Positions 1 through 64,000 of a stretch of 64,000 nt of DNA are shown in pieces (within the stretch, counting starts at the first letter, position 1; each line of letters opens with the position of its first letter). Location of the stretch: positions 32,001 through 96,000 of IMG/VR virus record IMGVR_UViG_3300026549_000895; one strand, written 5' to 3'. The DNA is from a virus (lineage: Duplodnaviria; Caudoviricetes). The notes beneath the pieces are model-generated. The model searched no databases. It was given only the letters and a program-made list of their open reading frames with translations, and was not told where the DNA came from. Made by a program: the position numbers and the translations under genes.

Positions 1-443
1 ATAGTACAAATAGCCATTGCATGATTATACATGATATTGGTATATACTTTCATAACCTCTTGATTTACTTCAGGCGGTAAGTAAGGAATATCTTCACATT
101 CATTCAGCGGCGGTGGCAAGTTCTTGATGAATGCTCGTCTCACATCTTTATACCCCATAATCGAACAATGTATGTTTTCACATTTGGTGATTATGTCCGT
201 TCCTGACAAGATTTCAGATGGCTTGGCAAATCTGTGATTTACATATACGCGCATATACTCATGTAACTGATTATTCAGCATTATCATTAAATCATCAAAT
301 TCTGGCGCATTATAATTAGCATCTCTTAACATAGACTCAATGTTCCTTACTATTTGCAATGTGCCTCTGACAATCCTCAAGAATGAGTCAAGGTCTCTCT
401 TGTCTTGTCGTCGATGAATCAATCGTTTTAACTTGTTTGACAT
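1..443 (-). CDS. hypothetical protein (runs off window start)
   Basis: ATG at 443 preceded by GAAAGGATGTGA SD; open frame MSNKLKRLIHRRQ... to the window edge; absent from ORF track because truncated. Confidence 0.6.
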   Translation of the reverse strand, partial: MSNKLKRLIHRRQDKRDLDSFLRIVRGTLQIVRNIESMLRDANYNAPEFDDLMIMLNNQLHEYMRVYVNHRFAKPSEILSGTDIITKCENIHCSIMGYKDVRRAFIKNLPPPLNECEDIPYLPPEVNQEVMKVYTNIMYNHAMAICT

Positions 444-479
444 ATTATCACATCCTTTCGTCTTAGCAATATATATACG

Positions 480-1550
480 TCAAATCTCTATTATCCTGAG
501 AAAAACTGTGTTCTTTATTAATGAATATCTATATCTAATATCTAACGATATATTCTGATCATAAACAAATGTGGTATCTCTAAATCTATGGAAAACTGCA
601 TCTTCCACTGATATCATATTCGCTGGATTTACATTTGTCCCAGCATACAATTTTGACGTCTGTTCATATGTTATATTGAACCTTTGAACCAATTGACAGT
701 TATGCATTCTGAATAATGGTATGTCACCAACGTTGTTGTCAAGAGTCATAATCGTTCCAGTATGAAAATTACTTTCACCAGGTTGATTTCCTTTATAAGA
801 CATTGAAGATCTTTTATCTGTAATAATAAACTTTTGGTTTTTCTTCAATGGGGAATTGCGTTGTTTATCATTTACTTCTTTGAGAATAACTGGATTGTTG
901 GTTATGTGCTGAGTCATGTCCATACGTCCATAACTTCTTTTAGCTAACTTTATTTTTGTTATTCCACATTTAAATCTCTTTTCTATTCCACGAGATTCAA
1001 CACCGTACAATCTTCGTGAATAAGCAGTCATCCAATTTTGTTTGGATAATGAATCTGTTATTGTTGGATATACAGAGAATGGAAAACCTCCAACATCAAA
1101 CGGATCTGAAACAACAAAGACTTTGCAAGTTACCTGTTTCAGAATCTCATCAAGATACTCATATTCAATCAGCTGAGCATTGTTAATTACGATTACATCA
1201 ACTCCAAAGAATTTTTCTTTATCAAGAACCTTTGAAACATACTGTTGTACAGGATCAAAATTAGGAGCAAATGTATCTGTAGATGATAGAGTTATTAAAT
1301 CAAAAAACAAGTCTCGATAATAAAGATATCGAATAGGTTTATTTCTGTTCAAAACGACATTGTCTTGACACCCATCTATGAACATAATTTCTTTAGTTGC
1401 ATCCTGAGCAAGTAATGCAGCTCGTGCAACATATCTGAATATGTCTGTTCCAACAATTCCACCACAATAGAAAACTTGTTCATTATCATTACAAGCGAAA
1501 TCTTGTAAATTTTCAATCATTTCAGGTATCTCAATTATGTTATATTTCAT
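480..1550 (-). CDS. RecD/Dda-like SF1B helicase homolog with degenerate motifs
   Basis: Start moved to ATG 1550 (GGATGTGA SD). Motif order fits SF1B: CGGIVGTDI (Walker A-like), DVIVINNAQL (Walker B-like), VVSDPFDV (III), ANMISVEDAVFHRF (V-like). Confidence 0.5.
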   Translation of the reverse strand: MKYNIIEIPEMIENLQDFACNDNEQVFYCGGIVGTDIFRYVARAALLAQDATKEIMFIDGCQDNVVLNRNKPIRYLYYRDLFFDLITLSSTDTFAPNFDPVQQYVSKVLDKEKFFGVDVIVINNAQLIEYEYLDEILKQVTCKVFVVSDPFDVGGFPFSVYPTITDSLSKQNWMTAYSRRLYGVESRGIEKRFKCGITKIKLAKRSYGRMDMTQHITNNPVILKEVNDKQRNSPLKKNQKFIITDKRSSMSYKGNQPGESNFHTGTIMTLDNNVGDIPLFRMHNCQLVQRFNITYEQTSKLYAGTNVNPANMISVEDAVFHRFRDTTFVYDQNISLDIRYRYSLIKNTVFLRIIEI

Positions 1551-1589
1551 ATAATCACATCCATTTGGGAAGAAAGTTTTAAGTTGGGT

Positions 1590-1607
1590 CGGGGGCTTTC
1601 GCCCCCG
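1590..1607 (-). terminator. GC hairpin, probable intrinsic terminator
   Basis: CGGGGGC-TTTC-GCCCCCG just downstream of the 1636..2268 gene. Confidence 0.6.
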
Positions 1608-1635
1608 CACCTTCTACATTGGGAGTAGTTAATGA

Positions 1636-2268
1636 TTAAAGATTGTAAAGCACATCGAGTGAAACAGGCTGACGTGTTTCTCCTTCATGGCTGATTACAG
1701 GGAACCACATGAAGTCGTTCTCATCATGTCCGAATACATTGGAATACGGAATACAGAAGTCTCCGTCAATCTTTCCTGTTGCAGGATCCTCGAGCATCTG
1801 CTCAATAATCTTCTCAGGACGAAGGAAACCGATGTGATATGGATAACCGTCTACAGGATTGATCTCTGTAAACTTGATGATTGCGTCGAGTGCACGCATA
1901 TCGATTCCTCTCTCCCACAGCTGAGCCAGAACCTCATAAGACTGCTTTGCCTGAGCAATGTTCTTCGGGAACATGAAAGGCCTGAGAAGATTAATTACAT
2001 CCTTATCATAATCACGGAACATACTCTCCTGAGCAAGCAGCTTATCTACAGCATTCTTAGGATTCTGATTTATCAGAATATTCTTAGAATGAATGGAGAT
2101 TCTGATTACTGCATATGAGCCAACGCCGTTTGGTGAATTCCACTTACGAACATCGAGTCCGTGAAGTTTGAATCCGAGTACATCATCCTCGAGATATCTC
2201 CTGATGTCAGCACATGTGATAGGATAAATATCCTTTTTGATTCTTTCGATATTTGCACGATTTGCCAT
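1636..2268 (-). CDS. hypothetical protein, probably highly expressed
   Basis: AAGGAGG SD; strong CTC/ATC/TTC/AAG codon bias; followed by hairpin. Confidence 0.75.
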   Translation of the reverse strand: MANRANIERIKKDIYPITCADIRRYLEDDVLGFKLHGLDVRKWNSPNGVGSYAVIRISIHSKNILINQNPKNAVDKLLAQESMFRDYDKDVINLLRPFMFPKNIAQAKQSYEVLAQLWERGIDMRALDAIIKFTEINPVDGYPYHIGFLRPEKIIEQMLEDPATGKIDGDFCIPYSNVFGHDENDFMWFPVISHEGETRQPVSLDVLYNL

Positions 2269-2291
2269 GGAATAAATCCTCCTTATGAAAT

Positions 2292-2663
2292 TTATATTTG
2301 TAATATGATGTAGATGGCGAGCACTTTAATAATATTCTTTTGCTGTGCTGACAGTTCATCATATTTTACACCGTATATTCCGGATGAAAGACGGTTAATC
2401 AATTCATCCGGAATTTCATCATCTACCGTTTTCTTATGAAGCTCAGCACTGAGTTCATCTTCGGTAAAGTTCTCAAGATATGCAGTGACATATGTGACTT
2501 TCATATTACCAAGTCTATTTTTCTTGGCTGATAAATCATTGATAATATTACTTGTAATAGACAGTATTTTCGGATTTGTTATCATTGTCGAATCCGTTGT
2601 TGGAGATACTTCCATATCAAGTGTGATATTATCACAGAACTGCTGGAAAGTCATGTCCTTCAT
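2292..2663 (-). CDS. hypothetical protein
   Basis: 123-aa ORF, ATGA overlap with upstream gene, GGAGG upstream. Confidence 0.7.
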   Translation of the reverse strand: MKDMTFQQFCDNITLDMEVSPTTDSTMITNPKILSITSNIINDLSAKKNRLGNMKVTYVTAYLENFTEDELSAELHKKTVDDEIPDELINRLSSGIYGVKYDELSAQQKNIIKVLAIYIILQI

Positions 2664-3235
2664 CTATATCCGCCTCCATATCCAAAGCCATCATCAGGAA
2701 ATGCATAATTCCTTTCGTCATATTCAGAACGATAAGGATTCTGCTGTTGTGGTTGTGCCTGATACTGTGACTGTGAAGAATATCCTCCCATACCATATGA
2801 CGCAGAAGAGTTTCCGCCATTTGTATTATAATTTACAGCATTATTCACTCTGCGTGTCTGTTGCTGAGGTGCATATCCACCATTACGATACGCCGGCGCT
2901 GATCTCTGCTGAGATCTGTTGCTGTACGGAACCGGATCACTTGCATATCCATATCCATAAGAATAAGGATTGGTATTCTGCGGTCTATTATTGTATCCGC
3001 GATTTGGTCCTGCCTGATAAGGCTCTGATGCATAACCAACATCATTTCTACGTGAAGTTGGATCGCATGACTGTGCACTTCTCTGAGATCTCCTGTTATC
3101 ACTAACTGGAGTATCGAACAAAGAATCCATATCAGGTGATTCTACTCTTCTGGCTTCAGATGCCATGTCAATACCAGCTTTCGCCATGCCTGACAGAAGA
3201 TCAAATACCTGATCAGCTGAAATGTTTCTGTCCAT
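2660..3235 (-). CDS. low-complexity Y/G/S/Q/N-rich disordered protein
   Basis: AAGGAGTGA SD; YGYGY, SYGMGGYSS, QQQQNPY segments. Confidence 0.7.
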   Translation of the reverse strand: MDRNISADQVFDLLSGMAKAGIDMASEARRVESPDMDSLFDTPVSDNRRSQRSAQSCDPTSRRNDVGYASEPYQAGPNRGYNNRPQNTNPYSYGYGYASDPVPYSNRSQQRSAPAYRNGGYAPQQQTRRVNNAVNYNTNGGNSSASYGMGGYSSQSQYQAQPQQQNPYRSEYDERNYAFPDDGFGYGGGYR

Positions 3236-3324
3236 TGTGTATCACTCCTTTAAATATTAAATTTATATTTCATCATTCTTCGATTAATGATAATCATAAG
3301 TTATCCTCTCTGAATGATTAAATA

Positions 3325-4185
3325 TCATATTACATTTCCAACATAATTCTCAGGAATATATGTTGTTTCTGTTCCATTCTCGAGTTCTTTACGACGTCTA
3401 TTGATATCGTAATCTATCTCGGGAGTTGTTACTCGGGAATATCCATGATCTTCTTCCCAGATATATTTGTCAAGGCTTTCGATATAATCATCTGACCACA
3501 TATCTCGTTCTTTATCAACAAGAAGGTCCTTGTACGCTCTGGAAGCATCAGATTCTTCCTTTGTATAACCATATGCATCTACATATTGATTATTATTCCA
3601 ATAATCATTTTGTGGATAAGATGAGAGCACAGGCTGGTCATATGATGAGAATGGATTCAGATTTGCATATGGAGGATGATGGTGTAATATATTTTCATCC
3701 ACTAAAGGTGTGTCATCATACCTTCTTCCAAACATATCAAATCTATGGTTGGATAAATCCGGATTGAACATCGGTCCATAAAGAGTTCCATATCCATGAT
3801 AAGGATCTGAATAGATATCATAATTCTGATATCTCGGATCATTTATAATATCAGGATTTACGCGATAAAGATTCTTTAAGAAAGCTGCTGAATCACTAAC
3901 CTTTACCTGTGTCGGAGGATAAGATGTATATCCATATCCGTATGATTCATTGTTATACGTATACGGATTTCTTTCCGGAGTCGGAGCCGGATCAAGAGGC
4001 GTTGGTCCTCTCGAATCATTCATTATTCCATCTCTATTTGTGATGGGTTCGTACGTATGAGAATCTATAACAGTCCACTCACGTGTGAATATCTTAAATA
4101 TTCCACCAAAGATTCCCTTGAAGATTGCTTTAATTCCTCTGCCTATGAAACAGAAGAAATTACCTATAGCATTAAAAAATCCCAT
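3325..4185 (-). CDS. hypothetical protein with N-terminal amphipathic helix and Tyr/Pro/Asp-rich region
   Basis: GAAAGGA SD; MGFFNAIGNFFCFIGRGIKAIFKGIFGGIFKIF; YGYGY motifs. Confidence 0.7.
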   Translation of the reverse strand: MGFFNAIGNFFCFIGRGIKAIFKGIFGGIFKIFTREWTVIDSHTYEPITNRDGIMNDSRGPTPLDPAPTPERNPYTYNNESYGYGYTSYPPTQVKVSDSAAFLKNLYRVNPDIINDPRYQNYDIYSDPYHGYGTLYGPMFNPDLSNHRFDMFGRRYDDTPLVDENILHHHPPYANLNPFSSYDQPVLSSYPQNDYWNNNQYVDAYGYTKEESDASRAYKDLLVDKERDMWSDDYIESLDKYIWEEDHGYSRVTTPEIDYDINRRRKELENGTETTYIPENYVGNVI

Positions 4186-4253
4186 GAGATTATATTCCTT
4201 TCTATTTAATTTATCAATATTGATTTTATTAAATGAGACAATTCCTTATCCCA

Positions 4254-4277
4254 TCCATCTAAAGTATATACATATAT
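4254..4277 (-). promoter_or_regulatory. candidate early phage promoter (TATAT..ATG motif)
   Basis: ATGTATATACTTTAGATGG, variant of a motif recurring upstream of 8 genes. Confidence 0.4.
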
Positions 4278-4286
4278 AAAATATAT

Positions 4287-4314
4287 TATTCCCCGGGATT
4301 AACCCGGGGAATAT
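4287..4314 (-). terminator. intrinsic terminator hairpin
   Basis: TATTCCCCGGG-ATTAA-CCCGGGGAATA. Confidence 0.7.
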
Positions 4315-4335
4315 TTAACATACTTTCTTTTGTTT

Positions 4336-5250
4336 TTATTCATTATTTAATTTAGACACGGCAAAATCCGAAGTCTTTTTATATGTTGATTTGATATATT
4401 GAGAAGCCGGAGCATGATAAACATCAATTTGATATACTTTATATTCTTCATTGTCATCAAATATGTGGATGTCCATTATGTTGGTTTCATCCTGAGATAG
4501 GAATATGAACAAATCATCATTCTGTTCTGGTGCATCCTGAGAGTCCATCAATTCACAAGGAATTAGTAATCTTGATACTGCTTCGGATACTTTCTCACAC
4601 AATACACAATCAGGATGAAAACTGATAAGAGTTTTCATTATTTCTGACGGATTGCTATTCTCGCTACTTTCACTTACTAACATATCAACGAAGTTGGTAT
4701 GTAAACCTATACTCAAGCATTTCTGGATATTTTGTTTTTCCATATCTCGAGCAAAAGCCTCAGCGTCAAAGTCTGCGTTCTCATCAAGTCCGACAGTATT
4801 AAAGGCTTCTCCTTTTGGAGTAGTTAACCTTATGAATTCATTCGCAACCTTTTCGATGCTCGTGATGATTGAAGGTATTTCTTTTCTCATTATAGGTTGA
4901 GTTAATTCATAGATTGTCGCGATTGCTTCTGCAACTGAAACTTGAACATTGCATGTCCATCTTTTACCTTCATCAAGATATCTGGACAAGCAATTACGGT
5001 TTTCTGTCATTCTGTAAATTGAATTTCTGACATACTTGAAAGCTATCATTTCTTTTAATGTCATTTTGATTCCCACGCTGAAAAATACCTTCTCTTCAAG
5101 CATTGGACATCTCTGTTGCATCTCCAATATTTTCTGAAGATTCTTTATAGGGTCTTTAAATAATGGATATAAATCATGTGTGGTTATTATTTTTAAACCT
5201 TCGCCTGGAACTGAAATGATTCCATCTTTAACGAGACCTTTAACTTCCAT
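4336..5250 (-). CDS. hypothetical protein
   Basis: Long ORF; ATG 5250 downstream of AAAAGGAGTG SD. Confidence 0.7.
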   Translation of the reverse strand: MEVKGLVKDGIISVPGEGLKIITTHDLYPLFKDPIKNLQKILEMQQRCPMLEEKVFFSVGIKMTLKEMIAFKYVRNSIYRMTENRNCLSRYLDEGKRWTCNVQVSVAEAIATIYELTQPIMRKEIPSIITSIEKVANEFIRLTTPKGEAFNTVGLDENADFDAEAFARDMEKQNIQKCLSIGLHTNFVDMLVSESSENSNPSEIMKTLISFHPDCVLCEKVSEAVSRLLIPCELMDSQDAPEQNDDLFIFLSQDETNIMDIHIFDDNEEYKVYQIDVYHAPASQYIKSTYKKTSDFAVSKLNNE

Positions 5251-5316
5251 AATTTTATACACTCCTTTTATTATTTGACGAATTCATAATCCCAAATACA
5301 TACTCGTATGGGTTGA

Positions 5317-5340
5317 TTTCATATTAAATATGTATATACA
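5317..5340 (-). promoter_or_regulatory. candidate early phage promoter
   Basis: TATATACATATTTAATATGAAA on minus strand. Confidence 0.45.
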
Positions 5341-5373
5341 AAATAATTTTCTTTATAGAAAGGAGAAAAAATA

Positions 5374-7164
5374 ATGGCGAAGAATAAGTATATTCTCCCG
5401 GGTGTTGGGGAACAGATTGAATCTGAAGATGGTACTAACAGCATGTACCAATCCACACCTTTATTACACGATTATTCAACTCGCTTATTTGGAGCTCCAC
5501 CACAATTAACTCGTTTAAATGATATGAGACTTCTTTCTTCAACAGAAGATTCCGAAGGTGCTGTTGGAGATTATTATTTGGAAAGAGTTCTTCGTACTGC
5601 TCAGGTTGCAAACTTCTGTGTTGGTAGAGCAATCTTCACAGGTGGTATGTCATCACTTGCAAACGTTATCAGAGTATGTGGTCAATATGCATATGCTTTA
5701 TCCAAGTATGACATTTATGGTCAAAACGGTGCTGCCAAAACTGGAGGTGCTGCAAAAGCTGCTCAACAAATGAATTCTTTACAGGCATATCAAAATGCTT
5801 TAAATGCCGACGATAATTTCAAAACAACATTCAAATTCACAACGTCGGGTTCTAAATTGGGACTTGATGTTGATGAGGGTGCTGGTGTATATGATATCTC
5901 CGGAATAGGAGCCGATTCATTTATCAAGTCAATCGCTGACAGTATAGACAGTGGTAGTGGTGGAGGAGCAGCCTGGAGTTCTGGTGATGGTAAAGTTACT
6001 GGAACAATCATGTCCGCATTGTTAACTTCATTCTCCGTTCAACAGCCATTCTACACATTCTCTTCTGACTGGTCAACATATATCAACAATGTTAAGATGA
6101 TGATAAACACCGCAGTTATTATGCTCGGTTTACAGAACGCATGTGTTCGAATAGGTGATTACTATTATCCCATTGCATTGAATGTAAAAGAAACCAAGGA
6201 AGATGATTGTTGGGCTAACTACAGATATATTACGCCAACTGCTCAACTGGGTGATGTAACTGCAGCAGATGGACAAAAAGGAGACACTCAACAATATGTT
6301 TCCTTCATGGTAAACAACCCTACTGGTATTCAAGAATCATACACAAATAGTGTTGGGGATTCAATGATATATTCTAACTTCATCAATCAGGGTACACAAT
6401 ACGGAAATGAAATTGCATTCATCACAAATTCATCTGTAAATAAAATTGATGATTCGGTAATAAACCTGATGGGAAAAGCTACAAACGTTGCTGAAAGTAT
6501 TCTGTCAAGTTTGTCTGGAGGTGCCGGTAGATTCACTGCAGCTATACTCGGTTCAATGTCTCGTTCATTTACAGGTGATCATACAATCTATCCCCAAGTA
6601 TTCCAGAGTCATACAACTCAATCATCTGTAACTATTCCGATTACATTAACAGCTTCAAACGGAGGAGCATATGCTTATCTGACTGAGATACTTGTTCCTA
6701 TGTTCTTCTTAATGGGTATGGCATTGCCTCGCTTATCAAAAAATAATGCTGCGGCATATGCATATCCTCCCGTTGTACAATGTTCAATTCCTGGCACATG
6801 GGGAACTCGTCTGGGAATGGTAACTCAGTTATCTATTAATAAGAATCCAAATGGTGATACTCGTTCTATTAATGGATGGCCTACTCAAGTTACCATTTCT
6901 CTCACAGTAACAGATTTAGAGCATACATTAGTTACTTCACCAATGAATGAAGTTGCTACATTCTTGAACAACAATACGATGTTCGATTACATTGCTCAAT
7001 GTGCCGCTGTTGACAAGTACAGAGTAAATGGTGCTGTTAGACTTGTTTCAAAGTTAACACTTGCATCTTCTGCTATGAACAACTTCCTCCAGAATCTCGG
7101 AGATGGTATTGCAACAGACTGGCATATGCTCGGAAACAGAATCACTGGAAATTATCTCGTATAA
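5374..7164 (+). CDS. virion structural protein, possibly baseplate/tail-tube-cap (T4 gp48/gp54-like C-terminus)
   Basis: GAAAGGAG SD; Gly/Ser/Thr-rich; C-terminal YPPVVQC...LGMVTQLSINK...GWPTQVTISLTVTDL resembles tube-cap/initiator folds. Confidence 0.5.
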   Translation: MAKNKYILPGVGEQIESEDGTNSMYQSTPLLHDYSTRLFGAPPQLTRLNDMRLLSSTEDSEGAVGDYYLERVLRTAQVANFCVGRAIFTGGMSSLANVIRVCGQYAYALSKYDIYGQNGAAKTGGAAKAAQQMNSLQAYQNALNADDNFKTTFKFTTSGSKLGLDVDEGAGVYDISGIGADSFIKSIADSIDSGSGGGAAWSSGDGKVTGTIMSALLTSFSVQQPFYTFSSDWSTYINNVKMMINTAVIMLGLQNACVRIGDYYYPIALNVKETKEDDCWANYRYITPTAQLGDVTAADGQKGDTQQYVSFMVNNPTGIQESYTNSVGDSMIYSNFINQGTQYGNEIAFITNSSVNKIDDSVINLMGKATNVAESILSSLSGGAGRFTAAILGSMSRSFTGDHTIYPQVFQSHTTQSSVTIPITLTASNGGAYAYLTEILVPMFFLMGMALPRLSKNNAAAYAYPPVVQCSIPGTWGTRLGMVTQLSINKNPNGDTRSINGWPTQVTISLTVTDLEHTLVTSPMNEVATFLNNNTMFDYIAQCAAVDKYRVNGAVRLVSKLTLASSAMNNFLQNLGDGIATDWHMLGNRITGNYLV

Positions 7165-7175
7165 AAGAAAAAAGA

Positions 7176-7199
7176 AAACCCCGCCAATCGGCGGGGTTT
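7176..7199. terminator. bidirectional terminator between convergent genes
   Basis: AAACCCCGCC-AATC-GGCGGGGTTT flanked by A/T runs. Confidence 0.75.
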
Positions 7200-7202
7200 C
7201 TC

Positions 7203-7580
7203 TTACCATTCATAATTCGAATGGTAGCATCTTGCATCTGGTCGCATGATAATGAGCTGCTGGCCAGCGCCAGGCCACTCTCCGACTTTTACTTTCCAAC
7301 CGAAACTTTTGATTCTTTCGACTGCCTTCATTGAAAGATCATCACCTTTTATAAAGTCAATGTTCGGTTTTCTGCAACCAAACCACGGATCGATGAATTC
7401 GCTTTTCGGCTTTTCATATCGATAGCAAAGATAGGTTGCAATTTTCTTTGGGTCATTCCAATGCTTCTCGAGTTTGTGTTCAAAGAATTTATCATGGTCG
7501 CACATTAACTTCAGTGCATCACCAAATGATCTGAACGCGTTGATCATATGCATTGTATCTGTAGTAGTGTTGTTATTCAT
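7203..7580 (-). CDS. hypothetical protein (own promoter)
   Basis: AAGGAGG SD; 125 aa. Confidence 0.65.
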   Translation of the reverse strand: MNNNTTTDTMHMINAFRSFGDALKLMCDHDKFFEHKLEKHWNDPKKIATYLCYRYEKPKSEFIDPWFGCRKPNIDFIKGDDLSMKAVERIKSFGWKVKVGEWPGAGQQLIIMRPDARCYHSNYEW

Positions 7581-7732
7581 ATTTTAGCCCCTCCTTAAGG
7601 CTCATGGTCTTATTGTGGTAGACCAAACCATTTTAGATATTTGGATGTTCATCCCGGTTATACATCTACCACCAAGGTTATTACCCCGGTAGGACTCATC
7701 CCGTAGATGATGATATAAGTATTTATTCTTAT

Positions 7733-7755
7733 ATCATATTAATAATATATATTTA
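7733..7755 (-). promoter_or_regulatory. candidate early phage promoter
   Basis: AAATATATATTATTAATATGATA on minus strand; core identical to the copy at 29925. Confidence 0.55.
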
Positions 7756-7796
7756 AAAAGGCAAAAAATTTATTCTTCTTTTTGTTAGCATAGATA

Positions 7797-7820
7797 ATTC
7801 CCCTCCATACGGAGGGGAAT
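7797..7820 (-). terminator. intrinsic terminator hairpin
   Basis: ATTCCCCTCC-ATAC-GGAGGGGAAT. Confidence 0.7.
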
Positions 7821-7829
7821 ATAATCTAC

Positions 7830-8369
7830 TTAGCTTCGTAATTCGTTTAAAGCACTCAATGACAAATTGACAACATCAAGAGTCTTTAAGGTTTCATACA
7901 TTGCAACAGCATCTTCAAGAGGAATAACAATACGAGCTCCTCTGCCATCATCCAATTCCATTCCTGGAAATGTTTCCTGAGATGGAGAAACATATAAGGC
8001 TGGTAAAATTGTGATATTCATTGAAGACTGAGCTTTCTCAGCTTTGAATCTTTCAAGAACTCTTTCAGACATTTCGAAATCTGGTGAACCAACATTCGGA
8101 AATAATTCAAATAGATTTTCCGATATTAATTTTATCGAATTCTTTAATAATGCTTTGAAAGCTCCGAACTGTCTATCAGTAACGAAGAATCCTTTTTCTC
8201 CAGATCCCGCATTTATTGATAATGCATATGAAAGATTAATAGCTCCCCAATTTTTACCAGATCTATATGTTCTATATTTTGACTCTGGATCATCAATGTA
8301 TGTATAAACAAACTGACATTCCAATTTCCTACATATAAATCCATTGTAAATATTGATATAAACCTTCAT
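7830..8369 (-). CDS. hypothetical protein downstream of RNAP beta-N gene
   Basis: 179-aa ORF, GGAG SD, co-oriented with RNAP gene. Confidence 0.7.
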   Translation of the reverse strand: MKVYINIYNGFICRKLECQFVYTYIDDPESKYRTYRSGKNWGAINLSYALSINAGSGEKGFFVTDRQFGAFKALLKNSIKLISENLFELFPNVGSPDFEMSERVLERFKAEKAQSSMNITILPALYVSPSQETFPGMELDDGRGARIVIPLEDAVAMYETLKTLDVVNLSLSALNELRS

Positions 8370-8383
8370 TCCAATTCTCCAAT

Positions 8384-8797
8384 TTACTTATTTCTCTTCT
8401 GAGCTTTACGCTTCTTTTCCTGAGCTTTCTCCTCAAGCTCATCTTGTGTGGTTACAGATATCTCCTTAGGTACCTTGTAATTCAAGTTGATATAAGCATG
8501 TGTAACCATGTTATCGAGAATAAGATTGAATTCTTTGATATTGGTAGCATTGAATCTGACGGATCTTGCATTAGGAAATTCTTCATTAATGAACTTATAA
8601 AGTTCGAATTTGATAGATGGATATTTGTTTACATCCGAATGGTTCATCTCGTAAAGATTTGCATATGGAGAAATCATACCAGTCTGACCAACATCCTTCG
8701 ATGTTGCATATACATCAATCTTTCCGAGCATGGAAGGTGTAAGTTGCTTGTGAGCATGTGAGATCTTGTGCTTGTCATTATGTCCAAGTGAATTTGG
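8384..8797 (-). CDS. RNA polymerase beta subunit N-terminal half, exon 2
   Basis: PNSLG...TPSMLGKIDVYATSKDVGQTGMISP corresponds to bacterial beta [22 protein letters not shown]; joins in frame to exon 1. Confidence 0.8.
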   Translation of the reverse strand, partial: PNSLGHNDKHKISHAHKQLTPSMLGKIDVYATSKDVGQTGMISPYANLYEMNHSDVNKYPSIKFELYKFINEEFPNARSVRFNATNIKEFNLILDNMVTHAYINLNYKVPKEISVTTQDELEEKAQEKKRKAQKRNK

Positions 8798-9965
8798 CAG
8801 TATGTTCACGTGAATTGCAAGTTCACGCAGTTCTCTTATGAACTTCTTCGGCTTTCGCCGAATGCTCAGACTATATCTTTCAATGCTTGTTATCTCAACA
8901 ATCATTGACATTTCGTTTCGATTTAAATAGGAATTACATGGTAATTGCCCAACACCTATACCACATAAGCTTTGGCTCTACTCTACTCCATTTATATTTT
9001 TCCAAATACAATCAGTTTCGATAGTCGTTGAACGCGTATCTATGGTCTTTTATAAATTTAATTCTGTCAACGAATATATCGGGTATATCCAATTGACAAC
9101 AAATTTCTTCAGATGTTTTATTTTTATCAATCAAATCAAGTATTTTTGGAGTATATTTCCAATAATCAATATCTGATTCTCTGATAATATACATTGATGA
9201 TATTTGCTCCCATTTATGTCGCTTTTTAATATCATATACCGTCGTAGGTGTAACTCCTGTAAAGAAAGCTATATTGCCCAAAGTCAAACCCTGTTCAAGT
9301 AATTCACAAACGTGTTTTATTTGAGAATAACTATACTTATTAGCAGGATTATCAGTTCCATATCTTGGCTTACACAGACCTGTTTTCCAAGCATGCTCAA
9401 TATTTTCTTTATGAGTAACCCACTCGAGGTTCGATACATCATTATCGGTTTTATCACCGTTTTTATGATTTACATAATCTCTGGTCAAATCATCATTTGG
9501 TATATAAGCTTTTGCGACAAGTCGATGAACTTGATAGGTTTTTGAAGTCTTTGATATTGGATCATGTAAATCTATCAATAAGTAGCCAGATGGATTTGGA
9601 TATGGTTTGAGAAATCTTTTTGATATTTCACTATATATTCTTCCATCTCGAGTTACTAAGTATGGGTATTTTATACCATCACATTCAATTCTTGCTATCC
9701 TATTATTATTTTCATCATAATATACGATATAACATCACCTTCTTTCTTTCAGTATTTTTAATTCCCGATATTCATAGATACTTCGCTGCGGATTGACCAT
9801 ATATCTCATGACCTTAATTACTATACAATCGGCATTACCCGATTCCGCCATATTCTTGCAAATATGGTTTAGTAGTCAGAGCTCTTAGGCATCCAGATTA
9901 AATCCAGATAGTGATTTCGGCAATCACTCTTCCCCGTCAATTTAGAAACATTTGGCCGCCAGTTG
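8798..9965 (-). ncRNA. group I self-splicing intron with HNH ORF
   Basis: 5' exon ends ...AAUGGU and pairs with intron GCCA (U.G at splice site); Q element AATCCGCAGCGAAG (~9781-9794); R element TCAACGACTA (~9022-9031); S element AAGATATAGTCTG (~8867-8879); terminal G; spliced junction reads TTNG|PNSLG. Confidence 0.88.
9012..9728 (-). CDS. intron-encoded NUMOD4/HNH homing endonuclease
   Basis: VHRLVA...VNHKNGDKTDNDVSNLEWVTHKEN; frame is open 50 codons beyond the track's start (YLVTRDGRIYS...SGYL) to ATC 9728, 6 nt after a GAAGGTGA SD. Confidence 0.85.
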   Translation of the reverse strand: MVYYDENNNRIARIECDGIKYPYLVTRDGRIYSEISKRFLKPYPNPSGYLLIDLHDPISKTSKTYQVHRLVAKAYIPNDDLTRDYVNHKNGDKTDNDVSNLEWVTHKENIEHAWKTGLCKPRYGTDNPANKYSYSQIKHVCELLEQGLTLGNIAFFTGVTPTTVYDIKKRHKWEQISSMYIIRESDIDYWKYTPKILDLIDKNKTSEEICCQLDIPDIFVDRIKFIKDHRYAFNDYRN

Positions 9966-11258
9966 ACCATTTGTGGTATACTTAAGATTCTCATAATAAT
10001 CCAGATCATTTGCAAAATCTATAGACTGAACAAGTTCTGTCTTATACAGATTCTTTATAACCTGGAAAGCATTCATCTTCATTTTTGGTTCAGCATCATC
10101 CATCTTCAATAATGTTCCATACTTAAACAAAGATTTCAGCTTGGCAGATATCTCAGCAGTTACAATTGTAGATATAGCTTCATTCATTCTGAATCTCTTA
10201 TTTGAGAAATTGAATATATCAACATCTTTGAATTCTGTCTGGAGAATATATCTTAAGAAAGTACACATGTTACGTTTATCACATTCAGGAATAGGAAGAT
10301 TTAAAGCTGTTGCAGTATCAAGCATTCTTCCAACATATACCTGATGACATGCTCCTCTGTGATCAAGAGTTCCAGGATACTCAGATAACTTCCAAATCCA
10401 CCAGTTCGGATTCGACAGATTCTCATAAGTTTCTACTTCATAATCACGTATCATCTTACATGCCATTACCAGAATATTACGAACATATTTGAAGTCCGGT
10501 CTATCTAAAGCTTTACGATATGCCTTGATATAAATCTCATATTCTGGTTCAGGTTTGAAGTATTCAAACTTATCTGTGTCATCCCCTACCCCCTGACAAA
10601 ACTGTAAAATCGGGAAAACTTCGAGATATGACAGTACACAAGGGATGTGCATGAATGATGCCAATGTCAACTCAAACTGTTTGAACACCTGTACGTTTAC
10701 AACGTTTGCATCCGAAACAATGTAACCATTCAGAGAAGTTTCAGTTGTCGGAATTCTTTCTATCGTAATAGGAAGCAATGATTTGAAAACTGAACCATTG
10801 TTCTTTGCGGGATATAACAGTTTATCTACGAGCTGATACTGAGTATACTTTATGTCATCCAACAGATATCTACCATGTTTATCTTCTATCGGAATATACA
10901 TCTTGGAAGGAATAACCTTTCTAACAAGGTTATCAAATTTATCTCTTGCACCGAGATAAATATCAAAGTATAAGATGCCAATTCTCGATGGTTTGGTAGA
11001 CTTGGTTTTTATCTTTGTACCTGTTTCTCTACGTCTATCCTGTATCTCATCTATCGAAGGATGAGGATCCCATCTGAAATTAATTAAATGGATGAACGGC
11101 GTTACGCCGTCATCTATTTTGTATAAGTTCAGAATATTCAATATTTCGATGTCTTGTAAAGCTTTCTTTACATAAACCCATAATGGAATATCTTCACCGA
11201 GTTTAACGCTGACTTTTCCAAAAGGATTATCCAGATTTTTGACTATATAATCTTTCAT
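9966..11258 (-). CDS. RNA polymerase beta subunit N-terminal half (non-virion RNAP type; phiKZ gp123/AR9 gp105-like), exon 1
   Basis: DIFNFSNKRFRMNE corresponds to beta DIDHLGNRRIRSVGE; spliced product about 568 aa, the size class of the split nvRNAP beta-N subunit. Confidence 0.75.
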
Positions 11259-11331
11259 CTTCTAATCACACTCCGATCAAAAATTTAGTATAGATAGGTG
11301 TATTTCCATCCATCGAAAAAATTATATAAAT

Positions 11332-14300
11332 ATGAAAGAAGGGAATGTCTTGAAAAGAAAGTATCCCATAACGACTCCGGATACTCTAAGAAGAGTTCTT
11401 CATACCAACAAAGCTTTCTTTGATACTCATGTAAAAAAGAATGAAGGCTATGTTGATACCAACGGTTCTGTTTATAATGGAACGGTTGAAAACTTTGGTG
11501 GAGAGCTTTTGTTAGAATCCAGAAAGTTATTATTGAATAAACCAAGCATTGACAAAATCAAAGTATCATCTGAATTTCTTCAATATTTTGATATTAAATA
11601 TGCTGGCGATGTTAGTACATATGAACAGCAGAATCTGATTATATGTACTTTGAAAGAAGACGTCTTCACAGATAATCATACATGGCAAATTAAGTTACCA
11701 TGTGACTCTCGACCTATACCGAGATCATTAACCGATACCATCGACTTAGGAATGATTCATTCATTGAGTAAATCGGATTCAATGATAAGTAGAGAGAATT
11801 TCTATCAGACTAATAAAGATGTTGTCATCGTAAAAGACGGTGTTGATATTCCTTTGAAGTTTTCAGAGATTGGCAACAATACAATCTATGCAAGATATTG
11901 GTATTGCGATAAGCAAATGTATACTGATATTCCGGCTCCAGATGATCCCGAAAATAATCACATTATCGGAATCAAATCAATGAATAATATGACTAATTCT
12001 GAATGGAAGAATCAGGTAATGTTTTATATTCAGAATGATACATTGAATACAGTTCCTTACGTTGGTATCGATGCAAGTGCATATGATGATTTTCCGTTGT
12101 TAAGATATGGAGCAAATGGACATGATAATTCATTCGTATTTCCGGGTATGGAACCCGGAACATATGGAATTTATACCGACACTGGAAACTTACCAGAACC
12201 TATCAGAGTTCCAGATGATCCCGAAAGAGTTGATGGAGATTGGTTCATCGAATTAATTCCAGCCAGAGGATATTCCTTTAAGAATGTTGATGGATTATAT
12301 GACAAATCAAATGATTATGTAGTAATTGATAAAGTTGTGTACTATCGAGCTGATAGTTACGATGGTACTCGTACTGCGGAATATGAATATGATATTCCTT
12401 CGGATTACGTTCATCATTTCCCATGCAATAATATCAATGGATTTATGAATGATGGAAAGATGTATACAACACGATCATTCTCAACTCTAATAAATCCGGA
12501 CAATACTCATATCTATTATGATCGTATACAACATAAATACTATACTTGGAATGGTATTATCTATAAAGAAATCCTTTCAGGTCAAGGTATCCAATACTAT
12601 ACAGATGAAAACGAAGTTGTTCATGGATATGCAGCATTTGATAATTACCGATATAACTATAGAAAAGATGAAGCCGATAAGTGGGTTATCACTGCTTTGT
12701 TGAGAGCAGAATATCAAACTTCCGCTTTATACAATTATGAATATTTAAAAGGCGATGCGGTTTCTGGTATTCATATCAATTCAACTTCAATGCATTCTGA
12801 CAATGGTATTATTGAAAAGAATGGTATAACTCACAACATGTGTGATTTCGATGGTCTTCCTTCTTACTTCCATAATTTCTATAACAATAGAAATGTATGT
12901 TTCTCTCGTTCAATTATATATGCAATTCGTGATGATATCAATCATGAAAATCAATCCCCAACTGATAAGCCAACTGCTGGATTGATTGTTGATTCTGGTT
13001 ATCCTATCACACAAGTCAAGTATTCATATGACATGGAATCAGATATTCATTATGTCGATCCGGATGCATATGAAGGCGATGGTGAATATTCATCCACAAC
13101 GAATTATCTTTCTGATATTGCATATGTTGACGATGATGAATTCGCTGATACACATTTAACAGGTGAGAATGTTCGCTATCGTTTTATTTATCACGGTAAT
13201 CATTTCTTCTCAACCGATATTGTTGAATTCGACCCAGATATGAACTATGGTCGTGTATATTACGTTGGTAATGATCCTGCCGTATTCACATCAAATTTAG
13301 ATGGACATTTACCCGGAAGAACATTAGCCAGAATTTGTGATATTCCGACTTCATTTACTCAATTACAGAATATACATGATTATGCTCCAACATACGTTGT
13401 TGATGTTGAATATAATAGAACAGAATCTCCATACGAAGAAGATGAACAATTAAAAGTATGGGATGAATATGTTCCAGAGTGGGTTCGTTCCAATAATGGA
13501 GTAATCTTCCCGAAGTATTATCGGTATTATGATTTTTGGAGAGATTATTTAACCAGCGGAAATCCCCATTGTGTATACGATAATCTGAATTGTTATATTA
13601 CAATTCCTTCTGCTGATAATACAATAACTATCAACAATGCCGGTACTGGTTATGACATTGATGATGAATTTTCTATTCAAATTGGTGGCCAAACCATCAA
13701 TGGTGTTGTTACAGATGCGAACAATGGTGAAGTTATATCTATCGAAATAGATGGCTCCTTCAATATTCATTATACTTTCTTATCACAATTAACAACATTT
13801 ACAACCACAACAAAAGTTGGTTCTGGTACTGGATTAACTTTGGATATCAATGTTCCAGATTACAATTCATATCTGAGACAGCTGAAAGGTTATCCAGAAG
13901 ACATGTTCGTTCTGATGTTTGATAGCATAGATAATTTGTGGATATACAATGCTACAAATAGTGAATTCACAAAAGAATGCAAATTGACAGGTGTCAATCA
14001 TCCTGATAATCCATATGTTGATGAATCAATTGAAATGAATGATGCTTTCATTAATGATTTAAAGAATAAGAATATCTTTGTTCCAAACAATTATCTGCAT
14101 AAGAAAATAAATGATGAAATAAAGATTCCCGTCAATCAGAATTCTCCTTCAATTACAACTGATATTCTTCCTTTGGATATTCCTATTGATACTCCTGAAG
14201 ACTTATCTGCTTATCTTGAATTGATATATCAAAATGAACAGAACTCAATGTTCTTCATTTACAAAAATTCATATGAGGATCATTATAGAACATATAAGAT

Positions 14301-15138
14301 TGAAACATATCCCGATTCAGAAGTGAATGAAGTTGTATTACCAAAGAATCATCAACTCAATCTGAAAAGGTATTCGAACATGAGTTGTGCTTTCTCATAT
14401 ACAGGACGTGATAAGAGTCAAATGGATATGTGTATCTTCAATCCTTCTAAGACAACAATTTCTTCTTATGAATGGAAGAGTTCTGGAACATATGTGAATG
14501 AAACAGTACCTAATGCTCCAAAGGTTGTTGCTGATTCAGGACCTACATACATTTCAGAAGCCGTTCACGATGAATCATATGTAACACGTGGAAATATTTA
14601 CATGTCTGCATCGGATCATTATAACGGTTGGGTTGAGAATTTACAATCAACACTGGAAGAAATGAGTCGTGATGAATTGTTACAATATATCGAAGATACT
14701 TTCAAGAATGAACATTGTGAACCCTTGGAAGCTGAAAGAGCATATATCGAAACTATCGATGAAGATCTTCCTTTCTACAGATATTCCAAGGAAGACTTGA
14801 TAACATACATCATAGCCAACAGTGTTGATGAAGTCAACAAAGTAGATGGTGTACATCTTGTTCAAACTATTAATACAAGAATGGACTCTGATGAATATCA
14901 TGCTACCGGTGATTGGCAATTGATTGATGTTGAAACATATGATCCAAATGCAATTGTTAATACAAATGAACGGAGACCAAATGAGATTTGTTATGTATTC
15001 AAGTTTGATTCTTTGATAGCAGATTTTGATCAGTTCAGAATGTTCGATGCTGATGGAGTAGATATATCAGATAAATGCTTACTCATCTATGATGGTAATG
15101 CTTGGTATTTCAGCAACAATAGATGGGTTCGTAAATAA
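11332..15138 (+). CDS. large virion structural protein (tail/baseplate-associated), paralog of next gene
   Basis: 1268 aa; shares YGRxYYVGNDPA...RTLARICDIPTS...YxRTE block and the xGxGY...GSGxG module with 15156..18524; start may be TTG 11350. Confidence 0.55.
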   Translation: MKEGNVLKRKYPITTPDTLRRVLHTNKAFFDTHVKKNEGYVDTNGSVYNGTVENFGGELLLESRKLLLNKPSIDKIKVSSEFLQYFDIKYAGDVSTYEQQNLIICTLKEDVFTDNHTWQIKLPCDSRPIPRSLTDTIDLGMIHSLSKSDSMISRENFYQTNKDVVIVKDGVDIPLKFSEIGNNTIYARYWYCDKQMYTDIPAPDDPENNHIIGIKSMNNMTNSEWKNQVMFYIQNDTLNTVPYVGIDASAYDDFPLLRYGANGHDNSFVFPGMEPGTYGIYTDTGNLPEPIRVPDDPERVDGDWFIELIPARGYSFKNVDGLYDKSNDYVVIDKVVYYRADSYDGTRTAEYEYDIPSDYVHHFPCNNINGFMNDGKMYTTRSFSTLINPDNTHIYYDRIQHKYYTWNGIIYKEILSGQGIQYYTDENEVVHGYAAFDNYRYNYRKDEADKWVITALLRAEYQTSALYNYEYLKGDAVSGIHINSTSMHSDNGIIEKNGITHNMCDFDGLPSYFHNFYNNRNVCFSRSIIYAIRDDINHENQSPTDKPTAGLIVDSGYPITQVKYSYDMESDIHYVDPDAYEGDGEYSSTTNYLSDIAYVDDDEFADTHLTGENVRYRFIYHGNHFFSTDIVEFDPDMNYGRVYYVGNDPAVFTSNLDGHLPGRTLARICDIPTSFTQLQNIHDYAPTYVVDVEYNRTESPYEEDEQLKVWDEYVPEWVRSNNGVIFPKYYRYYDFWRDYLTSGNPHCVYDNLNCYITIPSADNTITINNAGTGYDIDDEFSIQIGGQTINGVVTDANNGEVISIEIDGSFNIHYTFLSQLTTFTTTTKVGSGTGLTLDINVPDYNSYLRQLKGYPEDMFVLMFDSIDNLWIYNATNSEFTKECKLTGVNHPDNPYVDESIEMNDAFINDLKNKNIFVPNNYLHKKINDEIKIPVNQNSPSITTDILPLDIPIDTPEDLSAYLELIYQNEQNSMFFIYKNSYEDHYRTYKIETYPDSEVNEVVLPKNHQLNLKRYSNMSCAFSYTGRDKSQMDMCIFNPSKTTISSYEWKSSGTYVNETVPNAPKVVADSGPTYISEAVHDESYVTRGNIYMSASDHYNGWVENLQSTLEEMSRDELLQYIEDTFKNEHCEPLEAERAYIETIDEDLPFYRYSKEDLITYIIANSVDEVNKVDGVHLVQTINTRMDSDEYHATGDWQLIDVETYDPNAIVNTNERRPNEICYVFKFDSLIADFDQFRMFDADGVDISDKCLLIYDGNAWYFSNNRWVRK

Positions 15139-15155
15139 AGAAAGAAGGTAATATA

Positions 15156-18100
15156 ATGGCTGATAAAAATTTCTTATATTCAGGAGCCAATACCATGAGA
15201 ATACTCATGGATCAAGAACGAAAGCATTGGTTGCTAAAGACAGATAAATCAAAAACATTACAGGACAAAGAAACCGGTGATATGTTTAAATCGGTTATCG
15301 ACAATAACGGTGGAGAGATTGTTCTCTCCACCGAGAAACTTACTGATTCCAACGATTTCTTTCAGACATTGAAATTCAATGTTGCAACTTCATCAGGTAG
15401 TGACATTCTGGAATTTCAATCTTCGGCTTTCACTTATTGTCCTGAAGTGAATGGTTTGACATTCGCTCGTGTTAAAGCTTCAAAGTATCCATATTCATAT
15501 GGAGGAAGTGTACAATATTTCAATTACAAAGTCAAATTTGAAAACTGTGAAATTGTTACTTTGTTATTTGGAACATCAAAGAATTCTTCAAATGTAATTC
15601 CTACAAAATGGATCAAAACCTCAACTGTTCCAAAGGTTGTTGTAATCAATACGGCTGATTCAAATAATGTAATTGTCGAACAATCTTTGGCATTTGATTC
15701 CAATATAACAAATCCGGTTTGGTATTATCCATTAACGGAATCTTTACAGCCTTTTGCTTTGACAGAAACCGCGGCTAATGAATACACAACTTCATTGGTA
15801 GTTTCAGATAATAACATTGGATATCCAATGTATTGGTTCACTTGTGATAATTCAAACATTGGACCGAATGTGACAATAACCGATGCTGGTAATGTCAATA
15901 ACAACGGTGACACAATTATCTATTTCGGTTCGGAAGGTAATGGTTCTCGGTATAATGTTCTTGGATATGTCGGTATAGATGGAAATGAAGATGCTACTCC
16001 AACATGCGATTCAACATCCAATTTCTTTATACTCGTACATCCAAAGGATCCCAACGTAACATTCTCCGGAAACATACTTACTGACAGGCATATCGATTTG
16101 TCAAGAAATATAGTTTTCCGAGATGATACTGATCTTACAGAGCACACGATTCCGATTGTATTCTCTTCAGATGAAGGTAGTACAATATTGATGAATACAG
16201 ATGATTGTGTTTGGAATTATGAAGATAACACAACATATTCTATTCAGATGAATACATTTGATAGAAACTGCATGAATACCGGAACAACAATAAGCAATCT
16301 GCTTCCATTCATAAAAATACATCTTGATGAATCAGTTCCATTCGAAGTTGATGATACTGACTATGGAATGGCTGGTGTGTATATGTCATCCATGAATCCA
16401 AAGGATGATATTCAAACAGGTTATCCTTTTGATATTTCTAACTTTGATGGCTTGCCGACATGGATGACAACGGATGAACCAGATCGTCAAAGACTTGCTA
16501 TGTATGCAATTCATAACACTCCGTTCTATGCTGAAAGCGATCCTATGTCACGCCAAGTATCAGGATTGTTATTCGATCTTGGTGAAACAGTTCCTGATTC
16601 AGATGAATCATTGTCTTCTAATCAGTATGGAAGAATCTATTACGTAGGTAATGACCCAGCTGAATACGAAAACAACGCAACTTCAGAACATCCAAAACCT
16701 GCGAGAACATTGGCAAGAATTTGTGATATACCAACCTCTGTTGTTCAGTTATCAAACATATCCGGTTTGGCACCTTCTTCAATTGTTGATAAGAAATATG
16801 TTCGTACAGAAGCTTCTTATACAGAAGAAGAAAAAGATAGAGTATGGAATATTCTGTCATCAAGATGGGTTCGCCCTTCAAATGTAGATGAAGATAATAA
16901 TCCTATTTATTCAGAAGGACAAACAATGGTATTCAATTCCGAAGAAGATTTGAATCGTGTTGATTTGATTTCCCACAATGATTTCCGTTATCGTTTGAAT
17001 CTCAATCCCAAAGTTGATACTGATGATGTTTATATTTCATCAATTACAGAAAAGGGATCTGGATATGCTTTCAATGATAACATTCTTCTCGTTGTCGGAG
17101 GTTTCTCATTCAATATTCAAGTATTGACAGTTGATGCAGATGGTGGAGTATTGACAGCCGGTATTGGTGCTGCAGAAGCTTCCGAAATCAATCTTTCTAA
17201 CTTCAATATGAATTCTTCAGGTTCCGGTAATACAGAAGAATATTCGACATCTCCTCGAAATGGTTCTGGTTCTGGTTTCAAATGCATTCTTGGAATTAGA
17301 AATTATTCTCAATATCAACCGAAAAAGGGTGGAATCTTTGAAGACTTGTTTGCAGTTGTTCATCTTTCTGATGGAATATACTTCTATCAATATAAGATAA
17401 ATCATCCTTCAAAGGAAACTCTGTTGACTGGTCATTGGGAGAAAGGTCAAAAGATATCTTCATTGGTTGATTCTTCTCAAATAACTGCGGATGGAAATCT
17501 ATCTGTTGAAGACGCTTACACTGTCGGAAATATTCCTCATTACAGAGGTATCAATGTTCAACGTAATATTGATGATTCTCCGACATTGACAATTGTTGGA
17601 ATGAAAACAAATAACTGTATAAACATTCCTTCATCAAGTGTTATCACACCGCTCAATTCCGATATAAATAAATTCTATTCAAATGGAGAAACTCTGAGTG
17701 CTACTGCAACAATGAGAACTCCATATGGAGTATCAAAGGCATTACATAACATTTCGAAATTGTATTATGATTCATATATCATTTGGAGATGGAAAACAAA
17801 TTCCTCAACAGATTTGAATTTCGAATATGCAATCATTCGTCGTTCTTTGAACAATTACATTTCGACTGATGTTACCAATTACTTACCTCCGAACGATTTG
17901 TATGTGAAGGATTATCTCCACACAAACGATGCAACTACAATCGTATGGAATACACCTGACAATCAAACATTTATATTTGTATTTGATGCTGAATATCAAA
18001 AGCACGAATCATATCAATATATCAACAATGGATTCCAAATCCAAACAAAGGATTTCTCATTTGATGATATTGATATAAAGACTGCAGCTTCTTATATAGC

Positions 18101-18524
18101 TCCTGTTTTGTTTGATGGAGATGGTCCTCTGGGTAAACTTGCTTGGAACATCATGACAACATCACCAACACTCGTGCATGCCAATGGAGCAATTCGTATT
18201 GATAACGATGTTGTTACATTCTCAGATTGGGAGATTGGCATTCAAAGACAAAACATCACACACGTTCCCATTGGTGGATGGCGTTGTATAATGCCAAAAC
18301 AAACAAAGTTCCGGTTCATCAATGGAACCACACAAGTTGTTCCAATTCAAATGGATGTGATTCGTCGTTCAGCAACAGCTTCTCAACAAACGGTCAGATT
18401 TGTTAAAGATTCAAATGCTGTTGATGTATCAGATCATACTTTGATTATTGATACAAATACATCTACGAATGAAACACATCTGAAAGTTTACAATCCTTCA
18501 ATTGACCAGTTCCAAGAATTATAA
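15156..18524 (+). CDS. large virion structural protein (tail/baseplate-associated)
   Basis: 1122 aa; GAAGGT SD; beta-rich; paralogous blocks with upstream gene. Confidence 0.55.
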   Translation: MADKNFLYSGANTMRILMDQERKHWLLKTDKSKTLQDKETGDMFKSVIDNNGGEIVLSTEKLTDSNDFFQTLKFNVATSSGSDILEFQSSAFTYCPEVNGLTFARVKASKYPYSYGGSVQYFNYKVKFENCEIVTLLFGTSKNSSNVIPTKWIKTSTVPKVVVINTADSNNVIVEQSLAFDSNITNPVWYYPLTESLQPFALTETAANEYTTSLVVSDNNIGYPMYWFTCDNSNIGPNVTITDAGNVNNNGDTIIYFGSEGNGSRYNVLGYVGIDGNEDATPTCDSTSNFFILVHPKDPNVTFSGNILTDRHIDLSRNIVFRDDTDLTEHTIPIVFSSDEGSTILMNTDDCVWNYEDNTTYSIQMNTFDRNCMNTGTTISNLLPFIKIHLDESVPFEVDDTDYGMAGVYMSSMNPKDDIQTGYPFDISNFDGLPTWMTTDEPDRQRLAMYAIHNTPFYAESDPMSRQVSGLLFDLGETVPDSDESLSSNQYGRIYYVGNDPAEYENNATSEHPKPARTLARICDIPTSVVQLSNISGLAPSSIVDKKYVRTEASYTEEEKDRVWNILSSRWVRPSNVDEDNNPIYSEGQTMVFNSEEDLNRVDLISHNDFRYRLNLNPKVDTDDVYISSITEKGSGYAFNDNILLVVGGFSFNIQVLTVDADGGVLTAGIGAAEASEINLSNFNMNSSGSGNTEEYSTSPRNGSGSGFKCILGIRNYSQYQPKKGGIFEDLFAVVHLSDGIYFYQYKINHPSKETLLTGHWEKGQKISSLVDSSQITADGNLSVEDAYTVGNIPHYRGINVQRNIDDSPTLTIVGMKTNNCINIPSSSVITPLNSDINKFYSNGETLSATATMRTPYGVSKALHNISKLYYDSYIIWRWKTNSSTDLNFEYAIIRRSLNNYISTDVTNYLPPNDLYVKDYLHTNDATTIVWNTPDNQTFIFVFDAEYQKHESYQYINNGFQIQTKDFSFDDIDIKTAASYIAPVLFDGDGPLGKLAWNIMTTSPTLVHANGAIRIDNDVVTFSDWEIGIQRQNITHVPIGGWRCIMPKQTKFRFINGTTQVVPIQMDVIRRSATASQQTVRFVKDSNAVDVSDHTLIIDTNTSTNETHLKVYNPSIDQFQEL

Positions 18525-18532
18525 AAAAGAAA

Positions 18533-18555
18533 ATGCCCCGGGAATCCCGGGGCAT
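18533..18555. terminator. bidirectional terminator
   Basis: ATGCCCCGGG-AAT-CCCGGGGCAT between convergent genes. Confidence 0.75.
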
Positions 18556-18560
18556 ACTTT

Positions 18561-19568
18561 TTAAGATACAATTCCGAGTTCAATCTTATCGGGAGCAACA
18601 CCACAATCTTTGTCAATCATATTTTTGAATACTTTGACTCTGTAAAAACACTTTCTGTATTTCTTGATTTGTTTCTCAATATTGGTATAATCGTCATCAC
18701 AAATGATATTTACTTCAACAGATTCACCAAACAAACCTCTACCTATCAACCATTCAAATCCAGAAGAATACATTCTTCCCATGACAGCTATGAAGACATC
18801 ATTCATTTCAGTGAAATCAGATTCATCAACAGATTGTTCCAATTTGTTTTGCATTCCGATGACATCCATAACACCTTCACCCATCCATACTCTTATTACT
18901 CTTCCGGATAGATTGAATAAGTTTCCTATTACATAAATATTCTTTTCATGTTCTCGTTTGTTTGAAATGACCATCCATCTTTCACCTTTTCCAGATACTA
19001 ATCTTCCAACAACACTTCCATTTCTCATTCTGAACCAGATTCTATTATTCAAAATGATATGAGGATCGGTTACTTGTTTATATCCGATATCAATAAGATA
19101 CTTTTTGATGTTTGATACAACACACCATTCCAACATTTTATTTGTATCAATTGATTTAATATCGAAACGCTTCTTCATATATTCAATGATGTTGTTATCA
19201 TATCTATCATTGATTAAGTATTCTTTCAGATTACATTCAACATCACCATTTGAACTTTTGATTTGTTTACGATAACCTGAACTATTTCCTCTGATGATTT
19301 GGTCAAGTTCATTAACATCTCCATCATGAAAACTTCCAATACCTAATTTATCCAGAAATGTTGAATTGACAACTCCACTTTCTTGACAAATAAAACAATG
19401 ATAAAGCATTGGAGTATCATCATCTAATATCATTTTGATATAACATTTTCCTTTTCTTTCTCCACACCAAGGACAATAACAAATGCATTCTTGATCGTTT
19501 TGTCTTTTTAATAAACCACTATCAAGAATTCTCATTTTCCAATCTAACAATTTTCCATTGTTTCCCAT
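18561..19568 (-). CDS. DNA primase (Zn finger + TOPRIM, DnaG/T4 gp61-like)
   Basis: CPWCG...YHCFIC zinc finger; MGEGVMDVI and ICDDD TOPRIM motifs; KDCG near C-terminus; AAGGAGG SD. Confidence 0.8.
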   Translation of the reverse strand: MGNNGKLLDWKMRILDSGLLKRQNDQECICYCPWCGERKGKCYIKMILDDDTPMLYHCFICQESGVVNSTFLDKLGIGSFHDGDVNELDQIIRGNSSGYRKQIKSSNGDVECNLKEYLINDRYDNNIIEYMKKRFDIKSIDTNKMLEWCVVSNIKKYLIDIGYKQVTDPHIILNNRIWFRMRNGSVVGRLVSGKGERWMVISNKREHEKNIYVIGNLFNLSGRVIRVWMGEGVMDVIGMQNKLEQSVDESDFTEMNDVFIAVMGRMYSSGFEWLIGRGLFGESVEVNIICDDDYTNIEKQIKKYRKCFYRVKVFKNMIDKDCGVAPDKIELGIVS

Positions 19569-19605
19569 TAATTAAAAACCTCCTTTTGAATTTGATTGGT
19601 GTTAT

Positions 19606-19626
19606 TCATTAAAATGATATATTTAC
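19606..19626 (-). promoter_or_regulatory. candidate early phage promoter for primase
   Basis: TAAATATATCATTTTAATGAA on minus strand. Confidence 0.4.
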
Positions 19627-19649
19627 ATTAAATATTATTTCTCTCAAAT

Positions 19650-20250
19650 AAGCCCGAAGGCGGAAGTTTTTATATTTGGCTCCGCCTGAAATTATCTGCG
19701 AATAGTATTTCTATTTATAGCAGTTTGACAAAATAGATGTCGATACTGATAAGCGACAAATTATTCAAATATAGATACTTCCTTGAGAAGTATCTATATT
19801 TAGTAGCCTGAATAGTAGAAGACCGAGTTGGTTATTGAAAAAGAAAAGTTGGAAAAATTATCTTCAATTTTGCAGATGATTTCAATGTTTATTTGAACGA
19901 AGGAAATCATACGAACGAAGTGAGTATGATGACTGAGTGAAAATTGGAACATTGAAATCTATCACTCTCCGCAGGAGAGTTACTTGAAGCTGCAAAATTG
20001 AGAACAAATTCTTTCAAATTAGAAAAAGAAAAATAATTAATAGTCTTGTGAAATCATATATTTTTATTCAAATTTTTGAATAATTGTGCGTTTTTACATA
20101 ACTACATAGTAATTTATTTTCTATTATATTTTATTATATGATATAATATATAATAAGATAATAAGCAAATATTATTTAACAATATATTCTTGTAGTTATT
20201 ACATCACCTTTTATATACCCCCGCGAGAATTTTCATATCTCGCGGAAAAG
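19650..20250. other. non-coding region with nested inverted repeats; candidate replication origin
   Basis: No ORF; inverted repeats at 19767-19801, 19864/20001, 19878/19959, 19906-19930 (CGAACGAAGTGAG loop), 19965-19979 (GCA triloop), then a very AT-rich tract. Confidence 0.4.
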
Positions 20251-20257
20251 AAAAAAG

Positions 20258-20286
20258 AATATCCCCCGGTTTAACCGGGGGATATT
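20258..20286 (-). terminator. intrinsic terminator
   Basis: AATATCCCCCGG-TTTAA-CCGGGGGATATT followed by U-run on minus strand. Confidence 0.75.
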
Positions 20287-20291
20287 AAAAC

Positions 20292-21059
20292 TTAATTGAT
20301 TACCAAATCAATCTGCTTCACCATCATTGCGAGACGCATTGCCGATCCCTTCAAGTGCTGAATATTTTCTTTATCTTCTTCATTGAGATCTGACATTGCT
20401 CCAATATTTACAAAGTTCCGGCTATTATTAATTTGAAGCATACAAGTGTCTTTGAGGCTCATAAGCTGTTCATTGTTAAAGGTATTCAGAGTATACTCAT
20501 CTACTACATCTACCAAATGATCCATGATTGTTGTGGTTCCTTTAATAATATCTGAAAAGGACATATCATCCTTTTCGTTATTGACTTTTGATATCTCGGT
20601 AGTTATATCAATATATTTATTTAGACGAGATTCTGTATTATTAAATTCCTCAAGACATTTTCTGACCTCAATGGGAATATTGTTAATTTCAACGAATTCC
20701 TCATACTTCATTTGTTGAACAGCTTTTTCGTTTACATATGTGAATGAACTTTTAAGAAATGATATCATTTCTATTTTGAATATGTTCCAAACCTCGGAAC
20801 TGTGATCGTACATCTCAGGCTTTGAGGAAGTGAAGAATTCATTCACGAACTCACTGAATGAATTTAAGACTGCCTTCGTTTCCTCAATGAAAGCTTTTGA
20901 TAAAGAAACGAATTCGTCGGGAGAAAGATGTTCATCAATTGAAATACATCTTCCCTTTTCTATTGTTTCATACTCAGCACCAAGTATGAATTTTCCGTAT
21001 TTTTCAGTAATGCGGAAATGATCTTTTTTGAGATTTGAAATGATGATGTTATTATTCAT
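20292..21059 (-). CDS. hypothetical helical protein
   Basis: 255 aa; GAAAGGA SD; own promoter motif. Confidence 0.7.
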   Translation of the reverse strand: MNNNIIISNLKKDHFRITEKYGKFILGAEYETIEKGRCISIDEHLSPDEFVSLSKAFIEETKAVLNSFSEFVNEFFTSSKPEMYDHSSEVWNIFKIEMISFLKSSFTYVNEKAVQQMKYEEFVEINNIPIEVRKCLEEFNNTESRLNKYIDITTEISKVNNEKDDMSFSDIIKGTTTIMDHLVDVVDEYTLNTFNNEQLMSLKDTCMLQINNSRNFVNIGAMSDLNEEDKENIQHLKGSAMRLAMMVKQIDLVIN

Positions 21060-21110
21060 AATAATTTCCTTTCTGATATCACTTATAGGCAGATATCATT
21101 TCCTTATTTT

Positions 21111-21132
21111 ATCATATTAAAGATATACATAT
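21111..21132 (-). promoter_or_regulatory. candidate early phage promoter
   Basis: ATGTATATCTTTAATATGAT on minus strand; core identical to the copy at 57582. Confidence 0.5.
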
Positions 21133-21195
21133 GAAATGATGAAATAATATTTTGAACTCGGAAATAATGTCTCAATATTGAAATGAGGTGATTAT

Positions 21196-21540
21196 ATGGA
21201 AATAACCGATGAGACAATCATTCAGCATATTGGAGAACTTATGACAAAGCTTCGGAAGGATAAAGAACTTCAGACTCTTGCAAGAGAAAATGGAATTGAT
21301 GTTCAAAACACCATGGACCTCACTGAAGATACAATTGAAATTTATGTGATCAGTGTTGTGTCACTGCTGTTGGCAAAACGTTCCGGCGATCCTAATTACA
21401 AAACAATGTGTTCTCTTGGACTCCAGAAACGATCTTTGAAAGCTGAACTTATTAACACTTACAAAGATCAGGCAATGCAGTTGATCAATGCTTGGAAAAT
21501 GAAATATCTAAGCAATCAACCAACAACAACTTTAGCTTGA
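21196..21540 (+). CDS. small hypothetical (probably virion) protein
   Basis: GAGGTG SD; 114 aa; first gene of the head-protein-like cluster. Confidence 0.65.
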   Translation: MEITDETIIQHIGELMTKLRKDKELQTLARENGIDVQNTMDLTEDTIEIYVISVVSLLLAKRSGDPNYKTMCSLGLQKRSLKAELINTYKDQAMQLINAWKMKYLSNQPTTTLA

Positions 21541-21678
21541 TAATATTTATAATTATACTATTATAAATATTACATAATTACCATTCATTAATTTACCGAC
21601 TTTATGAGTTACATCAGGGGGCTCTTGTAATAAGTGAATTCGAGTAAAAATATTATAACAAAGGAGCTAATGAAAAAT

Positions 21679-22707
21679 ATGGCTATGAAATACTCAGATC
21701 TCATGCTTGACTTCGAGACTGGCGACGCTTCATTTGAAGATATGTATGTCCAGGAAGCAGTCGGCAAGATAAATGTTGCATCTGCAATATTTGATAATGA
21801 ATATAGAATTGCTGAGACTCCCGAGGGTGTTAATGCATCTTATGTTCAGGAAGCTGCTGATGCAGGTCTTCCGGCTACTCAGGATTCTGCTAAGAGTGCA
21901 GCAACTCAGGCAGTAGGCCAGCAGCTTATTGCTACATATGACCTCGTTCTTTCTTCTGCAAGAAAGATCAAGGAATCTACAGGAAAGGCTCTTAAGAGCA
22001 TCTATACAATCGGCAAGTCTTATGGACTTTCTAAGGACAGCGAGGCTGCTGACTTCGCTAAGAAGCTTGCTCAGCTTATCGTTACTGATAACGGCTCTTC
22101 TAAGCTCGTTCAGGTTAAGCACCTTCCTGGTTCTAAGGTAGTTCAGATCAACGGCAAACACTTCCTCAAGGGCGGCAAGGCTTCATCTCTCGCAGAGAAG
22201 TTCGCTAAGGGTTACAATGCTGCATCTGCTGCATTCGGTCTCGACATCTCCAAGATCTATGACGATGCTTCTATTGTTTCATTCCTTGGTAAGAGTGCAA
22301 CAAGCGTTCCCAGTGGTGCTGGTACTCTCACTGATGTAGCTGACCTTCTTTCCACATTCGGAACAATGCTCAGCTCTGAGGCTAAGCTCAGTGGCGAAGG
22401 TTCTTTTACAGATACTCTTTCTACAAGAGATCTCGAGAACGTATTCCTCGCTGTATATTCAATCAATAAGATCGCAAGCGCAGTAGCTATCGAGCTCGGC
22501 AACTCTTCTAACAAGAGTGGTGCTAAGTCTGCTATCTCTGACGTAATCTCTAAGACAGATGCTGGAAGTAAGTCTGTTACTAAGGCATGCGCTAAGATTG
22601 GTCAGAACGCTAAGGCTTGGGCTGATTCTGCTGTTAAGTACGCAGATGCAGTATCTAAGGGATTCTGTGATTCTGTATATGCTATCTCTGGTAGCATCAA
22701 TCGATAA
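21679..22707 (+). CDS. putative abundant internal head protein with acidic propeptide
   Basis: AAGGAG SD (start 21670 or 21679); YVQE-A twice in an acidic N-terminus, then Ala/Lys/Ser-rich body; extreme AAG/CTC/GCT/TCT codon bias. Confidence 0.55.
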   Translation: MAMKYSDLMLDFETGDASFEDMYVQEAVGKINVASAIFDNEYRIAETPEGVNASYVQEAADAGLPATQDSAKSAATQAVGQQLIATYDLVLSSARKIKESTGKALKSIYTIGKSYGLSKDSEAADFAKKLAQLIVTDNGSSKLVQVKHLPGSKVVQINGKHFLKGGKASSLAEKFAKGYNAASAAFGLDISKIYDDASIVSFLGKSATSVPSGAGTLTDVADLLSTFGTMLSSEAKLSGEGSFTDTLSTRDLENVFLAVYSINKIASAVAIELGNSSNKSGAKSAISDVISKTDAGSKSVTKACAKIGQNAKAWADSAVKYADAVSKGFCDSVYAISGSINR

Positions 22708-22725
22708 GAAAGGAGATAATGTAAA

Positions 22726-23838
22726 ATGAGTTACACATACAACGATTTCGTTATGGAAGCTGCAATGGTTGAAGCAACCAATGATACAGAAGTATCAGAC
22801 ATTCAGATGGAACAGTGGAATGCGGAGTTCAATGTAGCATGTGCTGCATTTGATGCACTCAGAAAATATTCTCTGATCGCTGAGTATGCTCAGTGTGACG
22901 TTGAAGAGTTCGTTCAGGAATCTCTTGATGACAAGATCAACAAGGTTGATGACTGGAAGAACAGCGGTGGTAAGATGAAGAAGGTTCTTGGAACTATTGT
23001 TTCAGGTCTTCTCAAGGCTTTCCGTGCAGTAGCGAAATTCTTCAAGAACCTTTTCTCAAAGGAGAATAATCCTTTTGCAAAGGCTGCTCGTTTCATTAAG
23101 AAATATAAGGAAGGCAAACATGATCGTGAGATCAAGAAGGGTGTCCGCAAAATAGAGAAGGAAGCAACATCTAATAAGGGTCTTGCTAACACAGTTGCAG
23201 ACATGTCCGGTGAAATGGATGCAAAGGATAAGAAAATCGCATATCTCGAAAGAAAATGTGATAATCTTGTTAAGCAGGCTAAGCACTGGGCATCTGTTGC
23301 AAGAGGATACGCTACTGAGTATGATAAGCTCGTGACATATGTAGGTGAACTCAAGAATGCACTCAAGAAATCAAATTCTGAGAAGGATAGACTGCAGGGT
23401 GTAATCATCGAAAAGTGCAATATGATTGACCGTTGCTGTGAAAATATCTTTAAGCAGCAGGGTATGCATAATAAAGCACAGGGCAAGAAATACAGCGAGG
23501 AAGGCAGAGAAATACTCAGAGAGAATGAGTATAAAGATTTTGCTGATCAAATGCCTACTCTTGATACTGCTGAAAAAGCATATGAGAGTGCTGCTAACGA
23601 TACTGCCAAAGCAACTGCGTCCGCCGAAAAGGTTGTTTCTGTAATGGAAGATCTCCAGGAATCTATTGCAAATGGTGAGTTCGGAACTGAAGCAATGAAT
23701 GCTATCAAAAATACAGCAGGAAATCTCAACAAGGTTGTTCAGGATTCAAATAACTTTGGAAAGGCTGCACAGAAGCTTACTGTATCAGAAGCAGGTGCTG
23801 CAGCTAAGCAGGGTCTTCCTTCTGAATACTTTGTGTGA
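22726..23838 (+). CDS. putative internal head protein with propeptide
   Basis: FVME-A, MVE-A, FVQE-S in N-terminus, then amphipathic KKVLGTIVSGLLKAFRAVAKFFKNLF helix and coiled coil. Confidence 0.55.
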   Translation: MSYTYNDFVMEAAMVEATNDTEVSDIQMEQWNAEFNVACAAFDALRKYSLIAEYAQCDVEEFVQESLDDKINKVDDWKNSGGKMKKVLGTIVSGLLKAFRAVAKFFKNLFSKENNPFAKAARFIKKYKEGKHDREIKKGVRKIEKEATSNKGLANTVADMSGEMDAKDKKIAYLERKCDNLVKQAKHWASVARGYATEYDKLVTYVGELKNALKKSNSEKDRLQGVIIEKCNMIDRCCENIFKQQGMHNKAQGKKYSEEGREILRENEYKDFADQMPTLDTAEKAYESAANDTAKATASAEKVVSVMEDLQESIANGEFGTEAMNAIKNTAGNLNKVVQDSNNFGKAAQKLTVSEAGAAAKQGLPSEYFV

Positions 23839-23858
23839 GTCAACTTTGAAACAATAAA

Positions 23859-24143
23859 ATGCTGACGGCGGTTATCCTTTCTAAAGACGAAGCGTTTCCT
23901 GTTGCAAGAACATCGAAATGTGACGTTGTATCAAAAGGAACAATAAAGGATGGGGATACCATTGAAGTGGTATCACCCATCTTTTCATCAGTCAACTTCA
24001 AAGAGAAATCTTTGAAAACTTCTTCAACAATATCAGTTCCAGCTAAGATTGTTTCAAATAACGATGGTTATGTAAATGATCCAGAAGTAGGAAGATTGAT
24101 ATGTGAGGACTCCGACGTGGATAGTATGTTTGTTGAGTTATAA
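23859..24143 (+). CDS. hypothetical protein
   Basis: 94-aa ORF in operon context. Confidence 0.5.
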   Translation: MLTAVILSKDEAFPVARTSKCDVVSKGTIKDGDTIEVVSPIFSSVNFKEKSLKTSSTISVPAKIVSNNDGYVNDPEVGRLICEDSDVDSMFVEL

Positions 24144-24168
24144 TAAATGAAAAGGATGGTGATTATAA

Positions 24169-24579
24169 ATGGACTCAGAAACAAAAACTCTGTTACCCTC
24201 GTTGCTAAGTTATATAAATTCTGATCTGTTTTCTTTCTCATCCATTTCGACATCGATGGAATTCAACAAAGCTGATGATGTGGATCCAACACTGATTGAC
24301 AAATGGGCGGCTGTGATATCATATCTCCCATTAAAGTTTTATCAGGTAATTGAATCGTATCCAGATATGATTCAATGGGAAGAATTCGATAAAAAGTATT
24401 CAAGGAATCCAAAAATGTTTGCATACGAAAAGTATGGTTCAACAAACATGTGGGCTCCTATCATGATACTTAATCGATGTCCATCTATCATTGACTTTGA
24501 TTTCGAGTTCATAAGATGCTATAATATACAGACATTTTCGAAAGTCCTGTCGGTACTAATTTCGAGAGTTAGTGGGTGA
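24169..24579 (+). CDS. baseplate wedge protein, LysM/T4 gp53-like
   Basis: YSRNPKMFAYEKYGSTNMWAPIMILN fits the gp53/LysM pattern P..ls...YG....W..I...N. Confidence 0.55.
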   Translation: MDSETKTLLPSLLSYINSDLFSFSSISTSMEFNKADDVDPTLIDKWAAVISYLPLKFYQVIESYPDMIQWEEFDKKYSRNPKMFAYEKYGSTNMWAPIMILNRCPSIIDFDFEFIRCYNIQTFSKVLSVLISRVSG

Positions 24580-25952
24580 TAATCTTGACAGATACGGAAG
24601 AGATAAAAAATCATCCAAATAATCGGAATGATAATAACTTCAATGAGGGAAAGACTAATTTGAATATCCGCGATACTGCAATGACATATCAATACGGCGG
24701 TTACTCACCGGATACAATGGCACGACAAATGTCGTTGTCTATTGCATGCCAATCCGGAACAGATGTGGTTCACTCTGTTGGAAATGTTACAGCTATTCTG
24801 ATGCAATTCATATTGGATCAGTTTCCATCTGGCACGTTTAAAACGGCGATTCCGTCAACTAAACTTGCACACAGACAGTTGAAGCAAACTCCAAAACAGA
24901 TAAGGACACAACCATATCCAATGTGTATTGTCAATCCACGTGTTTCGTTAATAGCGAACGATGATCGTTTTGGTGCAAATACATTCGCCGCAACGACATA
25001 CTTTTCTGCTTCGGATCGATATCAGAATCGCTCCGAGATGGCTCTTCTATTAAAGGACCCTCGGATTGGTATTGAATGGAGAGGAAAAATCAATCGACTT
25101 GTGTTGAATTTGGACTTTGTACTGGCGTTCAAATCAATCGCTGAACAAACGCGTTGGGCTTCATATTTGGCAAACAAGATACCAGTTGAGAATGGTTTCT
25201 TACCGGATATTGAAACGGCGTTAGAGTTGGCATTACCGGATGGATTCTTACAGGCTACTTCGGAATACATTGGAATCCCCGTAAAGGATAAGAATGGTTC
25301 AGTAGTACCTTTCATTGATTATTTGAATATGCATTCTGTATATCCAATATCATACAGATTCTCATCTGGTAGGCACAAAGATGCTTTCTATGCAAACTAC
25401 TCAGCACCTCTCTTATGCAGTATTTCTGGTTTCAATTATACGAATACTACTCGGACCGGTCAGGTAGAATCCGATTGTCCTATTACGTTCACGCTGCGAT
25501 GTGAATACACAACAATTGGTTTGTTTGAGTTGGCTCATCCAAACCCGGGTATGATCAGGATTCTTCCTTCTGAAGAGAGTGGTGTTGTGATACCGATTTT
25601 CTCCGACAATTTCAATGAAAAGGACTTCCCTTTGGAGTACGGGTGGGTCATCCACGCCAGGCCAATTTGTCAGATGGATTGGGGAGAACATGAGGTATCA
25701 TTCGAACCTATTTTGGGAGATGGAATAAATAAAGTCCTTGATTTTCATTTAAAACATCACTTGAAACCCGAACTCTTCATATCTATAAAGCTCCGAGAAA
25801 ATCATATACTGATAGATGATGGATATTATATCGATTGGGAAAACAAGAAGATTGTATTCACAACTATCTCGTATACACATACATACAGGGTCATCATAGC
25901 AGTCAACAAACTGTATATTCAAGATAACCTGATAAGTATGTATGGAAAATAA
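24576..25952 (+). CDS. putative virion structural protein
   Basis: 458-aa ORF in structural operon; start uncertain. Confidence 0.5.
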   Translation: MIILTDTEEIKNHPNNRNDNNFNEGKTNLNIRDTAMTYQYGGYSPDTMARQMSLSIACQSGTDVVHSVGNVTAILMQFILDQFPSGTFKTAIPSTKLAHRQLKQTPKQIRTQPYPMCIVNPRVSLIANDDRFGANTFAATTYFSASDRYQNRSEMALLLKDPRIGIEWRGKINRLVLNLDFVLAFKSIAEQTRWASYLANKIPVENGFLPDIETALELALPDGFLQATSEYIGIPVKDKNGSVVPFIDYLNMHSVYPISYRFSSGRHKDAFYANYSAPLLCSISGFNYTNTTRTGQVESDCPITFTLRCEYTTIGLFELAHPNPGMIRILPSEESGVVIPIFSDNFNEKDFPLEYGWVIHARPICQMDWGEHEVSFEPILGDGINKVLDFHLKHHLKPELFISIKLRENHILIDDGYYIDWENKKIVFTTISYTHTYRVIIAVNKLYIQDNLISMYGK

Positions 25953-25979
25953 ATTCAATACTTGAAAGGAGTATTCATC

Positions 25980-26231
25980 ATGTTTGGAATGAACTTTGAC
26001 ATTGATGAGGTTGCTGTTCAGGAAGCTTCCTATGATGCAGCTTCATCCTCATACAAGGATCTCTTTGAGGATAAGTTCACATCTTTCAATCCTGAGAACA
26101 TCGTAAGCTCTGGCAACAACAAGCTCAGAACTGATATGTACGATATGGAAATCGAAGATTCTGATCTTGCAATCGGCTATAAGAACGATCCCCCTGCAAC
26201 TGACCCTAAGATCGGTCGTTGGATGGACTAA
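25980..26231 (+). CDS. small acidic putative head protein
   Basis: GAAAGGAG SD; AVQE-A motif; strong codon bias. Confidence 0.6.
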   Translation: MFGMNFDIDEVAVQEASYDAASSSYKDLFEDKFTSFNPENIVSSGNNKLRTDMYDMEIEDSDLAIGYKNDPPATDPKIGRWMD

Positions 26232-26241
26232 TCTGTTGAAT

Positions 26242-26264
26242 ACCACCCCGGTCTCCGGGGTGGT
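26242..26264 (+). terminator. intrinsic terminator
   Basis: ACCACCCCGG-TCT-CCGGGGTGGT then T-rich. Confidence 0.7.
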
Positions 26265-26294
26265 GTTTAATTTATTTAGAAAGGAATTTTTATT

Positions 26295-26822
26295 ATGGAA
26301 AAAGAAATTGGGATTTCATTTCCTGGTTCTTCTTTGAGTGATTCGGCTTTCTATAACGAACATTTAGAAAACTCTTCAAATGAGGGACAATTCACACAGG
26401 AAGGATACTTTATTGATAATATCATAGACACTTTTCCACAAGACTTCTTGATAGCAATGGGAGGACCTATTGGCGCCGCAATATCTATCGCATGTGGTAA
26501 TACGTTTGGTATTGATCATTTGGAAAAAGCCTTCAAATGTGCAAAAAATAAAGATGAAAAAGGCTTCAGAAAACAAATGCGCAGAGCTGCTCAATCTTTT
26601 AAGAGAGCTTCGATTACAAAAATTATAAATAAGGAAAAGGTTGCAAAAGTTCAAACTCTTGGATCATTCTGTGATATTATGGCAGATGGTGTATATAACG
26701 ATCTTCCGTATAAGAAAGACATTGAGGATTTGTTCGGCAAAATTCTCAAAGATGTTTGTAACATGGATGTTCCAAACAAAGAACAACAGCCGAATAGCGC
26801 TACTGATACCGATGTTGATTAA
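26295..26822 (+). CDS. putative internal head protein
   Basis: GAAAGGA SD; FTQE-G ends an acidic N-terminal segment. Confidence 0.5.
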   Translation: MEKEIGISFPGSSLSDSAFYNEHLENSSNEGQFTQEGYFIDNIIDTFPQDFLIAMGGPIGAAISIACGNTFGIDHLEKAFKCAKNKDEKGFRKQMRRAAQSFKRASITKIINKEKVAKVQTLGSFCDIMADGVYNDLPYKKDIEDLFGKILKDVCNMDVPNKEQQPNSATDTDVD

Positions 26823-26826
26823 AGAT

Positions 26827-26855
26827 AAGCCCCCTTATTAGGGGGCTTTCCTTTT
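26827..26855 (+). terminator. intrinsic terminator
   Basis: AAGCCCCC-TTATTA-GGGGGCTT-TCCTTTT. Confidence 0.75.
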
Positions 26856-26907
26856 GACGTTTTGATAATTTCTACTACTGTATTATTTAATAAGGAGGAT
26901 TATCGAA

Positions 26908-29898
26908 ATGGAATATATTTTCGAAGCTAAAATAAATACTGAAGATAGAAACAAATTACCAGATTCAGCATTTGGTATTCCATCAAAAAGGAAATATCCA
27001 TTGACTGATGAAAACCATGTTCTTCAAGCTGTTCGTTTCTTCAACAAAGCACCTGAAGAAGATAAATCCGAATTAGCACATAACATCGTAAAACGTGCTA
27101 AAGAACTTAATATGGATTGGGAAAAATGGGATGTCTTAAAACCATATCTTGATAAACCTATTGAGGAAGCATATACTAAGGATTTACATTCTACACCAGA
27201 AGCAGATAAGATATGTGCATACTTATGTAAGTCTGTGGAATACGATAATGCTTCGCCTAAAACATGGAGACTTAAATCTCCTGACGAACTTACAGATCAT
27301 AACAAGGGTAATTGTCATGATACCGCTTGGTATGTCTTCAATAACTTGGATGCTTATGCAAAGCACCCGGTTGACAAAGGTATTCTTTTCTTTATTGAAT
27401 ATAAAGAAGGAAAGACGGAAGGTGGTCAAACACATTCTGTTTGTTATGAAAAGATACCTGATGGAATCTGTATCATAGAATGCTCATGGCAAGGTATGCG
27501 TGGTACATTTCCATATAACGACATCAATGAATATATCTCTGTTGTTAAAAACAATTGGGAATTCACAGGTGATAATGATAAACTTTATGCAACTGAAATA
27601 AAGCATACATCTCAAATTCATCCCGGTATGACTCTGGGTGAATATGTATCCGTTGCAATGAAGAATAAAGAAATCATTACGGAATCATATGTACCACATC
27701 CTGATGATGACTACACATCAGGTACATCAGATTTCAATCACGATGACGATGATCCTGATGATTGTTACTGTGAATCTGACAAAGAACGTGTTAACGATAA
27801 AGGAGAAATAGTACCAGATAAATGTACTAAATGTGATTCTCCTATTGAAATATATCTTAAGGGTGAACCCGTTTATTTATGTTCTAATAAGAAATGTGGT
27901 AAGTACTATGGTACTGTTCCATGCAACATAAATGAATCGCATCAAATGTCAGAAACACAAGCGTTCTACAAACGTTGGTTTGATTCTAAAGCCAAAGAAG
28001 ATTTAGATAAAGCAAAGAATATTGCTAAACAGATACATGAAAAATATGAATCTGATAAGCAACCTCCATGCGGAAACCAAAATTGTATGCTGTGTACTAT
28101 GTGTGCCGAAGCACAATTTAGAGGAATTAATATTCTTCCACGACCAGTATATTCACCACGTGATCCGGTATTGAAAATACTTGGTGAATCGATCGTTAAG
28201 AATCCAATACATAAATCAATCAAATCAGGTTTCGATGATATGCTTGATTTAGCAACAGAACCCAGAGATGCCAGATGGTATTGTCATGTAAAATGGAAGA
28301 ATGGAAATGGTGGTCATGAATTTCTTCTTCTTAACATTAATCAGCATCTTTATGTTATGGATGCTCAACAAGGAATCGTTACTCTGAATATAGAATCAGA
28401 ATACTTCAAAGATGTTGATTATTCGGAATCATATATTTGTCGTCTTGATAACTGTGAATTGAATGAATCTTTATTGAATGAAATGAATGATCCAAAGAAC
28501 ACTCTACCTTGGAATGCTACATTGGATATTCCATTTATGCTCAAGGAAGGAATGTTAACAGAGGAAGAAGCTGAAGAGTATTGGCAGGAACATCCTGATG
28601 AAAGACCAGTTCAAGAATCTAAAATGATTCTGAATTCAAATGATTCAAGAATTCCCAAACTAATGTGTGAAGGATGGAAGATAGCTGGTACTACTATAAA
28701 CAATGAATATATTCTCATCCAAGAAGGCTATGATGATATATCGTTGCATGTATCATTGGTTCCTGCCACAATGTCAGATGTTCCCAATATGGAAGCTTGG
28801 GAATATGAATGTATGAAAGATGCATATCCTAACAGAGAAATACCTGAATCCGAAGTTGATAAACTGAAAGCCGAACTTCATCAGGATGCAATTGATTCAG
28901 TTCATAAAACAAGAATGATTCAATATGATGGTCAAACAATCGGTATGCTAACTGCATACAACGTTCTTGATGATCAATATTGGTACATTGCCGAAATATA
29001 TTTGATTGAAGAATACAGAGGTAAAGGTATTGCCAAATATATTCTCAAGAATGAGATTGATCAGCATGATAAGTTGATTCTGAATGTATATCAGAATAAT
29101 AAACACGCCATTGAGTTATATAAATCATTGGGATTTGAAATAACTCAGGATGGCGATGGTCGTTTTATAATGGAACTTGATAAAACGAAACATAAAACAA
29201 AATACCAACCTTCCAATGTATTCACTCTGGATGAATATAAAAGAGCTAACAAGTATCGTTCGGTAATAGTTGGAGAAATACATAATTCTTCAATGTTGAA
29301 ATACTATGATAAACTTCTATCGGAAAGAAAACCCGAATACTTCATATCCGAGTTTGCTCACGAAGATAGAGTGTTATCTTTACCTGAACTGAAACAGAAA
29401 CTTGATATGGCTACGAATGGTGAATTCAAACCCGGTATTCCTGATTATCAAGATAATTATGCAATTTACAAACTTGCATATGATCATGGTTGTAAATTGA
29501 TTGGTTGTGACTTGAATAATGGAAAGCATTATAATCGTATGCATGATGAAGATCATGAACGTGAAGCATATATGTTGAAGGTATTAGAAGAGTTTGAAAA
29601 TACCAACTTCGTTTGTCAACTCGGAGATCATCATCTTAGAAGTATTCCAATAACCAAGGAATTCCTTGATTATTGTGGTGATACAAAAGATGACAGAGGA
29701 ATTGTTTCCGATTTAACTGTTGACAATGCTTCTCCTATATGGGTATATTTTACTCATGAGCCAAAGGATGTTGCAATACTTCGTGAACCCAATGAATTGA
29801 AGAATGAATTGGATTTCATAAATCAACAAACAATTCAGGAAGAATATTGGCAGGACATCAAGAATGGAGTTAATCCGAAATCGAAAGATGATGAATGA
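26908..29898 (+). CDS. multidomain effector polyprotein: DUF6582-like, transglutaminase-like, Zn ribbon, papain-fold toxin/deamidase, GNAT acetyltransferase, TIKI/EreA-like
   Basis: LPDSAFGIP..RKYPL.DENHV; GNCHD/THSV/IECSW; CTKC..CSNKKC; NCMLC/GHEF/MDAQQG; YRGKGIAK..NKHAIELYKSLGF; IVGEIH..SEF..GCD..LGDHH. Confidence 0.7.
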   Translation: MEYIFEAKINTEDRNKLPDSAFGIPSKRKYPLTDENHVLQAVRFFNKAPEEDKSELAHNIVKRAKELNMDWEKWDVLKPYLDKPIEEAYTKDLHSTPEADKICAYLCKSVEYDNASPKTWRLKSPDELTDHNKGNCHDTAWYVFNNLDAYAKHPVDKGILFFIEYKEGKTEGGQTHSVCYEKIPDGICIIECSWQGMRGTFPYNDINEYISVVKNNWEFTGDNDKLYATEIKHTSQIHPGMTLGEYVSVAMKNKEIITESYVPHPDDDYTSGTSDFNHDDDDPDDCYCESDKERVNDKGEIVPDKCTKCDSPIEIYLKGEPVYLCSNKKCGKYYGTVPCNINESHQMSETQAFYKRWFDSKAKEDLDKAKNIAKQIHEKYESDKQPPCGNQNCMLCTMCAEAQFRGINILPRPVYSPRDPVLKILGESIVKNPIHKSIKSGFDDMLDLATEPRDARWYCHVKWKNGNGGHEFLLLNINQHLYVMDAQQGIVTLNIESEYFKDVDYSESYICRLDNCELNESLLNEMNDPKNTLPWNATLDIPFMLKEGMLTEEEAEEYWQEHPDERPVQESKMILNSNDSRIPKLMCEGWKIAGTTINNEYILIQEGYDDISLHVSLVPATMSDVPNMEAWEYECMKDAYPNREIPESEVDKLKAELHQDAIDSVHKTRMIQYDGQTIGMLTAYNVLDDQYWYIAEIYLIEEYRGKGIAKYILKNEIDQHDKLILNVYQNNKHAIELYKSLGFEITQDGDGRFIMELDKTKHKTKYQPSNVFTLDEYKRANKYRSVIVGEIHNSSMLKYYDKLLSERKPEYFISEFAHEDRVLSLPELKQKLDMATNGEFKPGIPDYQDNYAIYKLAYDHGCKLIGCDLNNGKHYNRMHDEDHEREAYMLKVLEEFENTNFVCQLGDHHLRSIPITKEFLDYCGDTKDDRGIVSDLTVDNASPIWVYFTHEPKDVAILREPNELKNELDFINQQTIQEEYWQDIKNGVNPKSKDDE

Positions 29899-29924
29899 CT
29901 ATTTTCCTATAATGCTTCCTTTTG

Positions 29925-29976
29925 GATATATATTATTAATATGAGAAAGAAGAAAATATCTTTCTCATATTAATAT
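29925..29976 (+). promoter_or_regulatory. candidate early promoter with 5' hairpin
   Basis: GATATATATTATTAATATGAGA overlapping inverted repeat ATTAATATGAGAAAGA/TCTTTCTCATATTAAT. Confidence 0.55.
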
Positions 29977-29994
29977 ATGAAAGGAGTTGCCTTT

Positions 29995-30177
29995 ATGAGA
30001 ATTCTTACAGATGAAGAAAGGAAATCATATCCATACTGTTTAGCGGATGACTTTGTCATTATCGAAATCGGAAAATACACATGTACATGTTCACGCATGT
30101 GTGACGAAACATGTGTATATTCCATCACACCCGAACCCGATGAAGAGGGTTTAGAGCTTATAAGGAACTCTCAGTGA
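29995..30177 (+). CDS. small Cys-containing hypothetical protein in its own transcription unit
   Basis: GAAAGGAG SD; promoter upstream; hairpin plus T-run GAACTCTC..GGGAGTTCTTTTTTT downstream. Confidence 0.55.
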   Translation: MRILTDEERKSYPYCLADDFVIIEIGKYTCTCSRMCDETCVYSITPEPDEEGLELIRNSQ

Positions 30178-30214
30178 TGGGAGTTCTTTTTTTATTTGAA
30201 AGGAGCTGTATATA

Positions 30215-31507
30215 ATGGACGCTGACGAAATCATTATAGAATACCGAACTAACAAAGAAAATGAACTTAAAGACATGCAGGCGTGGAAAAGATTTTTACA
30301 AGAAATCAAATATGACCCTAAAACTGCTACAGCAGAATATATTGACAACAATGGAAAGAAATCACGTGTTGCATTTAGAATTGGTCGTGGGTTATATGAC
30401 GGGTCGAAGAGAATTGAAAATGATAGATCGGATCATAATGCATATGATCCTTTATCTAAAGCTTCAAGAATCACAATGATTCCTCATAAAGGATATAAAG
30501 TAGGAGATTATTTACAAACGTTCAAACATGAAGCTTCTCATGTAAATCAATGGGCTGCTGGTGACACCGGAGGTCACATGGATTTATCTAAGTTACATTC
30601 TCAGAAGATGCTAAATTATACAAAAGAATTTATTAAAAATCACCCAGAACTCAATGATCATGACTGCGAACCGAAAGAACTACTTGCTGATTTGAGTGCC
30701 GTTATTACTCAAGGATCTAAGAGTTGGAAACGTACAATGTTAAAGGCGATTAAAGAGGGCCCGTCATATGCAAAAAATCAAGGTAAATTATCCGGTAAAA
30801 GATTTAATGAAGACAAACGAAAAGTCATGGATACATATGATATCTTATTAACGGCTCTCGATTTTTCAATAGATAATAGAAAAACCAATAAGGCCAAAGC
30901 AGAAGGGACGGCTTTCATGTATGGAATACAAAGGAAATATGAAAAATTCTATAAAGATATAATGTATCAATTGGATCATACAGATCTTAAAAATGATCGA
31001 AGCAAATGGTCTAATGAATTACAAAAGCTCGATTCAAATATAAGAAAGTCCATTGAAAGATTGATGGAAATTCTTAGTGATACATCAAAAACAATTCCGA
31101 TTAATAACAAAGAAAATCTCAAAAAGAAGGGGGTATATGACAGAGTTGATTACAGAGATCTCAGACATAAAAAAGAATTAATCCGAGAAATAAATATCAT
31201 TCGCAAAAATGCAAATGCTATGATGACAATTGTCATGAAACACGGAGGATATGGCTTTGATCCAAATAACTATAAAAGAAATTATCAAGATTCATACAGA
31301 GCGAGAATTAAATTCGTTGAACAAGCTTTAAAGGATAAGCCATGGCAAGAATCATACACAGACGATAACAGCATAGAAAATATGTACTGTGAATGTTTAC
31401 TTGAAGAACTTGATTATGACGATGATGAAATATTCATAGAAGAATTCATTGATGAATATATTTCATTATTCGAAGCATATTCTGAAGATATTGAAATAAC
31501 ATGGTAA
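30215..31507 (+). CDS. zincin-like metallopeptidase (HExxH), putative head-packaged protein
   Basis: FKHEASHV plus downstream EPKELLAD; acidic C-terminal tail after WQE-S. Confidence 0.55.
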   Translation: MDADEIIIEYRTNKENELKDMQAWKRFLQEIKYDPKTATAEYIDNNGKKSRVAFRIGRGLYDGSKRIENDRSDHNAYDPLSKASRITMIPHKGYKVGDYLQTFKHEASHVNQWAAGDTGGHMDLSKLHSQKMLNYTKEFIKNHPELNDHDCEPKELLADLSAVITQGSKSWKRTMLKAIKEGPSYAKNQGKLSGKRFNEDKRKVMDTYDILLTALDFSIDNRKTNKAKAEGTAFMYGIQRKYEKFYKDIMYQLDHTDLKNDRSKWSNELQKLDSNIRKSIERLMEILSDTSKTIPINNKENLKKKGVYDRVDYRDLRHKKELIREINIIRKNANAMMTIVMKHGGYGFDPNNYKRNYQDSYRARIKFVEQALKDKPWQESYTDDNSIENMYCECLLEELDYDDDEIFIEEFIDEYISLFEAYSEDIEITW

Positions 31508-31524
31508 GAAAGGAATGAATTTAA

Positions 31525-33237
31525 ATGAGTTATAAAAATAAATTTTATCTGGAAGCTGAGTTAGAGGATGACGATACTGAGCTTGAAGAAGATGAAGATA
31601 TCGAGAAAGGACTCGATGAAGATGATGACGACAATTATGATGACGAGAATGGCTATGATGCTGATGGTGATGACGATGAGTCTGAAAATGACGAATTTGA
31701 TATTGAAGATCCGGACGAAGAAGATGAACCTCGTCCGATGACATATGATGATCTCGATGAATATGATGATACATCTGAAGATGAAGAGGATGATATGTCA
31801 GATTTCGGATCTGATGATTCTGATATCAACAATGACTATGATCCGAAAGATGCTGATGCATTGAACAAACTCATATCGTCAGAGGCTTCTGCAGTCCAGG
31901 AGTATCTTGATGCTAATATGGAAACATCAAATGATAATCTTCGTAGGTTATATGTTGATATTGCCAATGAGGAAAGATTCCATATCGAGCAATTAATGTA
32001 TGCTAAGGCTAAACTCACTGGCGAGAAGTATGAACCATCTGATCCTAAGGTTAAACGTGAATACGAGGAACTCTGTAATTCAGGAATGGATGAAGAATCC
32101 GCAATGTCTACGGCATGTGATAAATGTGCAATATCCAATGACAAGTATTATACAAATGATTCTATCAATGACATCATCGATGACATTGACGATTTCACAG
32201 AATCATTTGTTGAATCAGTTGCCAATAACCTCACTCTTGCATCATTGAATGATACTCAGGAAGTATATATGGAATACGCTGATATGTTCTATATGGAAGG
32301 TATACAGAATGCGACTGATGAGTCTGTCAAGAATAGCAACAAAGTTCATCCTATCAGATTCATCATTAAGACATTTACGGGTATAATCAAATTCATTCGT
32401 AAGATAGTTACTCGTATTAGAGAATTCCTCAGAAAAGTTCATATTAAAGATATGAACAAAATAAACTGGATAAAGAAGCATGGTATAAAGGATCTATTCA
32501 AAGAAGGTATCTGGTTATATACATGGAGTGATAAAGGTGATCATGGTGAAAACGTAAGAGCTTTGTATCAGTATCTTGATTTGTTTGACAGAGTAATGGC
32601 TACTATTCAGAATTCTATGCATGACAAGAAAGAAGCACTTCCTGTTACACAAACAAGAGTCAATGCAAAGGTTCCTAATCCAATAAAATTCAAGAACATT
32701 GAACATGGTGTCAGAATACTAAGAAATGTTATTTTCTCAAAAGAGAAGGTGCTAATCACTGAGAATAATGAACAGGATCTCGAGAAAATATTCTTTGGTA
32801 TAACCGATAATGGAACATCTGGTCCTTCATGGAATATTTACAATTTCCTTGATATACTTTCAAATGGTTTTGAAAGTCTGAGTAAAGATTGTGAACAGTT
32901 GCTTCAGGATCTCCAGGATCTCGAAGGAAACTATGACAGCGTATACTCAAAGAACCCGAAGCTGTATAATCTGTTGATATCTTCAACAAAGGGATTATCA
33001 AAAGAATTTGGTAAGTTCTCCAAAATCATTACTCATGATACAACAACTATCATGCAGCTCAACTCCGGTTTGTATGAGCTCATGAAAGAATATGATGAAT
33101 CCAAGAAATACAACAAAGGAGAATCCGAAGAAGCTCAGGAAGATATTGCAAATAACAAGTTCCAGAAAAAGAAAACTTCCGAAGATCTCAAGAGATATTA
33201 TCCTGGGATTGATGAAAATCGTGAACCTGGTGAATGA
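31525..33237 (+). CDS. putative internal head protein with acidic tract and ferritin-like domain
   Basis: D/E-rich N-terminus; LISSEASAVQEY...DIANEERFHIEQL (ExxH diiron-type); FYME-G followed by amphipathic helix. Confidence 0.55.
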   Translation: MSYKNKFYLEAELEDDDTELEEDEDIEKGLDEDDDDNYDDENGYDADGDDDESENDEFDIEDPDEEDEPRPMTYDDLDEYDDTSEDEEDDMSDFGSDDSDINNDYDPKDADALNKLISSEASAVQEYLDANMETSNDNLRRLYVDIANEERFHIEQLMYAKAKLTGEKYEPSDPKVKREYEELCNSGMDEESAMSTACDKCAISNDKYYTNDSINDIIDDIDDFTESFVESVANNLTLASLNDTQEVYMEYADMFYMEGIQNATDESVKNSNKVHPIRFIIKTFTGIIKFIRKIVTRIREFLRKVHIKDMNKINWIKKHGIKDLFKEGIWLYTWSDKGDHGENVRALYQYLDLFDRVMATIQNSMHDKKEALPVTQTRVNAKVPNPIKFKNIEHGVRILRNVIFSKEKVLITENNEQDLEKIFFGITDNGTSGPSWNIYNFLDILSNGFESLSKDCEQLLQDLQDLEGNYDSVYSKNPKLYNLLISSTKGLSKEFGKFSKIITHDTTTIMQLNSGLYELMKEYDESKKYNKGESEEAQEDIANNKFQKKKTSEDLKRYYPGIDENREPGE

Positions 33238-33242
33238 TATAA

Positions 33243-33274
33243 ATCCCCCGGGAAACCGGGGGAATATCTTTTTT
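33243..33274 (+). terminator. intrinsic terminator
   Basis: TCCCCCGG-GAAA-CCGGGGGA then TCTTTTTT. Confidence 0.75.
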
Positions 33275-33276
33275 GT

Positions 33277-33297
33277 ATTTATATACTTATTATGAGA
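33277..33297 (+). promoter_or_regulatory. candidate early promoter
   Basis: ATTTATATACTTATTATGAGA followed by ACGAGA..TCTCGT hairpin. Confidence 0.45.
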
Positions 33298-33345
33298 AAC
33301 GAGAATATCATATCTCGTAATATATTAAAAGGATAGGTGATCTTA

Positions 33346-33570
33346 ATGAAAATGTATATTGATAATGGTGCTAATGCACTGACCCAAGGAAGACATGCTT
33401 TGACTCCTGCTGATACTCATGGAGCATTGTCATTCACTACGATAATGAATGAAATTGTGAGTGGTGAATTCCAGTGTGGTTCTAAACAACCATTCCCAAT
33501 AGTTTTCGAAAATGATAAACTTCCATGGGGTGAAAAGACTGAATCCCCGTGGGATAAGATTGAATATTAA
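33346..33570 (+). CDS. small hypothetical protein
   Basis: AGGTGA SD; 74 aa. Confidence 0.55.
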   Translation: MKMYIDNGANALTQGRHALTPADTHGALSFTTIMNEIVSGEFQCGSKQPFPIVFENDKLPWGEKTESPWDKIEY

Positions 33571-33595
33571 TGATTAATATGAAAGGAGAATCAAA

Positions 33596-36500
33596 ATGTC
33601 TGTAACAAAAGAACAACTTGATGAATATCTAAAAGCTTACCAAGCAGGTAAACCTCTTATAGATGACGAAGAAGTTTGGTGTACAATACATTATCGAGAT
33701 ATACACAATGATATGTATGAAGTATCCAATTATGGCAGAATTCGTAGAAAAGATACTTTAAAACTAATGTGTCCGAATGTCCGAGGAAATGGATATGTAT
33801 ATGTTAGATTAAGTCTAAATGAATGTGGTAAAAGTAGAATATTCACAATACATAGATTAGTAGCATTTCATTTCTGTGAAGGATATTGTGAAAAAACAAC
33901 AAATATTGTTAATCACAAAGATGGAAATAAATTGAATAATTTTTATGTAAATTTGGAATGGTGTACGCAAAAGCACAATAGTCAACATGCTGTTGATACA
34001 GGACTTCGTGAAATACGATATGGTGATGATAGCAATAGGCATTTTGTTTCATCTGTGTTGGTAGAACGAATATGTCAGATGTTGATTGAATATGATGGCT
34101 CTATAAAACCGATATTAACCATACTAAAAACCGAAGGAATTTATTGTACTTTTGGCATCATTGAAAGCATCAAGCAAAAAGAAACATGGATTCATATTTC
34201 TGATAAATATTTTAATAAAGGATATTTCGATGAGTTGAAAAACAATGATATTAGAACAATATGCGAAAATATTAAAAAATATAATGGCAATAGAAAAAAT
34301 ATCATGGAACATACAAAGCTCAAATCGGTTAAATTAAATAAAAAGATGCTGGATAATATTATTGAGAAACGGCTTTACAAGAAGATTTCTGACGAATATT
34401 TCGACAAAGATGCATATCTTACAAAGAAATTCTTTTCGGAAAATGATGTTAGGCGTATATGTGAATTATTAGTAAAATACAAAGGAGATGTAAAAATGGT
34501 TTTTAATAACTTAAAAGATTCGATTCCGAATGCAACAATAGACCGAATATCCGATATTAAGCATAAGGGATCATACGAAAGCATTTCTAATGAATATTTT
34601 GAACGAGGAGAGTTCAACCAAATATGTACTGAAGATCTCGATTTTATTAGAGAACTTTTAATGACAAAAACAATCTCTTATTCGCCGTTAAAATTATATG
34701 AAATATTGAATCATGAAAAATATCCAAGATTAACAATCAGCGTCATCGGAATGATTAGCAGATGTTCCCATGATGTGTATAATCAGTCAAACAAGATGCA
34801 AATCGAAAAATTCATTAAAAATAAAGAAAATGGAGTAACCGTTCCTATATCAAAAGAAACGTTATCTAAATTAATAGCTTCATATTCATCGGGTTTTAGT
34901 GATATAACCGATACGGGATATGACGCACTTCTTGAAGAATATCTGAAAAAACATGGAGAATCTCTCAGGCCGTTCTTGAGACAATCTCAGACTGAATCCA
35001 TTGCAGATATTGTCTCAACGCTCCCAAAAGTATATGGTATTAGCGTTCCTATGAGGCAAGGTCAAGCAACATATGAGGAATGGCGACACAAACATGAATT
35101 CAAATCAGCCATAAAAGTTATACAACCAAAATTTGATGGTTGTTCTGTTGCATATGATTTGAAAGCAAAGAGATTCTTTACAAGAGGAGATACTGATAAT
35201 GGAGAATCCGTTGATGTTACTGATTTATTTTCTAAACATGATTTGAATGAAAAGAATCTGAATGAATTTGATGCCATAAAGTTTGAAGCTATTCTTTCAA
35301 GGCAAGTTTATAATGAAGCATTTTCAGATTTATATAAACGACCAAGAGATGTAGTAGCGGCTGTTATTCATTCCAGAGATAAAGAGTTGGCTAAATATAT
35401 CACTTTGATTCCATTAAGAAAGATAAAAGATAAGAAATTATACTTATCCGATACTTTACAAGAGTTATCTCTGACTTTCCAAACTCTTAATCAGATAGAA
35501 GAATTTGATACTATTCAAAATTTCATTGATGAAATATTATCAGCTAATGCAACTCGTTGTTTTCAATATCAAACATTTGAATGCGATGGAGTTGTACTAT
35601 CCAATGTTAATAGTTCCAATGAAGTATTGATAGAAGAGATAGCTATAAAGATTCTGAATTTACAGAAGAAAACCAAATTGAAGAAAGTTATTTTCTCAAT
35701 GGGAAAATCTGGAAGGGTAACTCCTGTTGCTGAAGTTGAACCTGTTAAATTCGATGCAGTCACAGTTTCAAATATCTCATTGGAGAATCTGAATAGAATG
35801 ACTGAACTTAGACTAAGAGACGGAGACACTGTGAATATTATGTATAACATCAGACCTTATCTTTTATCATCTGACCATGATGGTGGCCATGAAATTCCGA
35901 TACCTGACAGATGTCCGATATGTGGTTATAAATTAACACGACTTGGACCAGAGCTCGTAGGATGTGAGAATCCGAATTGTAGAGGAAATGAAATAGGTTC
36001 AATAGTCAGATATTGTCAGAACATGAAAATGTATGGAATATCTACATCGACGGTTGAAACTCTATATGACGCTGGACTTATCAAATCAATATCTGATTTA
36101 TATCATCTGAAAGCAGAAGACATATCCAAACTCGATAGATTCGGTAATATCTCTGCTGCAAATATTGTCAGGTCAATAAGAAAAGCATCTACTAATGTGA
36201 ATCCGTTAAGATGGTTATCATCATTACCCTGTAGAAACATTGGTTTGAAAACATGGATGCTAATTCAGAAAGGTGCTTTCGAAGATGATAATCTGAGACT
36301 TGGTAATATTCTGAAAGACGTGTGTAAACAAGAAACTCCTGATATGTTCATAGAAGAACTTTGTAAGCCAGTATTTGGTGTTGATGATTTAACACTCAAT
36401 GCAATCAGAGTTGGAGTTACGTATGCTTGGAAAGATATTCGAGAGATGATTCAATACATTACATTCACAGCATTGACTCCAATGAAGCATTCAAAGGGAA

Positions 36501-36700
36501 CTGTTGTATTATCAGGAACTCGTGACAGACTACTGATAGAGTATCTTGAATCCGCTGGATATGAAGTATCAGATTCATTTAAATCCGATGCTAAATATGT
36601 TATCGTTCCAAACTTAAATTTCTCATCTTCAAAAACTAAGAAAGCACGTGAGAAAGGTATACCGGTTATAAATGCTGAATCAGCTCTTAAACTTTCTTAA
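33596..36700 (+). CDS. ligA: NAD-dependent DNA ligase with in-frame HNH endonuclease insertion
   Basis: QPKFDGCS (KxDG), TRGD, FEA, CDGVV, IAIK, G.SGRVTPV, CPIC..C.NPNC Zn finger, HhH repeats, C-terminal BRCT. Confidence 0.9.
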   Translation: MSVTKEQLDEYLKAYQAGKPLIDDEEVWCTIHYRDIHNDMYEVSNYGRIRRKDTLKLMCPNVRGNGYVYVRLSLNECGKSRIFTIHRLVAFHFCEGYCEKTTNIVNHKDGNKLNNFYVNLEWCTQKHNSQHAVDTGLREIRYGDDSNRHFVSSVLVERICQMLIEYDGSIKPILTILKTEGIYCTFGIIESIKQKETWIHISDKYFNKGYFDELKNNDIRTICENIKKYNGNRKNIMEHTKLKSVKLNKKMLDNIIEKRLYKKISDEYFDKDAYLTKKFFSENDVRRICELLVKYKGDVKMVFNNLKDSIPNATIDRISDIKHKGSYESISNEYFERGEFNQICTEDLDFIRELLMTKTISYSPLKLYEILNHEKYPRLTISVIGMISRCSHDVYNQSNKMQIEKFIKNKENGVTVPISKETLSKLIASYSSGFSDITDTGYDALLEEYLKKHGESLRPFLRQSQTESIADIVSTLPKVYGISVPMRQGQATYEEWRHKHEFKSAIKVIQPKFDGCSVAYDLKAKRFFTRGDTDNGESVDVTDLFSKHDLNEKNLNEFDAIKFEAILSRQVYNEAFSDLYKRPRDVVAAVIHSRDKELAKYITLIPLRKIKDKKLYLSDTLQELSLTFQTLNQIEEFDTIQNFIDEILSANATRCFQYQTFECDGVVLSNVNSSNEVLIEEIAIKILNLQKKTKLKKVIFSMGKSGRVTPVAEVEPVKFDAVTVSNISLENLNRMTELRLRDGDTVNIMYNIRPYLLSSDHDGGHEIPIPDRCPICGYKLTRLGPELVGCENPNCRGNEIGSIVRYCQNMKMYGISTSTVETLYDAGLIKSISDLYHLKAEDISKLDRFGNISAANIVRSIRKASTNVNPLRWLSSLPCRNIGLKTWMLIQKGAFEDDNLRLGNILKDVCKQETPDMFIEELCKPVFGVDDLTLNAIRVGVTYAWKDIREMIQYITFTALTPMKHSKGTVVLSGTRDRLLIEYLESAGYEVSDSFKSDAKYVIVPNLNFSSSKTKKAREKGIPVINAESALKLS
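33674..34918 (+). mobile_element. NUMOD4-HNH homing endonuclease inserted in-frame in ligA
   Basis: YEVSNYGRIR...IHRLVA...VNHKDGNKLNN..NLEWCT..N; three to four helical repeats (ICE.L.KY.G...ISDKYF); lies between ligase DDEE and YDAL. Confidence 0.8.
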
Positions 36701-36713
36701 AGTTATTTTACGA

Positions 36714-36737
36714 TGTACCCGGAAACCTCCGGGTACA
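36714..36737 (+). terminator. hairpin / terminator
   Basis: TGTACCCGGA-AACC-TCCGGGTACA. Confidence 0.6.
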
Positions 36738-36764
36738 CGTTTATTTCATGAAAGGAGAAAATTC

Positions 36765-37253
36765 ATGATTGTAATGTCAGGTAATGTTTTGGAGACTCCG
36801 ATTGAAATTATAGCTCATCAGGTTAATTGCCAAGGAGTCATGGGAGCGGGTCTTGCAAAACAAATAAAAGATAAATATCCGAAGGTATATACATGGTATC
36901 GAACCAAATGTCATAAACACTTGTTCGGACACAAAACTCTTGGAACTGGTCAAATAGTACCAACTGATGATGGGCATACTTTTTTCAATATATTCGCCCA
37001 AGATGGATATGGAACAACCATAAGACAAACTGATTACAACGCTTTCAAATCGGCATTCAAAGATGCAATTGATACATACAGATTCTTCGCAAATGATGCT
37101 TTATCAAATTTGGAAATTGCAATTCCATATAAAATTGGATGTGGATTAGCCGGAGGAGATTGGAAAGTCATACGTGCAATTTTAGGACAAATTGAAAAGG
37201 AATGTAATGTAACATTTTATATTTATAAATTAAGGAGTGATAAATATGAATAA
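36765..37253 (+). CDS. macrodomain (ADP-ribose processing) protein
   Basis: IIAHQVNCQGVMGAGLAKQI and PYKIGCGLAGGDW; start at ATG 36765 after GAAAGGAG. Confidence 0.88.
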   Translation: MIVMSGNVLETPIEIIAHQVNCQGVMGAGLAKQIKDKYPKVYTWYRTKCHKHLFGHKTLGTGQIVPTDDGHTFFNIFAQDGYGTTIRQTDYNAFKSAFKDAIDTYRFFANDALSNLEIAIPYKIGCGLAGGDWKVIRAILGQIEKECNVTFYIYKLRSDKYE

Positions 37254-37959
37254 AATCCCAGAAGGTAAACAAGGAAAGCTTTGTCATGATGCAGTATCCG
37301 AACAGAAAACTGTAATCTCTACAATGCTGAATAATTGTGAGAAAGCAAATCATAACATTTATGTTGTAACTGATTTACATTTATTCAAACGACTCGAAAA
37401 AGGTAAGTCAGTGTGTAAAAGAAGATATAATTTCTCCGAAGTCTTAAAGAATTACAAAAACACTGTAAAAGATGACGATGTTGTTATCTTTCTTGGAGAC
37501 TTGTGTGATGGAGAGTTGTATAGTCCAAATGAACTATCCGAAATAATATTATCATTACCCGGAAAGAAAATCCTTGTTCTTGGTAATAACGATTTGTTCG
37601 GATTCGATAAATATCGTGATATGGGATTTAAAATAGTTACATATTCTTTCATATGGAGGAATATAGTATTCTCTCACTATCCTCTTGTAAATACTCAATC
37701 AGTTAATGTACATGGTCATCTTCACAATTGTAAGCAGTATTGGATACCTTATCAGAATCAGATAGATGCTGCTTATTGTGATGCTCGTGTTAAGCCGGTT
37801 CTTCTGAAAACTGTCATAGCAGCACAACCAGAATACTCCAAACATATAACAGTCAAGGAAGAAAACTTCTTCAAAGAACAAGCTGGAAATCTTGATATTG
37901 ATGGAATGGCTGAATACTATGATTACAATGTTTTGTTCAGAGATCCAGTAGATGACTAA
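37246..37959 (+). CDS. calcineurin-like metallophosphoesterase
   Basis: TDLH, LGDL, LGNND, FSHYP, VHGHLH motifs. Confidence 0.82.
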   Translation: MNKIPEGKQGKLCHDAVSEQKTVISTMLNNCEKANHNIYVVTDLHLFKRLEKGKSVCKRRYNFSEVLKNYKNTVKDDDVVIFLGDLCDGELYSPNELSEIILSLPGKKILVLGNNDLFGFDKYRDMGFKIVTYSFIWRNIVFSHYPLVNTQSVNVHGHLHNCKQYWIPYQNQIDAAYCDARVKPVLLKTVIAAQPEYSKHITVKEENFFKEQAGNLDIDGMAEYYDYNVLFRDPVDD

Positions 37960-37976
37960 GGAAGGAAACCTGATAA

Positions 37977-39041
37977 ATGTATGCATTCATAGCGGACGTA
38001 CATCTTGGAGTGAATCTAAAGAATGAAGACTTTATGAAGTCACTCGATATGCTACTCGATATAATACGTAAACACAAAGAACCTTGTCATTGCATCTTTG
38101 TGTGCGGAGACTTATTCGATCATCGTCTTAATATAGACGAATATAAGTTTGCCACGAAGTTTCTTTTGAAATTGGTGTGCAATAACTTATCCAGAGATAT
38201 AGACAAATCTCATATACCCGTTCATTTTATAAAGGGAACTGATTCTCATGATTGTGGTCAATATGATATATTCATACCCATGTTATATAAATTGAATGGT
38301 AATGTATATTATGCGAAAGAGAACAATGAATACGTTAATGAAGTCGGTCATCGTATTCTATATCTTCCACAATTATATCACAACGTGAATTATGATGAGA
38401 TATTCTCACAATCATATGATATCATTGTTGGACATGGACCGATGTCATCTGCAACAATGTCTCCATGTAAATGCGCTAACTATGAGATTCTTCAATCAGC
38501 AGATAAGTTGGGCTCTATTTCAAAAATATGTGTCTTTGGACATTACCATGGATTTACTGATTTTGGAAATAATGTATTTTATACTGGGCCATTACTCAGA
38601 TGGCAATTTGGTCAACCTGAGAAACGAGTATTCACATTGTGTGATGATAATTTCAATATGGAAACTTATGACAATCCATATGCAATTGAATATAAGAAAC
38701 AAAATATATCTGATGTGGAGAGTTTGAGAAATCAAATCTCACAGGGTATAACAACCCCTGTCAGATTCATTATTGATGTAAATCAAGATACAAATATGGA
38801 AGAATATTATGCAATAATGAATCTGACAAAGAACAATAAGAACATTTCATATCAGATAAAGACTTCTGTTATTGAAGAATCTGATAATGAGAATGAACCA
38901 GTCGTAGAACATGAGACCACAATTGTTTCCTCCGATATTGTTGATCGTGTAGAATCATTGATTCAATATGTTTCTGAAAAATATAAAACCGATACAGCTA
39001 AAGAAATCAGAGAATATGAATCCAAAATAAAACAGGAGTGA
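37977..39041 (+). CDS. sbcD: SbcD/Mre11-like nuclease
   Basis: ADVHLG, CGDLFD, GTDSHD, VGHG, FGHYH motifs; adjacent to recombinase. Confidence 0.8.
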   Translation: MYAFIADVHLGVNLKNEDFMKSLDMLLDIIRKHKEPCHCIFVCGDLFDHRLNIDEYKFATKFLLKLVCNNLSRDIDKSHIPVHFIKGTDSHDCGQYDIFIPMLYKLNGNVYYAKENNEYVNEVGHRILYLPQLYHNVNYDEIFSQSYDIIVGHGPMSSATMSPCKCANYEILQSADKLGSISKICVFGHYHGFTDFGNNVFYTGPLLRWQFGQPEKRVFTLCDDNFNMETYDNPYAIEYKKQNISDVESLRNQISQGITTPVRFIIDVNQDTNMEEYYAIMNLTKNNKNISYQIKTSVIEESDNENEPVVEHETTIVSSDIVDRVESLIQYVSEKYKTDTAKEIREYESKIKQE

Positions 39042-39092
39042 TTTTTGGACAATATCTTACTATTGTATTTTATGGAAGGAATGATTTAATAA

Positions 39093-40454
39093 ATGGCTAA
39101 AAAGAAAATCGAAGTTGTCACCCGAGAACTTGAAGGTGCCGACTTAATGACCATACTCGCAGATGGTTGTTCATCTGACCTATTCGACAAGAACAAACTT
39201 GTCGACTTCTCATATTCAACAGGTATCCCGGTTATAGATTATCTGTTGGGATACGAGACACTTGTAAAGGATCCTGAGACAAAAGAAATTATCAAGAAAA
39301 GACAAGTCCTTGGTTTACAAGCTGGATCTTTCAATATCTTAACTGGTAAATCACAATCTTTCAAAACAACAATTGGTATGAACATAGTCTCAAACATTGC
39401 GGTTGATCCTGATGTAAACGGAAACGTTGTTCATTATGATGCCGAGGGTAGACTTGTTCTTCAGCGTGTAAAGACCATTACTCAATTACCTGATGAATGG
39501 TTCAATGCTGAACATCCTCGTTATGCATTGAAGTCAGGAACAATTGGTTTTGATAGACTGAAGAAAGATATCGCTGAGATATATGAGTCTAAGATGAAGC
39601 ACAAAGATTTGTTGTTAAGAGATACTGGTGAAGTTGATGATAAGAACAGACCTATTATATTGATGCCTCCGACACTTGTACTCATAGATTCTCTTCAGCA
39701 TATTGTTATCAGTGAAGATGCTTATGATGTAAATGATAAGCAGTTCCAGGGCTCTAAGGAATTGCGTAACAACATGGTTGGCGCAATTACTGCAAAGACT
39801 ATAAGAGGATTTATATCTGATATTATTCCTATGCAAAAAGAAGCAAATATCATTGTTCTGTGTGTTGCTCATAAGACAGGTAATGTTTCTACAAATGCTT
39901 TCTTAGCACCTTCAAAACAGTTCCAGTATGGATCTGTTTCAGAGAGAATCTCTGGTGGTTCTGCTGTTGAGTATGATCCTTCAGCACTGATGTCATTCAC
40001 AGGTTATTCATCAAATGATTCTCGTTTCACTAAAGAACAGGATGGTTTTGACGGAAACCTTGTATTGTTTGAACCTATTAAGTGCTCGACAAATCAGTCT
40101 GGTAATGCCAAGACGGGTATAAGTGTTGATATCGTAATTGACAAAGGTCGTGATGGCGTTGATAACTACAGAACTCTTTCCCTCTTCCTTAAGTCAAAGG
40201 GTAGATTGAAAGGTAATAATGCAGGTTGGAAAGTTATCAAAGCCGATGGTACTGAAACAGAAACTCGTTATAGATGGAAACACATCTATGATGATATGGA
40301 AAAGGATCCTAAGTTGTTTACAGAATTCATGCAGGCATCTATTGAAGAGCTTGAGAAACTCTTGTCACCTGCTGTAAATAACACAGGTAAGAAGCCAATG
40401 AAAATCAATAACATTCTGAAGGAACTGAAAGCTTCGTCGGAAGTAAATGAATAA
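39093..40454 (+). CDS. RecA/UvsX-like recombinase
   Basis: STGIPVIDYLLG, Walker A TGKSQSFKTT, YDAE, Walker B VLIDSL, SGGSA. Confidence 0.8.
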   Translation: MAKKKIEVVTRELEGADLMTILADGCSSDLFDKNKLVDFSYSTGIPVIDYLLGYETLVKDPETKEIIKKRQVLGLQAGSFNILTGKSQSFKTTIGMNIVSNIAVDPDVNGNVVHYDAEGRLVLQRVKTITQLPDEWFNAEHPRYALKSGTIGFDRLKKDIAEIYESKMKHKDLLLRDTGEVDDKNRPIILMPPTLVLIDSLQHIVISEDAYDVNDKQFQGSKELRNNMVGAITAKTIRGFISDIIPMQKEANIIVLCVAHKTGNVSTNAFLAPSKQFQYGSVSERISGGSAVEYDPSALMSFTGYSSNDSRFTKEQDGFDGNLVLFEPIKCSTNQSGNAKTGISVDIVIDKGRDGVDNYRTLSLFLKSKGRLKGNNAGWKVIKADGTETETRYRWKHIYDDMEKDPKLFTEFMQASIEELEKLLSPAVNNTGKKPMKINNILKELKASSEVNE

Positions 40455-40460
40455 GAAAAG

Positions 40461-40481
40461 TCCCCCGGCTTAGCCGGGGGA
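40461..40481. terminator. bidirectional terminator
   Basis: TCCCCCGGC-TTA-GCCGGGGGA between convergent genes. Confidence 0.75.
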
Positions 40482-40489
40482 TTTCTTTT

Positions 40490-43400
40490 TTATGGTCGGG
40501 GATTATAATCGTATCCGTTCGGAAGTCCACGAGTTAAGAAAGCAAATGGTGTCTTTCCATCATCAAGAGTTCCTGTACAGGTAATACTATCAATGAGAGT
40601 TGTTCCGGTTATATCGTACCATGAAGCAGTTAAACCATCACACACAATTTTGATGTCAGTATCATATGTTCCTGTGTTGGTTTCAATTGTTAATGTACCT
40701 CTTCGATATCCAAATCCTCCGTTACGAGCTGACCAGAATTCGAAATGATACTCATCCTCATTATCACATTCTTGTGAACCGAATAAACACATTGATATTG
40801 CTGCACCAGTGGGAGGTGTTGGAATTCTACCATACCATTCAACTTTTGTATTCTGAGTATGGATGATTGGTGTTGTCATATTTGCCGTTGTAAACCAGTT
40901 GGCATCTCCACTTGTATGAGCAAGCGAATATACCTGTGTATATCCGGATGGCAAATTATAGTCTGTTGTTATTGTGGTGGAAGTATCAGCTGTTATACTC
41001 AAAGGATCTAAAGGCTCTAAGAATTCATCAGCTATTGTATCATATAATCCGGGAACTGAATCAGTGTCTCTAACACATGGAACAAATCTATGTGCTAATG
41101 TAGTAGATTCAAACATATCAATTCTATATATGGTACAATAACAGCAACTTTGAGGATCAACCGGATCCATTGTTAATCTATCCATTGTCGTGCTATACAA
41201 TATTTGGAAGAATTCTGTATATGGTAACGAGAAGGGATTGTTATAACCAGACAATGAATTTGTAGATATTGTCATCTTATGACAGATGAATTTTTCTATC
41301 GGAAGAATATTAATGGTAGATATATCTGAACCCATAAAGTTTCCTCTGAATAGAACATCACCTTTGTAGATACATGATTGATCAATTTTGGTCTGACGTT
41401 CCCAAATATCCGTATTACGTGTGTATATTGGTGGGAATGAACCTGTATCGAGAATCAAACCAATATCGAGTATATTATACCAGTGCGGGGACCACTCGGA
41501 ATAATTATCTCCTTTGTTTGTTGATGAAAATCCAAAGACCAATTGTTTATTATTATTGATATATGTCAAATGGCACTCTCTTGGATAAATATGTTTGATA
41601 TTCTCGTGTGCCAGTTTCATAAACTCATAAGGGCTATCTGGTCGAACAATAACCATTTCACCATAGTTAGCATTATCAGGGCACATGATAGCACATTCAT
41701 TATTATAACCGCACATACAATTCCAACCAAAAGCGTTTGTCCAGATTGTTTTATCAACCTTCCATTCTTGAGTTGAAGTGTTGTAGAAGTAAGTAAACCA
41801 ATCACCGGTAGCATATTTCGCTGTTATGTAAATGATTCCATTATATCCGACATAGCCTTTGATTTCTGTAACAGAACTATCAAAAGATTGAATATCTATT
41901 GTATCTGTAACTGTACTGGTTTCCATGTTATAATAGTAGAATGTCATTCCATCTTTGGTATATATCAGATGATGATTACCATAATCAAAGTTATATGACA
42001 ATATTCCAGAATCAACCAAAGTCTGTGTTGGAGTATCTTGATTTGGTCCTCCATGGATTTTGACAGCTACAATTTCTTTTGCATTTGGTTCATAACCTAT
42101 CCAGAAATCGCCATCCCATGCATGACTAATATCACCGGCATATTCTCGGGTTTTGTTTGTGAAATCCAACTGTATATCAGCATATGGCAAATCTACATTT
42201 GGATTCATGTTAATCAAAGGATCAGATATGTCAAGTATTCTGATATGTGTAGCTGATGTGCTCGTATTAGCATGCCTCCAGTCATGCTCGTCATAATACC
42301 AACCGGAACAAATTACGACTTTATCATCGAAACAATGTCTATATGCTGTTGAAACTTCCTTAGCAGTTGCATCACCAACAACTGATTGTGGCCATGTGAA
42401 ACGCAAATCTCTCTGAACACATGCTGTTACTTGATCATATCCACCAGGTAAACCTTCTGGATGGAAGAACATATAATACGGAGTGCAATACATTTCGTAC
42501 TGATCAGAAACCATCAATGGACTTACAGCATCGCTGCTGTCATAAGTGTGTTCAGTGTCCCATGTGTATTGCTTTCCATCACATATGAATTTTGGAAATT
42601 GTTGATTACGAGTAGGCCTTAATCCTCCTTCAACAACGCTTTCCGAAATATAGTATCTCTTAGTACCTTGGGATTGCGTTAATTCGCTGAAGTTTGTGAT
42701 CAATATCCAAGTTGTGTTATTCCACCATTCGTCTGTCGCATATAATACAATACTACGTACTTCGAATTTTGTTATTGGAATATTAACATTGTTATTTGTA
42801 AATATATAAACGGTTTTGGAGATACCATCTGGATTCTGCATCCATACAGAAGAAGAGTATGTGAGACATAGCTCGTTGAATTCAGAATTTTCGCACGAAG
42901 TAAAAGTATCAGCAATATTCCACAAATGATCTTTATGGTTATACATATAAGAAGATTCTATTTTGAAATTACCAACTGGAAAAATTCCATATCCATAGCT
43001 ATCATTGAAACCGCTTCTTATAACTGATTGGAAAACATTGTTCAAAGAAAGATTTGGAGTGTTATCATCTGAAAAGATGTGATCACATACCAATTCTTCT
43101 CTGTCACCATATACCGGCATAATGAATAATTGATTCATATTATAGTAACCTGAATATTTATTAGAAGCTAAACGAATATTTGAAATGTATTCATAATTGC
43201 GTTCACAAAGAATAGCAGGCGCTGCTATGAATTTATCGCATCTTCGCATTTGAGCATTCTTCGAGACTGCTGAAGTGTATCTGTTGATGGCTACTTTGTT
43301 ATCGTCAGATTGATGTGTATATGAATCATACGGTATATATGTATTCGACCACCACTGACAGTACAACGTTTGGTCCCCATATAACCAGTTTGGTTGTAAT

Positions 43401-44002
43401 ATACCATATATACCAGCGCCAATCAATCTTCTTTGAACTTCTGGACTCATTACATACATCCATCTGATTTCAATAATCATTTTGTCATATAATTCTTTTC
43501 TTATTGAAGAAGGCTGTCCTGAAGAATCAAGTACCAATCCATGTGTTAATAATAAATCCTCATAATCCCGATAACTCAAACCAAATTCAGTTATATCAAA
43601 AGAAGTATTTAAGAAAGTATAGTCAAGCGTATATCTACCTATTTTTCTTCGTTGACATATTAAGTCTCTATCAGAATCATAGAACAATGGAAAGTTTGAT
43701 TTTGATGTATCCGGATCTACAGCGTGTCCTAAATAATGAAATAAAGTTGTGTCTTCGAATGACGGCGTACCACTACCATCTCCCAAATACAGCTTCATAT
43801 TATAACCACCATCTATTGGTGAATAATCAAATCCGGCTCTTGTCATCAAATTGACTCCGAATTTTTCATCTTTGACATTTCCATTTTTATCGATTACTGT
43901 AAACACATACAAATTTCTCAAAGGAAACTTTTTGTTCTTGCTATAATTCTTTGCAAATTCTTCCACCTTATCCGATGGGAGATTGCAATTTTCTATATTC
44001 AT
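40490..44002 (-). CDS. tail fibre / receptor-binding-like protein with C-terminal lectin-like module
   Basis: 1170 aa; N-terminus paralogous to 44601..47321 (NLYV...DK.GN....FG.NLMT..GF, Y.GDG); C-terminal FVPCVR...GLYD and LPSGYTQ module. Confidence 0.55.
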   Translation of the reverse strand: MNIENCNLPSDKVEEFAKNYSKNKKFPLRNLYVFTVIDKNGNVKDEKFGVNLMTRAGFDYSPIDGGYNMKLYLGDGSGTPSFEDTTLFHYLGHAVDPDTSKSNFPLFYDSDRDLICQRRKIGRYTLDYTFLNTSFDITEFGLSYRDYEDLLLTHGLVLDSSGQPSSIRKELYDKMIIEIRWMYVMSPEVQRRLIGAGIYGILQPNWLYGDQTLYCQWWSNTYIPYDSYTHQSDDNKVAINRYTSAVSKNAQMRRCDKFIAAPAILCERNYEYISNIRLASNKYSGYYNMNQLFIMPVYGDREELVCDHIFSDDNTPNLSLNNVFQSVIRSGFNDSYGYGIFPVGNFKIESSYMYNHKDHLWNIADTFTSCENSEFNELCLTYSSSVWMQNPDGISKTVYIFTNNNVNIPITKFEVRSIVLYATDEWWNNTTWILITNFSELTQSQGTKRYYISESVVEGGLRPTRNQQFPKFICDGKQYTWDTEHTYDSSDAVSPLMVSDQYEMYCTPYYMFFHPEGLPGGYDQVTACVQRDLRFTWPQSVVGDATAKEVSTAYRHCFDDKVVICSGWYYDEHDWRHANTSTSATHIRILDISDPLINMNPNVDLPYADIQLDFTNKTREYAGDISHAWDGDFWIGYEPNAKEIVAVKIHGGPNQDTPTQTLVDSGILSYNFDYGNHHLIYTKDGMTFYYYNMETSTVTDTIDIQSFDSSVTEIKGYVGYNGIIYITAKYATGDWFTYFYNTSTQEWKVDKTIWTNAFGWNCMCGYNNECAIMCPDNANYGEMVIVRPDSPYEFMKLAHENIKHIYPRECHLTYINNNKQLVFGFSSTNKGDNYSEWSPHWYNILDIGLILDTGSFPPIYTRNTDIWERQTKIDQSCIYKGDVLFRGNFMGSDISTINILPIEKFICHKMTISTNSLSGYNNPFSLPYTEFFQILYSTTMDRLTMDPVDPQSCCYCTIYRIDMFESTTLAHRFVPCVRDTDSVPGLYDTIADEFLEPLDPLSITADTSTTITTDYNLPSGYTQVYSLAHTSGDANWFTTANMTTPIIHTQNTKVEWYGRIPTPPTGAAISMCLFGSQECDNEDEYHFEFWSARNGGFGYRRGTLTIETNTGTYDTDIKIVCDGLTASWYDITGTTLIDSITCTGTLDDGKTPFAFLTRGLPNGYDYNPRP

Positions 44003-44016
44003 AAACTTTTCCTCCT

Positions 44017-44583
44017 TTATTCATTTTGATTTACATCGGTTATAGTTGCCTGACTCGATGCTATGTTTGATACAAATATTCCATGTGAATCACACACGTT
44101 TCCATATTTTGATTCTGAATATATTTTTGGTGTTACATAGTTACCATTGAAACAAACAACTCCGATTGTTGAGTGTCCTTCATCTTCAATAGTTTGTTGC
44201 GTGGTTGAATATTTATTAGCAGTGACTTTTCTATTATTGAGACATATAATACCGATTGTTGAGTGTCCTTCATCATGAATCATATCAGATGATGTAGTGT
44301 ATTTTTGCGGATTGAGATGTCCTGAGTTAAGTTTCACAACTCCGATTGTTGAATGTCCTTCATCTTGAATTACTTCTGATGAAGTTGTATAATCATGAAC
44401 TTCGACATGAGAAGTATCAATATTTGTTATAGTGACATGATGATCAATATCAAAAATAGAACGATGAATACCAGCTACCCATAGTCCCCGAATGGGGACT
44501 ATGGGAGTATCCTTTACGGTTGGATACTGAGTCGAACGAGTTAGCTTCACATAAATTTCGGGTGATTTAAAAAAGTATTTCAT
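44017..44583 (-). CDS. tail-associated protein with three 30-aa repeats
   Basis: YTT....I.DEGHSTIG(V/I) three times. Confidence 0.65.
   Translation of the reverse strand: MKYFFKSPEIYVKLTRSTQYPTVKDTPIVPIRGLWVAGIHRSIFDIDHHVTITNIDTSHVEVHDYTTSSEVIQDEGHSTIGVVKLNSGHLNPQKYTTSSDMIHDEGHSTIGIICLNNRKVTANKYSTTQQTIEDEGHSTIGVVCFNGNYVTPKIYSESKYGNVCDSHGIFVSNIASSQATITDVNQNE
44160..44365. repeat. intragenic tandem repeat, 90-bp period, 3 copies
   Basis: CCGATTGTTGA(G/A)TGTCCTTCATC at about 44162, 44252, 44342. Confidence 0.85.
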
Positions 44584-44600
44584 TTATATCACTCCTTAAA

Positions 44601-47321
44601 TTATAATGATGCCATATTTCCAGGAGGTAATCCATGGAACTTAGGTGTGTTAGTAAACGTCGTTCTCCAATATTTATTACTGATATTCTTGTAATTATTC
44701 TGAGTAGTTATCGTTCGTGTTTTACAAATAACCTTGTGAGGCATTGCATATTGTAAAGCAGTCTTGATATGATTGTCAACCATCAAGAACTGACCATATG
44801 GAATGATAGTACCATATCTGTTATTACGAACATAATCATCGCCATTGTCATTGTAAACATTATCGATACCAATTGAGTTATTGCCAGTCGAATACCACAA
44901 GCCTAAATCGAGGACAATATTCATTGAACCTTGTTGAGAATAATATGTTCTTGAAGACATAATCATTGCACAAGTATGATCGGAAGTATTTGTCACAACA
45001 TTCCTCAAGGTAATATTTAAATTATACCAATTCGGATCACCATTAGCACATCTCAAATCCGTTAATGATTTAACTTGCTTTGGAGCATCACTGCGAACAA
45101 CAAATGCTTGATTATGTGAATAAATAGTTTCTGTATAATTATAACCAACAAAGAAGTTATTGGTAAATGAACAGAAGAAGTTTTCGAAGGATGAGCTTGC
45201 TCCCCATGGAATATAAGTATCACACTTTTCATATGAACCATTTTCGATGTTGATATAATAAGTATTGTTAGCAGAACTATCCGAAATCCAAACATACTTG
45301 TTCAGACCAATCAGGATAGAAGGATCACCTGTCAATGAAGGCATTGTCAAAGTTGTATAGATTTGATGTGTATCATAATCATACACAATGATTGTATTTG
45401 CTGCATTAGAAGGTATATAAGCAACCTTCCGAGTATTCGCAATACAACACGCCATGATGCAACCAGAAATCAGTTCATTTGTCGTGAATGTAGTTCCATC
45501 GAAAGAATCCAAATCAACAACAACCGCTTGTGAGTTCGTCTTGTCGAATAAGCAAATCAGTCCTGTATTTGAATCAGTTCTATAACAACTTGAAACGATG
45601 TTTGAAACAGTCGTTCCAAAGGCGGGAGTTAAAGAATAAGATGTCAATGAAACAGGATGCTGAGATACTACATTTGTCATGTCATATATCGTCATTGTTG
45701 AATCGGTATTGAAGTTAACCAACCATTTATCCCATGTCATAGAATAACTTGAACTTGTTGTATATGTCATGAGCGTATCTGGTACATATACTATCTCATT
45801 ACCTTTATACCATCCGAATTCATAGTTATCGACATTCAAAAGAAGAGAACCTGTAATCTTTTCAAATGGTAAATCCGTTGAACCAGCACCTGCTTTCGGA
45901 GTTATACTAAACCCAGGAAGTTCTCTTTCAACAACAAGATCAGTGACATTATCACCAGTGAGAATATATTTGTAATTCTTATATGCAGCTGGAATGTGTA
46001 ACGGGTCTTGGACGTTAACCCAAGTAGAAGTATCCCAATACTTTTCCGCCATATATATGATAATATTTCCTGAGGTGATAGCAGTTATTCCATCTAACTG
46101 ATTTATGTTTTGATGAACATAAAGTCTTTGAACAGTATTATTTGACATATAATAGATTGGCTTTCCGAATGTTGTCATCAATGGCGTTTCATCATACCAC
46201 TTGCGAGAATCATTAACAAATGCTTCAGAATTTACCCACGTATTTGTTGTATAATCAAACAATGAAACCGATGTGATATCTTCAAGTTGAGTGAATCTGT
46301 ATAGATCGCGAATTCCAAATCCTATATGTATTCCGTTCGAATACGGAGTGGAAGGATACATAACCATGTCGATGTTTTCTAAATGATCCATCTCTTCACG
46401 TTCGACAATACACATACCAGGAGAATCACTGATGAAACCATCAATGTATCCATTGGCAGATTTTATTCTACCATCACCACTTGTAGTTTCGAGAGTAAAA
46501 CTATTCGCGGTTTGCGTATTGGTCATGTAGGTTTCCTCAATGGATGTCGCCGTATCAATAAAAGCTATTGGCTGATTCTTGGTTGAATCTCTTTGAAAAG
46601 TATAGATTGTTGTGGGAACCATTCTCTGAAACATTCTTTCTGGAGTTGTGATGACTGTATAACTACCATACTTGCCATCGACATGACCTGAATCGTTCCA
46701 TTGATTCATTATCATACTTTCATAATATGACAAACATAGGAAGATTGTAAATTCCAAACGTTCACCATTATTCTTCGTAACATGAGTTGGTGCACCAGCC
46801 GAAGTATACACTCTGGAGTGAGTCCACAAATTTGAAGAATCTTCTCCAATTCCGAATTCATATATCAACTTTGATTGTTCGGATATTCCGTATGCTGAAT
46901 TGGAATAATCCATATAACAAACCATGTACTGACAAAAGACAGTTATCAAACCACCTCGTTCAGTACTTGATGAAGTAGCGTCATAATAGAATGGACACTG
47001 ATAATCTTTCGTGGTCGAAGAATTTGTCAATGCTGTTGTAGATATTAAATTCTGAAGAACCTTGGAATCTTGAGAAAAATATCCACCCGAAGGAATGCCA
47101 TCACCAACATAAACATTCGTTGGCCATCCGACTTTATCAACGAAGTGACGTCTGAAACCATAGTCGGTCATTAAATTCTCACCAAATTTGGTTTCCAATG
47201 TATTACCGTCTTTATCTATTCTGCGTATTACATAAAGATTTGATATTCCTTGTTGCATTGGTTCTTTAGCATGTTTATTTTTCATAAACTCAATTGCTTC
47301 ATTATAAGCCTGAATATCCAA
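44601..47321 (-). CDS. tail fibre / baseplate-associated protein, paralog of 40490..44002
   Basis: 906 aa; GAAAGGAG SD; shared N-terminal and Y....YW..STW blocks; beta-propeller-like middle. Confidence 0.55.
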   Translation of the reverse strand: MDIQAYNEAIEFMKNKHAKEPMQQGISNLYVIRRIDKDGNTLETKFGENLMTDYGFRRHFVDKVGWPTNVYVGDGIPSGGYFSQDSKVLQNLISTTALTNSSTTKDYQCPFYYDATSSSTERGGLITVFCQYMVCYMDYSNSAYGISEQSKLIYEFGIGEDSSNLWTHSRVYTSAGAPTHVTKNNGERLEFTIFLCLSYYESMIMNQWNDSGHVDGKYGSYTVITTPERMFQRMVPTTIYTFQRDSTKNQPIAFIDTATSIEETYMTNTQTANSFTLETTSGDGRIKSANGYIDGFISDSPGMCIVEREEMDHLENIDMVMYPSTPYSNGIHIGFGIRDLYRFTQLEDITSVSLFDYTTNTWVNSEAFVNDSRKWYDETPLMTTFGKPIYYMSNNTVQRLYVHQNINQLDGITAITSGNIIIYMAEKYWDTSTWVNVQDPLHIPAAYKNYKYILTGDNVTDLVVERELPGFSITPKAGAGSTDLPFEKITGSLLLNVDNYEFGWYKGNEIVYVPDTLMTYTTSSSYSMTWDKWLVNFNTDSTMTIYDMTNVVSQHPVSLTSYSLTPAFGTTVSNIVSSCYRTDSNTGLICLFDKTNSQAVVVDLDSFDGTTFTTNELISGCIMACCIANTRKVAYIPSNAANTIIVYDYDTHQIYTTLTMPSLTGDPSILIGLNKYVWISDSSANNTYYINIENGSYEKCDTYIPWGASSSFENFFCSFTNNFFVGYNYTETIYSHNQAFVVRSDAPKQVKSLTDLRCANGDPNWYNLNITLRNVVTNTSDHTCAMIMSSRTYYSQQGSMNIVLDLGLWYSTGNNSIGIDNVYNDNGDDYVRNNRYGTIIPYGQFLMVDNHIKTALQYAMPHKVICKTRTITTQNNYKNISNKYWRTTFTNTPKFHGLPPGNMASL

Positions 47322-47338
47322 TTACCATTCATCTCCTT

Positions 47339-48562
47339 TCACATTTTTACTTCTTTCAGGATATTGTAATCATTCTTTGACACAGATATTGCATAGAGAT
47401 TTCGTGATTGATCAATTGTTTCAATTTCTAAATCACGTGAAATATCAGGATATGTAATATCTCCGTCGTTTATCGTAACATACGTATCCGTGAATATAAT
47501 GAATCTATCATCATATTCATAATCGGATGCTGTTGTTAAGTTATATACTAATTGAATATGACTCGCAATAGGTCCAGCGTTATACTTCAAATCAGTTTCA
47601 TATCTGATATAGCACATTGTTTCTCTGGCAATCATCCAAACTCCATCAAACATATCAGCTCGTGTTAAACGAGCTGATTCCAAACTTGGTAAAGTCCATT
47701 GCATCAAAAAAGAATAAATCAAACTTGAATCAATATCATATAGAAACGCCTTATTCGAATTATTATTTATTGCATAACAATTGTTATTATGAACTCTTAA
47801 CTCGAGAGGAGTTGACCATCCAACCGATATTTGAGAACTCCATGTATCAGTTTCTTCTTCGTAATAGTATAATGCATTTGTCATTGCAAAATAATATTTG
47901 CCATTATCATATGCGACTGATGTTGGTGTTGAATTATTGGGCAATTTATAAGTAGATGCAGTTTGATTTTCTATATCATATTTGGTATGAGTTGAAAAAA
48001 TATACTTCTTTCCCACACAGTAATCGGTTCCAGATGTACTACCATTTGTCATTGGCAATACTGTTATCGAGTAATCAATAATATTAAACTTTAACAAATT
48101 CGGTCCATCATCTAACATAATGAAATTGTTAGAATCAATCCATTCCAATTTACCATAACAGATATTATTTCTGTCTGTCGTATATGCCCACTGTGACTCA
48201 GAGCTTTTTTCCAAATCAATGATATATAAAAATTTTGCTCCATTATCAAATGACAAATATATTTTGTTCTTATCATCAATAAGAAAATCTGTAACAGATG
48301 CAAAATTATAATAATCTCGATCCCATATCATCTCCGAAGTATTAGTATATAAATTATATTTGAATAATGAATAACCTATTCTATTGGAAGTATTTCTATA
48401 ATAAATAAGAATGTAAATCATTCTGTTATGTTCTTTGATCATTACAGAATATAATTCACTATAACTTGGAATGGAATAGTTCAAGTATTTTTGTGGAGCA
48501 CTCTTGCCAATTGTCGTTGGTAACAGTGATTGATAATTAACATCTACTGGTATATTAGCCAT
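47339..48562 (-). CDS. beta-propeller-like tail-associated protein
   Basis: GGAGGTGA SD; Tyr/Asn-rich repeated short strands. Confidence 0.5.
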   Translation of the reverse strand: MANIPVDVNYQSLLPTTIGKSAPQKYLNYSIPSYSELYSVMIKEHNRMIYILIYYRNTSNRIGYSLFKYNLYTNTSEMIWDRDYYNFASVTDFLIDDKNKIYLSFDNGAKFLYIIDLEKSSESQWAYTTDRNNICYGKLEWIDSNNFIMLDDGPNLLKFNIIDYSITVLPMTNGSTSGTDYCVGKKYIFSTHTKYDIENQTASTYKLPNNSTPTSVAYDNGKYYFAMTNALYYYEEETDTWSSQISVGWSTPLELRVHNNNCYAINNNSNKAFLYDIDSSLIYSFLMQWTLPSLESARLTRADMFDGVWMIARETMCYIRYETDLKYNAGPIASHIQLVYNLTTASDYEYDDRFIIFTDTYVTINDGDITYPDISRDLEIETIDQSRNLYAISVSKNDYNILKEVKM

Positions 48563-48577
48563 TATATCACCTCCGAT

Positions 48578-51500
48578 CTATATACTGTAAACATTGACTG
48601 TGAATACTTTTAATTTCTTATTAGATTCATCAGCCTTCTTCGTTAATTTTAAATCGGTTTGAACTGTTGTCGTCGATGATGTTCGTATACGTTTTGAATC
48701 ACAGTCAACACCGAATACTGAGGAATCATATGAATCAACGTCAATCGAAGTCTTTTTAACACCCATATCATCTTCAATAACAGAACGAATAGTTTGTTCT
48801 TTTGGTACAACTGTCAAAGCAACTCGCGTCAATTCAGATGGCGCTTTGAATATGATTTTGTAATCATCTGGTAAACCTATGTCATTTACTATATAAGAAG
48901 AACCGTAAGTGTTGAAATCATCGTCAGAAGGTAATTCATAAGCAAATGACTCCCATTCTGATGATGTGTCATTGAATCGATAGAAGTTGGTCATATCCAT
49001 ATTTGAGCATAGAAATTTTGCTTTGATGCCAACAACTGTAATTCTGACCAAACTTCGTCCAGTCGGAAGATTATTTCCTCCAGCAGTGAGGGTTGCATCT
49101 GTTAAACAATCGCTTGGATCGGTTAATAAGTAACCAGATGGTTTGAAAGAATTTGGTAATAATACATAACCACTTCCTCCGCATCCACCTTCATCGTCAT
49201 CACTACTGCCGTCAGGCCATGTTCCAGAGCCTCCGAACCAACCACCGCCTCCGGCACCACCATATCCATCACTGTCAAATTTACCATTTCCACCTACTCC
49301 AAAAGCTCCACATATATCAACAACTGAAGAGTCATAAGGTGATTCTGTTTGTGTACCAGGTCCGGGTGTTGTTCCATAAGTCTCCCATGATGCCCATCCT
49401 CCTACTTCACCACCACCGTGTCCGCCGAGTGAGCTTTCACGACCTTCGGAGCCGGCACCACCGGCAACAATGATTCGAGCATACAATGAGTCGGTATCAA
49501 TACGAATATCAGTTCCGCCTCCACCAGCAGTTGATGCTTGACTGGTAGAACCAGGACGTCCACCGCCATTGTATGACATTGTGGGATTATATTTCATGCA
49601 CCATGTCTGATCAATCCAGTTAGCAAACAAACCAGAACCTCCAACGTTGATATATGCTTCTCGAGGTATGGTTGTTTCAAATGTGCCAGTAGTATATCCG
49701 CCTCGTGAATTGTTTGGATATAAATAGTAATAATTACGGAATCCACCATCGCCACCATAACATTCAAAATTATAAATGCCAGGCATTAAACGTATATGTT
49801 CAGATCTACCAACGCATGGAAATGTTATAATGTCATCTTTCATTAAAGAATCGATTTCTTTATATATGACAATCTTAGGCGTGTTAGAAGTTCCAACTCC
49901 CAAGAATGTATCAGTTAATTCTAAATCAGACGGTGGTTCATATGAACCGGGGGGATATGGTCTGTAGGAAGTCGATGTTAAAACATATCCACTTCCTCCA
50001 CCACCATTTGTTGATGTATATGAGGAATCAGTTATCGATGCTGAATAGCCACCAAACCATCCACCTCCACCTCCGCCAGCACCTTCATAGTTCAATGTAT
50101 ATCCACCCGTACGCTTTATAGGTGTTTCGCCGGTTCCGAATGAATAACCATCTGTCTGAGTTGGATATTTGTAATCATTGTTACCCTGGTAAATTGGTGA
50201 ACCGCCAACTTCACCACCACCGAATCCAATCGCTGATGTGAAATAGTTTTGTTCAGTAATCCACATTTGTCCACCACCACCACCAGCAACAATGATTCGA
50301 GAAGCCAATGATTCATCAACTTTGGTTTTCAAAGTTATCGTAGGATCAACGAGAACATTTCCCGCTGTTAAATGACAATTTCCAAATGTAAGTTTTTCAT
50401 TGTACTTTACAGCTTGAGCAAATGTGCCTGACAATACTTCGTATATGCCCACTTCATCAGCCGTATATTCTATTCTGACAGAACCAACATCCGAAGGTGT
50501 AATATCAGAATCATTTGGAAATTTTAAACACAAACGAATACTTCTACAATGTCCGTATAATGTTGAAGGTTGACCAGATGACAACCATCCGTCATCGGAA
50601 ATATAACCGCCATTCAATGCATCGTATTCCATTACATTATAATCCAAATCATTTCCGTTTGAATCAGTTGCGAATATACGGAAAGAGCGTGGACGATTCT
50701 TGTAGTCCCATTCAAGATATCCGGGTGTTCTGACACGTGTTGAAGAATTCTCATTACCCGAACCTGTAATAGTACCTTGTTCCCAAATCAATTCAGATGT
50801 AAATTCAGATGTCACATCAGCAGCTTTTGTTTTAGCAGGAATATAACATTTCTTAAGAACACCTTGTTCATATACACACATTTTGTAGAAGGTTAAAGAA
50901 GCATATGAACCATCGTCGAAGTCAGATCCATCGTTTGTATCAAATATCAAACATGGCCAATTACATGGTGAATATGTAGCAGTGGTCGTTATTTCACCCA
51001 ACTTCGTATCATTGGTATCGTACCATTCAGCTTTCGATGTGTTTATTTTATATAACACTCGTTGTCCATATGGAGCTTGAATTAAAGAAGGCCCTTCTTG
51101 TTCTACAGTACCTACCATCAAACATCCACGGTCTCTTCCTGCGAATCTATAGAAAAAAGAAAATGCTTCATGAAATGCGGAATTACGAGCTCCGAATAAA
51201 GATCCATAATTTCGTGGGTCAGAACCAGTCAAGTTACAATCGAATTCAACATAAGTATCTTTCTTGTGAAAGTAGTCTGTATGAATAGCGCCACCGTTTT
51301 GAGCATCTGTTATACAATAATCCAAGTATTCATATTTCGTTGTATCTAATTCAAGTTCATACTCTATTATTTCGGGAGGTTTTAAACTACACCTGATGTC
51401 TGTAGCTCCACCTCCACCGGCACCGGTGTTATATCCATCAACGGGTTCTCCACCATCTCCGCCACCATTCCATCCACCTCGACCAATAGTGACATGATCA

Positions 51501-51748
51501 TCATTTCCATCTTCGCCGACACCACCGACGAATGCATATAAAGTTTTTGGTTCTGATATATTCAATACTCCATATGATGTTCCACCATACAAAGGTTCTG
51601 CATAGTTTGCAGTCTTTCCACCTGGTGCTCCATCACATTCTAACAAGTATTCTCCAGCTGGTAAAGTAAACTCTTCATAGTTTCCGGTATATTCGAATTC
51701 TCTATAAGGTGCCCATATCTTATCATGATAACCTAATAAGTTTCTCAT
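48578..51748 (-). CDS. glycine-rich (ALK/LTK-type Gly-rich domain) tail/adhesin protein with inserted lectin-like modules
   Basis: Two domains with G.Y..EC.G..GG, GGGGxTDIR, RIIVAGG, GGGGWFGG, GGSGYV. Confidence 0.7.
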   Translation of the reverse strand: MRNLLGYHDKIWAPYREFEYTGNYEEFTLPAGEYLLECDGAPGGKTANYAEPLYGGTSYGVLNISEPKTLYAFVGGVGEDGNDDHVTIGRGGWNGGGDGGEPVDGYNTGAGGGGATDIRCSLKPPEIIEYELELDTTKYEYLDYCITDAQNGGAIHTDYFHKKDTYVEFDCNLTGSDPRNYGSLFGARNSAFHEAFSFFYRFAGRDRGCLMVGTVEQEGPSLIQAPYGQRVLYKINTSKAEWYDTNDTKLGEITTTATYSPCNWPCLIFDTNDGSDFDDGSYASLTFYKMCVYEQGVLKKCYIPAKTKAADVTSEFTSELIWEQGTITGSGNENSSTRVRTPGYLEWDYKNRPRSFRIFATDSNGNDLDYNVMEYDALNGGYISDDGWLSSGQPSTLYGHCRSIRLCLKFPNDSDITPSDVGSVRIEYTADEVGIYEVLSGTFAQAVKYNEKLTFGNCHLTAGNVLVDPTITLKTKVDESLASRIIVAGGGGGQMWITEQNYFTSAIGFGGGEVGGSPIYQGNNDYKYPTQTDGYSFGTGETPIKRTGGYTLNYEGAGGGGGGWFGGYSASITDSSYTSTNGGGGSGYVLTSTSYRPYPPGSYEPPSDLELTDTFLGVGTSNTPKIVIYKEIDSLMKDDIITFPCVGRSEHIRLMPGIYNFECYGGDGGFRNYYYLYPNNSRGGYTTGTFETTIPREAYINVGGSGLFANWIDQTWCMKYNPTMSYNGGGRPGSTSQASTAGGGGTDIRIDTDSLYARIIVAGGAGSEGRESSLGGHGGGEVGGWASWETYGTTPGPGTQTESPYDSSVVDICGAFGVGGNGKFDSDGYGGAGGGGWFGGSGTWPDGSSDDDEGGCGGSGYVLLPNSFKPSGYLLTDPSDCLTDATLTAGGNNLPTGRSLVRITVVGIKAKFLCSNMDMTNFYRFNDTSSEWESFAYELPSDDDFNTYGSSYIVNDIGLPDDYKIIFKAPSELTRVALTVVPKEQTIRSVIEDDMGVKKTSIDVDSYDSSVFGVDCDSKRIRTSSTTTVQTDLKLTKKADESNKKLKVFTVNVYSI

Positions 51749-51760
51749 TGTATCACCTCA

Positions 51761-52183
51761 TTATTCAGGGAATACATAAGGAGTGTCCGAAGGAGAAAAT
51801 ACAACAACAACTGAACCCTCGTCCAGATTCTGTACTTCTTCTCTTGTAGGATCGTGATCCATAACAACCAAATTTTCAAATGGAATACCATTTATCAATT
51901 TCAGATTACCTTGTCTTACATCAGTATCTACATCTATAGAAGTATAACTGGTTGGAGACACAACGAGATACAGATTGTTGTTATTTGTATCATTCAACAA
52001 AGCATTGTGATTATAAACAACTCCTGACTCATAATCTGATATGGTGGCATTACCTCCACCACCTCCGCCTCCACCTTGTCCAATTTCAAGACGTTGAAGT
52101 TTTAAAGTTAATTCTGCCAATAGAGATTGATTTCTCGCAAAAGCAGTAAGGAAATCTCTGAAAATTTGTTCCATATAATTCAA
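51761..52183 (-). CDS. small tail-associated hypothetical protein
   Basis: Short coiled coil, poly-Gly linker, beta module; first gene of the minus-strand tail operon. Confidence 0.6.
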   Translation of the reverse strand: MNYMEQIFRDFLTAFARNQSLLAELTLKLQRLEIGQGGGGGGGGNATISDYESGVVYNHNALLNDTNNNNLYLVVSPTSYTSIDVDTDVRQGNLKLINGIPFENLVVMDHDPTREEVQNLDEGSVVVVFSPSDTPYVFPE

Positions 52184-52256
52184 CTCACTTTCTGTGAAAT
52201 TTAACCAATCGGCTTACGATTCCGTCACTCTCAGGAAAAAAGAAGAAAAAAAGAAA

Positions 52257-52275
52257 CGCCTCCCTTTCGGGAGGC
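52257..52275 (-). terminator. terminator of the tRNA/ncRNA operon
   Basis: GCCTCCC-GAAA-GGGAGGC followed by long U-run on minus strand. Confidence 0.8.
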
Positions 52276-52293
52276 ATAACTTTAATCATTCAT

Positions 52294-52368
52294 TGGTGAC
52301 CCGTACGAGAATCGAACTCATGTTTCCGGGATGAAAACCCGGCGTCTTAACCGCTTGACTAACGGGCC
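52294..52368 (-). tRNA. tRNA-Glu(UUC)
   Basis: GGCCCGT acceptor, CCGGG-TTTTCAT-CCCGG anticodon arm, GTTCGATTC T-loop, encoded CCA. Confidence 0.93.
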
Positions 52369-52371
52369 ATA

Positions 52372-53307
52372 TAGACGCCGTGATAGTTTCACGACGTCCA
52401 TACCGCTTCGGTTATTGATTGCTGGGCTAACCAAACCCAGCTGGTCAACATCATAAGTCATTACCTCATGATGTTGATATATTTGATTGATGATATTCTT
52501 TCATGACGTAAGCATGAGGGTTGTGGGACAAGTCCTAACCTTTCATACTCCTCTTACTTGAACTACACATCGCATTTGTGGTGACGCCAACGACCGGGTC
52601 ACATCTGCATCAATCGCATATACTAATCTTACAGAGGAATTACGAAACAACCAACGTTTCCACCAACCTTGCTAACCAAAGTGACGAACTTTGGCTTTCA
52701 TGGTATGCGAAGCTTATAAACCAATACCAAGGACATTTGTTACGACATATAGATTTAACGTACATGCACGGAGCATCATATGCCGTGTAAGATTATAAGT
52801 TTGAACTATGATTCGCTACTAACGATGTGGCCACCATCTGGACCAAGATCATCGCCGTCATAATGGGTTAGTTAATTCCCACACACCGTCACGACCATTA
52901 ACCTATAATCTCCGAAAGCTATATATCATTTCAAGACAGTCGGAAGTCCTCAGGTGTGTTCAAACTTTGAGAAGCATCCATCGGTTCCGGATTCCTTTTT
53001 ATAACGCACATGGTGAGCGTACCCTGTGATGCTTCTCTATGGGTCGGGGTATCATGTAGGTATGACAAGGTTTCCCTATATGCCAATTATGGACACAATA
53101 CCCCACTGGTCCGGAGTTTCTTATCTGGGTCATTGCAAAGAAGCTTTTCATTATACTAATCAATTGACATACGATTCAATCAACGCCGTATAATGATTCC
53201 AGATCTCCGGTGGTATGTATCAATAATATGTAATTCCTATATACTACGTTGAGGATCTTGGGATCAACGGACCCGTGCTGGAACCGGTCTTCTTATTATC
53301 GATACAT
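52372..53307 (-). ncRNA. large structured ncRNA candidate (GOLLD/ROOL-like context, family unassigned)
   Basis: About 930 nt, no credible CDS, GC-enriched, many long-range perfect helices, sandwiched between two tRNAs. Confidence 0.55.
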
Positions 53308-53383
53308 TGGCGTCTGATGTAGGACTCGAACCTACGACAACGTGATTAACAGTCACGGGCTCTACCTGCTGAGCTAATCAGAC
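53308..53383 (-). tRNA. tRNA-Asn(GUU)
   Basis: GTCTGAT/ATCAGAC acceptor, CGTGA-CTGTTAA-TCACG anticodon arm, GTTCGAGTC, CCA. Confidence 0.93.
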
Positions 53384-53541
53384 ACATATAATTTTCCATT
53401 ACTTCAATCCCTGACCACAGGTGCAATTATGGTCTTCCAGAAACATTCATTCAGAGCTATAGTGAATGACATTCAGTGTTTTCCTATTTAAACTATTAGG
53501 ATTGAATAATGGATGACGTTTGTTTCGTAAGCAACAAACGT

Positions 53542-53628
53542 TGGTACCTGAGGTGGGACTCGAACCCACAGTTGTCTTTCGACACTTGATTTTGAGTCAA
53601 GCTCCTAAACCAATTCGGATACTCAGGC
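53542..53628 (-). tRNA. tRNA-Leu(CAA)
   Basis: GCCTGAG acceptor, CTTGA-CTCAAAA-TCAAG anticodon arm, long variable arm TGTC-GAAA-GACA, CCA. Confidence 0.93.
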
Positions 53629-53644
53629 ATGTAAAAATATATTT

Positions 53645-54110
53645 CAACCCGCGTGTGCCAGGGGGATGGTCTTATTATTGCCATCTTTTAAACTGTCTGT
53701 AGAATGACTGTTAAACACACGCGGGAGAAATAACAAGGGCTCCACGGGGCGTAGGGATAATGATAACTACATTTGGCTGTTCTTTTCCTTTCTGAATTGA
53801 TGGATTTAAACTTCCAAAGTGTTCATTGCCCCGTGGTGCCGCATTTCATTTTGTGGGTTGCAATAACCCACGGGAGATGTCGGAGATATAGCTCCGTACA
53901 CACCCATCTTCTTATAATGGAGCCTCTGGCAGTAGCACTCAATGCTGTCTGCTGTATGACTGCATCATGCTTTACACCTGTTCTTCCAGTAGGCATCCTA
54001 CCTCACCCTCCCATTTCTGGAGTGTTGCGTGCACACAACTCGGTGAGTATATTATCACACCATCAGAAAGGACTTTGCAAAGAATTTTCTTTCATCTTTC
54101 TTTTGGTGTA
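53645..54110 (-). ncRNA. structured non-coding region upstream of tRNA-Leu
   Basis: CCCGCGTGTG/CACACGCGGG, CCACGGGGC/GCCCCGTGG, GTGGGTT/AACCCAC, CGGAG/CTCCG, ACACCA/TGGTGT helices. Confidence 0.45.
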
Positions 54111-54138
54111 ATAAGCAGTTGTTAGTTGATAATATTAT

Positions 54139-54849
54139 TTATACTTTTTTATATTTTTGAATACTCAGATTCGGAATATACAAACCATCTTCAGTTTGTT
54201 CCAATCTATCAAGATAGCCTTCACCTCTTAAAAGTTCAAAAGCAGTCTTGAAACAATACTGACCATTGTCAACTCTTGACAATGATAATTGATCGCCAAA
54301 ATGAGTTTTATCTTTGGTGTACATTCCAGCTGGCGAATAATACACTTCGTAGAAGTGATTGTTGATTTTATAAATATAATCGCATGATGGCTTATCATCG
54401 AATGCTTCCTTTATAAAGGAATACTTGTAGCCTTGTAAACCATTAGTATCTTGCCCATTGATGATAACATGAACAATGGAATCAGTGATTATCATTTGAC
54501 CGTAGTAAACGGTTGTGACTTTCACGTTTTCCATCAGGAATTCATCAAACGGAATTTTGAATGTTTCAAAATCAAGCATCTTTGCAATTCGAGATTGTGG
54601 ATCATATTCCGCATCCTTATCAATAATATGCTCGGATGCTACTGATTTGCATCTCATGCATTTGTTTTCCCAATCAGGGAATAATCTTAAATTGGTAAGG
54701 TGTAATTGTGAAGACCCAATCTTCAAGTCAATATTGACTGTGTAACTGAGTTCTTCCAGATAATCTTCAATTACCTTTTCGGAATTTTTCTCAATATGTT
54801 CCTCACGGAAATATTGCTTCAATTCTTCATTTAAATAGAATCTGTACAT
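54139..54849 (-). CDS. hypothetical protein
   Basis: GAAAGGTGA SD; 236 aa. Confidence 0.7.
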   Translation of the reverse strand: MYRFYLNEELKQYFREEHIEKNSEKVIEDYLEELSYTVNIDLKIGSSQLHLTNLRLFPDWENKCMRCKSVASEHIIDKDAEYDPQSRIAKMLDFETFKIPFDEFLMENVKVTTVYYGQMIITDSIVHVIINGQDTNGLQGYKYSFIKEAFDDKPSCDYIYKINNHFYEVYYSPAGMYTKDKTHFGDQLSLSRVDNGQYCFKTAFELLRGEGYLDRLEQTEDGLYIPNLSIQKYKKV

Positions 54850-54873
54850 ATTATATCACCTTTCATTTCTTAA

Positions 54874-55755
54874 TTAGTAAAATTTAATAGGGAATTGACG
54901 ACCATCAGCAGTAATTACAATACCCTTATTTTCATCATGCTCGATTATAGGTGTTTGCGGTAAAAATGGATAGTCCGGGATTTCATTACCATTTTCATCG
55001 TACGCTTTAAAAACATACTTATCCATTTTAATTTCACCAAAAGGAGTATTCTCTTGTACTTCTTCTTTCACTGCGTATATGGGTACATTTTGACATATGT
55101 CAGGCTTGGAATTGCCGATCTTGAATATAGAATCAAGTAAACTTCCTATATCTGTCTCTTTCGTATCTTTATCTGGGATATTTTCATTAACATCTTCGGA
55201 GTCATCATATATTCCGGACTTCATCAATTTTCGTATAATGGAGAAATATTTCTTCATAGTTTCGGAATCAAATGCTAATGGATCTCCTGATATCAGCAGT
55301 TTATATTCGGACACTGTTAGTATGTCCATGACTTTTGCATGACGATTTACATATCTTCCATATGATATAGGAGTGAATACATCTAATATTGGTTCTCCAA
55401 TAAAACCATGAAGAAGCCATTTGTTATTTAGGCGATCATTCACAACTAAATATTCGCCTATGTTTTTCATTTCTTTTCTCTTGATTTCTGGTACCACTTC
55501 TCCGACGGGTTTCTTTCGTTGTTCAATATCATACAATGCGAGTGATCTAAGCCTGGTATATTCGGATATATTGTCAATATTGTGAGGATCCATTCCTCTT
55601 TTTCTGAGAAAATCACGTTCGGATTGTGTGAGCATATTGCCATCGCCGATGTTAACACCGTTACGTAGATTAACATCGCATTGTATAAATTGGCGAACTG
55701 TTTCGAAATCAATTCCGCCAAGATGTGTTTTTGAGCCGTATGGATTATTATTCAT
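54874..55755 (-). CDS. hypothetical protein
   Basis: GAAAGGATGG SD; 293 aa. Confidence 0.7.
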   Translation of the reverse strand: MNNNPYGSKTHLGGIDFETVRQFIQCDVNLRNGVNIGDGNMLTQSERDFLRKRGMDPHNIDNISEYTRLRSLALYDIEQRKKPVGEVVPEIKRKEMKNIGEYLVVNDRLNNKWLLHGFIGEPILDVFTPISYGRYVNRHAKVMDILTVSEYKLLISGDPLAFDSETMKKYFSIIRKLMKSGIYDDSEDVNENIPDKDTKETDIGSLLDSIFKIGNSKPDICQNVPIYAVKEEVQENTPFGEIKMDKYVFKAYDENGNEIPDYPFLPQTPIIEHDENKGIVITADGRQFPIKFY

Positions 55756-55773
55756 ATAGATACCATCCTTTCG

Positions 55774-56073
55774 TTAAACATATTTGACACATATGCATTT
55801 GAAGGCATCATTTGTGATGTCTTTTAAGTTTATTTGAATACCTTGTGAGAGATCTCGAAAGTATGCGTCCCAGAAACAATTGGGTTTCATGTCAAGTTTT
55901 TCAAAGTTGAAGTCAGCGCGATTTCTTTCAAGAATATCAGTGTTTAAATGATCGATAATATTTGACAACGCATGTTCGATGCCCTTTGCTTTAACAATTG
56001 CGAAATGCTGAATCAATATCACCGTGCCACGTTCTGATATGCATGCTTTGTATGTCTTATCATCATTTGCCAT
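55774..56073 (-). CDS. hypothetical protein, tandem paralog of next gene
   Basis: Start MANDDK after AAGGAGG; F.FEK...P..FWD...I.LKDIT....C.CVK. Confidence 0.7.
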   Translation of the reverse strand: MANDDKTYKACISERGTVILIQHFAIVKAKGIEHALSNIIDHLNTDILERNRADFNFEKLDMKPNCFWDAYFRDLSQGIQINLKDITNDAFKCICVKYV

Positions 56074-56087
56074 AAACTCATCCTCCT

Positions 56088-56399
56088 TTATCTTACCTCT
56101 ATGGGCTTTATGCATATTACACGACAATCTTCGTCGGTAATATCTTTGATGTGTATTCTAAAATCATTTTTAGTATCTTCATAAGCCACATCCCATATTT
56201 CATCTGGTTCATCTGATGTTTTTTCGAATTTGAAATCCACATTCTTTACCATAAATTCTTTTCGTATTTGTTCAACAATTTTGGGTATGATCTCATCGAA
56301 AGAATTTCCTTTTGCTACCGCAAACATTTGTCTGGCAGTCATTTGACGATACATGAAAGCATGTTTATGTGTCCATGCACATACTTTATACAGTCTCAT
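56088..56399 (-). CDS. hypothetical protein, tandem paralog
   Basis: Start MRLYK after GAAGGGA; FKFEK...PDEIWD...IHIKDIT...VICIK. Confidence 0.7.
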   Translation of the reverse strand: MRLYKVCAWTHKHAFMYRQMTARQMFAVAKGNSFDEIIPKIVEQIRKEFMVKNVDFKFEKTSDEPDEIWDVAYEDTKNDFRIHIKDITDEDCRVICIKPIEVR

Positions 56400-56790
56400 T
56401 ATTACTATTCCCTTCATTCAAATTGTGAGCGAATCGTAAAATCTTTTTGATTCTGTCATCAATGTATATGAATTTATGTGCTTGATGTTTATTCATCCAT
56501 CTCCACCAATACTTTGTTTCGCGTCTTAAAGATCTTACATATCTTATTTGTTCATTTCTTGAAACAGGATCAGTTTTATATTTGAATCTGACACGCATGT
56601 TGAGAATTGCGATTAAGCGTCGTATATGCATGTTCATTAATTTGGAACGAGCATAATCATTCCATTTGTAAGATGTCAATGGATACGCGTTAGGATATTC
56701 TTCTTTTATTTTTGCAAGCTTAGGCTGTAACATTAACAACAACCTTTGATATTTATTGCGATGCTTTTTCTTTATTCGTTTATTTGCCAT
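56386..56790 (-). CDS. basic hypothetical protein
   Basis: GGAGGT SD; Lys/Arg-rich; 134 aa. Confidence 0.65.
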   Translation of the reverse strand: MANKRIKKKHRNKYQRLLLMLQPKLAKIKEEYPNAYPLTSYKWNDYARSKLMNMHIRRLIAILNMRVRFKYKTDPVSRNEQIRYVRSLRRETKYWWRWMNKHQAHKFIYIDDRIKKILRFAHNLNEGNSNNETV

Positions 56791-57223
56791 CTCTCATTAC
56801 CTCCGGACGTGCATGAATCGGTAATGGAAGTTTATCCTCTACCATCTTCCATAACACAGATTCATTGTTTTTATCACGACGATATATACCCATCTCGAAT
56901 CTGAAATTCAATTCATTGGCAGATGTTATGTATTCATTGATGTTAACGCCACCTCTTTTCATGATGAGCTTAGTAATCTTCTTGTTATTCCTTTCGGATA
57001 ACTTGGTTAATGCACCACATGATGGACAATAATATCCATACCATATATCAGGTAAGGTGCGAGGCATGCTATTTTCAAAACCGCTGATATAGGATATATC
57101 AAAAGCATCTTCTAAAAGACATTTACATCCACATATACATTTGGCTTTTATGTGGAAATCTTTTGATGTTTTTAAAATAATCTTGGGCGTTTTAAGTATT
57201 TGCATTTTCGGTTTCTCCTTCAT
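56780..57223 (-). CDS. putative Zn-ribbon protein
   Basis: CICGC...CPSCG. Confidence 0.6.
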   Translation of the reverse strand: MKEKPKMQILKTPKIILKTSKDFHIKAKCICGCKCLLEDAFDISYISGFENSMPRTLPDIWYGYYCPSCGALTKLSERNNKKITKLIMKRGGVNINEYITSANELNFRFEMGIYRRDKNNESVLWKMVEDKLPLPIHARPEVMRDGK

Positions 57224-57546
57224 TTAAATATATCCTGGGCAGACTTGACAACATTTGCGGTATCGGAATCGTTGTCAGCTTCTTCGTCATCGAAATTTTC
57301 ATCCATGTATTCAGCAATGAGTTTATCTTCAAACTTTTCCTGTTCCGAAACTACCCGATCGGTTATTTTGTTAAATACCGATTTTTCCATATCAGAAAGA
57401 TCATCGGGATTAAATTGTGGATTCATAAGTTTTTTACCCATGCTGGCAACGGCTTTCATTTCTTCTTCATTCAAATCTTCTAAAGGATTGAATGAAGTTT
57501 CAACTGTTTCATCATCAAATGTTAATTTTCTCTTATTGTTGTTCAT
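57220..57546 (-). CDS. acidic hypothetical protein (first gene after early-type promoter)
   Basis: AAGGAGG SD; D/E-rich; 108 aa. Confidence 0.7.
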   Translation of the reverse strand: MNNNKRKLTFDDETVETSFNPLEDLNEEEMKAVASMGKKLMNPQFNPDDLSDMEKSVFNKITDRVVSEQEKFEDKLIAEYMDENFDDEEADNDSDTANVVKSAQDIFK

Positions 57547-57581
57547 AATGAACCTCCTTTGATTTTGTAGATATCGGTTTT

Positions 57582-57603
57582 CTACATATTAAAGATATAT
57601 CTA
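57582..57603 (-). promoter_or_regulatory. candidate early promoter with 5' hairpin
   Basis: TAGATATATCTTTAATATGTAG, then TGTAGA..TCTACA stem. Confidence 0.55.
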
Positions 57604-57650
57604 CAAAAAGAAAAAAATCAATTTTCGTCATTTATTGTATAGAAAAATTA

Positions 57651-57670
57651 CCCTCCCCATGCGGGGAGGG
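57651..57670 (-). terminator. intrinsic terminator
   Basis: CCCTCCCC-GCAT-GGGGAGGG then AATTTTT. Confidence 0.75.
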
Positions 57671-57678
57671 ATAATCTT

Positions 57679-58155
57679 TTACGGAATTATTATTGGTGAC
57701 TTCTCAATACGAAGTTCACCTTTAATTTTCTTTTCATACTTCTGATAGAGATCTGTTAAAGTTCTCATACCCTGTAATGGGTGTAACCAGAAGATTGCCG
57801 CTCTTGCATCAATGATTGTTGGATCAGCATGAAGTACCTTTCTCCATGGGATATAAATGATATCGTCCAACTTATCCTTTGTTTTGATATCAGCACGACG
57901 TATCAATTCGATGTATCTTGCTTCATCGATAACTCTGTCATGGTGACAACAGAACTGTCTTGTCTTGGTATCAAAGGAACCTGATATTGGCATCCTTCTT
58001 AAATCAATCCAATTCACTAATCGATTGACACATAACAGCGGATCATAACCAGCCTCACACTGATGTTTGAAATGAGCTTTGATATCATCATCAGTCAGTT
58101 CAAATTTCTTAGCGACTTCTTTTGCAGCTTGTTCTTTATTCTCGTTCTCCATCAC
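57679..58155 (-). CDS. hypothetical protein
   Basis: AAGGAGGT SD; 158 aa. Confidence 0.7.
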   Translation of the reverse strand: MMENENKEQAAKEVAKKFELTDDDIKAHFKHQCEAGYDPLLCVNRLVNWIDLRRMPISGSFDTKTRQFCCHHDRVIDEARYIELIRRADIKTKDKLDDIIYIPWRKVLHADPTIIDARAAIFWLHPLQGMRTLTDLYQKYEKKIKGELRIEKSPIIIP

Positions 58156-58879
58156 TATCGACCTCCTTTAGTGGTTCATACTCGGAAGTTATGGTAATGG
58201 TGGTCTTTAATTTGGCATGATCGATTTTATCCAGTATTACGTCATATTTGATTTTCTCTTCTAAAGATATGCCGACATTTGCATTTGCAGTTGCTTCCTC
58301 TTCAAGACTATAGTATTCTCTGAGGTCATCTATTGTCTGTCCTTTGGTATGATCGAGAGCTTCATTATAATCAAACCTTGCTTTTTCACGACGAGCTCGT
58401 TCTTCTCTGTATTCATCATAAGCCATTCCATTAAATCTTATATAATCTAACACATGACCAAATTCATGGCGAAGTGCCAAACGAAGATAATCCATAACAA
58501 GATCAAGATGATCCAAATTTTCAATTATGAAACTATATATTTGATCTCTAAGAAGGAGGATATTTAAAGTATCTACTATCATTTTATTATTATCATCCCT
58601 GTAACCACCAAATTCAGTCTGCATCAATGAATACGTGATAGAATATTGCTTGTCATTAAAATATTCATATAGTTTTTTACGTGATAAATCACCTTGCATG
58701 TGACAGATGTCTTCCCATATAGAAATGAGATTACTTCTTGAAAATAATTTGATTTCACATGGAGCATTTTTCAATTGGTTTTTGAACTCTTTCTTGAGCT
58801 TTTCGAATTCTTCGGAGATTATATAGTTTATCCAAACTTTAACATTGAATCCTTCGATTTCCATTTTTACGGAATTCAT
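58136..58879 (-). CDS. zincin-like metallopeptidase domain protein (HExxH)
   Basis: ALRHEFGHVLD with downstream EEEATAN. Confidence 0.6.
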   Translation of the reverse strand: MNSVKMEIEGFNVKVWINYIISEEFEKLKKEFKNQLKNAPCEIKLFSRSNLISIWEDICHMQGDLSRKKLYEYFNDKQYSITYSLMQTEFGGYRDDNNKMIVDTLNILLLRDQIYSFIIENLDHLDLVMDYLRLALRHEFGHVLDYIRFNGMAYDEYREERARREKARFDYNEALDHTKGQTIDDLREYYSLEEEATANANVGISLEEKIKYDVILDKIDHAKLKTTITITSEYEPLKEVDSDGERE

Positions 58880-58885
58880 TATTTA

Positions 58886-59221
58886 TCACATCCTTGCAAA
58901 AACGATTCTGTCTTCATAAACATTTTTCAATTCAGAATAACCAAACTGATTGATTCTGAATAAATCCATAACTTCACTGACCTTTTTATCAGATACATGA
59001 TTAATATCAAAGATAATAAGGTCACTCATATTTGTGATAGCATCAGATATAAATTCTAATATAGAAACAGCATCATCGCTTTCTTCAAGAATTCCCCCGA
59101 TGGCTTTCTTCGCAGTACGACCAGTCTTACCTCTGTAATCGTCTGCGGCAAATGCGAACATCTGACGCTGTCCCTCGACTTCGTCTTTTTCGTTAAAATT
59201 AATTTTGATAATATCTCTCAT
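58886..59221 (-). CDS. hypothetical protein
   Basis: 111-aa ORF in operon. Confidence 0.65.
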   Translation of the reverse strand: MRDIIKINFNEKDEVEGQRQMFAFAADDYRGKTGRTAKKAIGGILEESDDAVSILEFISDAITNMSDLIIFDINHVSDKKVSEVMDLFRINQFGYSELKNVYEDRIVFARM

Positions 59222-59227
59222 TTATTT

Positions 59228-59335
59228 TTCCTGACGATTTATTCTTACCCAAGAAATCCAACGATTTCAGACGGTAAGCTATCACCCGGTGTCGAATCCG
59301 GGCTATTATGAATTAAATATTAATCGTCTTTTCCT
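59228..59335 (-). ncRNA. candidate TnpB omega-RNA / element right end
   Basis: Immediately 3' of tnpB; GACGATT..AATCGTC closing stem, CCCGG-ATTCGACA-CCGGG hairpin, CTTACC..GGTAAG stem. Confidence 0.4.
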
Positions 59336-59349
59336 TTTCTTAATATTTT

Positions 59350-60525
59350 TCAACATAATATATTTAATCCATTAACGTAATTAAATGCATATTGTTTAAG
59401 ATTGATAGCCGCATTAACATCTCTATCAATCGTTAAACCACATTCATTACATTCATAAATTCTATCCGATAATTTTAGTTCGGATTTTATATTTCCGCAT
59501 TTGGAACATCTTTTAGATGATGGAAACCACTTATTTGCCAAAATAAGTTTATGATATGGAATTCGCTCTTGTTTGTATAATAACATTTCACGAAACATAC
59601 TGAATCCATTATCCATCGTGGATTTCCCAAGATGTAAACACTGCGACATATTCTGCATGTCAATATCCTCAACGCAGATTATACTAAACTTCTTGGTTAT
59701 CGAAGTTGATAATTTGTGTAAGAAATCTCTTCGTTGATTAGATATCTTTTCATGAAGAATACGAATCTTGTTTAATGTTTTTCCTCTATTAGCACCTCCT
59801 TTCTGTTGTCTTGAAAATTTCTTTTGTAGTATTCGTAATTTTTGTTGGTTACTTCTATAATACTTTGGATATGAAGCATTATTACCTTCGCTATCCATAT
59901 ACAATGAAGATGATGAATAATCAATTCCAAGAATATTCAACTTGCTATCATTTTGAATATTATCAATATTAATTGAATATTGGAAACATATCGAACAATA
60001 ATATTTGTTTGTAGTGGATTTAGATATTGTGATATGTTTTATTTTCCATTCATCTGGAATTTGTTTTTCTCTTGGATTGTACTTAACCCACCCAAGACAT
60101 GGAATCTTTATTTGGTGATTATTGTTGTCAATACGTGTTTGCTCGCCATGATAATTTGAATAAGAATTCTTACAATATTTCTTGGATTTAAATCTTGGAA
60201 AACTTTTTGGTCTTCTATCCTTTCTCATTTTGATGTTACCATTCTTGATATTATCAAAATATCTTGAAAAAGCTGAATGTAAGAATTGTTTAACATTATT
60301 CACGGAATGTCTATCGAATTTGTATTCTTTATTATCTTTTGACAACCATGAATTTTGTAATACGATATCTCCATAGTTAGGAATCTTCAATTGGCCATCA
60401 TCATACGATTTTATGGAAGATTCCAACATTTGATTCCATATGAATCTACAAACATTGAATGTATTATTGATTATTTCTGATTGATTATCATCTGGATATA
60501 TTCTGATCTTTCTGGATATTATCAA
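59350..60525 (-). CDS. tnpB: IS200/IS605-family RNA-guided endonuclease TnpB
   Basis: KIRIYP..Q HTH, PRFKSKK, RuvC D (LGIDY), E (CVEDI), D (DRDVNAAINL), CSKCG..CNECG Zn finger; likely start TTG 60525 after AGGAGG. Confidence 0.92.
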   Translation of the reverse strand: MIISRKIRIYPDDNQSEIINNTFNVCRFIWNQMLESSIKSYDDGQLKIPNYGDIVLQNSWLSKDNKEYKFDRHSVNNVKQFLHSAFSRYFDNIKNGNIKMRKDRRPKSFPRFKSKKYCKNSYSNYHGEQTRIDNNNHQIKIPCLGWVKYNPREKQIPDEWKIKHITISKSTTNKYYCSICFQYSINIDNIQNDSKLNILGIDYSSSSLYMDSEGNNASYPKYYRSNQQKLRILQKKFSRQQKGGANRGKTLNKIRILHEKISNQRRDFLHKLSTSITKKFSIICVEDIDMQNMSQCLHLGKSTMDNGFSMFREMLLYKQERIPYHKLILANKWFPSSKRCSKCGNIKSELKLSDRIYECNECGLTIDRDVNAAINLKQYAFNYVNGLNILC

Positions 60526-60551
60526 ATCAACAATTTTCCTCCTTTTATCAT

Positions 60552-60878
60552 TTACCGTCCACATATTTTTGTAATTACTTCCATCCAGTCAATATGTGGC
60601 GGGCTTTGCCCAAATCTGTAATAGAAATACCAATCCATGAAACCTTCTTCATTGTCCATCCAAGCACAATATTGTGTTATTTTACGAACTTCTTCTGCTA
60701 AATAATTACGTCTGTTCTCGTCGTCAGTACTCATTATTTCAAGCACATACTTATCCCTTAAATCCCTCAATTTATGGACATAATCAACAACATCATCCAA
60801 AGTAAGCATTTTGGGCGGGTTAGTATAGTAAGTACCGAATAATTCCTCGTCTGTTTGAATATTATCCGTAAAAATCAC
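60552..60878 (-). CDS. hypothetical protein
   Basis: 108-aa ORF; the track's GTG lies inside the AGGAGGTGA SD, so the true start is uncertain. Confidence 0.6.
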   Translation of the reverse strand: MIFTDNIQTDEELFGTYYTNPPKMLTLDDVVDYVHKLRDLRDKYVLEIMSTDDENRRNYLAEEVRKITQYCAWMDNEEGFMDWYFYYRFGQSPPHIDWMEVITKICGR

Positions 60879-60892
60879 CTCCTTAAAATTGT

Positions 60893-60920
60893 ATGTACGC
60901 CGGTGTTACCCGGCGTACAT
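60893..60920 (-). terminator. hairpin / terminator
   Basis: ATGTACGCCGG-GTAACA-CCGGCGTACAT. Confidence 0.6.
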
Positions 60921-60930
60921 TATTATGTGA

Positions 60931-62763
60931 TTAATAACCTTTGTGGTTGATATCAAGAGAGTCGTCGTGTTCGATCCACTCTTTGACTGGAATGATATTA
61001 TACATACCATTCTTTTGTTTTGCAACAACCTTTTCGATTCCTGAGTTGATGATGACTCTCTTGCACATTGCACAGCAGTCAGCATTGGTGTATGATCCAT
61101 CGGGTTCAACACCAACCAGATACAAGGTAGCTCCTTTCATTTCTTCCTTTGATGCGTTTATTATTGCATTCATCTCCGAGTGCGAACTTCTGCATCGTTC
61201 GTACATGGCCCCGTGTGGGATATTATTTGCTTCTCTGAAACAGTAGCCAATATCACAACAGTTCTGTCTACCAGACGGAGCTCCAGCATATCCCGTTGAA
61301 ACGATTCTATCATCTTTAACAATAACAGAACCGTATCTTCTACGAAGACAAGTTCCTCTTGTGGAAGCAACTTCTGCCATAGCGAGATAATATTCTTCCT
61401 TGGTAGGTCGCTTGCCATCTTTGATAAGACTCTGTGAGAAAGCTGAGAGTTCTTTATTCGGCATGGTTTTTGTTTTTATCCATGCATTGATATCTTTTAT
61501 AATATTTTCCAAAACATCCTTTGGGATATCTTTATTTGGAGTTCTGAACAAAAGAGCATCTGTCATCCAGCATGCCTCACCCGGATACACCACGATATTT
61601 ACATTGGAAGCGTTGTCTATGTAAATCTCCCAATGATCTTTATTAAGGTTACATCCGATTGATTTTGACATACAACGCTGGCGATCAATAATGGCATATT
61701 TAAACAAATCCTCATATGTCGTGAGTGACCATGAATTTCTATGGTATTTTCCTGGATATTTATGATGATCTGACAAATCATTTTCAAGAATACCTTTTAT
61801 ATTTTCGAAAATGATTTTCATAAGTTCTTCTTTTGGTATGAGCTTAGATACTTCTTCCTTATCATCAGATGTTTCACATGATTCCATCTGTTCCTCGTGA
61901 GTATCTTCTTTGACTTGCCAATTATTGTTTCTACAAACGCCCAGCATATCACATAATGTTTGGATATCTTTCATGCATAATGGATCGGGAATGAAAGCAC
62001 TGATACCAGCAACAATATGTTCATTGGCGTTAACGACTATACGCGGTTTCGTTGTATCACCAATAAAGATAAGCCAACTATCAAGATCCGTATCGAACTC
62101 AAGTATGACATCGATTGTTTTCTCTCCAAGGGTTATCCTTCTGAGAGAGCCTGATTTTTCATATGATCCACCGACGATTGAGTTAGCTATTAGCGTATCA
62201 CAGAACGAATCTAATGTTGCATTAATTCCCGCTCTCATAGTTTCCCAACGAGTAGCTTTTTCGGATTCATCAGATTTTCCTTCGGGATGATATTCAATAG
62301 ATAATTTTGTTTTGTTCTTTGCAGGTTCGACAAGCCAACAAAGCAAACGCTTGAAAGTAGAGGTTATCTTTGTTGATTCTCCAATGAATATACGATTGGT
62401 TTCTGCTTCGTAACAAGGATGCACTCTTGGAAAATGTTCAGTTGCAGCTATCAACTCAATGAACTGCTGATTTGTTGATATAATATCTGCTATGAATGTT
62501 TTTGTATCCTCGTCATATTTGATGCATGACACCTTTGCAACAGGATCAATTGATGCATCATTTATTATACCGGGATAATCTTTCTGTGAATAAATAAGAT
62601 GATTGTTGAGAGAACCACGTGTGGCAACAATCTCATCAGCCATTTGTTTCTGGTTCTCGATTTCATGAACGTTGTCTTTGTCATTGAATGACCATAACGG
62701 AACTTCATGAATAGAAAGTTCTCTATGAGGTAGCTCTCCGTAAATAAATGCTTTTGGTTTCAT
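60931..62763 (-). CDS. dCMP deaminase (ComEB-like) with long unknown N-terminal region
   Basis: RPTKEEYYL.MA...STRGTCLRR.YG...IVSTGY.G.P, HSEMNAII, CCAMCKRVII; start ATG 62763 after AAAGGTGG. Confidence 0.8.
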   Translation of the reverse strand: MKPKAFIYGELPHRELSIHEVPLWSFNDKDNVHEIENQKQMADEIVATRGSLNNHLIYSQKDYPGIINDASIDPVAKVSCIKYDEDTKTFIADIISTNQQFIELIAATEHFPRVHPCYEAETNRIFIGESTKITSTFKRLLCWLVEPAKNKTKLSIEYHPEGKSDESEKATRWETMRAGINATLDSFCDTLIANSIVGGSYEKSGSLRRITLGEKTIDVILEFDTDLDSWLIFIGDTTKPRIVVNANEHIVAGISAFIPDPLCMKDIQTLCDMLGVCRNNNWQVKEDTHEEQMESCETSDDKEEVSKLIPKEELMKIIFENIKGILENDLSDHHKYPGKYHRNSWSLTTYEDLFKYAIIDRQRCMSKSIGCNLNKDHWEIYIDNASNVNIVVYPGEACWMTDALLFRTPNKDIPKDVLENIIKDINAWIKTKTMPNKELSAFSQSLIKDGKRPTKEEYYLAMAEVASTRGTCLRRRYGSVIVKDDRIVSTGYAGAPSGRQNCCDIGYCFREANNIPHGAMYERCRSSHSEMNAIINASKEEMKGATLYLVGVEPDGSYTNADCCAMCKRVIINSGIEKVVAKQKNGMYNIIPVKEWIEHDDSLDINHKGY

Positions 62764-62941
62764 TATTTTTCCACCTTTCGTGAATTGAATTTGTTCGAGA
62801 GGTATTTCTGTTTCCTCATACAAACAATATACATTTGTTTGTATTGAAATCGGGGAATATTTGAATATTTTAATCGAATGACTCTTTCCAACAATACTCG
62901 AGCGAATCTGGTTGAATTCTTGATTACATCTTTCTTTTTCT

Positions 62942-63784
62942 TTATTTATCCCCCATCACTTTTATAAATTCATCGTCATATTTTGTGATACGTGAATTTA
63001 TTTCGTACTTGAGTTTTGTTGATTTTTTATACAGCCGATCAAATTTATCAGGATCATTTTTATACCTCATCATCATTTGTTTGATATTTTTCCGAGCTTT
63101 AATAAGTACTATTATTTCAGATTCTTCTTGGTCTATTAATTTCTTCAATGACTCATAATCATCAGATTCAGATTTAAAGAATTTTGGAAATAATTCTAAC
63201 ACGTCAAGAGTATTGATGATATTAAGATCAAAATAGTTAAATGTGTATTCATTCCATGTTTTAAGTTCCAACATATTAATTCGAATCAATTCTTCAAATC
63301 CATATTTTTCTATATCGGCTTTTACTTGTGCATTATCAAAGTCGATGACCATGCAACCATTCTTCCATAAGCATCCGCAAACATCATCTTCCATTCTTGT
63401 TATAACAGAATCAATACCATCTGGAATATTTTTATCATCCCATTTCATTTGGAAGTATTTGATCGGCTTCGGGTTCTTAACATTCAAACATTTCACAAGA
63501 CCATCTTTTTTGCAAACAAATCCATATCGATGTTTTGATAAATCATAAGGTTTGATTATGATGGACGAATCCGGGTCGTTTGAATTTTTTATTTGCTTGA
63601 GTAATTCGAGATTTATCTCGACTTTATCATCATGCGCGGAAGAATCACATTTCATTACCTCCAATACATGATAATCTCTTCTATTGTATACGCTATGAAT
63701 GTATACGTGTGATCCTTCTTTTAAACGTGGAACTTTGATTTGATCAATTTTTATTGATTCATCTCCTTCAATTTTCATTGACAA
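62942..63784 (-). CDS. hypothetical protein
   Basis: GAAGGAGG SD; 280 aa. Confidence 0.7.
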   Translation of the reverse strand: MSMKIEGDESIKIDQIKVPRLKEGSHVYIHSVYNRRDYHVLEVMKCDSSAHDDKVEINLELLKQIKNSNDPDSSIIIKPYDLSKHRYGFVCKKDGLVKCLNVKNPKPIKYFQMKWDDKNIPDGIDSVITRMEDDVCGCLWKNGCMVIDFDNAQVKADIEKYGFEELIRINMLELKTWNEYTFNYFDLNIINTLDVLELFPKFFKSESDDYESLKKLIDQEESEIIVLIKARKNIKQMMMRYKNDPDKFDRLYKKSTKLKYEINSRITKYDDEFIKVMGDK

Positions 63785-64000
63785 TACCCTCCTTCTTTAA
63801 TATTCTGAATATTTCGATTTGTTCATCAAACAATTTATCTGGTTCTTCATTTGCTTTCAGAACTTCGGTTTTGTCTAAAGTAATTAATGTCTGTTGGAAA
63901 TGTCTGAAATTTGGATTTTCATCATCTTTCAGATAGAAATTCATCAGATAAATATATGATGTATCATCTAACTTTTGCTGGAATATAAGTTCAGTCAAAT
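63768..64000 (-). CDS. hypothetical protein (C-terminal part, truncated by window end)
   Basis: Open frame overlapping next gene's start. Confidence 0.5.
   Translation of the reverse strand, partial: LTELIFQQKLDDTSYIYLMNFYLKDDENPNFRHFQQTLITLDKTEVLKANEEPDKLFDEQIEIFRILKKEGIVNEN

Follow-up and report, generated by a model that had tools for sequence, protein, structure and literature searches.

Why a phage should carry several unrelated enzymes in one long polypeptide is the question raised by the open reading frame (ORF) at positions 26908-29898 of the plus strand, which runs uninterrupted for 996 aa in the 240-kb genome of a cattle-rumen phage that several studies have sampled. Positions refer to the window, the whole stretch of 64,000 nucleotides that was analysed. 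From its sequence, the chain is predicted to consist of five or six protein-modifying enzymes joined by flexible joints. In these joints lies the site at which the head-maturation protease of the phage is predicted to cut, and the chain is therefore likely to be packaged in the capsid, separated into its parts and injected. On balance, we read the ORF as a phage polyvalent protein that serves as a cleavable cargo polyprotein, which the prohead protease would cut in trans within the capsid. The features of the locus are listed below, with a slash marking the putative cut.

26827-26856, plus strand: intrinsic terminator of the upstream operon, whose stem AAGCCCCC/GGGGGCTT precedes a T-rich run (from the sequence).
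26857-26870, plus strand: promoter-like ACG-N4-GATAATT (class ACG-N4-N-R-TAA-Y-Y), 38 nt before the ATG.
26908-26925, plus strand: leader, residues 1-6, MEYIFE/A, possibly a short propeptide with a cut site at its end (E6 conservation).
26926-27168, plus strand: DUF6582-like constant head module, residues 7-87, ending in IEE/A (PF20223; phrog_16160, E 2e-8; pLDDT 83-93).
27169-27684, plus strand: transglutaminase-like Cys-His-Glu/Asp domain, residues 88-259, ending in ITE/S (PF01841, Atlas structure matches).
27685-27774, plus strand: acidic disordered linker, residues 260-289, ending in the portable joint PDDCYCE/S (pLDDT <50 in residues 261-292).
27775-27936, plus strand: C4 zinc-ribbon module, residues 290-343, ending in INE/S (tblastn and predicted strands).
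27937-28617, plus strand: papain-fold glutamine-deamidase-like domain (PF15644, above cut-off), residues 344-570, ending in PVQE/S.
28618-28725, plus strand: small beta module, residues 571-606, ending in IQE/G (strands 571-576, 591-595 and 600-605).
28726-29187, plus strand: GNAT acetyltransferase, residues 607-760 (PF00583, E 4e-12).
29188-29841, plus strand: TIKI/EreA/ChaN/RRSP-like domain, residues 761-978, ending in IQE/E (model m798ccf13fb64, pLDDT 90.9).
29842-29898, plus strand: C-terminal tail, residues 979-996, and stop codon (E978 conservation).

Six modules make up the chain, namely a DUF6582 module, a transglutaminase-like domain, a zinc ribbon, a PF15644 papain-fold deamidase, a GNAT domain and a TIKI/ChaN/RRSP-like fold. 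An earlier note on this DNA had named them, and each was recovered when checked by Pfam profiles, Atlas structure matches, tblastn and Foldseek. Catalytic-type motifs are nearly invariant among relatives. The DUF6582 profile PF20223 scored 20.3-24.2 bits on the query, below its cut-off of 27.3, and matched segments of 17 relatives at E up to 0.01, with a best E of 2e-7 (74 segments scanned, ~18 of them N-terminal). This module is N-terminal in ~107 of 120 relatives; a literature search for DUF6582 gave no match. For the transglutaminase-like domain, PF01841 (Transglut_core) reached 23.5 bits vs a cut-off of 23, Atlas structures from PF04473 clusters matched residues 95-259 with TM 0.72-0.78, and C136, H176 and E191 are conserved. 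The zinc ribbon shares 49-51% identity with Lak megaphage ORFs over residues 292-347 (tblastn), and its model places beta strands at 312-336 between low-pLDDT segments. As an isolated domain, the papain-fold module scored 26.3 bits with PF15644 (Gln_amidase; cut-off 24.1), a profile that matched 37 of the 74 scanned segments, ~38 of which are papain-like; C393/C396, H470 and D485 show little or no variation. By profile and conserved residues, the module belongs to the PF15644 glutamine deamidase toxin family, with a predicted activity of that kind. Foldseek matched the GNAT domain to N-acetyltransferases (E 1e-6), and its R-G-x-G-[IA] CoA motif is conserved. The TIKI-like model matched RRSP (2e-5), ChaN (1e-3), HopBA1 (8e-3) and EreC (0.09), and across 42 sequences its GExH, E, RE and GDxH motifs vary little or not at all; a sequence match to Pfam was not found for this domain, and its membership of the EreA/ChaN/TIKI/RRSP-like superfamily is therefore by fold only. 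Foldseek with the full 996-aa model returned GNAT matches only, and is thus uninformative on the other domains. Searches of three domains against PDB sequences by phmmer gave no usable match, and a full-length homologue of the ORF was absent from 50,697 phage records searched by tblastn.

What joins these modules is a recurrent motif. The earlier note had listed eight X-X-E sites and had claimed one at nearly every domain boundary. The sites sit at exactly the nucleotides it gave, and the Glu codons end at 27168 (E87), 27684 (E259), 27774 (E289), 27936 (E343), 28617 (E570), 28725 (E606) and 29841 (E978). The boundary claim stands for residues 1-761, where there are five linkers with pLDDT <50 and every one contains or abuts a site. 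It does not stand for the joint between the GNAT and TIKI-like domains, where a canonical site was not found and only IME/L is present; in addition, a looser pattern gives 19 matches in the ORF, so that 11 in-domain copies had gone unmentioned. The motif hydrophobic-x-E-[A/S/G] occurs 15 times vs 4.45 expected from shuffles, none of 5000 of which reached 15, while control motifs with D, K or Q in place of E are not enriched. Genome-wide, the observed/expected ratio is 1.19, and the ORF ranks first of 193 genome ORFs (Poisson 6e-5). Placement is also non-random: six of the 15 sites are in, or at most two residues from, low-pLDDT linkers, which account for 11% of residues 1-761 (P 0.004), and Glu stands in motif context in 6 of 10 cases in linkers vs 9 of 61 in domains (Fisher P 0.004). 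Linker enrichment over domain interiors was the point on which the earlier note had offered its own refutation, and the idea survives.

Conservation follows the same division. The 306 relatives (650-1730 aa) share parts of the chain only; more than 300 retain the DUF6582 head module and shuffle the modules behind it. At the linker sites 6, 87, 259, 289, 570, 606 and 978, Glu is found in 76-100% of aligned relatives, with P3 varying within hydrophobic and P1' within small residues. Glu is retained at E6 in 95% of 55 rows (P3 F/I/V, P1' A/S/E/G), at E289 in 96% of 48 rows (P3 Y/F, P1' S), at E570 in 93% of 73 rows (P3 V/Y/I/M), at E606 in 22 of 22 rows, and at E978 in 29 of 29 rows (P1' of relatives G or S). 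At the in-domain sites 427-552, 647 and 701, the Glu or its motif context is mostly lost. The leader measures between 0 and ~60 residues among relatives, the small beta module (571-606) occurs in some relatives only, the PDDCYCE/S joint is also found behind other modules, and the element 967-993 is reused as a post-GNAT connector in other architectures.

The motif extends to modules that the query lacks. Relatives' sequence non-homologous to the query holds 94 sites vs 51.8 expected (z about 6), against a 1.2-1.4 fold background enrichment of hydrophobic-x-charged-small, K and D included. Ten non-homologous module blocks gave weak hints only in Pfam (ferritin, SUKH, P-loop). In 63 non-redundant relatives, 127 of 637 homology breakpoints fall at most five residues from a site vs 75.8 expected, and controls with D and K show no enrichment; as homologues share phylogeny, such family-wide counts are not independent events. 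Domain shuffling at motif sites, which the earlier note had asked for in relatives, is thus seen, with motif-enriched breakpoints. Phage polyvalent proteins are recognized by at least two unrelated effector-type domains in one polypeptide encoded by a phage or conjugative element, and by orthologues that, at a conserved locus, are mosaics of shuffled domains; the ORF has both, its gene lying upstream of ligase in three contexts.

A matching protease is encoded by the phage itself. The earlier note had attributed the cuts to a prohead protease, and a 285-aa phiKZ-type enzyme of MEROPS family S80 is indeed present (G000 188636-189493, genome numbering; PF20034 Peptidase_S80, 34.5 bits vs a cut-off of 23.4), while a homologue of T4 gp21 (S77) is absent by Pfam, PF03420 giving no match in the phage's own genome at E up to 1. 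All 25 sequences compared have H93, S161 and D188, which correspond to the catalytic triad H77/S153/D178 of SPN3US gp245 (PMC5694885). Enzymes of the S80 family cleave behind Glu, with a preference for Ser at P1', and some of the head proteins that they process are ejected (PMC10052503, PMC5694885). Across 16-24 relatives with 45-61% identity, the motif is conserved at the head-protein sites: as F[VI]QE/A at protease residue 19; as hydrophobic-x-E/[SGA] at protease ~residue 207, directly past the catalytic domain, where gp175 and gp245 self-cleave; as [LV][IV]QE/[SA] at the propeptide junction of the capsid protein (residue 121); and as FIME/A at residue 10 of a scaffold-like 194-aa protein. 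The X-X-E rule of the earlier note fits, in that accessible x-x-E sites of the ORF match the expected protease and capsid sites, but requires amendment, as P3 in this clade is hydrophobic and not the A/S/G preferred by the published S80 enzymes, including those of phiKZ and SPN3US (PMC10052503). We infer that the [V/I/F/Y]-x-E/[A/S/G] joints are recognition sites of the phage's own S80 protease.

The protein might instead be delivered and act as one chain, or be cut by its own embedded peptidase-like domains with the prohead protease uninvolved, which we consider unlikely. Three of its folds are of Cys- or metallo-hydrolase type (transglutaminase-like, papain-fold and TIKI/RRSP-like) and have conserved catalytic-type residues. 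MARTX toxins offer a parallel for self-cutting, as they free their RRSP effector by an internal Cys protease domain. Further precedents are the release of domains by embedded peptidases in polyvalent proteins and the N4 vRNAP, which is packaged unprocessed (PMC5512222). Yet the P1-Glu joint motif is the same as that at the expected S80 sites of the protease and the capsid protein, both of which are without embedded domains. The PF15644 annotation, moreover, denotes a deamidase toxin and not a processing peptidase, and other motif-rich, high-ranking ORFs show no peptidase family in Pfam and PHROG scans where these were run.

It is likewise improbable, in our judgement, that the ORF encodes a non-packaged intracellular multi-enzyme protein in which the joints are structural linker caps or recombination joints easing swaps. 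Its surroundings fit such a role: the gene lies ~127 kb from the head operon and two to four genes upstream of DNA ligase, as in relatives, with replication and repair neighbours (ligase, UvsX-like) in every context seen. Scans of the ten neighbouring ORFs against PHROG and Pfam gave almost no matches. The recurrence of PDDCYCES and the 967-993 element as portable connectors resembles recombination cassettes, and the background enrichment noted above is present even with K and D. Against this, it is residue classes (P3 F/I/V/Y/M, P1' A/S/G) that are conserved and not identical DNA, the breakpoints lack enrichment in the D and K controls, and the joint motif equals that at the head-protein sites. 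The gene also forms its own terminator-bounded unit and has a promoter-like motif in common with the head operon.

This promoter-like pattern, defined post hoc from the data, occurs in 11 copies per 240-kb genome, of which 10 are intergenic and 26-83 nt upstream of a same-strand gene; it also precedes the protease/capsid operon and an RNAP-beta-like gene and, in one relative, a small gene adjoining ligase. An alternative pattern, 'GACG-N6-TAA', had 5 upstream hits and was rejected as wrong or too loose; a loose regular expression gave no intergenic excess, the specificity residing in the N4-spaced version only. RNA contigs from two rumen metatranscriptome runs (one sample) stop at 26811 and 26820. 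The gene itself is covered by low-depth RNA contigs of one sample's metatranscriptome, and the high-depth contig ends at the upstream terminator; these contigs are not evidence of timing, since genes cannot be ranked by the depth of contigs, and the RNA may contain carried-over DNA.

That the motif is a chance or compositional artefact of an E/K/D-rich protein, picked post hoc, is very improbable: the pattern was indeed chosen after the protein had been seen, and most of the 11 in-domain matches among the 19 loose ones are unconserved, but the shuffles, the rank among genome ORFs, the repetition of the enrichment at breakpoints, where the controls are null, and in those parts of relatives that lack homology to the query, and the linker placement all speak against it.

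The preferred reading, of a cargo polyprotein cut by the head protease, is partly anticipated in the literature. The earlier note had likened the ORF to an RNA-virus polyprotein, a comparison that is not new: Iyer, Burroughs, Anand, de Souza and Aravind drew it explicitly for phage polyvalent proteins in 2017, with embedded peptidases, mainly zincin-like MPTase, as the cutters (PMC5512222). Polyvalent proteins resemble the ORF in combining several unrelated conflict-type domains, including GNAT and peptidase-like folds, in one phage polypeptide, in their mosaic orthologues and in their predicted delivery with DNA. They differ in that the joints of the ORF bear a motif that would be read by a trans-acting S80 protease, and in that a constant DUF6582 module heads its chain; the words papain, deamidase and transglutaminase are absent from the main text of that paper (PMC5512222).

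Head and ejection proteins of phiKZ, 201phi2-1 and SPN3US, the substrates of gp175 and gp245, are cut after Glu by an S80 protease favouring Ser at P1'. The rumen phage, too, encodes an S80 protease and multi-subunit RNAP genes, with an expected C-terminal self-cleavage site in the protease and an expected N-terminal propeptide site in the capsid protein. Their known motif is A/S/G-x-E, in contrast to V/I/F/Y at P3 in the rumen clade, and their known cuts mostly remove propeptides, no known substrate being an enzyme chain cut at every joint; sequence homology of the ORF to these substrates was absent. In SPN3US, 13 of 14 mapped cuts take off N-terminal propeptides, with no multi-domain dicing, and 42 head proteins are uncut (PMC10052503).

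T4 IPI-III and Alt, which have a capsid-targeting sequence cut by gp21, resemble the ORF in a short leader with hydrophobic-x-E followed by Ala (MEYIFE/A), which may act in targeting, and are injected with the DNA as is proposed here. The gp21 rule is L/I-x-E, with a hydrophobic P3 like that of the rumen-phage motif. T4 cargo proteins, however, are single-domain with one cut, and the rumen phage genome has no S77/gp21 match. MARTX multi-effector toxins are chains of unrelated effector enzymes cut apart after delivery, and their RRSP has the fold of the C-terminal domain of the ORF; they are secreted, autoprocessed bacterial toxins with eukaryotic targets, whereas the ORF is phage-encoded, its presumed target is bacterial and its presumed protease acts in trans.

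In the mechanism that we propose, the precursor would be made alongside the head proteins and may enter the prohead by way of the leader or the DUF6582 module. During maturation it would be cut into about seven pieces, the GNAT and TIKI-like domains probably remaining joined, and the pieces, once ejected together with the DNA, would modify proteins of the host as infection begins. More tentatively, we suggest that in this clade of rumen phiKZ-type jumbo phages the S80 site may serve as a universal joint: modules behind a DUF6582 capsid-entry module and flanked by hydrophobic-x-E/S/A/G would be loaded, released and injected, the locus would evolve by plug-and-play cassette exchange, and the head protease would double as a processor of effector polyproteins.

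If the preferred reading is true, a capsid maturation protease gains a second job in dicing a multi-enzyme precursor, and a single late gene provides an exchangeable array of injected enzymes that modify the host. It would explain how jumbo phages can package many different cargo enzymes that do not each have a targeting signal of their own, as well as the strong mosaicism of these loci. Cargo would become predictable from the sequences of uncultured phages by combining motif enrichment in linkers with the conserved sites of the protease itself, and a deamidase, an acetyltransferase and two or three hydrolases would be first-minute weapons against rumen Bacillota-type hosts.

A leader shared among cargo candidates was considered and rejected: N-terminal F-x-x-E-A occurs 6 times genome-wide vs 3.5 expected, which is not significant, and motif sites within the first 34 residues, found in 33 of all 193 ORFs, are at chance level. 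In favour of the cargo reading, weak matches to the DUF6582 module in cultured phages (E 4e-3 to 2e-2, residues 7-41) are to small ORFs within structural modules.

The reading frame at 26908-29898 (+) is uninterrupted over 996 codons. From its sequence we predict, with modest confidence, a cargo polyprotein jointed by prohead-protease sites. Read most economically, the chain is a polyvalent protein (PMC5512222) with predicted substrate sites of that protease at its joints. The prohead protease would cut the chain inside the prohead at E↓A, E↓S or E↓G joints (the arrow marks the cut; sites are named by their Glu). This protease works within proheads, so any cleavage by it would mean that the chain is packaged. 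The following products are predicted.

Predicted products of the 996-aa chain (residues), with matches of their modules
1-6, leader
7-87, DUF6582 module (query below threshold; phrog_16160, E 2e-8)
88-259, transglutaminase-like domain (PF01841, score at cut-off)
260-289, acidic peptide
290-343, Zn ribbon (49-51% identity to a Lak megaphage ORF)
344-570, papain-fold glutamine deamidase-like domain (PF15644, 26.3 bits, cut-off 24.1, domain scanned by itself)
571-606, small beta module
607-978, GNAT (607-760; PF00583, E 4e-12; Foldseek N-acetyltransferase matches, E 1e-6) and TIKI-like domain (761-978; predicted fold, model pLDDT 90.9), still joined
979-996, tail

All six modules named in the earlier note were recovered by profile, alignment or structure matches, and catalytic-type residues are kept in all domains among the relatives. 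Of about 18 N-terminal segments from relatives, 17 matched the DUF6582 profile, and weak matches of this module (E 4e-3 to 2e-2) were found in two cultured phages, in small ORFs within structural modules. PF15644 matched 37 of 74 scanned segments, about 38 of the 74 being papain-like. In an Atlas structure comparison, the transglutaminase-like module (95-259) reached TM 0.72-0.78 to PF04473 clusters. The Bacillota structural neighbours of this part of P0001, the 996-aa protein (window 27190-27684), occur as fusions with GNAT, ASCH or aminoglycoside-phosphotransferase domains, which suggests a recurrent functional pairing with small-molecule- or protein-modifying enzymes. A Pfam search gave no match for residues 761-978, which were modelled from a 42-sequence alignment obtained by exhaustive search. 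Among the best PDB matches of the model were MARTX effector RRSP (E 2e-5), ChaN (1e-3), HopBA1 (8e-3) and the erythromycin esterase EreC (0.09), and GExH, E, RE and GDxH are invariant or nearly so in the alignment. As modelled, the domain is a member of the TIKI/EreA/ChaN superfamily.

The earlier note had listed eight motif sites; its loose pattern actually matches 19 times. With P1' limited to Ala, Ser or Gly (hydrophobic-x-E-[ASG]), 15 sites stand against 4.45 expected from composition-preserving shuffles of the chain, and at least 15 occurred in 0 of 5000 shuffles; patterns with Asp, Lys or Gln in place of Glu were not enriched in the chain. Since the target also ranks first in motif enrichment among the genome's 193 ORFs (Poisson 6e-5; genome-wide observed/expected ratio 1.19), chance is a very improbable source of the pattern. 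The next most enriched ORFs, at 15570-16664 (364 aa), 222486-224927 (813 aa) and 177457-180630 (1057 aa) of the whole virus record (G000), are candidates for further protease substrates.

In an AlphaFold2 model from a 145-row alignment, residues 1-761 contain five low-confidence linkers (1-5, 83-91, 261-292, 339-354 and 606-609), all of them served by sites within or abutting them (E6, E87, E259, E289, E343 and E606). Linkers make up 11% of these residues and contain six of the 15 sites (P 0.004), and Glu stands in motif context in 6/10 cases in linkers versus 9/61 in domains (Fisher P 0.004); the sites are thus commoner in linkers than within domains, as had been proposed. The claim of a site at nearly every boundary holds for all five linkers, but not for the GNAT/C-terminal joint, which carries only IME↓L and counts against protease-jointed cargo. 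This joint is short, and in the better model the chain is structured from residue 771 on. At linker and joint sites Glu is retained in 76-100% of aligned rows (only 50% for E343), with P3 varying among F/I/V/Y/M and P1' among A/S/G in relatives. The in-domain copies at 427-552, 647 and 701 have mostly lost Glu or motif context in relatives; E401 is conserved because it lies within the catalytic Cys helix. In relatives, the leader ahead of E6 may be absent or as long as about 60 residues; the most divergent members begin exactly at the E6 cut position.

A search of 5.8 billion proteins yielded 306 relatives, 650-1730 aa long, whose contigs reach 270 kb. The DUF6582 module is N-terminal in about 107 of 120, and the modules after it are gained, lost and reordered. 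Homology breakpoints cluster at query residues 81-100, 241-300, 331-380, 551-620, 751-790, 811-820 and 961-970; most clusters coincide with sites, bearing out the expected domain shuffling there. Among 63 non-redundant relatives there are 637 breakpoints, of which 127 lie at most 5 residues from a site (75.8 expected), without excess for the Asp (39 versus 40.8 expected) or Lys (21 versus 41.0) control. Parts of relatives that are not homologous to the query (11,138 residues) hold 94 motifs versus 51.8 expected (SD 6.7), an enrichment that is weaker with Asp or Lys and absent with Gln.

The protease gene (G000 188636-189493; Pfam Peptidase_S80, 34.5 bits, cut-off 23.4; phrog_3014, head maturation protease) adjoins the gene of the 698-aa major head protein; the head operon is about 127 kb distant from the target gene. 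The type member of the S80 family is phiKZ gp175 (PMC5694885). Residues H93, S161 and D188 do not vary among 25 sequences, and their spacing resembles the SPN3US gp245 triad H77/S153/D178 (PMC5694885). Comparison with 16-24 relatives (45-61% identity) revealed conserved copies of the target's motif at the following positions.

Conserved copies of the motif in the protease, the capsid protein and other proteins
protease residue 19, F[VI]QE↓A
protease about residue 207, directly after the catalytic domain, PVQE↓S, VHQE↓S, PYQE↓G or VMTE↓G in variable surroundings
capsid protein residue 121, [LV][IV]QE↓[SA]
acidic scaffold-like protein of 194 aa, residue 10
399-aa protein, residue 20
983-aa protein, residue 321

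Both gp175 and gp245 cleave themselves at the place corresponding to the motif near residue 207. Published S80 enzymes cut after A/S/G-x-E, favouring Ser at P1' (PMC10052503), whereas the protease of this rumen clade appears, judging from the conserved sites, to prefer a hydrophobic P3. This unorthodox preference counts against the cargo reading, as does the fact that S80 proteases are known chiefly for propeptide removal (PMC10052503).

It is unlikely that the chain processes itself or stays unprocessed, although three embedded hydrolase folds could cut it, a point against the cargo reading, and cutting by embedded peptidases was proposed, for other peptidases, in the 2017 polyvalent-protein paper (PMC5512222). 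Equally doubtful is an enzyme that is not packaged and whose joints are structural or recombinational; replication genes adjoin the target gene, which counts against protease-jointed cargo, and an NAD-ligase gene lies downstream in two other phages too. Polyvalent proteins have already been described and likened to RNA-virus polyproteins (PMC5512222), and S80 processing of ejected head proteins is likewise published; in the literature searched, we found no description of a multi-enzyme chain jointed by sites for a trans-acting head protease. The present chain would be a phiKZ-type (S80) example, for which the head-protein sites serve as positive controls and the patterns with Glu replaced serve as null controls.

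The target ORF forms its own unit, with a GGAGG ribosome-binding site ahead of its ATG and a stem-loop terminator (26827-26856) ending the upstream operon. It is preceded by the 14-nt pattern ACG-N4-N-R-TAA-Y-Y, a candidate promoter class for virion genes; the pattern was defined after inspecting the data and is therefore supportive only. Non-coding DNA makes up about 7% of the genome, and 10 of 11 genomic copies are intergenic, 26-83 nt upstream of same-strand genes in correct orientation (G000 58857, 142545, 147076, 154704, 175531, 184505, 185460, 211430, 211462 and 37278; in the window 26857-26870 and 5278-5291). It also precedes the protease/capsid operon, the RNA polymerase beta-like 1411-aa gene, a 596-aa virion structural protein, a dockerin gene and a few large ORFs; in one relative it stands before the polyvalent gene and a small gene beside the ligase. 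A second, AT-rich element, TATAT(A/C)N..TTTAATATGA, recurs upstream of numerous other genes, frequently as divergent pairs (divergent intergenic regions such as window 4186-4335, 5263-5373 and 21060-21195), and looks like a second promoter class, perhaps early or middle.

The source record is linear (239,830 bp, estimated 89% complete), and near-identical DNA occurs in cattle gut and rumen metagenomes of several studies. The upstream operon (21088-26820) has eight genes (114, 357, 370, 94, 136, 458, 89 and 175 aa) with almost no family matches. In two rumen metatranscriptome runs of one sample one RNA contig of roughly 5.7 kb covers it at depth about 112 and stops at the terminator ahead of the target; depths are 2-16 in the RNA contigs of the following 12 kb, the DNA run being flat at about 25. 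The operon may thus be expressed at a very high level. Its 370-aa coiled-coil ORF (22726-23838) starts MSYTYNDFVME↓A, and a 570-aa ORF (31525-33237; Coat_F/ferritin-like, PF07875, 29.1 bits) starts MSYKNKFYLE↓A and continues into a polyacidic tract (about 95 residues). Both share a short leader style with the target and the scaffold-like head protein; across the genome as a whole, this signature shows no statistical enrichment. In a related rumen strain, a DNA contig runs from 33612 straight to 34918, skipping 1305 bases; that relative therefore lacks the HNH endonuclease inserted in the NAD-ligase gene, as expected of a mobile homing element. An IS200/IS605-type TnpB-like transposase ORF lies at 59350-60564 (phrog_506, E 3e-93). 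The 1411-aa ORF (G000 142795-147030) matches a phage RNA polymerase beta subunit (phrog_3148, E 3e-139), which places the phage among jumbo phages with their own multi-subunit RNA polymerase.

Follow-up and report, generated by a model that had tools for sequence, protein, structure and literature searches.

A probable splicing-free homing element with a spare 5' gene end in the NAD+ ligase gene of a cattle gut phage

Comparison of ligase loci points to a homing endonuclease gene (HEG) that resides in the NAD+ ligase gene of a phage from cattle gut and brings along its own, differently spelled version of the ligase start that it displaced. The phage record measures about 240 kb and contains no other DNA ligase; we analyzed a stretch of 64,000 nucleotides from it, referred to here as the window. 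An open reading frame on the plus strand, 33596-36700, is open over 1034 codons and has four parts: a native 26-codon ligase start, a NUMOD4/HNH endonuclease, a second 26-codon copy of the ligase start, and a complete NAD+ ligase. We consider it probable that this arrangement represents a homing element that does without splicing and carries a spare 5' gene end, with the ligase made as an HNH-ligase fusion. Most likely, the ligase would be produced only as the tail of the long endonuclease-ligase protein. The features are, in window coordinates:

33584-33588, plus strand: Shine-Dalgarno (SD) sequence AGGAG, 7 nt upstream of the only start codon of the fusion ORF
33596-33673, plus strand: native ligase 5' remnant, codons 1-26, MSVTKEQLDEYLKAYQAGKPLIDDEE, now the translation start for the endonuclease
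33674-34840, plus strand: body of the HNH homing endonuclease, residues 27-415 (Pfam), with neither a start nor a stop codon of its own
33713-33814, plus strand: NUMOD4, residues 40-73 (Pfam)
33851-33982, plus strand: HNH (HNH_3), residues 86-129 (Pfam)
34601-34840, plus strand: last endonuclease module, residues 336-415, from the alignment of element types and from deletion junctions
34841-34918, plus strand: replacement copy of ligase codons 1-26, VPISKETLSKLIASYSSGFSDITDTG, first helix of ligase domain Ia, without start codon
34919-36700, plus strand: ligase remainder (PHROG 3869, E 1e-80)
33660-34976, plus strand: approximate extent of the laterally moving unit, from the tract of high identity between HEG+ alleles of different ligase lineages

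The original prediction, made from the letters of the window, had proposed an in-frame insert of 415 codons and a HEG inside ligA that is accompanied by a replacement copy of the displaced N-terminus. Both proposals are borne out by the ligA genes of relatives. When held against the N-terminal consensus of about 100 HEG-less relatives, M.ITKEELD.YI.AY..G.PLISDEE/YD.LLEEYL (the slash marks the insertion point), the insert (33674-34918, 1245 nt) splits DEE/YD exactly and in frame. Misassembly, which had been named as a possible refutation, is itself refuted, since the same architecture is found in the independent assemblies L003, L006 and L015, and contigs from other sequencing runs bridge both junctions. 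An AGGAG or GGAGG at the upstream start is also present in the other relatives checked, both HEG+ and HEG-. The loci of the relatives were gathered through a protein index: a set of 50,697 phage records contained no megablast match to the locus, tblastn found only jumbo-phage ligases at 24-29% identity, and a search of viral contigs with the ligase as query confirmed no related locus. The resulting collection comprises 121 ligases, with the element present in 16 alleles (11 with intact nuclease) and about 100 genes free of the HEG.

Several observations identify the second 26 codons as a diverged ligase N-terminus, as had been predicted. When a profile was made from the N-termini of distant HEG-less ligases alone, it matched the protein twice, at residues 1-26 (E 3.6e-8) and at residues 418-535 (E 6.5e-52). 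On their own, the 24 replacement residues score 7.4 bits, a value that was reached by none of 2000 shuffles and by none of the 365 24-mers of the HEG body. The native and the replacement copy are identical at 7 of 26 residues and 47% of bases, and the S, Y, G, D, I and D of the replacement copy, with the YD that follows, are invariant in 15 of 15 alignment rows. The native remnant, which as far as approximately codon 24 shares 96% of its bases with L005, a HEG-less locus, varies by host lineage and not by HEG. The replacement copy is seen only beside a HEG and tracks the HEG rather than the host ligase; it is near-identical at the nucleotide level after two different nuclease types, and a natural ligase N-terminus similar to it is found in another lineage (P0097). 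By all these comparisons, the duplicate end is evidently foreign and travels with the endonuclease. The copy in the window differs at 4 residues from that of its nearest relative (TDTG versus SDES), with a dN/dS of 0.94 that derives from few sites.

The enzyme encoded downstream has, as judged by its matches, the domain order of LigA, i.e. Ia, adenylation (KxDG), OB, Zn, HhH and BRCT. PHROG 3869 (NAD ligase) covers residues 430-1031, Pfam recognizes the LigA OB domain at residues 692-748 as well as HHH_5 and BRCT, and LigA chains in the PDB match at Z 18-19 over residues 463-960. In the K512-F-D514-G515 motif, K512, D514 and G515 are invariant. The structure model aligns to Enterococcus faecalis LigA (1TAE) such that residue 416 falls on chain residue 4. 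In E. coli LigA, the domain Ia residues at issue are reportedly Y22, D32, Y35 and D36. The replacement copy supplies Y430 and D439-x-x-Y442-D443 at the same spacing as the native Y15 and D24-x-x-Y-D, and the equivalents of Y430, D439, Y442 and D443 are invariant in 15 of 15 alignment rows, in agreement with the earlier claim that the copy restores the D-x-x-Y-D motif of domain Ia. Domain Ia residues of the E. coli enzyme are needed for the reaction with NAD+ (Sriskanda & Shuman 2002, cited in PMC4797296). The equivalent of His23 lacks conservation in this phage ligase family, regardless of whether the HEG is present.

The endonuclease is recognized by Pfam (NUMOD4, 27.4 bits; HNH_3, 27.8 bits; both exceed the cut-off), and its residues 38-138 match I-HmuI (PDB 1U3E) with an E-value of 9e-18. 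As the alignment begins so close to the N-terminus of I-HmuI, there is no room for a leader of the endonuclease's own. Each of the 10 full-length alleles retains an intact HNH motif, HR..NH.DG.K.NN..NLEW...N. Values of dN/dS are 0.06-0.26 for the HEG and, in four of five pairs, 0.03-0.24 for the replacement copy, so that both are, by this measure, under purifying selection. Downstream of the HNH motif, the body consists of about 270 residues of helical modules, the last of which (residues 336-415) is common to all three element types and kept by every nuclease-less derivative. AF2 predicts residues 332-471 as one confident compact body (pTM 0.80); in the full-length model, the HNH region is of low confidence (pLDDT 32-47). 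The idea that the last module repeats the earlier helical modules was dropped, as BLASTP detects no similarity between them (E 8.8). A model of the 140-residue cassette gave nothing clear in structure searches (Foldseek E at least 1.5, best VIA Z 4.7), and its likeness to Myb/TRF/Tc3-like three-helix folds (Z 2.6-4.1) is within noise. Searches for close relatives of the HEG revealed none that is free-standing.

Three further insertion variants (L011, L007 and L008) are all still fused to the ligase at the 3' side of the HEG. L011 has a 43-codon remnant; L007 has a 62-codon remnant as a separate ORF, out of frame, and a HEG with its own SD and ATG; L008 has no remnant. The duplicated ligase segment amounts to 26 codons in the window, 40 in L011 and 58 in L007, at nucleotide identities of 47%, 51% and 68%, respectively; these are three independent versions. 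The deletion derivatives P0011, P0035 and P0007 hold the frame from an SD-led ATG, and the open frame from the upstream start into the ligase is kept across alleles, including four nuclease-less ones, with a TGA in L014 as the exception. Frameshifts in decaying endonucleases are absent from the 16 alleles. Retention of the frame is partly mechanical, because the in-frame deletions arose between same-frame motifs (DEY/NEY, with 8-nt microhomology). The TGA of L014 is a nonsense codon inside the endonuclease, and the next ATG lacks an SD; unless this TGA is a sequencing error, the L014 ligase must be dead or started in some other way.

Two routes of ligase expression had been left open by the original prediction, an HNH-ligase fusion and internal re-initiation, and the fusion is the one that our data favor, because neither a conserved start codon nor an SD is found at the replacement copy. 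If internal initiation were nevertheless used, a separate ligase would start at a non-canonical codon near 34841-34849 (GTT or ATA), and read-through from the endonuclease would be a by-product. The sequence of the window lends itself to this idea: GTT is indeed located at 34841, 5 nt after a GGAG (34832-34835), and the same GGAG lies 11 nt before an ATA (I418), which could permit weak non-canonical initiation. L014, moreover, keeps a long open ligase frame downstream of its nonsense codon. However, the GGAG is not conserved in relatives, being changed to AGA in L009 and absent in L015, L007, L008 and L011, no residue is conserved at the Met1 equivalent among relatives, and a start-capable codon is not conserved at any fixed position. 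An in-frame ATG, GTG or TTG with SD within 30 codons of the copy occurs at 0 of 11 loci, a replacement copy with start codon and ribosome-binding site in none of the 16 alleles, and a ligase with replacement-type N-terminus and its own start was not found among the relatives. Internal initiation would also tolerate frameshifts in the endonuclease, which the 16 alleles lack. We therefore regard a separately initiated ligase as unlikely.

It is also conceivable that a protease separates the translated fusion into free endonuclease and free ligase, perhaps in the predicted non-helical stretch between the last module and the replacement helix (residues 412-419, KENGVTVP). A conserved cleavage motif is, however, absent from this junction across element types, the compact body predicted for residues 332-471 speaks against a free linker, and the last module has stayed attached in all nuclease-less derivatives. 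Cleavage of this kind seems rather improbable to us.

Splicing would offer a third way to a normal ligase. A cryptic self-splicing intron or an unorthodox intein would remove 33674-34918 and restore DEE-YD, and the internal copy would be incidental. Excision of exactly these 1245 nt does yield a ligase of native appearance, and the insert keeps the reading frame in the way expected of an intein. Nevertheless, the earlier statement that the insert contains neither intron nor intein holds up: cmscan against Rfam detects no group I or group II intron family in 33000-37000 at E<=10, and Pfam finds no Hint/intein domain. Two Rfam matches to 'freshwater-2' are sub-threshold noise, their common element being just the TGAAAGGAGAA ribosome site. 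In all alleles, the insert begins with V/I-W, ends with G/S/T/A and is followed by Tyr, so that the Cys/Ser/Thr and His-Asn of inteins are missing. Contigs from RNA libraries (metatranscriptomes) bridge 33584-33853 and 34551-35204, i.e. both junctions, in unspliced form, and none of them contains a spliced joint, although DNA may be present among such contigs and rare spliced forms may be lost from them; the gaps in their cover carry no evidential weight. A joint 33636->35332 in a DNA run (X4) was not used, since one of its sides amounts to only 24 letters and the piece left out measures 1695 nt instead of 1245. The whole insert is coding, with the low dN/dS values given above, the 58- and 40-codon duplications of L007 and L011 and the out-of-frame upstream piece of L007 do not fit removal of an insert, and the invariant domain Ia residues of the internal copy would make no sense if the copy were discarded. 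On this evidence, splicing is very improbable.

The distribution of the element speaks for mobility. Near-identical loci differ in the presence of the HEG (P0009/P0010, P0004/P0008, P0002/P0003 and P0063/P0034), and a FastTree ligase tree, the supports of which are SH-like only, requires at least 9-10 gains or losses. In comparisons of the window and L006 with L003, the HEG has a dS of 0.33, the replacement copy one of 0.42-0.53 and the ligase one of 1.5-1.6; the remnant is saturated. Proteins of deeply separated lineages share 62-66% of residues in the HEG and 65-73% in the copy, as opposed to 44-47% in the ligase. Nucleotide identity between HEG+ alleles of different ligase lineages, counted per 20 codons, amounts to 82-100% in a tract that runs from roughly codon 22 to roughly codon 460, and drops to 52-78% beyond it. 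HEG+ and HEG- loci were compared by BLAST segments, as global MAFFT misaligned them. Together, these patterns indicate that the HEG and the replacement copy move as one, and that the I-HmuI-type HNH homing endonuclease is polymorphic in its presence at one site and younger than its flanks. A domesticated, vertically inherited HNH-ligase enzyme, such as a nick-and-seal repair or anti-competitor protein that is not selfish, would agree with the purifying selection on the HEG, the missing free-standing relatives and the age of the fusion, which must be old as it occurs in ligase lineages that are only 45% identical, but is made highly improbable by the scattered occurrence of the element, which near-identical loci can have or lack and for which the tree demands at least 9 changes, by a HEG dS far below that of the flanks, by the viability of nuclease-less derivatives and by the roughly 100 of 121 relatives that live without the element.

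Our data suggest the following model for the fusion reading. A free-standing I-HmuI-type HNH gene that has neither intron nor intein would home into a presumably essential NAD+ ligase gene of jumbo phages, its target being the codons of the conserved domain Ia motif SDEE/YD in the 5' end of that gene. The mobile unit would consist of the endonuclease and a copy of ligase codons 1-26 that is foreign and spelled differently. The resident 26 codons would remain upstream and supply a ribosome-binding site and an ATG to the endonuclease, and the foreign copy would join the remainder of the gene to form a complete ligase frame 3' of the endonuclease. With neither a start codon in the foreign copy nor a stop codon in the endonuclease, translation would yield the ligase as the last 619 residues of a fusion of 1034 residues. 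Because the native half-site is displaced by 1.2 kb and the new half-site is recoded, the HEG+ allele should be immune to its own enzyme, and HEG-less alleles of co-infecting phages would presumably be cut and converted. Production and activity of the fusion are what we infer from sequence comparison, and the 441-residue N-terminal extension might impair the closure of domain Ia over NAD+.

A more tentative extension, which we consider possible rather than probable, is that the phage's sole ligase has become translationally dependent on the endonuclease. Since the ligase lacks a start codon of its own, a frameshift or nonsense mutation in the endonuclease would also silence the ligase, and the usual cycle of HEG decay and loss would be blocked. 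Only in-frame deletions would then survive, all with the last module of about 80 residues, which may have become a structural part of domain Ia. The element would thus be a counterpart in nature of engineered 'home-and-rescue' gene drives, with an added addiction step.

To our knowledge, the textbook view is that homing endonucleases inhabit essential genes only by way of self-splicing introns or inteins. The 16 related alleles suggest that phages offer a third route, on which the endonuclease brings a recoded spare of the gene start. In the best reading, the ligase locus represents the extreme of this route, with a host enzyme that is expressed only when fused to its parasite. In the limited literature that we searched, we found no phage example of an endonuclease with a replacement gene start. 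If the fusion is active, LigA tolerates a load of 441 residues at the N-terminus of domain Ia, the locus is a natural model of recoded-rescue gene drives, and a selfish gene may have a new means of protection against mutational decay. It follows for annotation that "ligases" of about 1000 residues and short orphan N-terminal ORFs in phage metagenomes are probably homing scars and not new domain architectures.

Among known systems, I-HmuI of Bacillus phage SPO1 has the same N-terminal DNA-binding and HNH core and also resides in a phage replication gene. It nicks its DNA target, and enzymes of this sort are directed at conserved motifs in essential genes. I-HmuI is encoded within a self-splicing group I intron, whereas the ligA element has no detectable intron and the gene appears to be kept whole by the duplicate 5' end. 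In Aeromonas phage Aeh1, mobE is reportedly a free-standing HNH gene in nrdA, so that an essential phage gene again harbors an HNH gene and stays functional although no splicing takes place. Unlike ligA, Aeh1 nrdA is said to be split into two separately translated polypeptides that reassemble, with nothing duplicated or fused.

The closest parallels are found in fungi. Mitochondrial mORFs form gene hybrids with atp6, atp9, cox2 and nad3 in Glomus sp. (Beaudet et al. 2013, PMC3630166), and a further one, in atp6 of Allomyces macrogynus, is mentioned there (Paquin, Laforest & Lang 1994, cited in PMC3630166). As in ligA, an endonuclease ORF lies in a protein gene without intron or intein, a foreign, diverged duplicate is in phase, and the native end is orphaned (PMC3630166). 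The phage element is of the HNH type and replaces the 5' end, and its host enzyme would have to be read through the endonuclease. In contrast, mORFs encode LAGLIDADG or GIY-YIG enzymes, are mitochondrial and replace the 3' end, so that the host protein can terminate ahead of the endonuclease or without regard to it. The WHO elements of Torulaspora and Lachancea yeasts cut FBA1 in an allele-specific manner and replace the gene end at each integration (Coughlan et al. 2020, eLife, PMC7282813). They likewise home without splicing, target a conserved housekeeping gene and replace its end, but are nuclear and intein-derived, replace the 3' end, and keep the endonuclease as a separate downstream gene that is not fused to the target. 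With an endonuclease, a diverged duplicate of the displaced end and an orphaned native end, the ligA element has, by sequence, the hallmarks of the mORF/WHO kind; with a 5' instead of a 3' replacement and a host protein that probably depends on translation of the endonuclease, it is a variant of this kind rather than a plain member.

The stretch, positions 32001 to 96000, belongs to a 239,830-bp IMG/VR virus record that is about 89% complete, and its DNA is present in many bovine-gut metagenomes, spread over 10 studies. An endonuclease and a DNA ligase share one open frame here.

Features of the locus
33596-36700, + strand: endonuclease-ligase ORF, 1034 codons, one open frame
ORF residues 40-73: NUMOD4 (Pfam)
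ORF residues 86-129: HNH_3 (Pfam)
ORF residues 430-1031: NAD-dependent DNA ligase, PHROG 3869 (E 1e-80)
ORF residues 692-748: LigA OB fold (Pfam)
36672-37253, + strand: Macro-domain ORF between ligase and Metallophos gene, likely true start ATG 36764
9012-9578, - strand: second HNH endonuclease-like ORF (HNH_3 E 2.4e-8, weak HTH_7 match)

The 239,830-bp record contains no second DNA ligase. I-HmuI of SPO1 (PDB 1U3E) matches ORF residues 38-138 (E 9e-18), and because the alignment begins so near the I-HmuI N-terminus, the endonuclease has neither leader nor start codon of its own. The ORF at 9012-9578 (TTG start; a 240-residue open frame in the genome search) shares 33% identity with the nuclease portion of the ligase element and looks free-standing between genes. 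The slot 3' of the ligase is a variable insertion point: Metallophos follows directly at the related loci L003, L004 and L007, and an ORF of 151-159 residues fills the slot at L005, L008, L009 and L011. The Macro ORF itself scores 21.9 bits (Pfam Macro), slightly below the 22-bit cut-off. A near-perfect palindrome (8 bp), GTACCCGGAAACCTCCGGGTAC, lies at 36715-36736, 15 nt past the ligase stop, and is followed by TGAAAGGAGAA and ATG. The identical ribosome-site string precedes the ligase start; being common to both places, it accounts for two Rfam 'freshwater-2' matches (33502-33598 and 36696-36767), which were rejected as sub-threshold.

The original prediction, that the insert divides the ligase at DEE/YD in frame and ends in a 26-residue copy of the ligase N-terminus, is borne out. 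About 100 relatives without insert have the consensus M.ITKEELD.YI.AY..G.PLISDEE/YD.LLEEYL; since they run SDEE/YD uninterrupted, the 415-codon insert exactly divides this motif. An N-terminal profile made solely from distant insert-free ligases matches the ORF twice, with E 3.6e-8 for residues 1-26 and E 6.5e-52 for residues 418-535, and the 24 replacement residues alone outscore all of 2000 shuffles and all of 365 equal-length pieces of the endonuclease body. The replacement copy has the domain Ia pattern Tyr ... Asp-x-x-Tyr-Asp with the spacing of the native copy, and S-Y-x-x-G-x-x-D-I-x-D-x-x-Y-D is invariant in our alignment of element-bearing alleles (15/15). The residues of this pattern are reported to be required for the NAD+ reaction (Sriskanda & Shuman 2002, as cited in PMC4797296, reference 15). 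Between the two copies, 7/26 residues and 47% of bases are identical, which is insufficient for homologous recombination and presumably also for recognition by a sequence-specific enzyme. The natural N-terminus of an insert-free ligase, P0097 (residues 1-27, MVTKEQLDQYLKAYSSGSSEISDEAYD), resembles the replacement copy (..ASYSSGFSDISDEAYD), so the copy may derive from a P0097-like lineage.

Comparison with related ligA genes, which had been called for originally, identified a replacement-type N-terminus in 16 of the 121 closest ligases, preceded in every case (16/16) by an endonuclease or endonuclease remnant. The element differs within pairs with near-identical ligase cores (such as P0009/P0010, P0004/P0008, P0002/P0003, P0063/P0034), and at least 9-10 gains or losses fall on the ligase tree (FastTree only). 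L003, with the element, and L004, without it, are syntenic; their alignment breaks off near codon 24 and resumes at the YD codon. Between L003 and the window or L006, dS is 0.33 for the endonuclease, 0.42-0.53 for the replacement copy, 1.5-1.6 for the ligase and saturated for the upstream remnant. Between lineages with a ligase identity of 44-47%, endonucleases are 62-66% and replacement copies 65-73% identical. The high-identity tract begins near codon 22 and ends near codon 460 (window ~33660-34976). Purifying selection acts on the endonuclease (dN/dS 0.06-0.26), and the HNH motif is intact in 10/10 full-length alleles. By these comparisons, the insert is a mobile element, and the replacement copy moves together with the endonuclease.

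Judged by sequence, the same arrangement exists in three versions.

Versions of the element
Window type: 26-codon native remnant, in-frame fusion
L011: 43-codon remnant, in-frame fusion; 40-codon diverged duplicate (51% nt identity)
L007 (type-B): other nuclease part with its own AGGAGG and ATG; 58-codon duplicate (68% nt identity)
L007 2799-3014: native remnant as a separate 71-codon ORF (62 ligase codons and 9 others)

All three have in common the last ~80-residue endonuclease module and a nearly identical replacement copy, a likeness that extends partly to the nucleotide level. The stop of the 71-codon ORF of L007 lies 14 nt past the start of the endonuclease gene, and this ORF contains the endonuclease AGGAGG, an arrangement that looks like translational coupling, not fusion.

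As originally predicted, there are neither intein ends nor a group I core: an intron is rejected because an Rfam search as permissive as E<=10 has no group I or II match and the entire insert evolves as protein, an intein because Pfam finds no Hint domain and the border residues (the insert begins V/I-W and is followed by Tyr) are incapable of protein splicing, and the out-of-frame 62-codon remnant of L007 is incompatible with either. Window-identical contigs occur in two metatranscriptome runs from one bovine-gut sample (depth 1 to 11 among neighbouring genes). Contigs of one run traverse the left (33584-33853) and right (34551-35204) junctions without a joint, and neither run has an insert-skipping contig; this is weak evidence against splicing, because such libraries may contain DNA and contigs mask rare forms.

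Fusion and internal re-initiation had both been proposed for ligase expression, and the former is favoured. Re-initiation could draw on a GGAG 5' of the window's replacement copy, but this is not conserved in relatives, and at 11 loci no in-frame ATG, GTG or TTG within 30 codons of the copy has an SD-type site. The Met1-equivalent position varies among alleles (V, A, S, T, P or I), and a start at the first Met past the copy, residue 478, would drop domain Ia. Every upstream start has AGGAG/GGAGG 4-12 nt 5' of it, except for the weaker AGGA of L008. Neither the 121 closest ligases nor further searches yielded a replacement-type N-terminus with its own start, and no close free-standing relative of the endonuclease was found. 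The lack of an SD-led start at the copy, the variable Met1 position and the lack of an own-start ligase speak for fusion, and the ligase is probably made as part of a single endonuclease-ligase polypeptide that starts at the 33596 ATG.

In four alleles the nuclease is lost, but the frame from an ATG into the ligase is still open.

Nuclease-less alleles
P0011: deletion joint MMSVTKEQLDEY/FERGEF, 8-nt microhomology
P0035: deletion joint MITEQQ/YIEQSQF
P0007: new start is an internal Met directly after the upstream gene
P0079: near contig end, upstream part doubtful

The last module (window residues ~336-415, 34601-34840; L008 2019-2280; L009 3001-3270; L012 3001-3260) is retained by all nuclease-less derivatives seen, none lacking it, and in three independent ones the deletion ends within a few codons of its start. 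A TGA in the type-B endonuclease of L014 (310-320; contig of P0063), where relatives have Arg, counts against fusion expression; past it, the frame continues into the ligase through 897 further codons without a stop, and the next ATG is without SD. It stems from a single contig and may be a sequencing error or mark a dying allele.

Modelled at full length with AF2 (mean pLDDT 77), the protein has a helix at 420-431, and residue 416 of the model pairs with chain residue 4 of E. faecalis LigA 1TAE (Z 14.9). For the upstream remnant helix, pLDDT is about 50. Insert-free rows of the modelling alignment had been cut to begin at YD, so that the input favoured neither N-terminal copy. Residues 332-471 fold into a single confident unit in AF2 (pTM 0.80; pLDDT >90 for the most part), which hints that the last module packs onto the replacement helix; fold searches with this region gave no clear match.

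Our literature search found no published phage example of an endonuclease carrying a displaced gene end. In fungal mitochondria (PMC3630166), inserting endonuclease ORFs carry a foreign copy to replace the gene end they displace (Allomyces atp6; Glomus atp6, atp9, cox2 and nad3), some in phase with the gene. Yeast WHO elements (PMC7282813) are of this kind too. The ligase case is distinguished by unusually broad comparative support. As its replacement end has no start codon, the ligase would be expressed only through the endonuclease, and it is rather likely that an important replication enzyme here depends on its parasite for expression, which would be new. Also new relative to these published cases is the end concerned: yeast WHO elements replace the 3' end of FBA1, whereas the window element replaces the 5' end of its host gene.

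Follow-up and report, generated by a model that had tools for sequence, protein, structure and literature searches.

GOLLD and ROOL are, to our knowledge, the only large ornate RNA classes that have been described from the tRNA islands of phages. Cryo-EM has revealed that both form cages, and their function is still unknown. Stable RNAs of another kind also derive from such regions, as illustrated by RNAC and RNAD, which lie within the tRNA cluster of phage T4 and are processed by RNase P. ROOL RNAs average 581 nt, adopt an ornate multi-helix fold, occur in phages and prophages, and are typically located near tRNA genes, with no known function (PMC5737381; bioRxiv 10.1101/2024.12.08.627333). 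Both GOLLD and ROOL adjoin phage tRNA islands, and tRNAs are sometimes found inside a linker of GOLLD (bioRxiv 10.1101/2024.12.08.627333; PMC5737381), which is variable in its 5′ part and conserved in its 3′ part (bioRxiv 10.1101/2024.12.08.627333). The T4 RNAs are small and stable, and their function is likewise unknown (PMC9697503).

The window analysed here is a 64,000-nt stretch (bases 32001-96000) taken from an IMG/VR virus record of 239.8 kb, which is estimated to be 89% complete and derives from an uncultured jumbo phage. It carries an RNA operon in which a 939-nt spacer separates tRNA-Asn from tRNA-Glu. A preliminary description, made from the sequence alone, had proposed that this spacer encodes a single structured RNA of ~930 nt. 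The overall explanation that we consider probable is a narrower one, wherein a 563-nt core RNA of the GOLLD and ROOL kind lies amid tRNA-like cassettes and would be released by tRNA-type processing. For the descriptions below, the spacer is divided into three cassettes (D1 to D3), four core domains (D4 to D7), and the hairpins that follow the core.

The core resembles ROOL in its length (563 nt versus ~580 nt), in being phage-borne, in its location beside tRNAs, and in its predicted multi-helix build, whereas it differs from ROOL in lacking a covariance-model match, in being a series of four closed domains for which no pseudoknot is supported, and in being known from a single phage clade. Its likeness to GOLLD is one of analogy only: the variable units D1 to D3 and the variable interiors of D4 and D5 precede the near-invariant domains D6 and D7, and the flanking units are interchangeable with tRNAs. 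However, the sequence and fold of the core are unrelated to those of GOLLD, and the tRNA-like units of the present locus look like separate products rather than parts of the RNA. D1, D2, D3 and the minihelices resemble RNAC and RNAD of T4 and the stable RNAs of T5 in being non-tRNA RNAs of tRNA regions, but the core is several times larger than those RNAs, and no sequence relation is expected.

In searches with Rfam 15, only tRNAs reach the gathering score, and the sub-threshold hits at E≤10 are scattered chance matches. The whole phage record gave no match to GOLLD (RF02032; threshold 150 bits) at E≤10. ROOL (RF03087; threshold 99.1 bits) also has no match at E≤10, either in the region or in the whole 239.8-kb record, the second of these results to be read with the knowledge that the control genomes gave no match either and thus provided no positive control. 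Two options had been raised earlier, namely a diverged member of a known family or a new class, and with no detectable membership in GOLLD or ROOL it is the second that fits these results. On the basis of size, architecture and genomic context, we read the core as a new class of the GOLLD and ROOL kind.

The RNA operon and its spacer

ARAGORN and Rfam identify three tRNAs at the locus, all of which are encoded on the minus strand, as are the operon features described below. The operon begins with tRNA-Leu(CAA) (53542-53628), which has an encoded CCA, and continues with tRNA-Asn(GUU) (53308-53383), where CCA is not encoded and CAA comes next. The spacer then leads to tRNA-Glu(UUC) (52294-52368), the last gene, whose CCA is encoded, and the operon closes with an intrinsic terminator (52246-52277) formed by a 9-bp G+C-rich stem and a T run. 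Given that all three tRNAs are located on the minus strand, the spacer RNA reads from 53307 to 52369, in the order tRNA-Asn, spacer, tRNA-Glu.

The spacer contains neither an ORF of more than 70 aa nor a conserved ORF, which upholds the earlier view that no credible gene is present. Its G+C content (0.41-0.44) was correctly described as higher than that of its flanks (~0.36-0.41 for downstream genes and 0.30-0.37 for upstream genes), although the excess is modest. Proteins encoded near the locus mostly lack a family match, and the neighbours carry no informative family except the glycine-rich domain ALK_LTK_GRD, which resides in a 1056-aa protein. Searches of the phage record for TROVE, RtcB and PolyA_pol domains found none. 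Since the phage encodes no TROVE/Ro protein, RtcB or CCA-adding enzyme, a Y-RNA-like system is not indicated.

Nine pairs of helix arms had been quoted for the spacer, and all nine are present as exact reverse complements, the second position given for each pair being the end of the arm rather than its start. On the minus strand, the whole 939-nt spacer is predicted to fold with an energy of -300.9 kcal/mol, compared with -248.6 kcal/mol for dinucleotide shuffles (z = -7.1), and the plus strand yields z = -3.8. The individual units are uneven in this regard, with z-scores of -2.7 (D1), -5.6 (D2), -3.5 (D3), -3.1 (D4), -1.7 (D5), -3.5 (D6) and -1.7 (D7), and a score of -7.5 for the hairpins that follow the core. 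For the 563-nt core as a unit, the value is -2.1, whereas three protein-coding controls score -0.8, -2.2 and -4.8. The expectation that the RNA would fold better than shuffled sequences holds well for the whole spacer and weakly for the core. Folding energy alone is insufficient for the core, whose value falls within the span of the coding controls, and it is the comparative evidence that carries it.

The four-domain core

Homologous operons were collected by two approaches. The 140-aa gene located downstream of the operon has 42 relatives (99-27% identity), whose contigs were fetched and searched for operon homologues, and an exact-pattern scan of metagenomes with conserved D7 motifs uncovered four loci. 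The comparisons below are based on 11 distinct operons, namely that of the window and 10 from metagenomes (L013, L015, L017, L019, L020, L025, L029, L032, L033 and L034). Record names such as STEW19 and TONG22 hint that the rumen or gut may be their origin.

The core (52477-53039) consists of four abutting closed domains, D4 (53037-52969), D5 (52966-52797), D6 (52794-52625) and D7 (52623-52477), which are joined by linkers of 1-2 nt. It is present in all 11 operons with 80-95% nucleotide identity and is the sole stretch that they have in common, although it is not more conserved than the upstream protein gene (89-93% nucleotide identity). D4 to D7 invariably occur together, in a fixed order and with their short linkers retained, whereas D1, D2, D3 and the tRNAs come and go. 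In D4 and D5, variable interiors are enclosed by closing stems that are kept, and the sequences of D6 and D7 hardly vary. The consensus fold, which was predicted with RNAalifold from the 11-sequence alignment and comprises 133-134 pairs, places multi-helix junctions in D5, D6 and D7.

Across that alignment, 98.1% of the 1446 cells that represent paired positions hold standard pairs. Both partners change in 25 of 133 pairs, compared with 8.4±2.0 in column shuffles, and none of 500 shuffles reaches 25; these counts derive from 11 related sequences of one phage clade that share 80-95% identity. When the partners are slid by 1-3 columns, only 2-7 pairs change on both sides, a comparison that favours the fold to some extent because the fold was predicted from the same alignment that was used for counting. 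An alignment of eight sequences gives the same picture. Thus, covariation among homologs, which the preliminary description had proposed as a check, is evident for the core. Owing to the near-invariance of D6 and D7, covariation neither tests nor contradicts most helices of these two domains.

Several changes to individual stems provide evidence that is independent of these counts. The D4 interior of L019 has been replaced, and the stem is longer and of different sequence between unchanged GAGAA/UUCUC ends. The D5 domains of L013 and L015 have a wholly different interior, and there the closing stem AAGUUUGAAC/GUUCAAACUU is changed to AAGUUCAAGC/GUUUGAACUU. The closing stem of D7 is altered in L034 from GAUUGAUG/CAUCAAUC to GACUGAUG/CAUCAGUC, wherein a U-A pair becomes a C-G pair. 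Moreover, three variants have gained a C and, nine bases away, a G, and the two insertions together lengthen GAAAC/GUUUC to GAAACC/GGUUUC, and the same hairpin reads GAACC/GGUUC in L034. The pairing also indicates the strand, since 168 of the 1446 cells are G-U pairs that would break in an RNA copied from the opposite strand, where pairing would drop to 86.4%. The functional strand is thus the one that encodes the tRNAs. Considering these results together, we judge it very probable that the core is a structured RNA under selection, and the portion of the original proposal that envisaged a structured non-coding RNA in a phage tRNA operon is well founded.

One could propose instead that no large RNA exists and that the operon yields a string of small RNAs of 60-170 nt, with D4, D5, D6 and D7 each excised separately, as in the tRNA regions of T4 and T5. 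Each domain does have its own strong closing stem and is separated from its neighbours by only 1-2 nt, and the small stable RNAs RNAC and RNAD of T4 serve as a precedent (PMC9697503). However, D4 to D7 lack the NCCA tails and tRNA-like borders that would be expected of such products, and among the 11 operons they are never separated or reordered and their short linkers are kept. A weak hint of contact between domains comes from an invariant hairpin loop of D6 (UUCGCAU, 52695-52701) and an invariant loop of D7 (AAUGCGA, 52570-52576), which hold the only perfect 6-nt complementarity among the invariant unpaired runs of the core (P ~0.05 by loop shuffling). We therefore regard separate small RNAs as an unlikely source of the conservation seen in D4 to D7.

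The two loops are a candidate kissing contact, which could form within one molecule or between molecules. They exhibit no covariation because both are invariant. A scan of all alignment columns against all others for covariation returned 751 pairs, which are mostly spurious given that only 11 related sequences are available, and no pseudoknot is supported in the core.

The core has so far been found in one clade of uncultured large phages, to which it appears to be confined according to the sequences searched. Exact-pattern scans with the conserved D7 motifs gave no match in IMG/VR or in GTDB genome contigs, a blastn comparison with 50,697 phage records, using the spacer as query, gave none, and no relatives were found in IMG/VR through the upstream 236-aa gene. 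Among more distant relatives, the core is absent from the syntenic site in L022, L023, L024 and the 258-kb phage G001. The last of these encodes a neighbour protein that is 42% identical, but there are no tRNAs and no spacer at the syntenic site, and no similarity is detected by blastn or nhmmer. A covariance model of D6 likewise recovered only the copy in the window and none in G001, L011, L012 or L022-L024.

This distribution bears on the proposal that the core acts only in cis, as a spacer or as a scaffold for processing or stability that sets the yields or timing of the tRNAs and has no function of its own. The core is indeed always located within a tRNA operon and is bordered by processing signals. 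Nevertheless, a stretch of 563 nt in which helices are maintained and loops are near-invariant far exceeds what a spacer would need, and the four distant relatives just named do without the core at the syntenic site. For these reasons, we consider a purely cis-acting role to be quite improbable.

tRNA-like units and predicted release of the core

Three cassettes precede the core. D1 (53211-53307), which lies directly 3′ of tRNA-Asn, is a 93-nt unit with a 14-bp closing stem that is followed by ACCA. D2 (53107-53210) is a 100-nt unit with a CCGGAG/CUCCGG closing stem, again followed by ACCA, and D3 (53040-53106) has a GGGGUAU/AUACCCC closing stem and is followed by GACCCA. D1 and D2 are optional components of the operon, and all three cassettes are nearly invariant wherever they are present. 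In the case of D1, this near-invariance extends over eight loci found by pattern; another locus, L034, was seen by BLAST to have a copy, and the unit is absent from L013 and L019. L025 and L029 lack D2 altogether, with the deletion running exactly from one ACCA to the next, and the copy in L033 has an internal deletion. The D2 copy of L032 has a compensatory change from AUCUGG/CCAGAU to AUCGGG/CCCGAU.

Directly 3′ of the core in the window is a hairpin (52441-52476) that consists of a 12-bp stem, a 7-nt loop and ACCA, and thus has the geometry of a minihelix. Two further hairpins (52441-52421 and 52402-52370) lead into tRNA-Glu, and the segment that contains them (52369-52440) is conserved only in L019. 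No tRNA is called for D1, D2, D3 or the post-core hairpin by ARAGORN or by the Rfam tRNA model (RF00005), even at E≤10.

The arrangement of these units differs among the operons. The window has the order tRNA-Leu, a 158-nt spacer, tRNA-Asn, D1, D2, D3, core, hairpin with ACCA, two hairpins and tRNA-Glu. L020 is the same as far as the core and then has tRNA-Met and tRNA-Glu; L033 follows the L020 order with its deleted D2, and L025, which lacks D2, also has tRNA-Met after the core. The L029 operon reads tRNA-Leu, D1, D3, core, tRNA-Pro and tRNA-Glu, and that of L017 reads tRNA-Leu, D1, D2, D3, core and a minihelix. In L013, D1 and D2 have given way to a tRNA-like unit that has ACCA and a canonical T arm, whereas the D3 slot is occupied in L015 and L019 by a degenerate tRNA-Arg-like gene ending in ACCA and in L034 by a different unit that ends in GGCACCA. 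In this comparison, D1, D2 and D3 behave like independent cassettes, similar to tRNA genes in an array, rather than like parts of one RNA.

Two of the replacement units deserve brief description. The tRNA-like unit in the D1-D2 slot of L013 (L013:3936-4034) includes an acceptor arm and a D arm, together with ACCA and a canonical T arm (GGTTCGAGTCC). A hairpin of ~24 nt stands in place of the 7-nt anticodon loop, and ARAGORN does not call the unit. The degenerate gene in the D3 slot of L015 (3002-3080) and L019 (4040-4121) resembles tRNA-Arg(GCG) and has the non-canonical T-loop UUAAAAU; ARAGORN calls the L015 copy and not the L019 copy.

The slot that follows the core is occupied by tRNA-Met in L020, L025 and L033, by tRNA-Pro in L029 and L034, and by minihelices in L015, L017 and L013. 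The L015 minihelix is a remnant of tRNA-Met that is reduced to the 5′ acceptor strand, the T arm, the 3′ acceptor strand and GCCA, and those of L017 and L013 are remnants of tRNA-Pro that comprise the acceptor strands, the T arm and NCCA. The T-loop and NCCA are retained in these minihelices. The tRNA at the edge of the core has thus been reduced twice independently, once from tRNA-Met and once from tRNA-Pro, to acceptor and T arms with NCCA. The stack of acceptor and T arms is the minimal substrate of RNase P. Given that two tRNAs lost their decoding parts but kept this stack, the processing signal that it provides is apparently still needed. The hairpin of the window has the corresponding features, namely a stack of ~12 bp, a 7-nt loop and a 3′ RCCA, and it may be recognized in the same manner. 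In these respects the post-core hairpin and the tRNA-Met and tRNA-Pro derivatives without D and anticodon arms are similar to the minihelix substrates of RNase P and CCA-adding enzymes, but the present examples are natural, genome-encoded and located at the border of a large RNA, and they are putative substrates.

The borders of the core are sharply defined. At its 5′ side, the upstream 30 nt end in CCA in all 11 operons, and the first helix (GAGAA...) begins 2-4 nt later. At its 3′ side, the core ends in UAUAU, and in each of the 11 operons the next base is position 1 of tRNA-Met, tRNA-Pro, a minihelix or the 12-bp hairpin with ACCA. Because the core is flanked in every case by CCA and by a tRNA or minihelix, its release by tRNA-processing enzymes is the best inference, and we consider tRNA-style excision of the core to be probable. 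The earlier suggestion that tRNA processing on both sides frees the RNA thus still describes the most plausible route, now with the borders of the core in place of those of the spacer. In such a route, the operon would be transcribed as a single precursor that ends at the intrinsic terminator. RNase P of the host would cut where every tRNA and tRNA-like unit starts and thereby create the 3′ end of the core, and maturation of the 3′ end of the upstream unit would create its 5′ end. The predicted products are a stable RNA of ~565 nt and small RNAs with NCCA tails that correspond to D1, D2, D3 and the minihelix.

These arrangements also address the original proposal that the entire 939-nt spacer, from D1 to the last hairpin, forms one ornate RNA with long-range contacts. 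The full spacer folds well, as noted above, and its domains are contiguous between two tRNAs. However, D1, D2 and D3 are singly missing or replaced by tRNA-like units in relatives that carry the core, the post-core hairpins are exchanged for tRNA-Met, tRNA-Pro or minihelices, and each of these units ends in NCCA in the manner of a separate tRNA-type product. The long-range contact that had been suggested, a pseudoknot between CGGTTCC and GGAACCG, does not persist in all relatives: the arm in D1 is absent from L013 and L019, and L025 and L019 have a shortened or replaced D4 interior from which the full heptamer GGAACCG is gone. Because its partners in D1 and D4 are not co-conserved, this pairing cannot be a conserved feature. 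We therefore view a single RNA that spans the spacer as very unlikely, and replace it with the constant 563-nt core and its separable neighbours.

A still more sceptical reading holds that the spacer is a non-functional relic of decayed tRNA genes and junk, wherein the helices are leftovers or due to chance. Decaying tRNAs are clearly present at the locus, including the minihelices, the degenerate tRNA-Arg-like genes and the units without anticodons, and the z-score of the core is ordinary. But the compensatory changes, the paired insertions and the stems that are kept over replaced interiors require selection on pairing, and the core has no similarity to tRNAs, such that a relic is highly improbable. 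The weakest alternative, a protein-coding gene on either strand, can be dismissed as scarcely credible, since the only recurrent ORF, an antisense frame of 57-72 aa over D6 that is open in 10 of the 11 variants, is shifted by single-base indels so that its peptides are unrelated after the first ~25 residues and end at different stops, the spacer is devoid of longer frames, and a Pfam or PHROG signal is not expected from such frames.

Possible roles and neighbouring sequences

Our working guess is that the core works in trans as a structural or scaffold RNA and is made with the phage tRNAs during infection, and it is speculation on our part that it might act on tRNAs or on the translation machinery. 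A more elaborate scenario would place the core in an independent class of giant ornate phage RNAs, the third after GOLLD and ROOL. In this scenario the RNA would be excised in tRNA style, would assemble through the UUCGCAU and AAUGCGA loops into a higher-order particle or scaffold, and would act alongside the tRNA mimics with NCCA tails that are released with it, perhaps to capture or decoy host factors acting on tRNA ends. We consider this combination of features unlikely.

If the favoured reading of a tRNA-released core RNA is true, an unrelated third class occupies the niche of GOLLD and ROOL, with a simple build of serial domains and precise boundaries that are defined by tRNAs. The natural exchanges among tRNAs, degenerate tRNAs and minihelices would then make it possible to compare what such RNAs require of neighbouring tRNAs, and researchers would have a well-defined construct of ~563 nt for structural and processing experiments. 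The locus also captures tRNA genes in the course of decay to exactly an acceptor/T-arm minihelix.

Some additional sequences near the core may also be of interest. Between the 236-aa gene and tRNA-Leu is a leader of 510 nt (53629-54138) with z-scores of -7.3 (minus strand) and -6.0 (plus strand), far better than shuffles, which is conserved over its full length (93-95%) in L020, L025 and L033. The corresponding site in L013, L017 and L029 is instead a gap of ~750-860 nt that holds a gene for 113-119 aa. We considered that the leader might be a decayed copy of that gene, and rejected this possibility on comparison. The leader may be a further structured RNA that heads the operon. The adjacent 236-aa gene (54139-54849), which served as a coding control, itself has an unusually good fold on both strands (z = -4.8 and -5.5) and contains terminator-like hairpins. 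Within the operon, the 158-nt spacer between tRNA-Leu and tRNA-Asn (53384-53541) starts with a hairpin and then CAUCCA. It shows 93-99% conservation in L013, L019, L020 and L025, and its z-score is -4.1.

A different gap is found in phage G001 (L011:8148-9605), where 1.46 kb of ORF-poor sequence extends from tRNA-Leu(UAA) to tRNA-Met with z-scores of -2.5 to -4.2. It has no homology to the core RNA and may be an analogous, unrelated RNA locus.

In L032 and L035, which are represented by the reverse strand, the core and tRNA-Glu are set apart by ~0.5 kb of extra sequence that apparently holds an ORF. In both, tRNA-Glu is truncated at its 3′ end, and the sequence found after tRNA-Glu in the window begins only after ~1.2 kb of extra DNA. 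The tRNA operon is a hot spot for insertion. Directly downstream of the operon, the 1056-aa protein (48578-51748, minus strand) contains the ALK/LTK glycine-rich domain (PF12810, E = 7e-74). Among relatives, the block that encodes this protein has only ~70% nucleotide identity, compared with ~90% for the block upstream of the operon, and the RNA operon is thus situated at a boundary between conserved and variable DNA.
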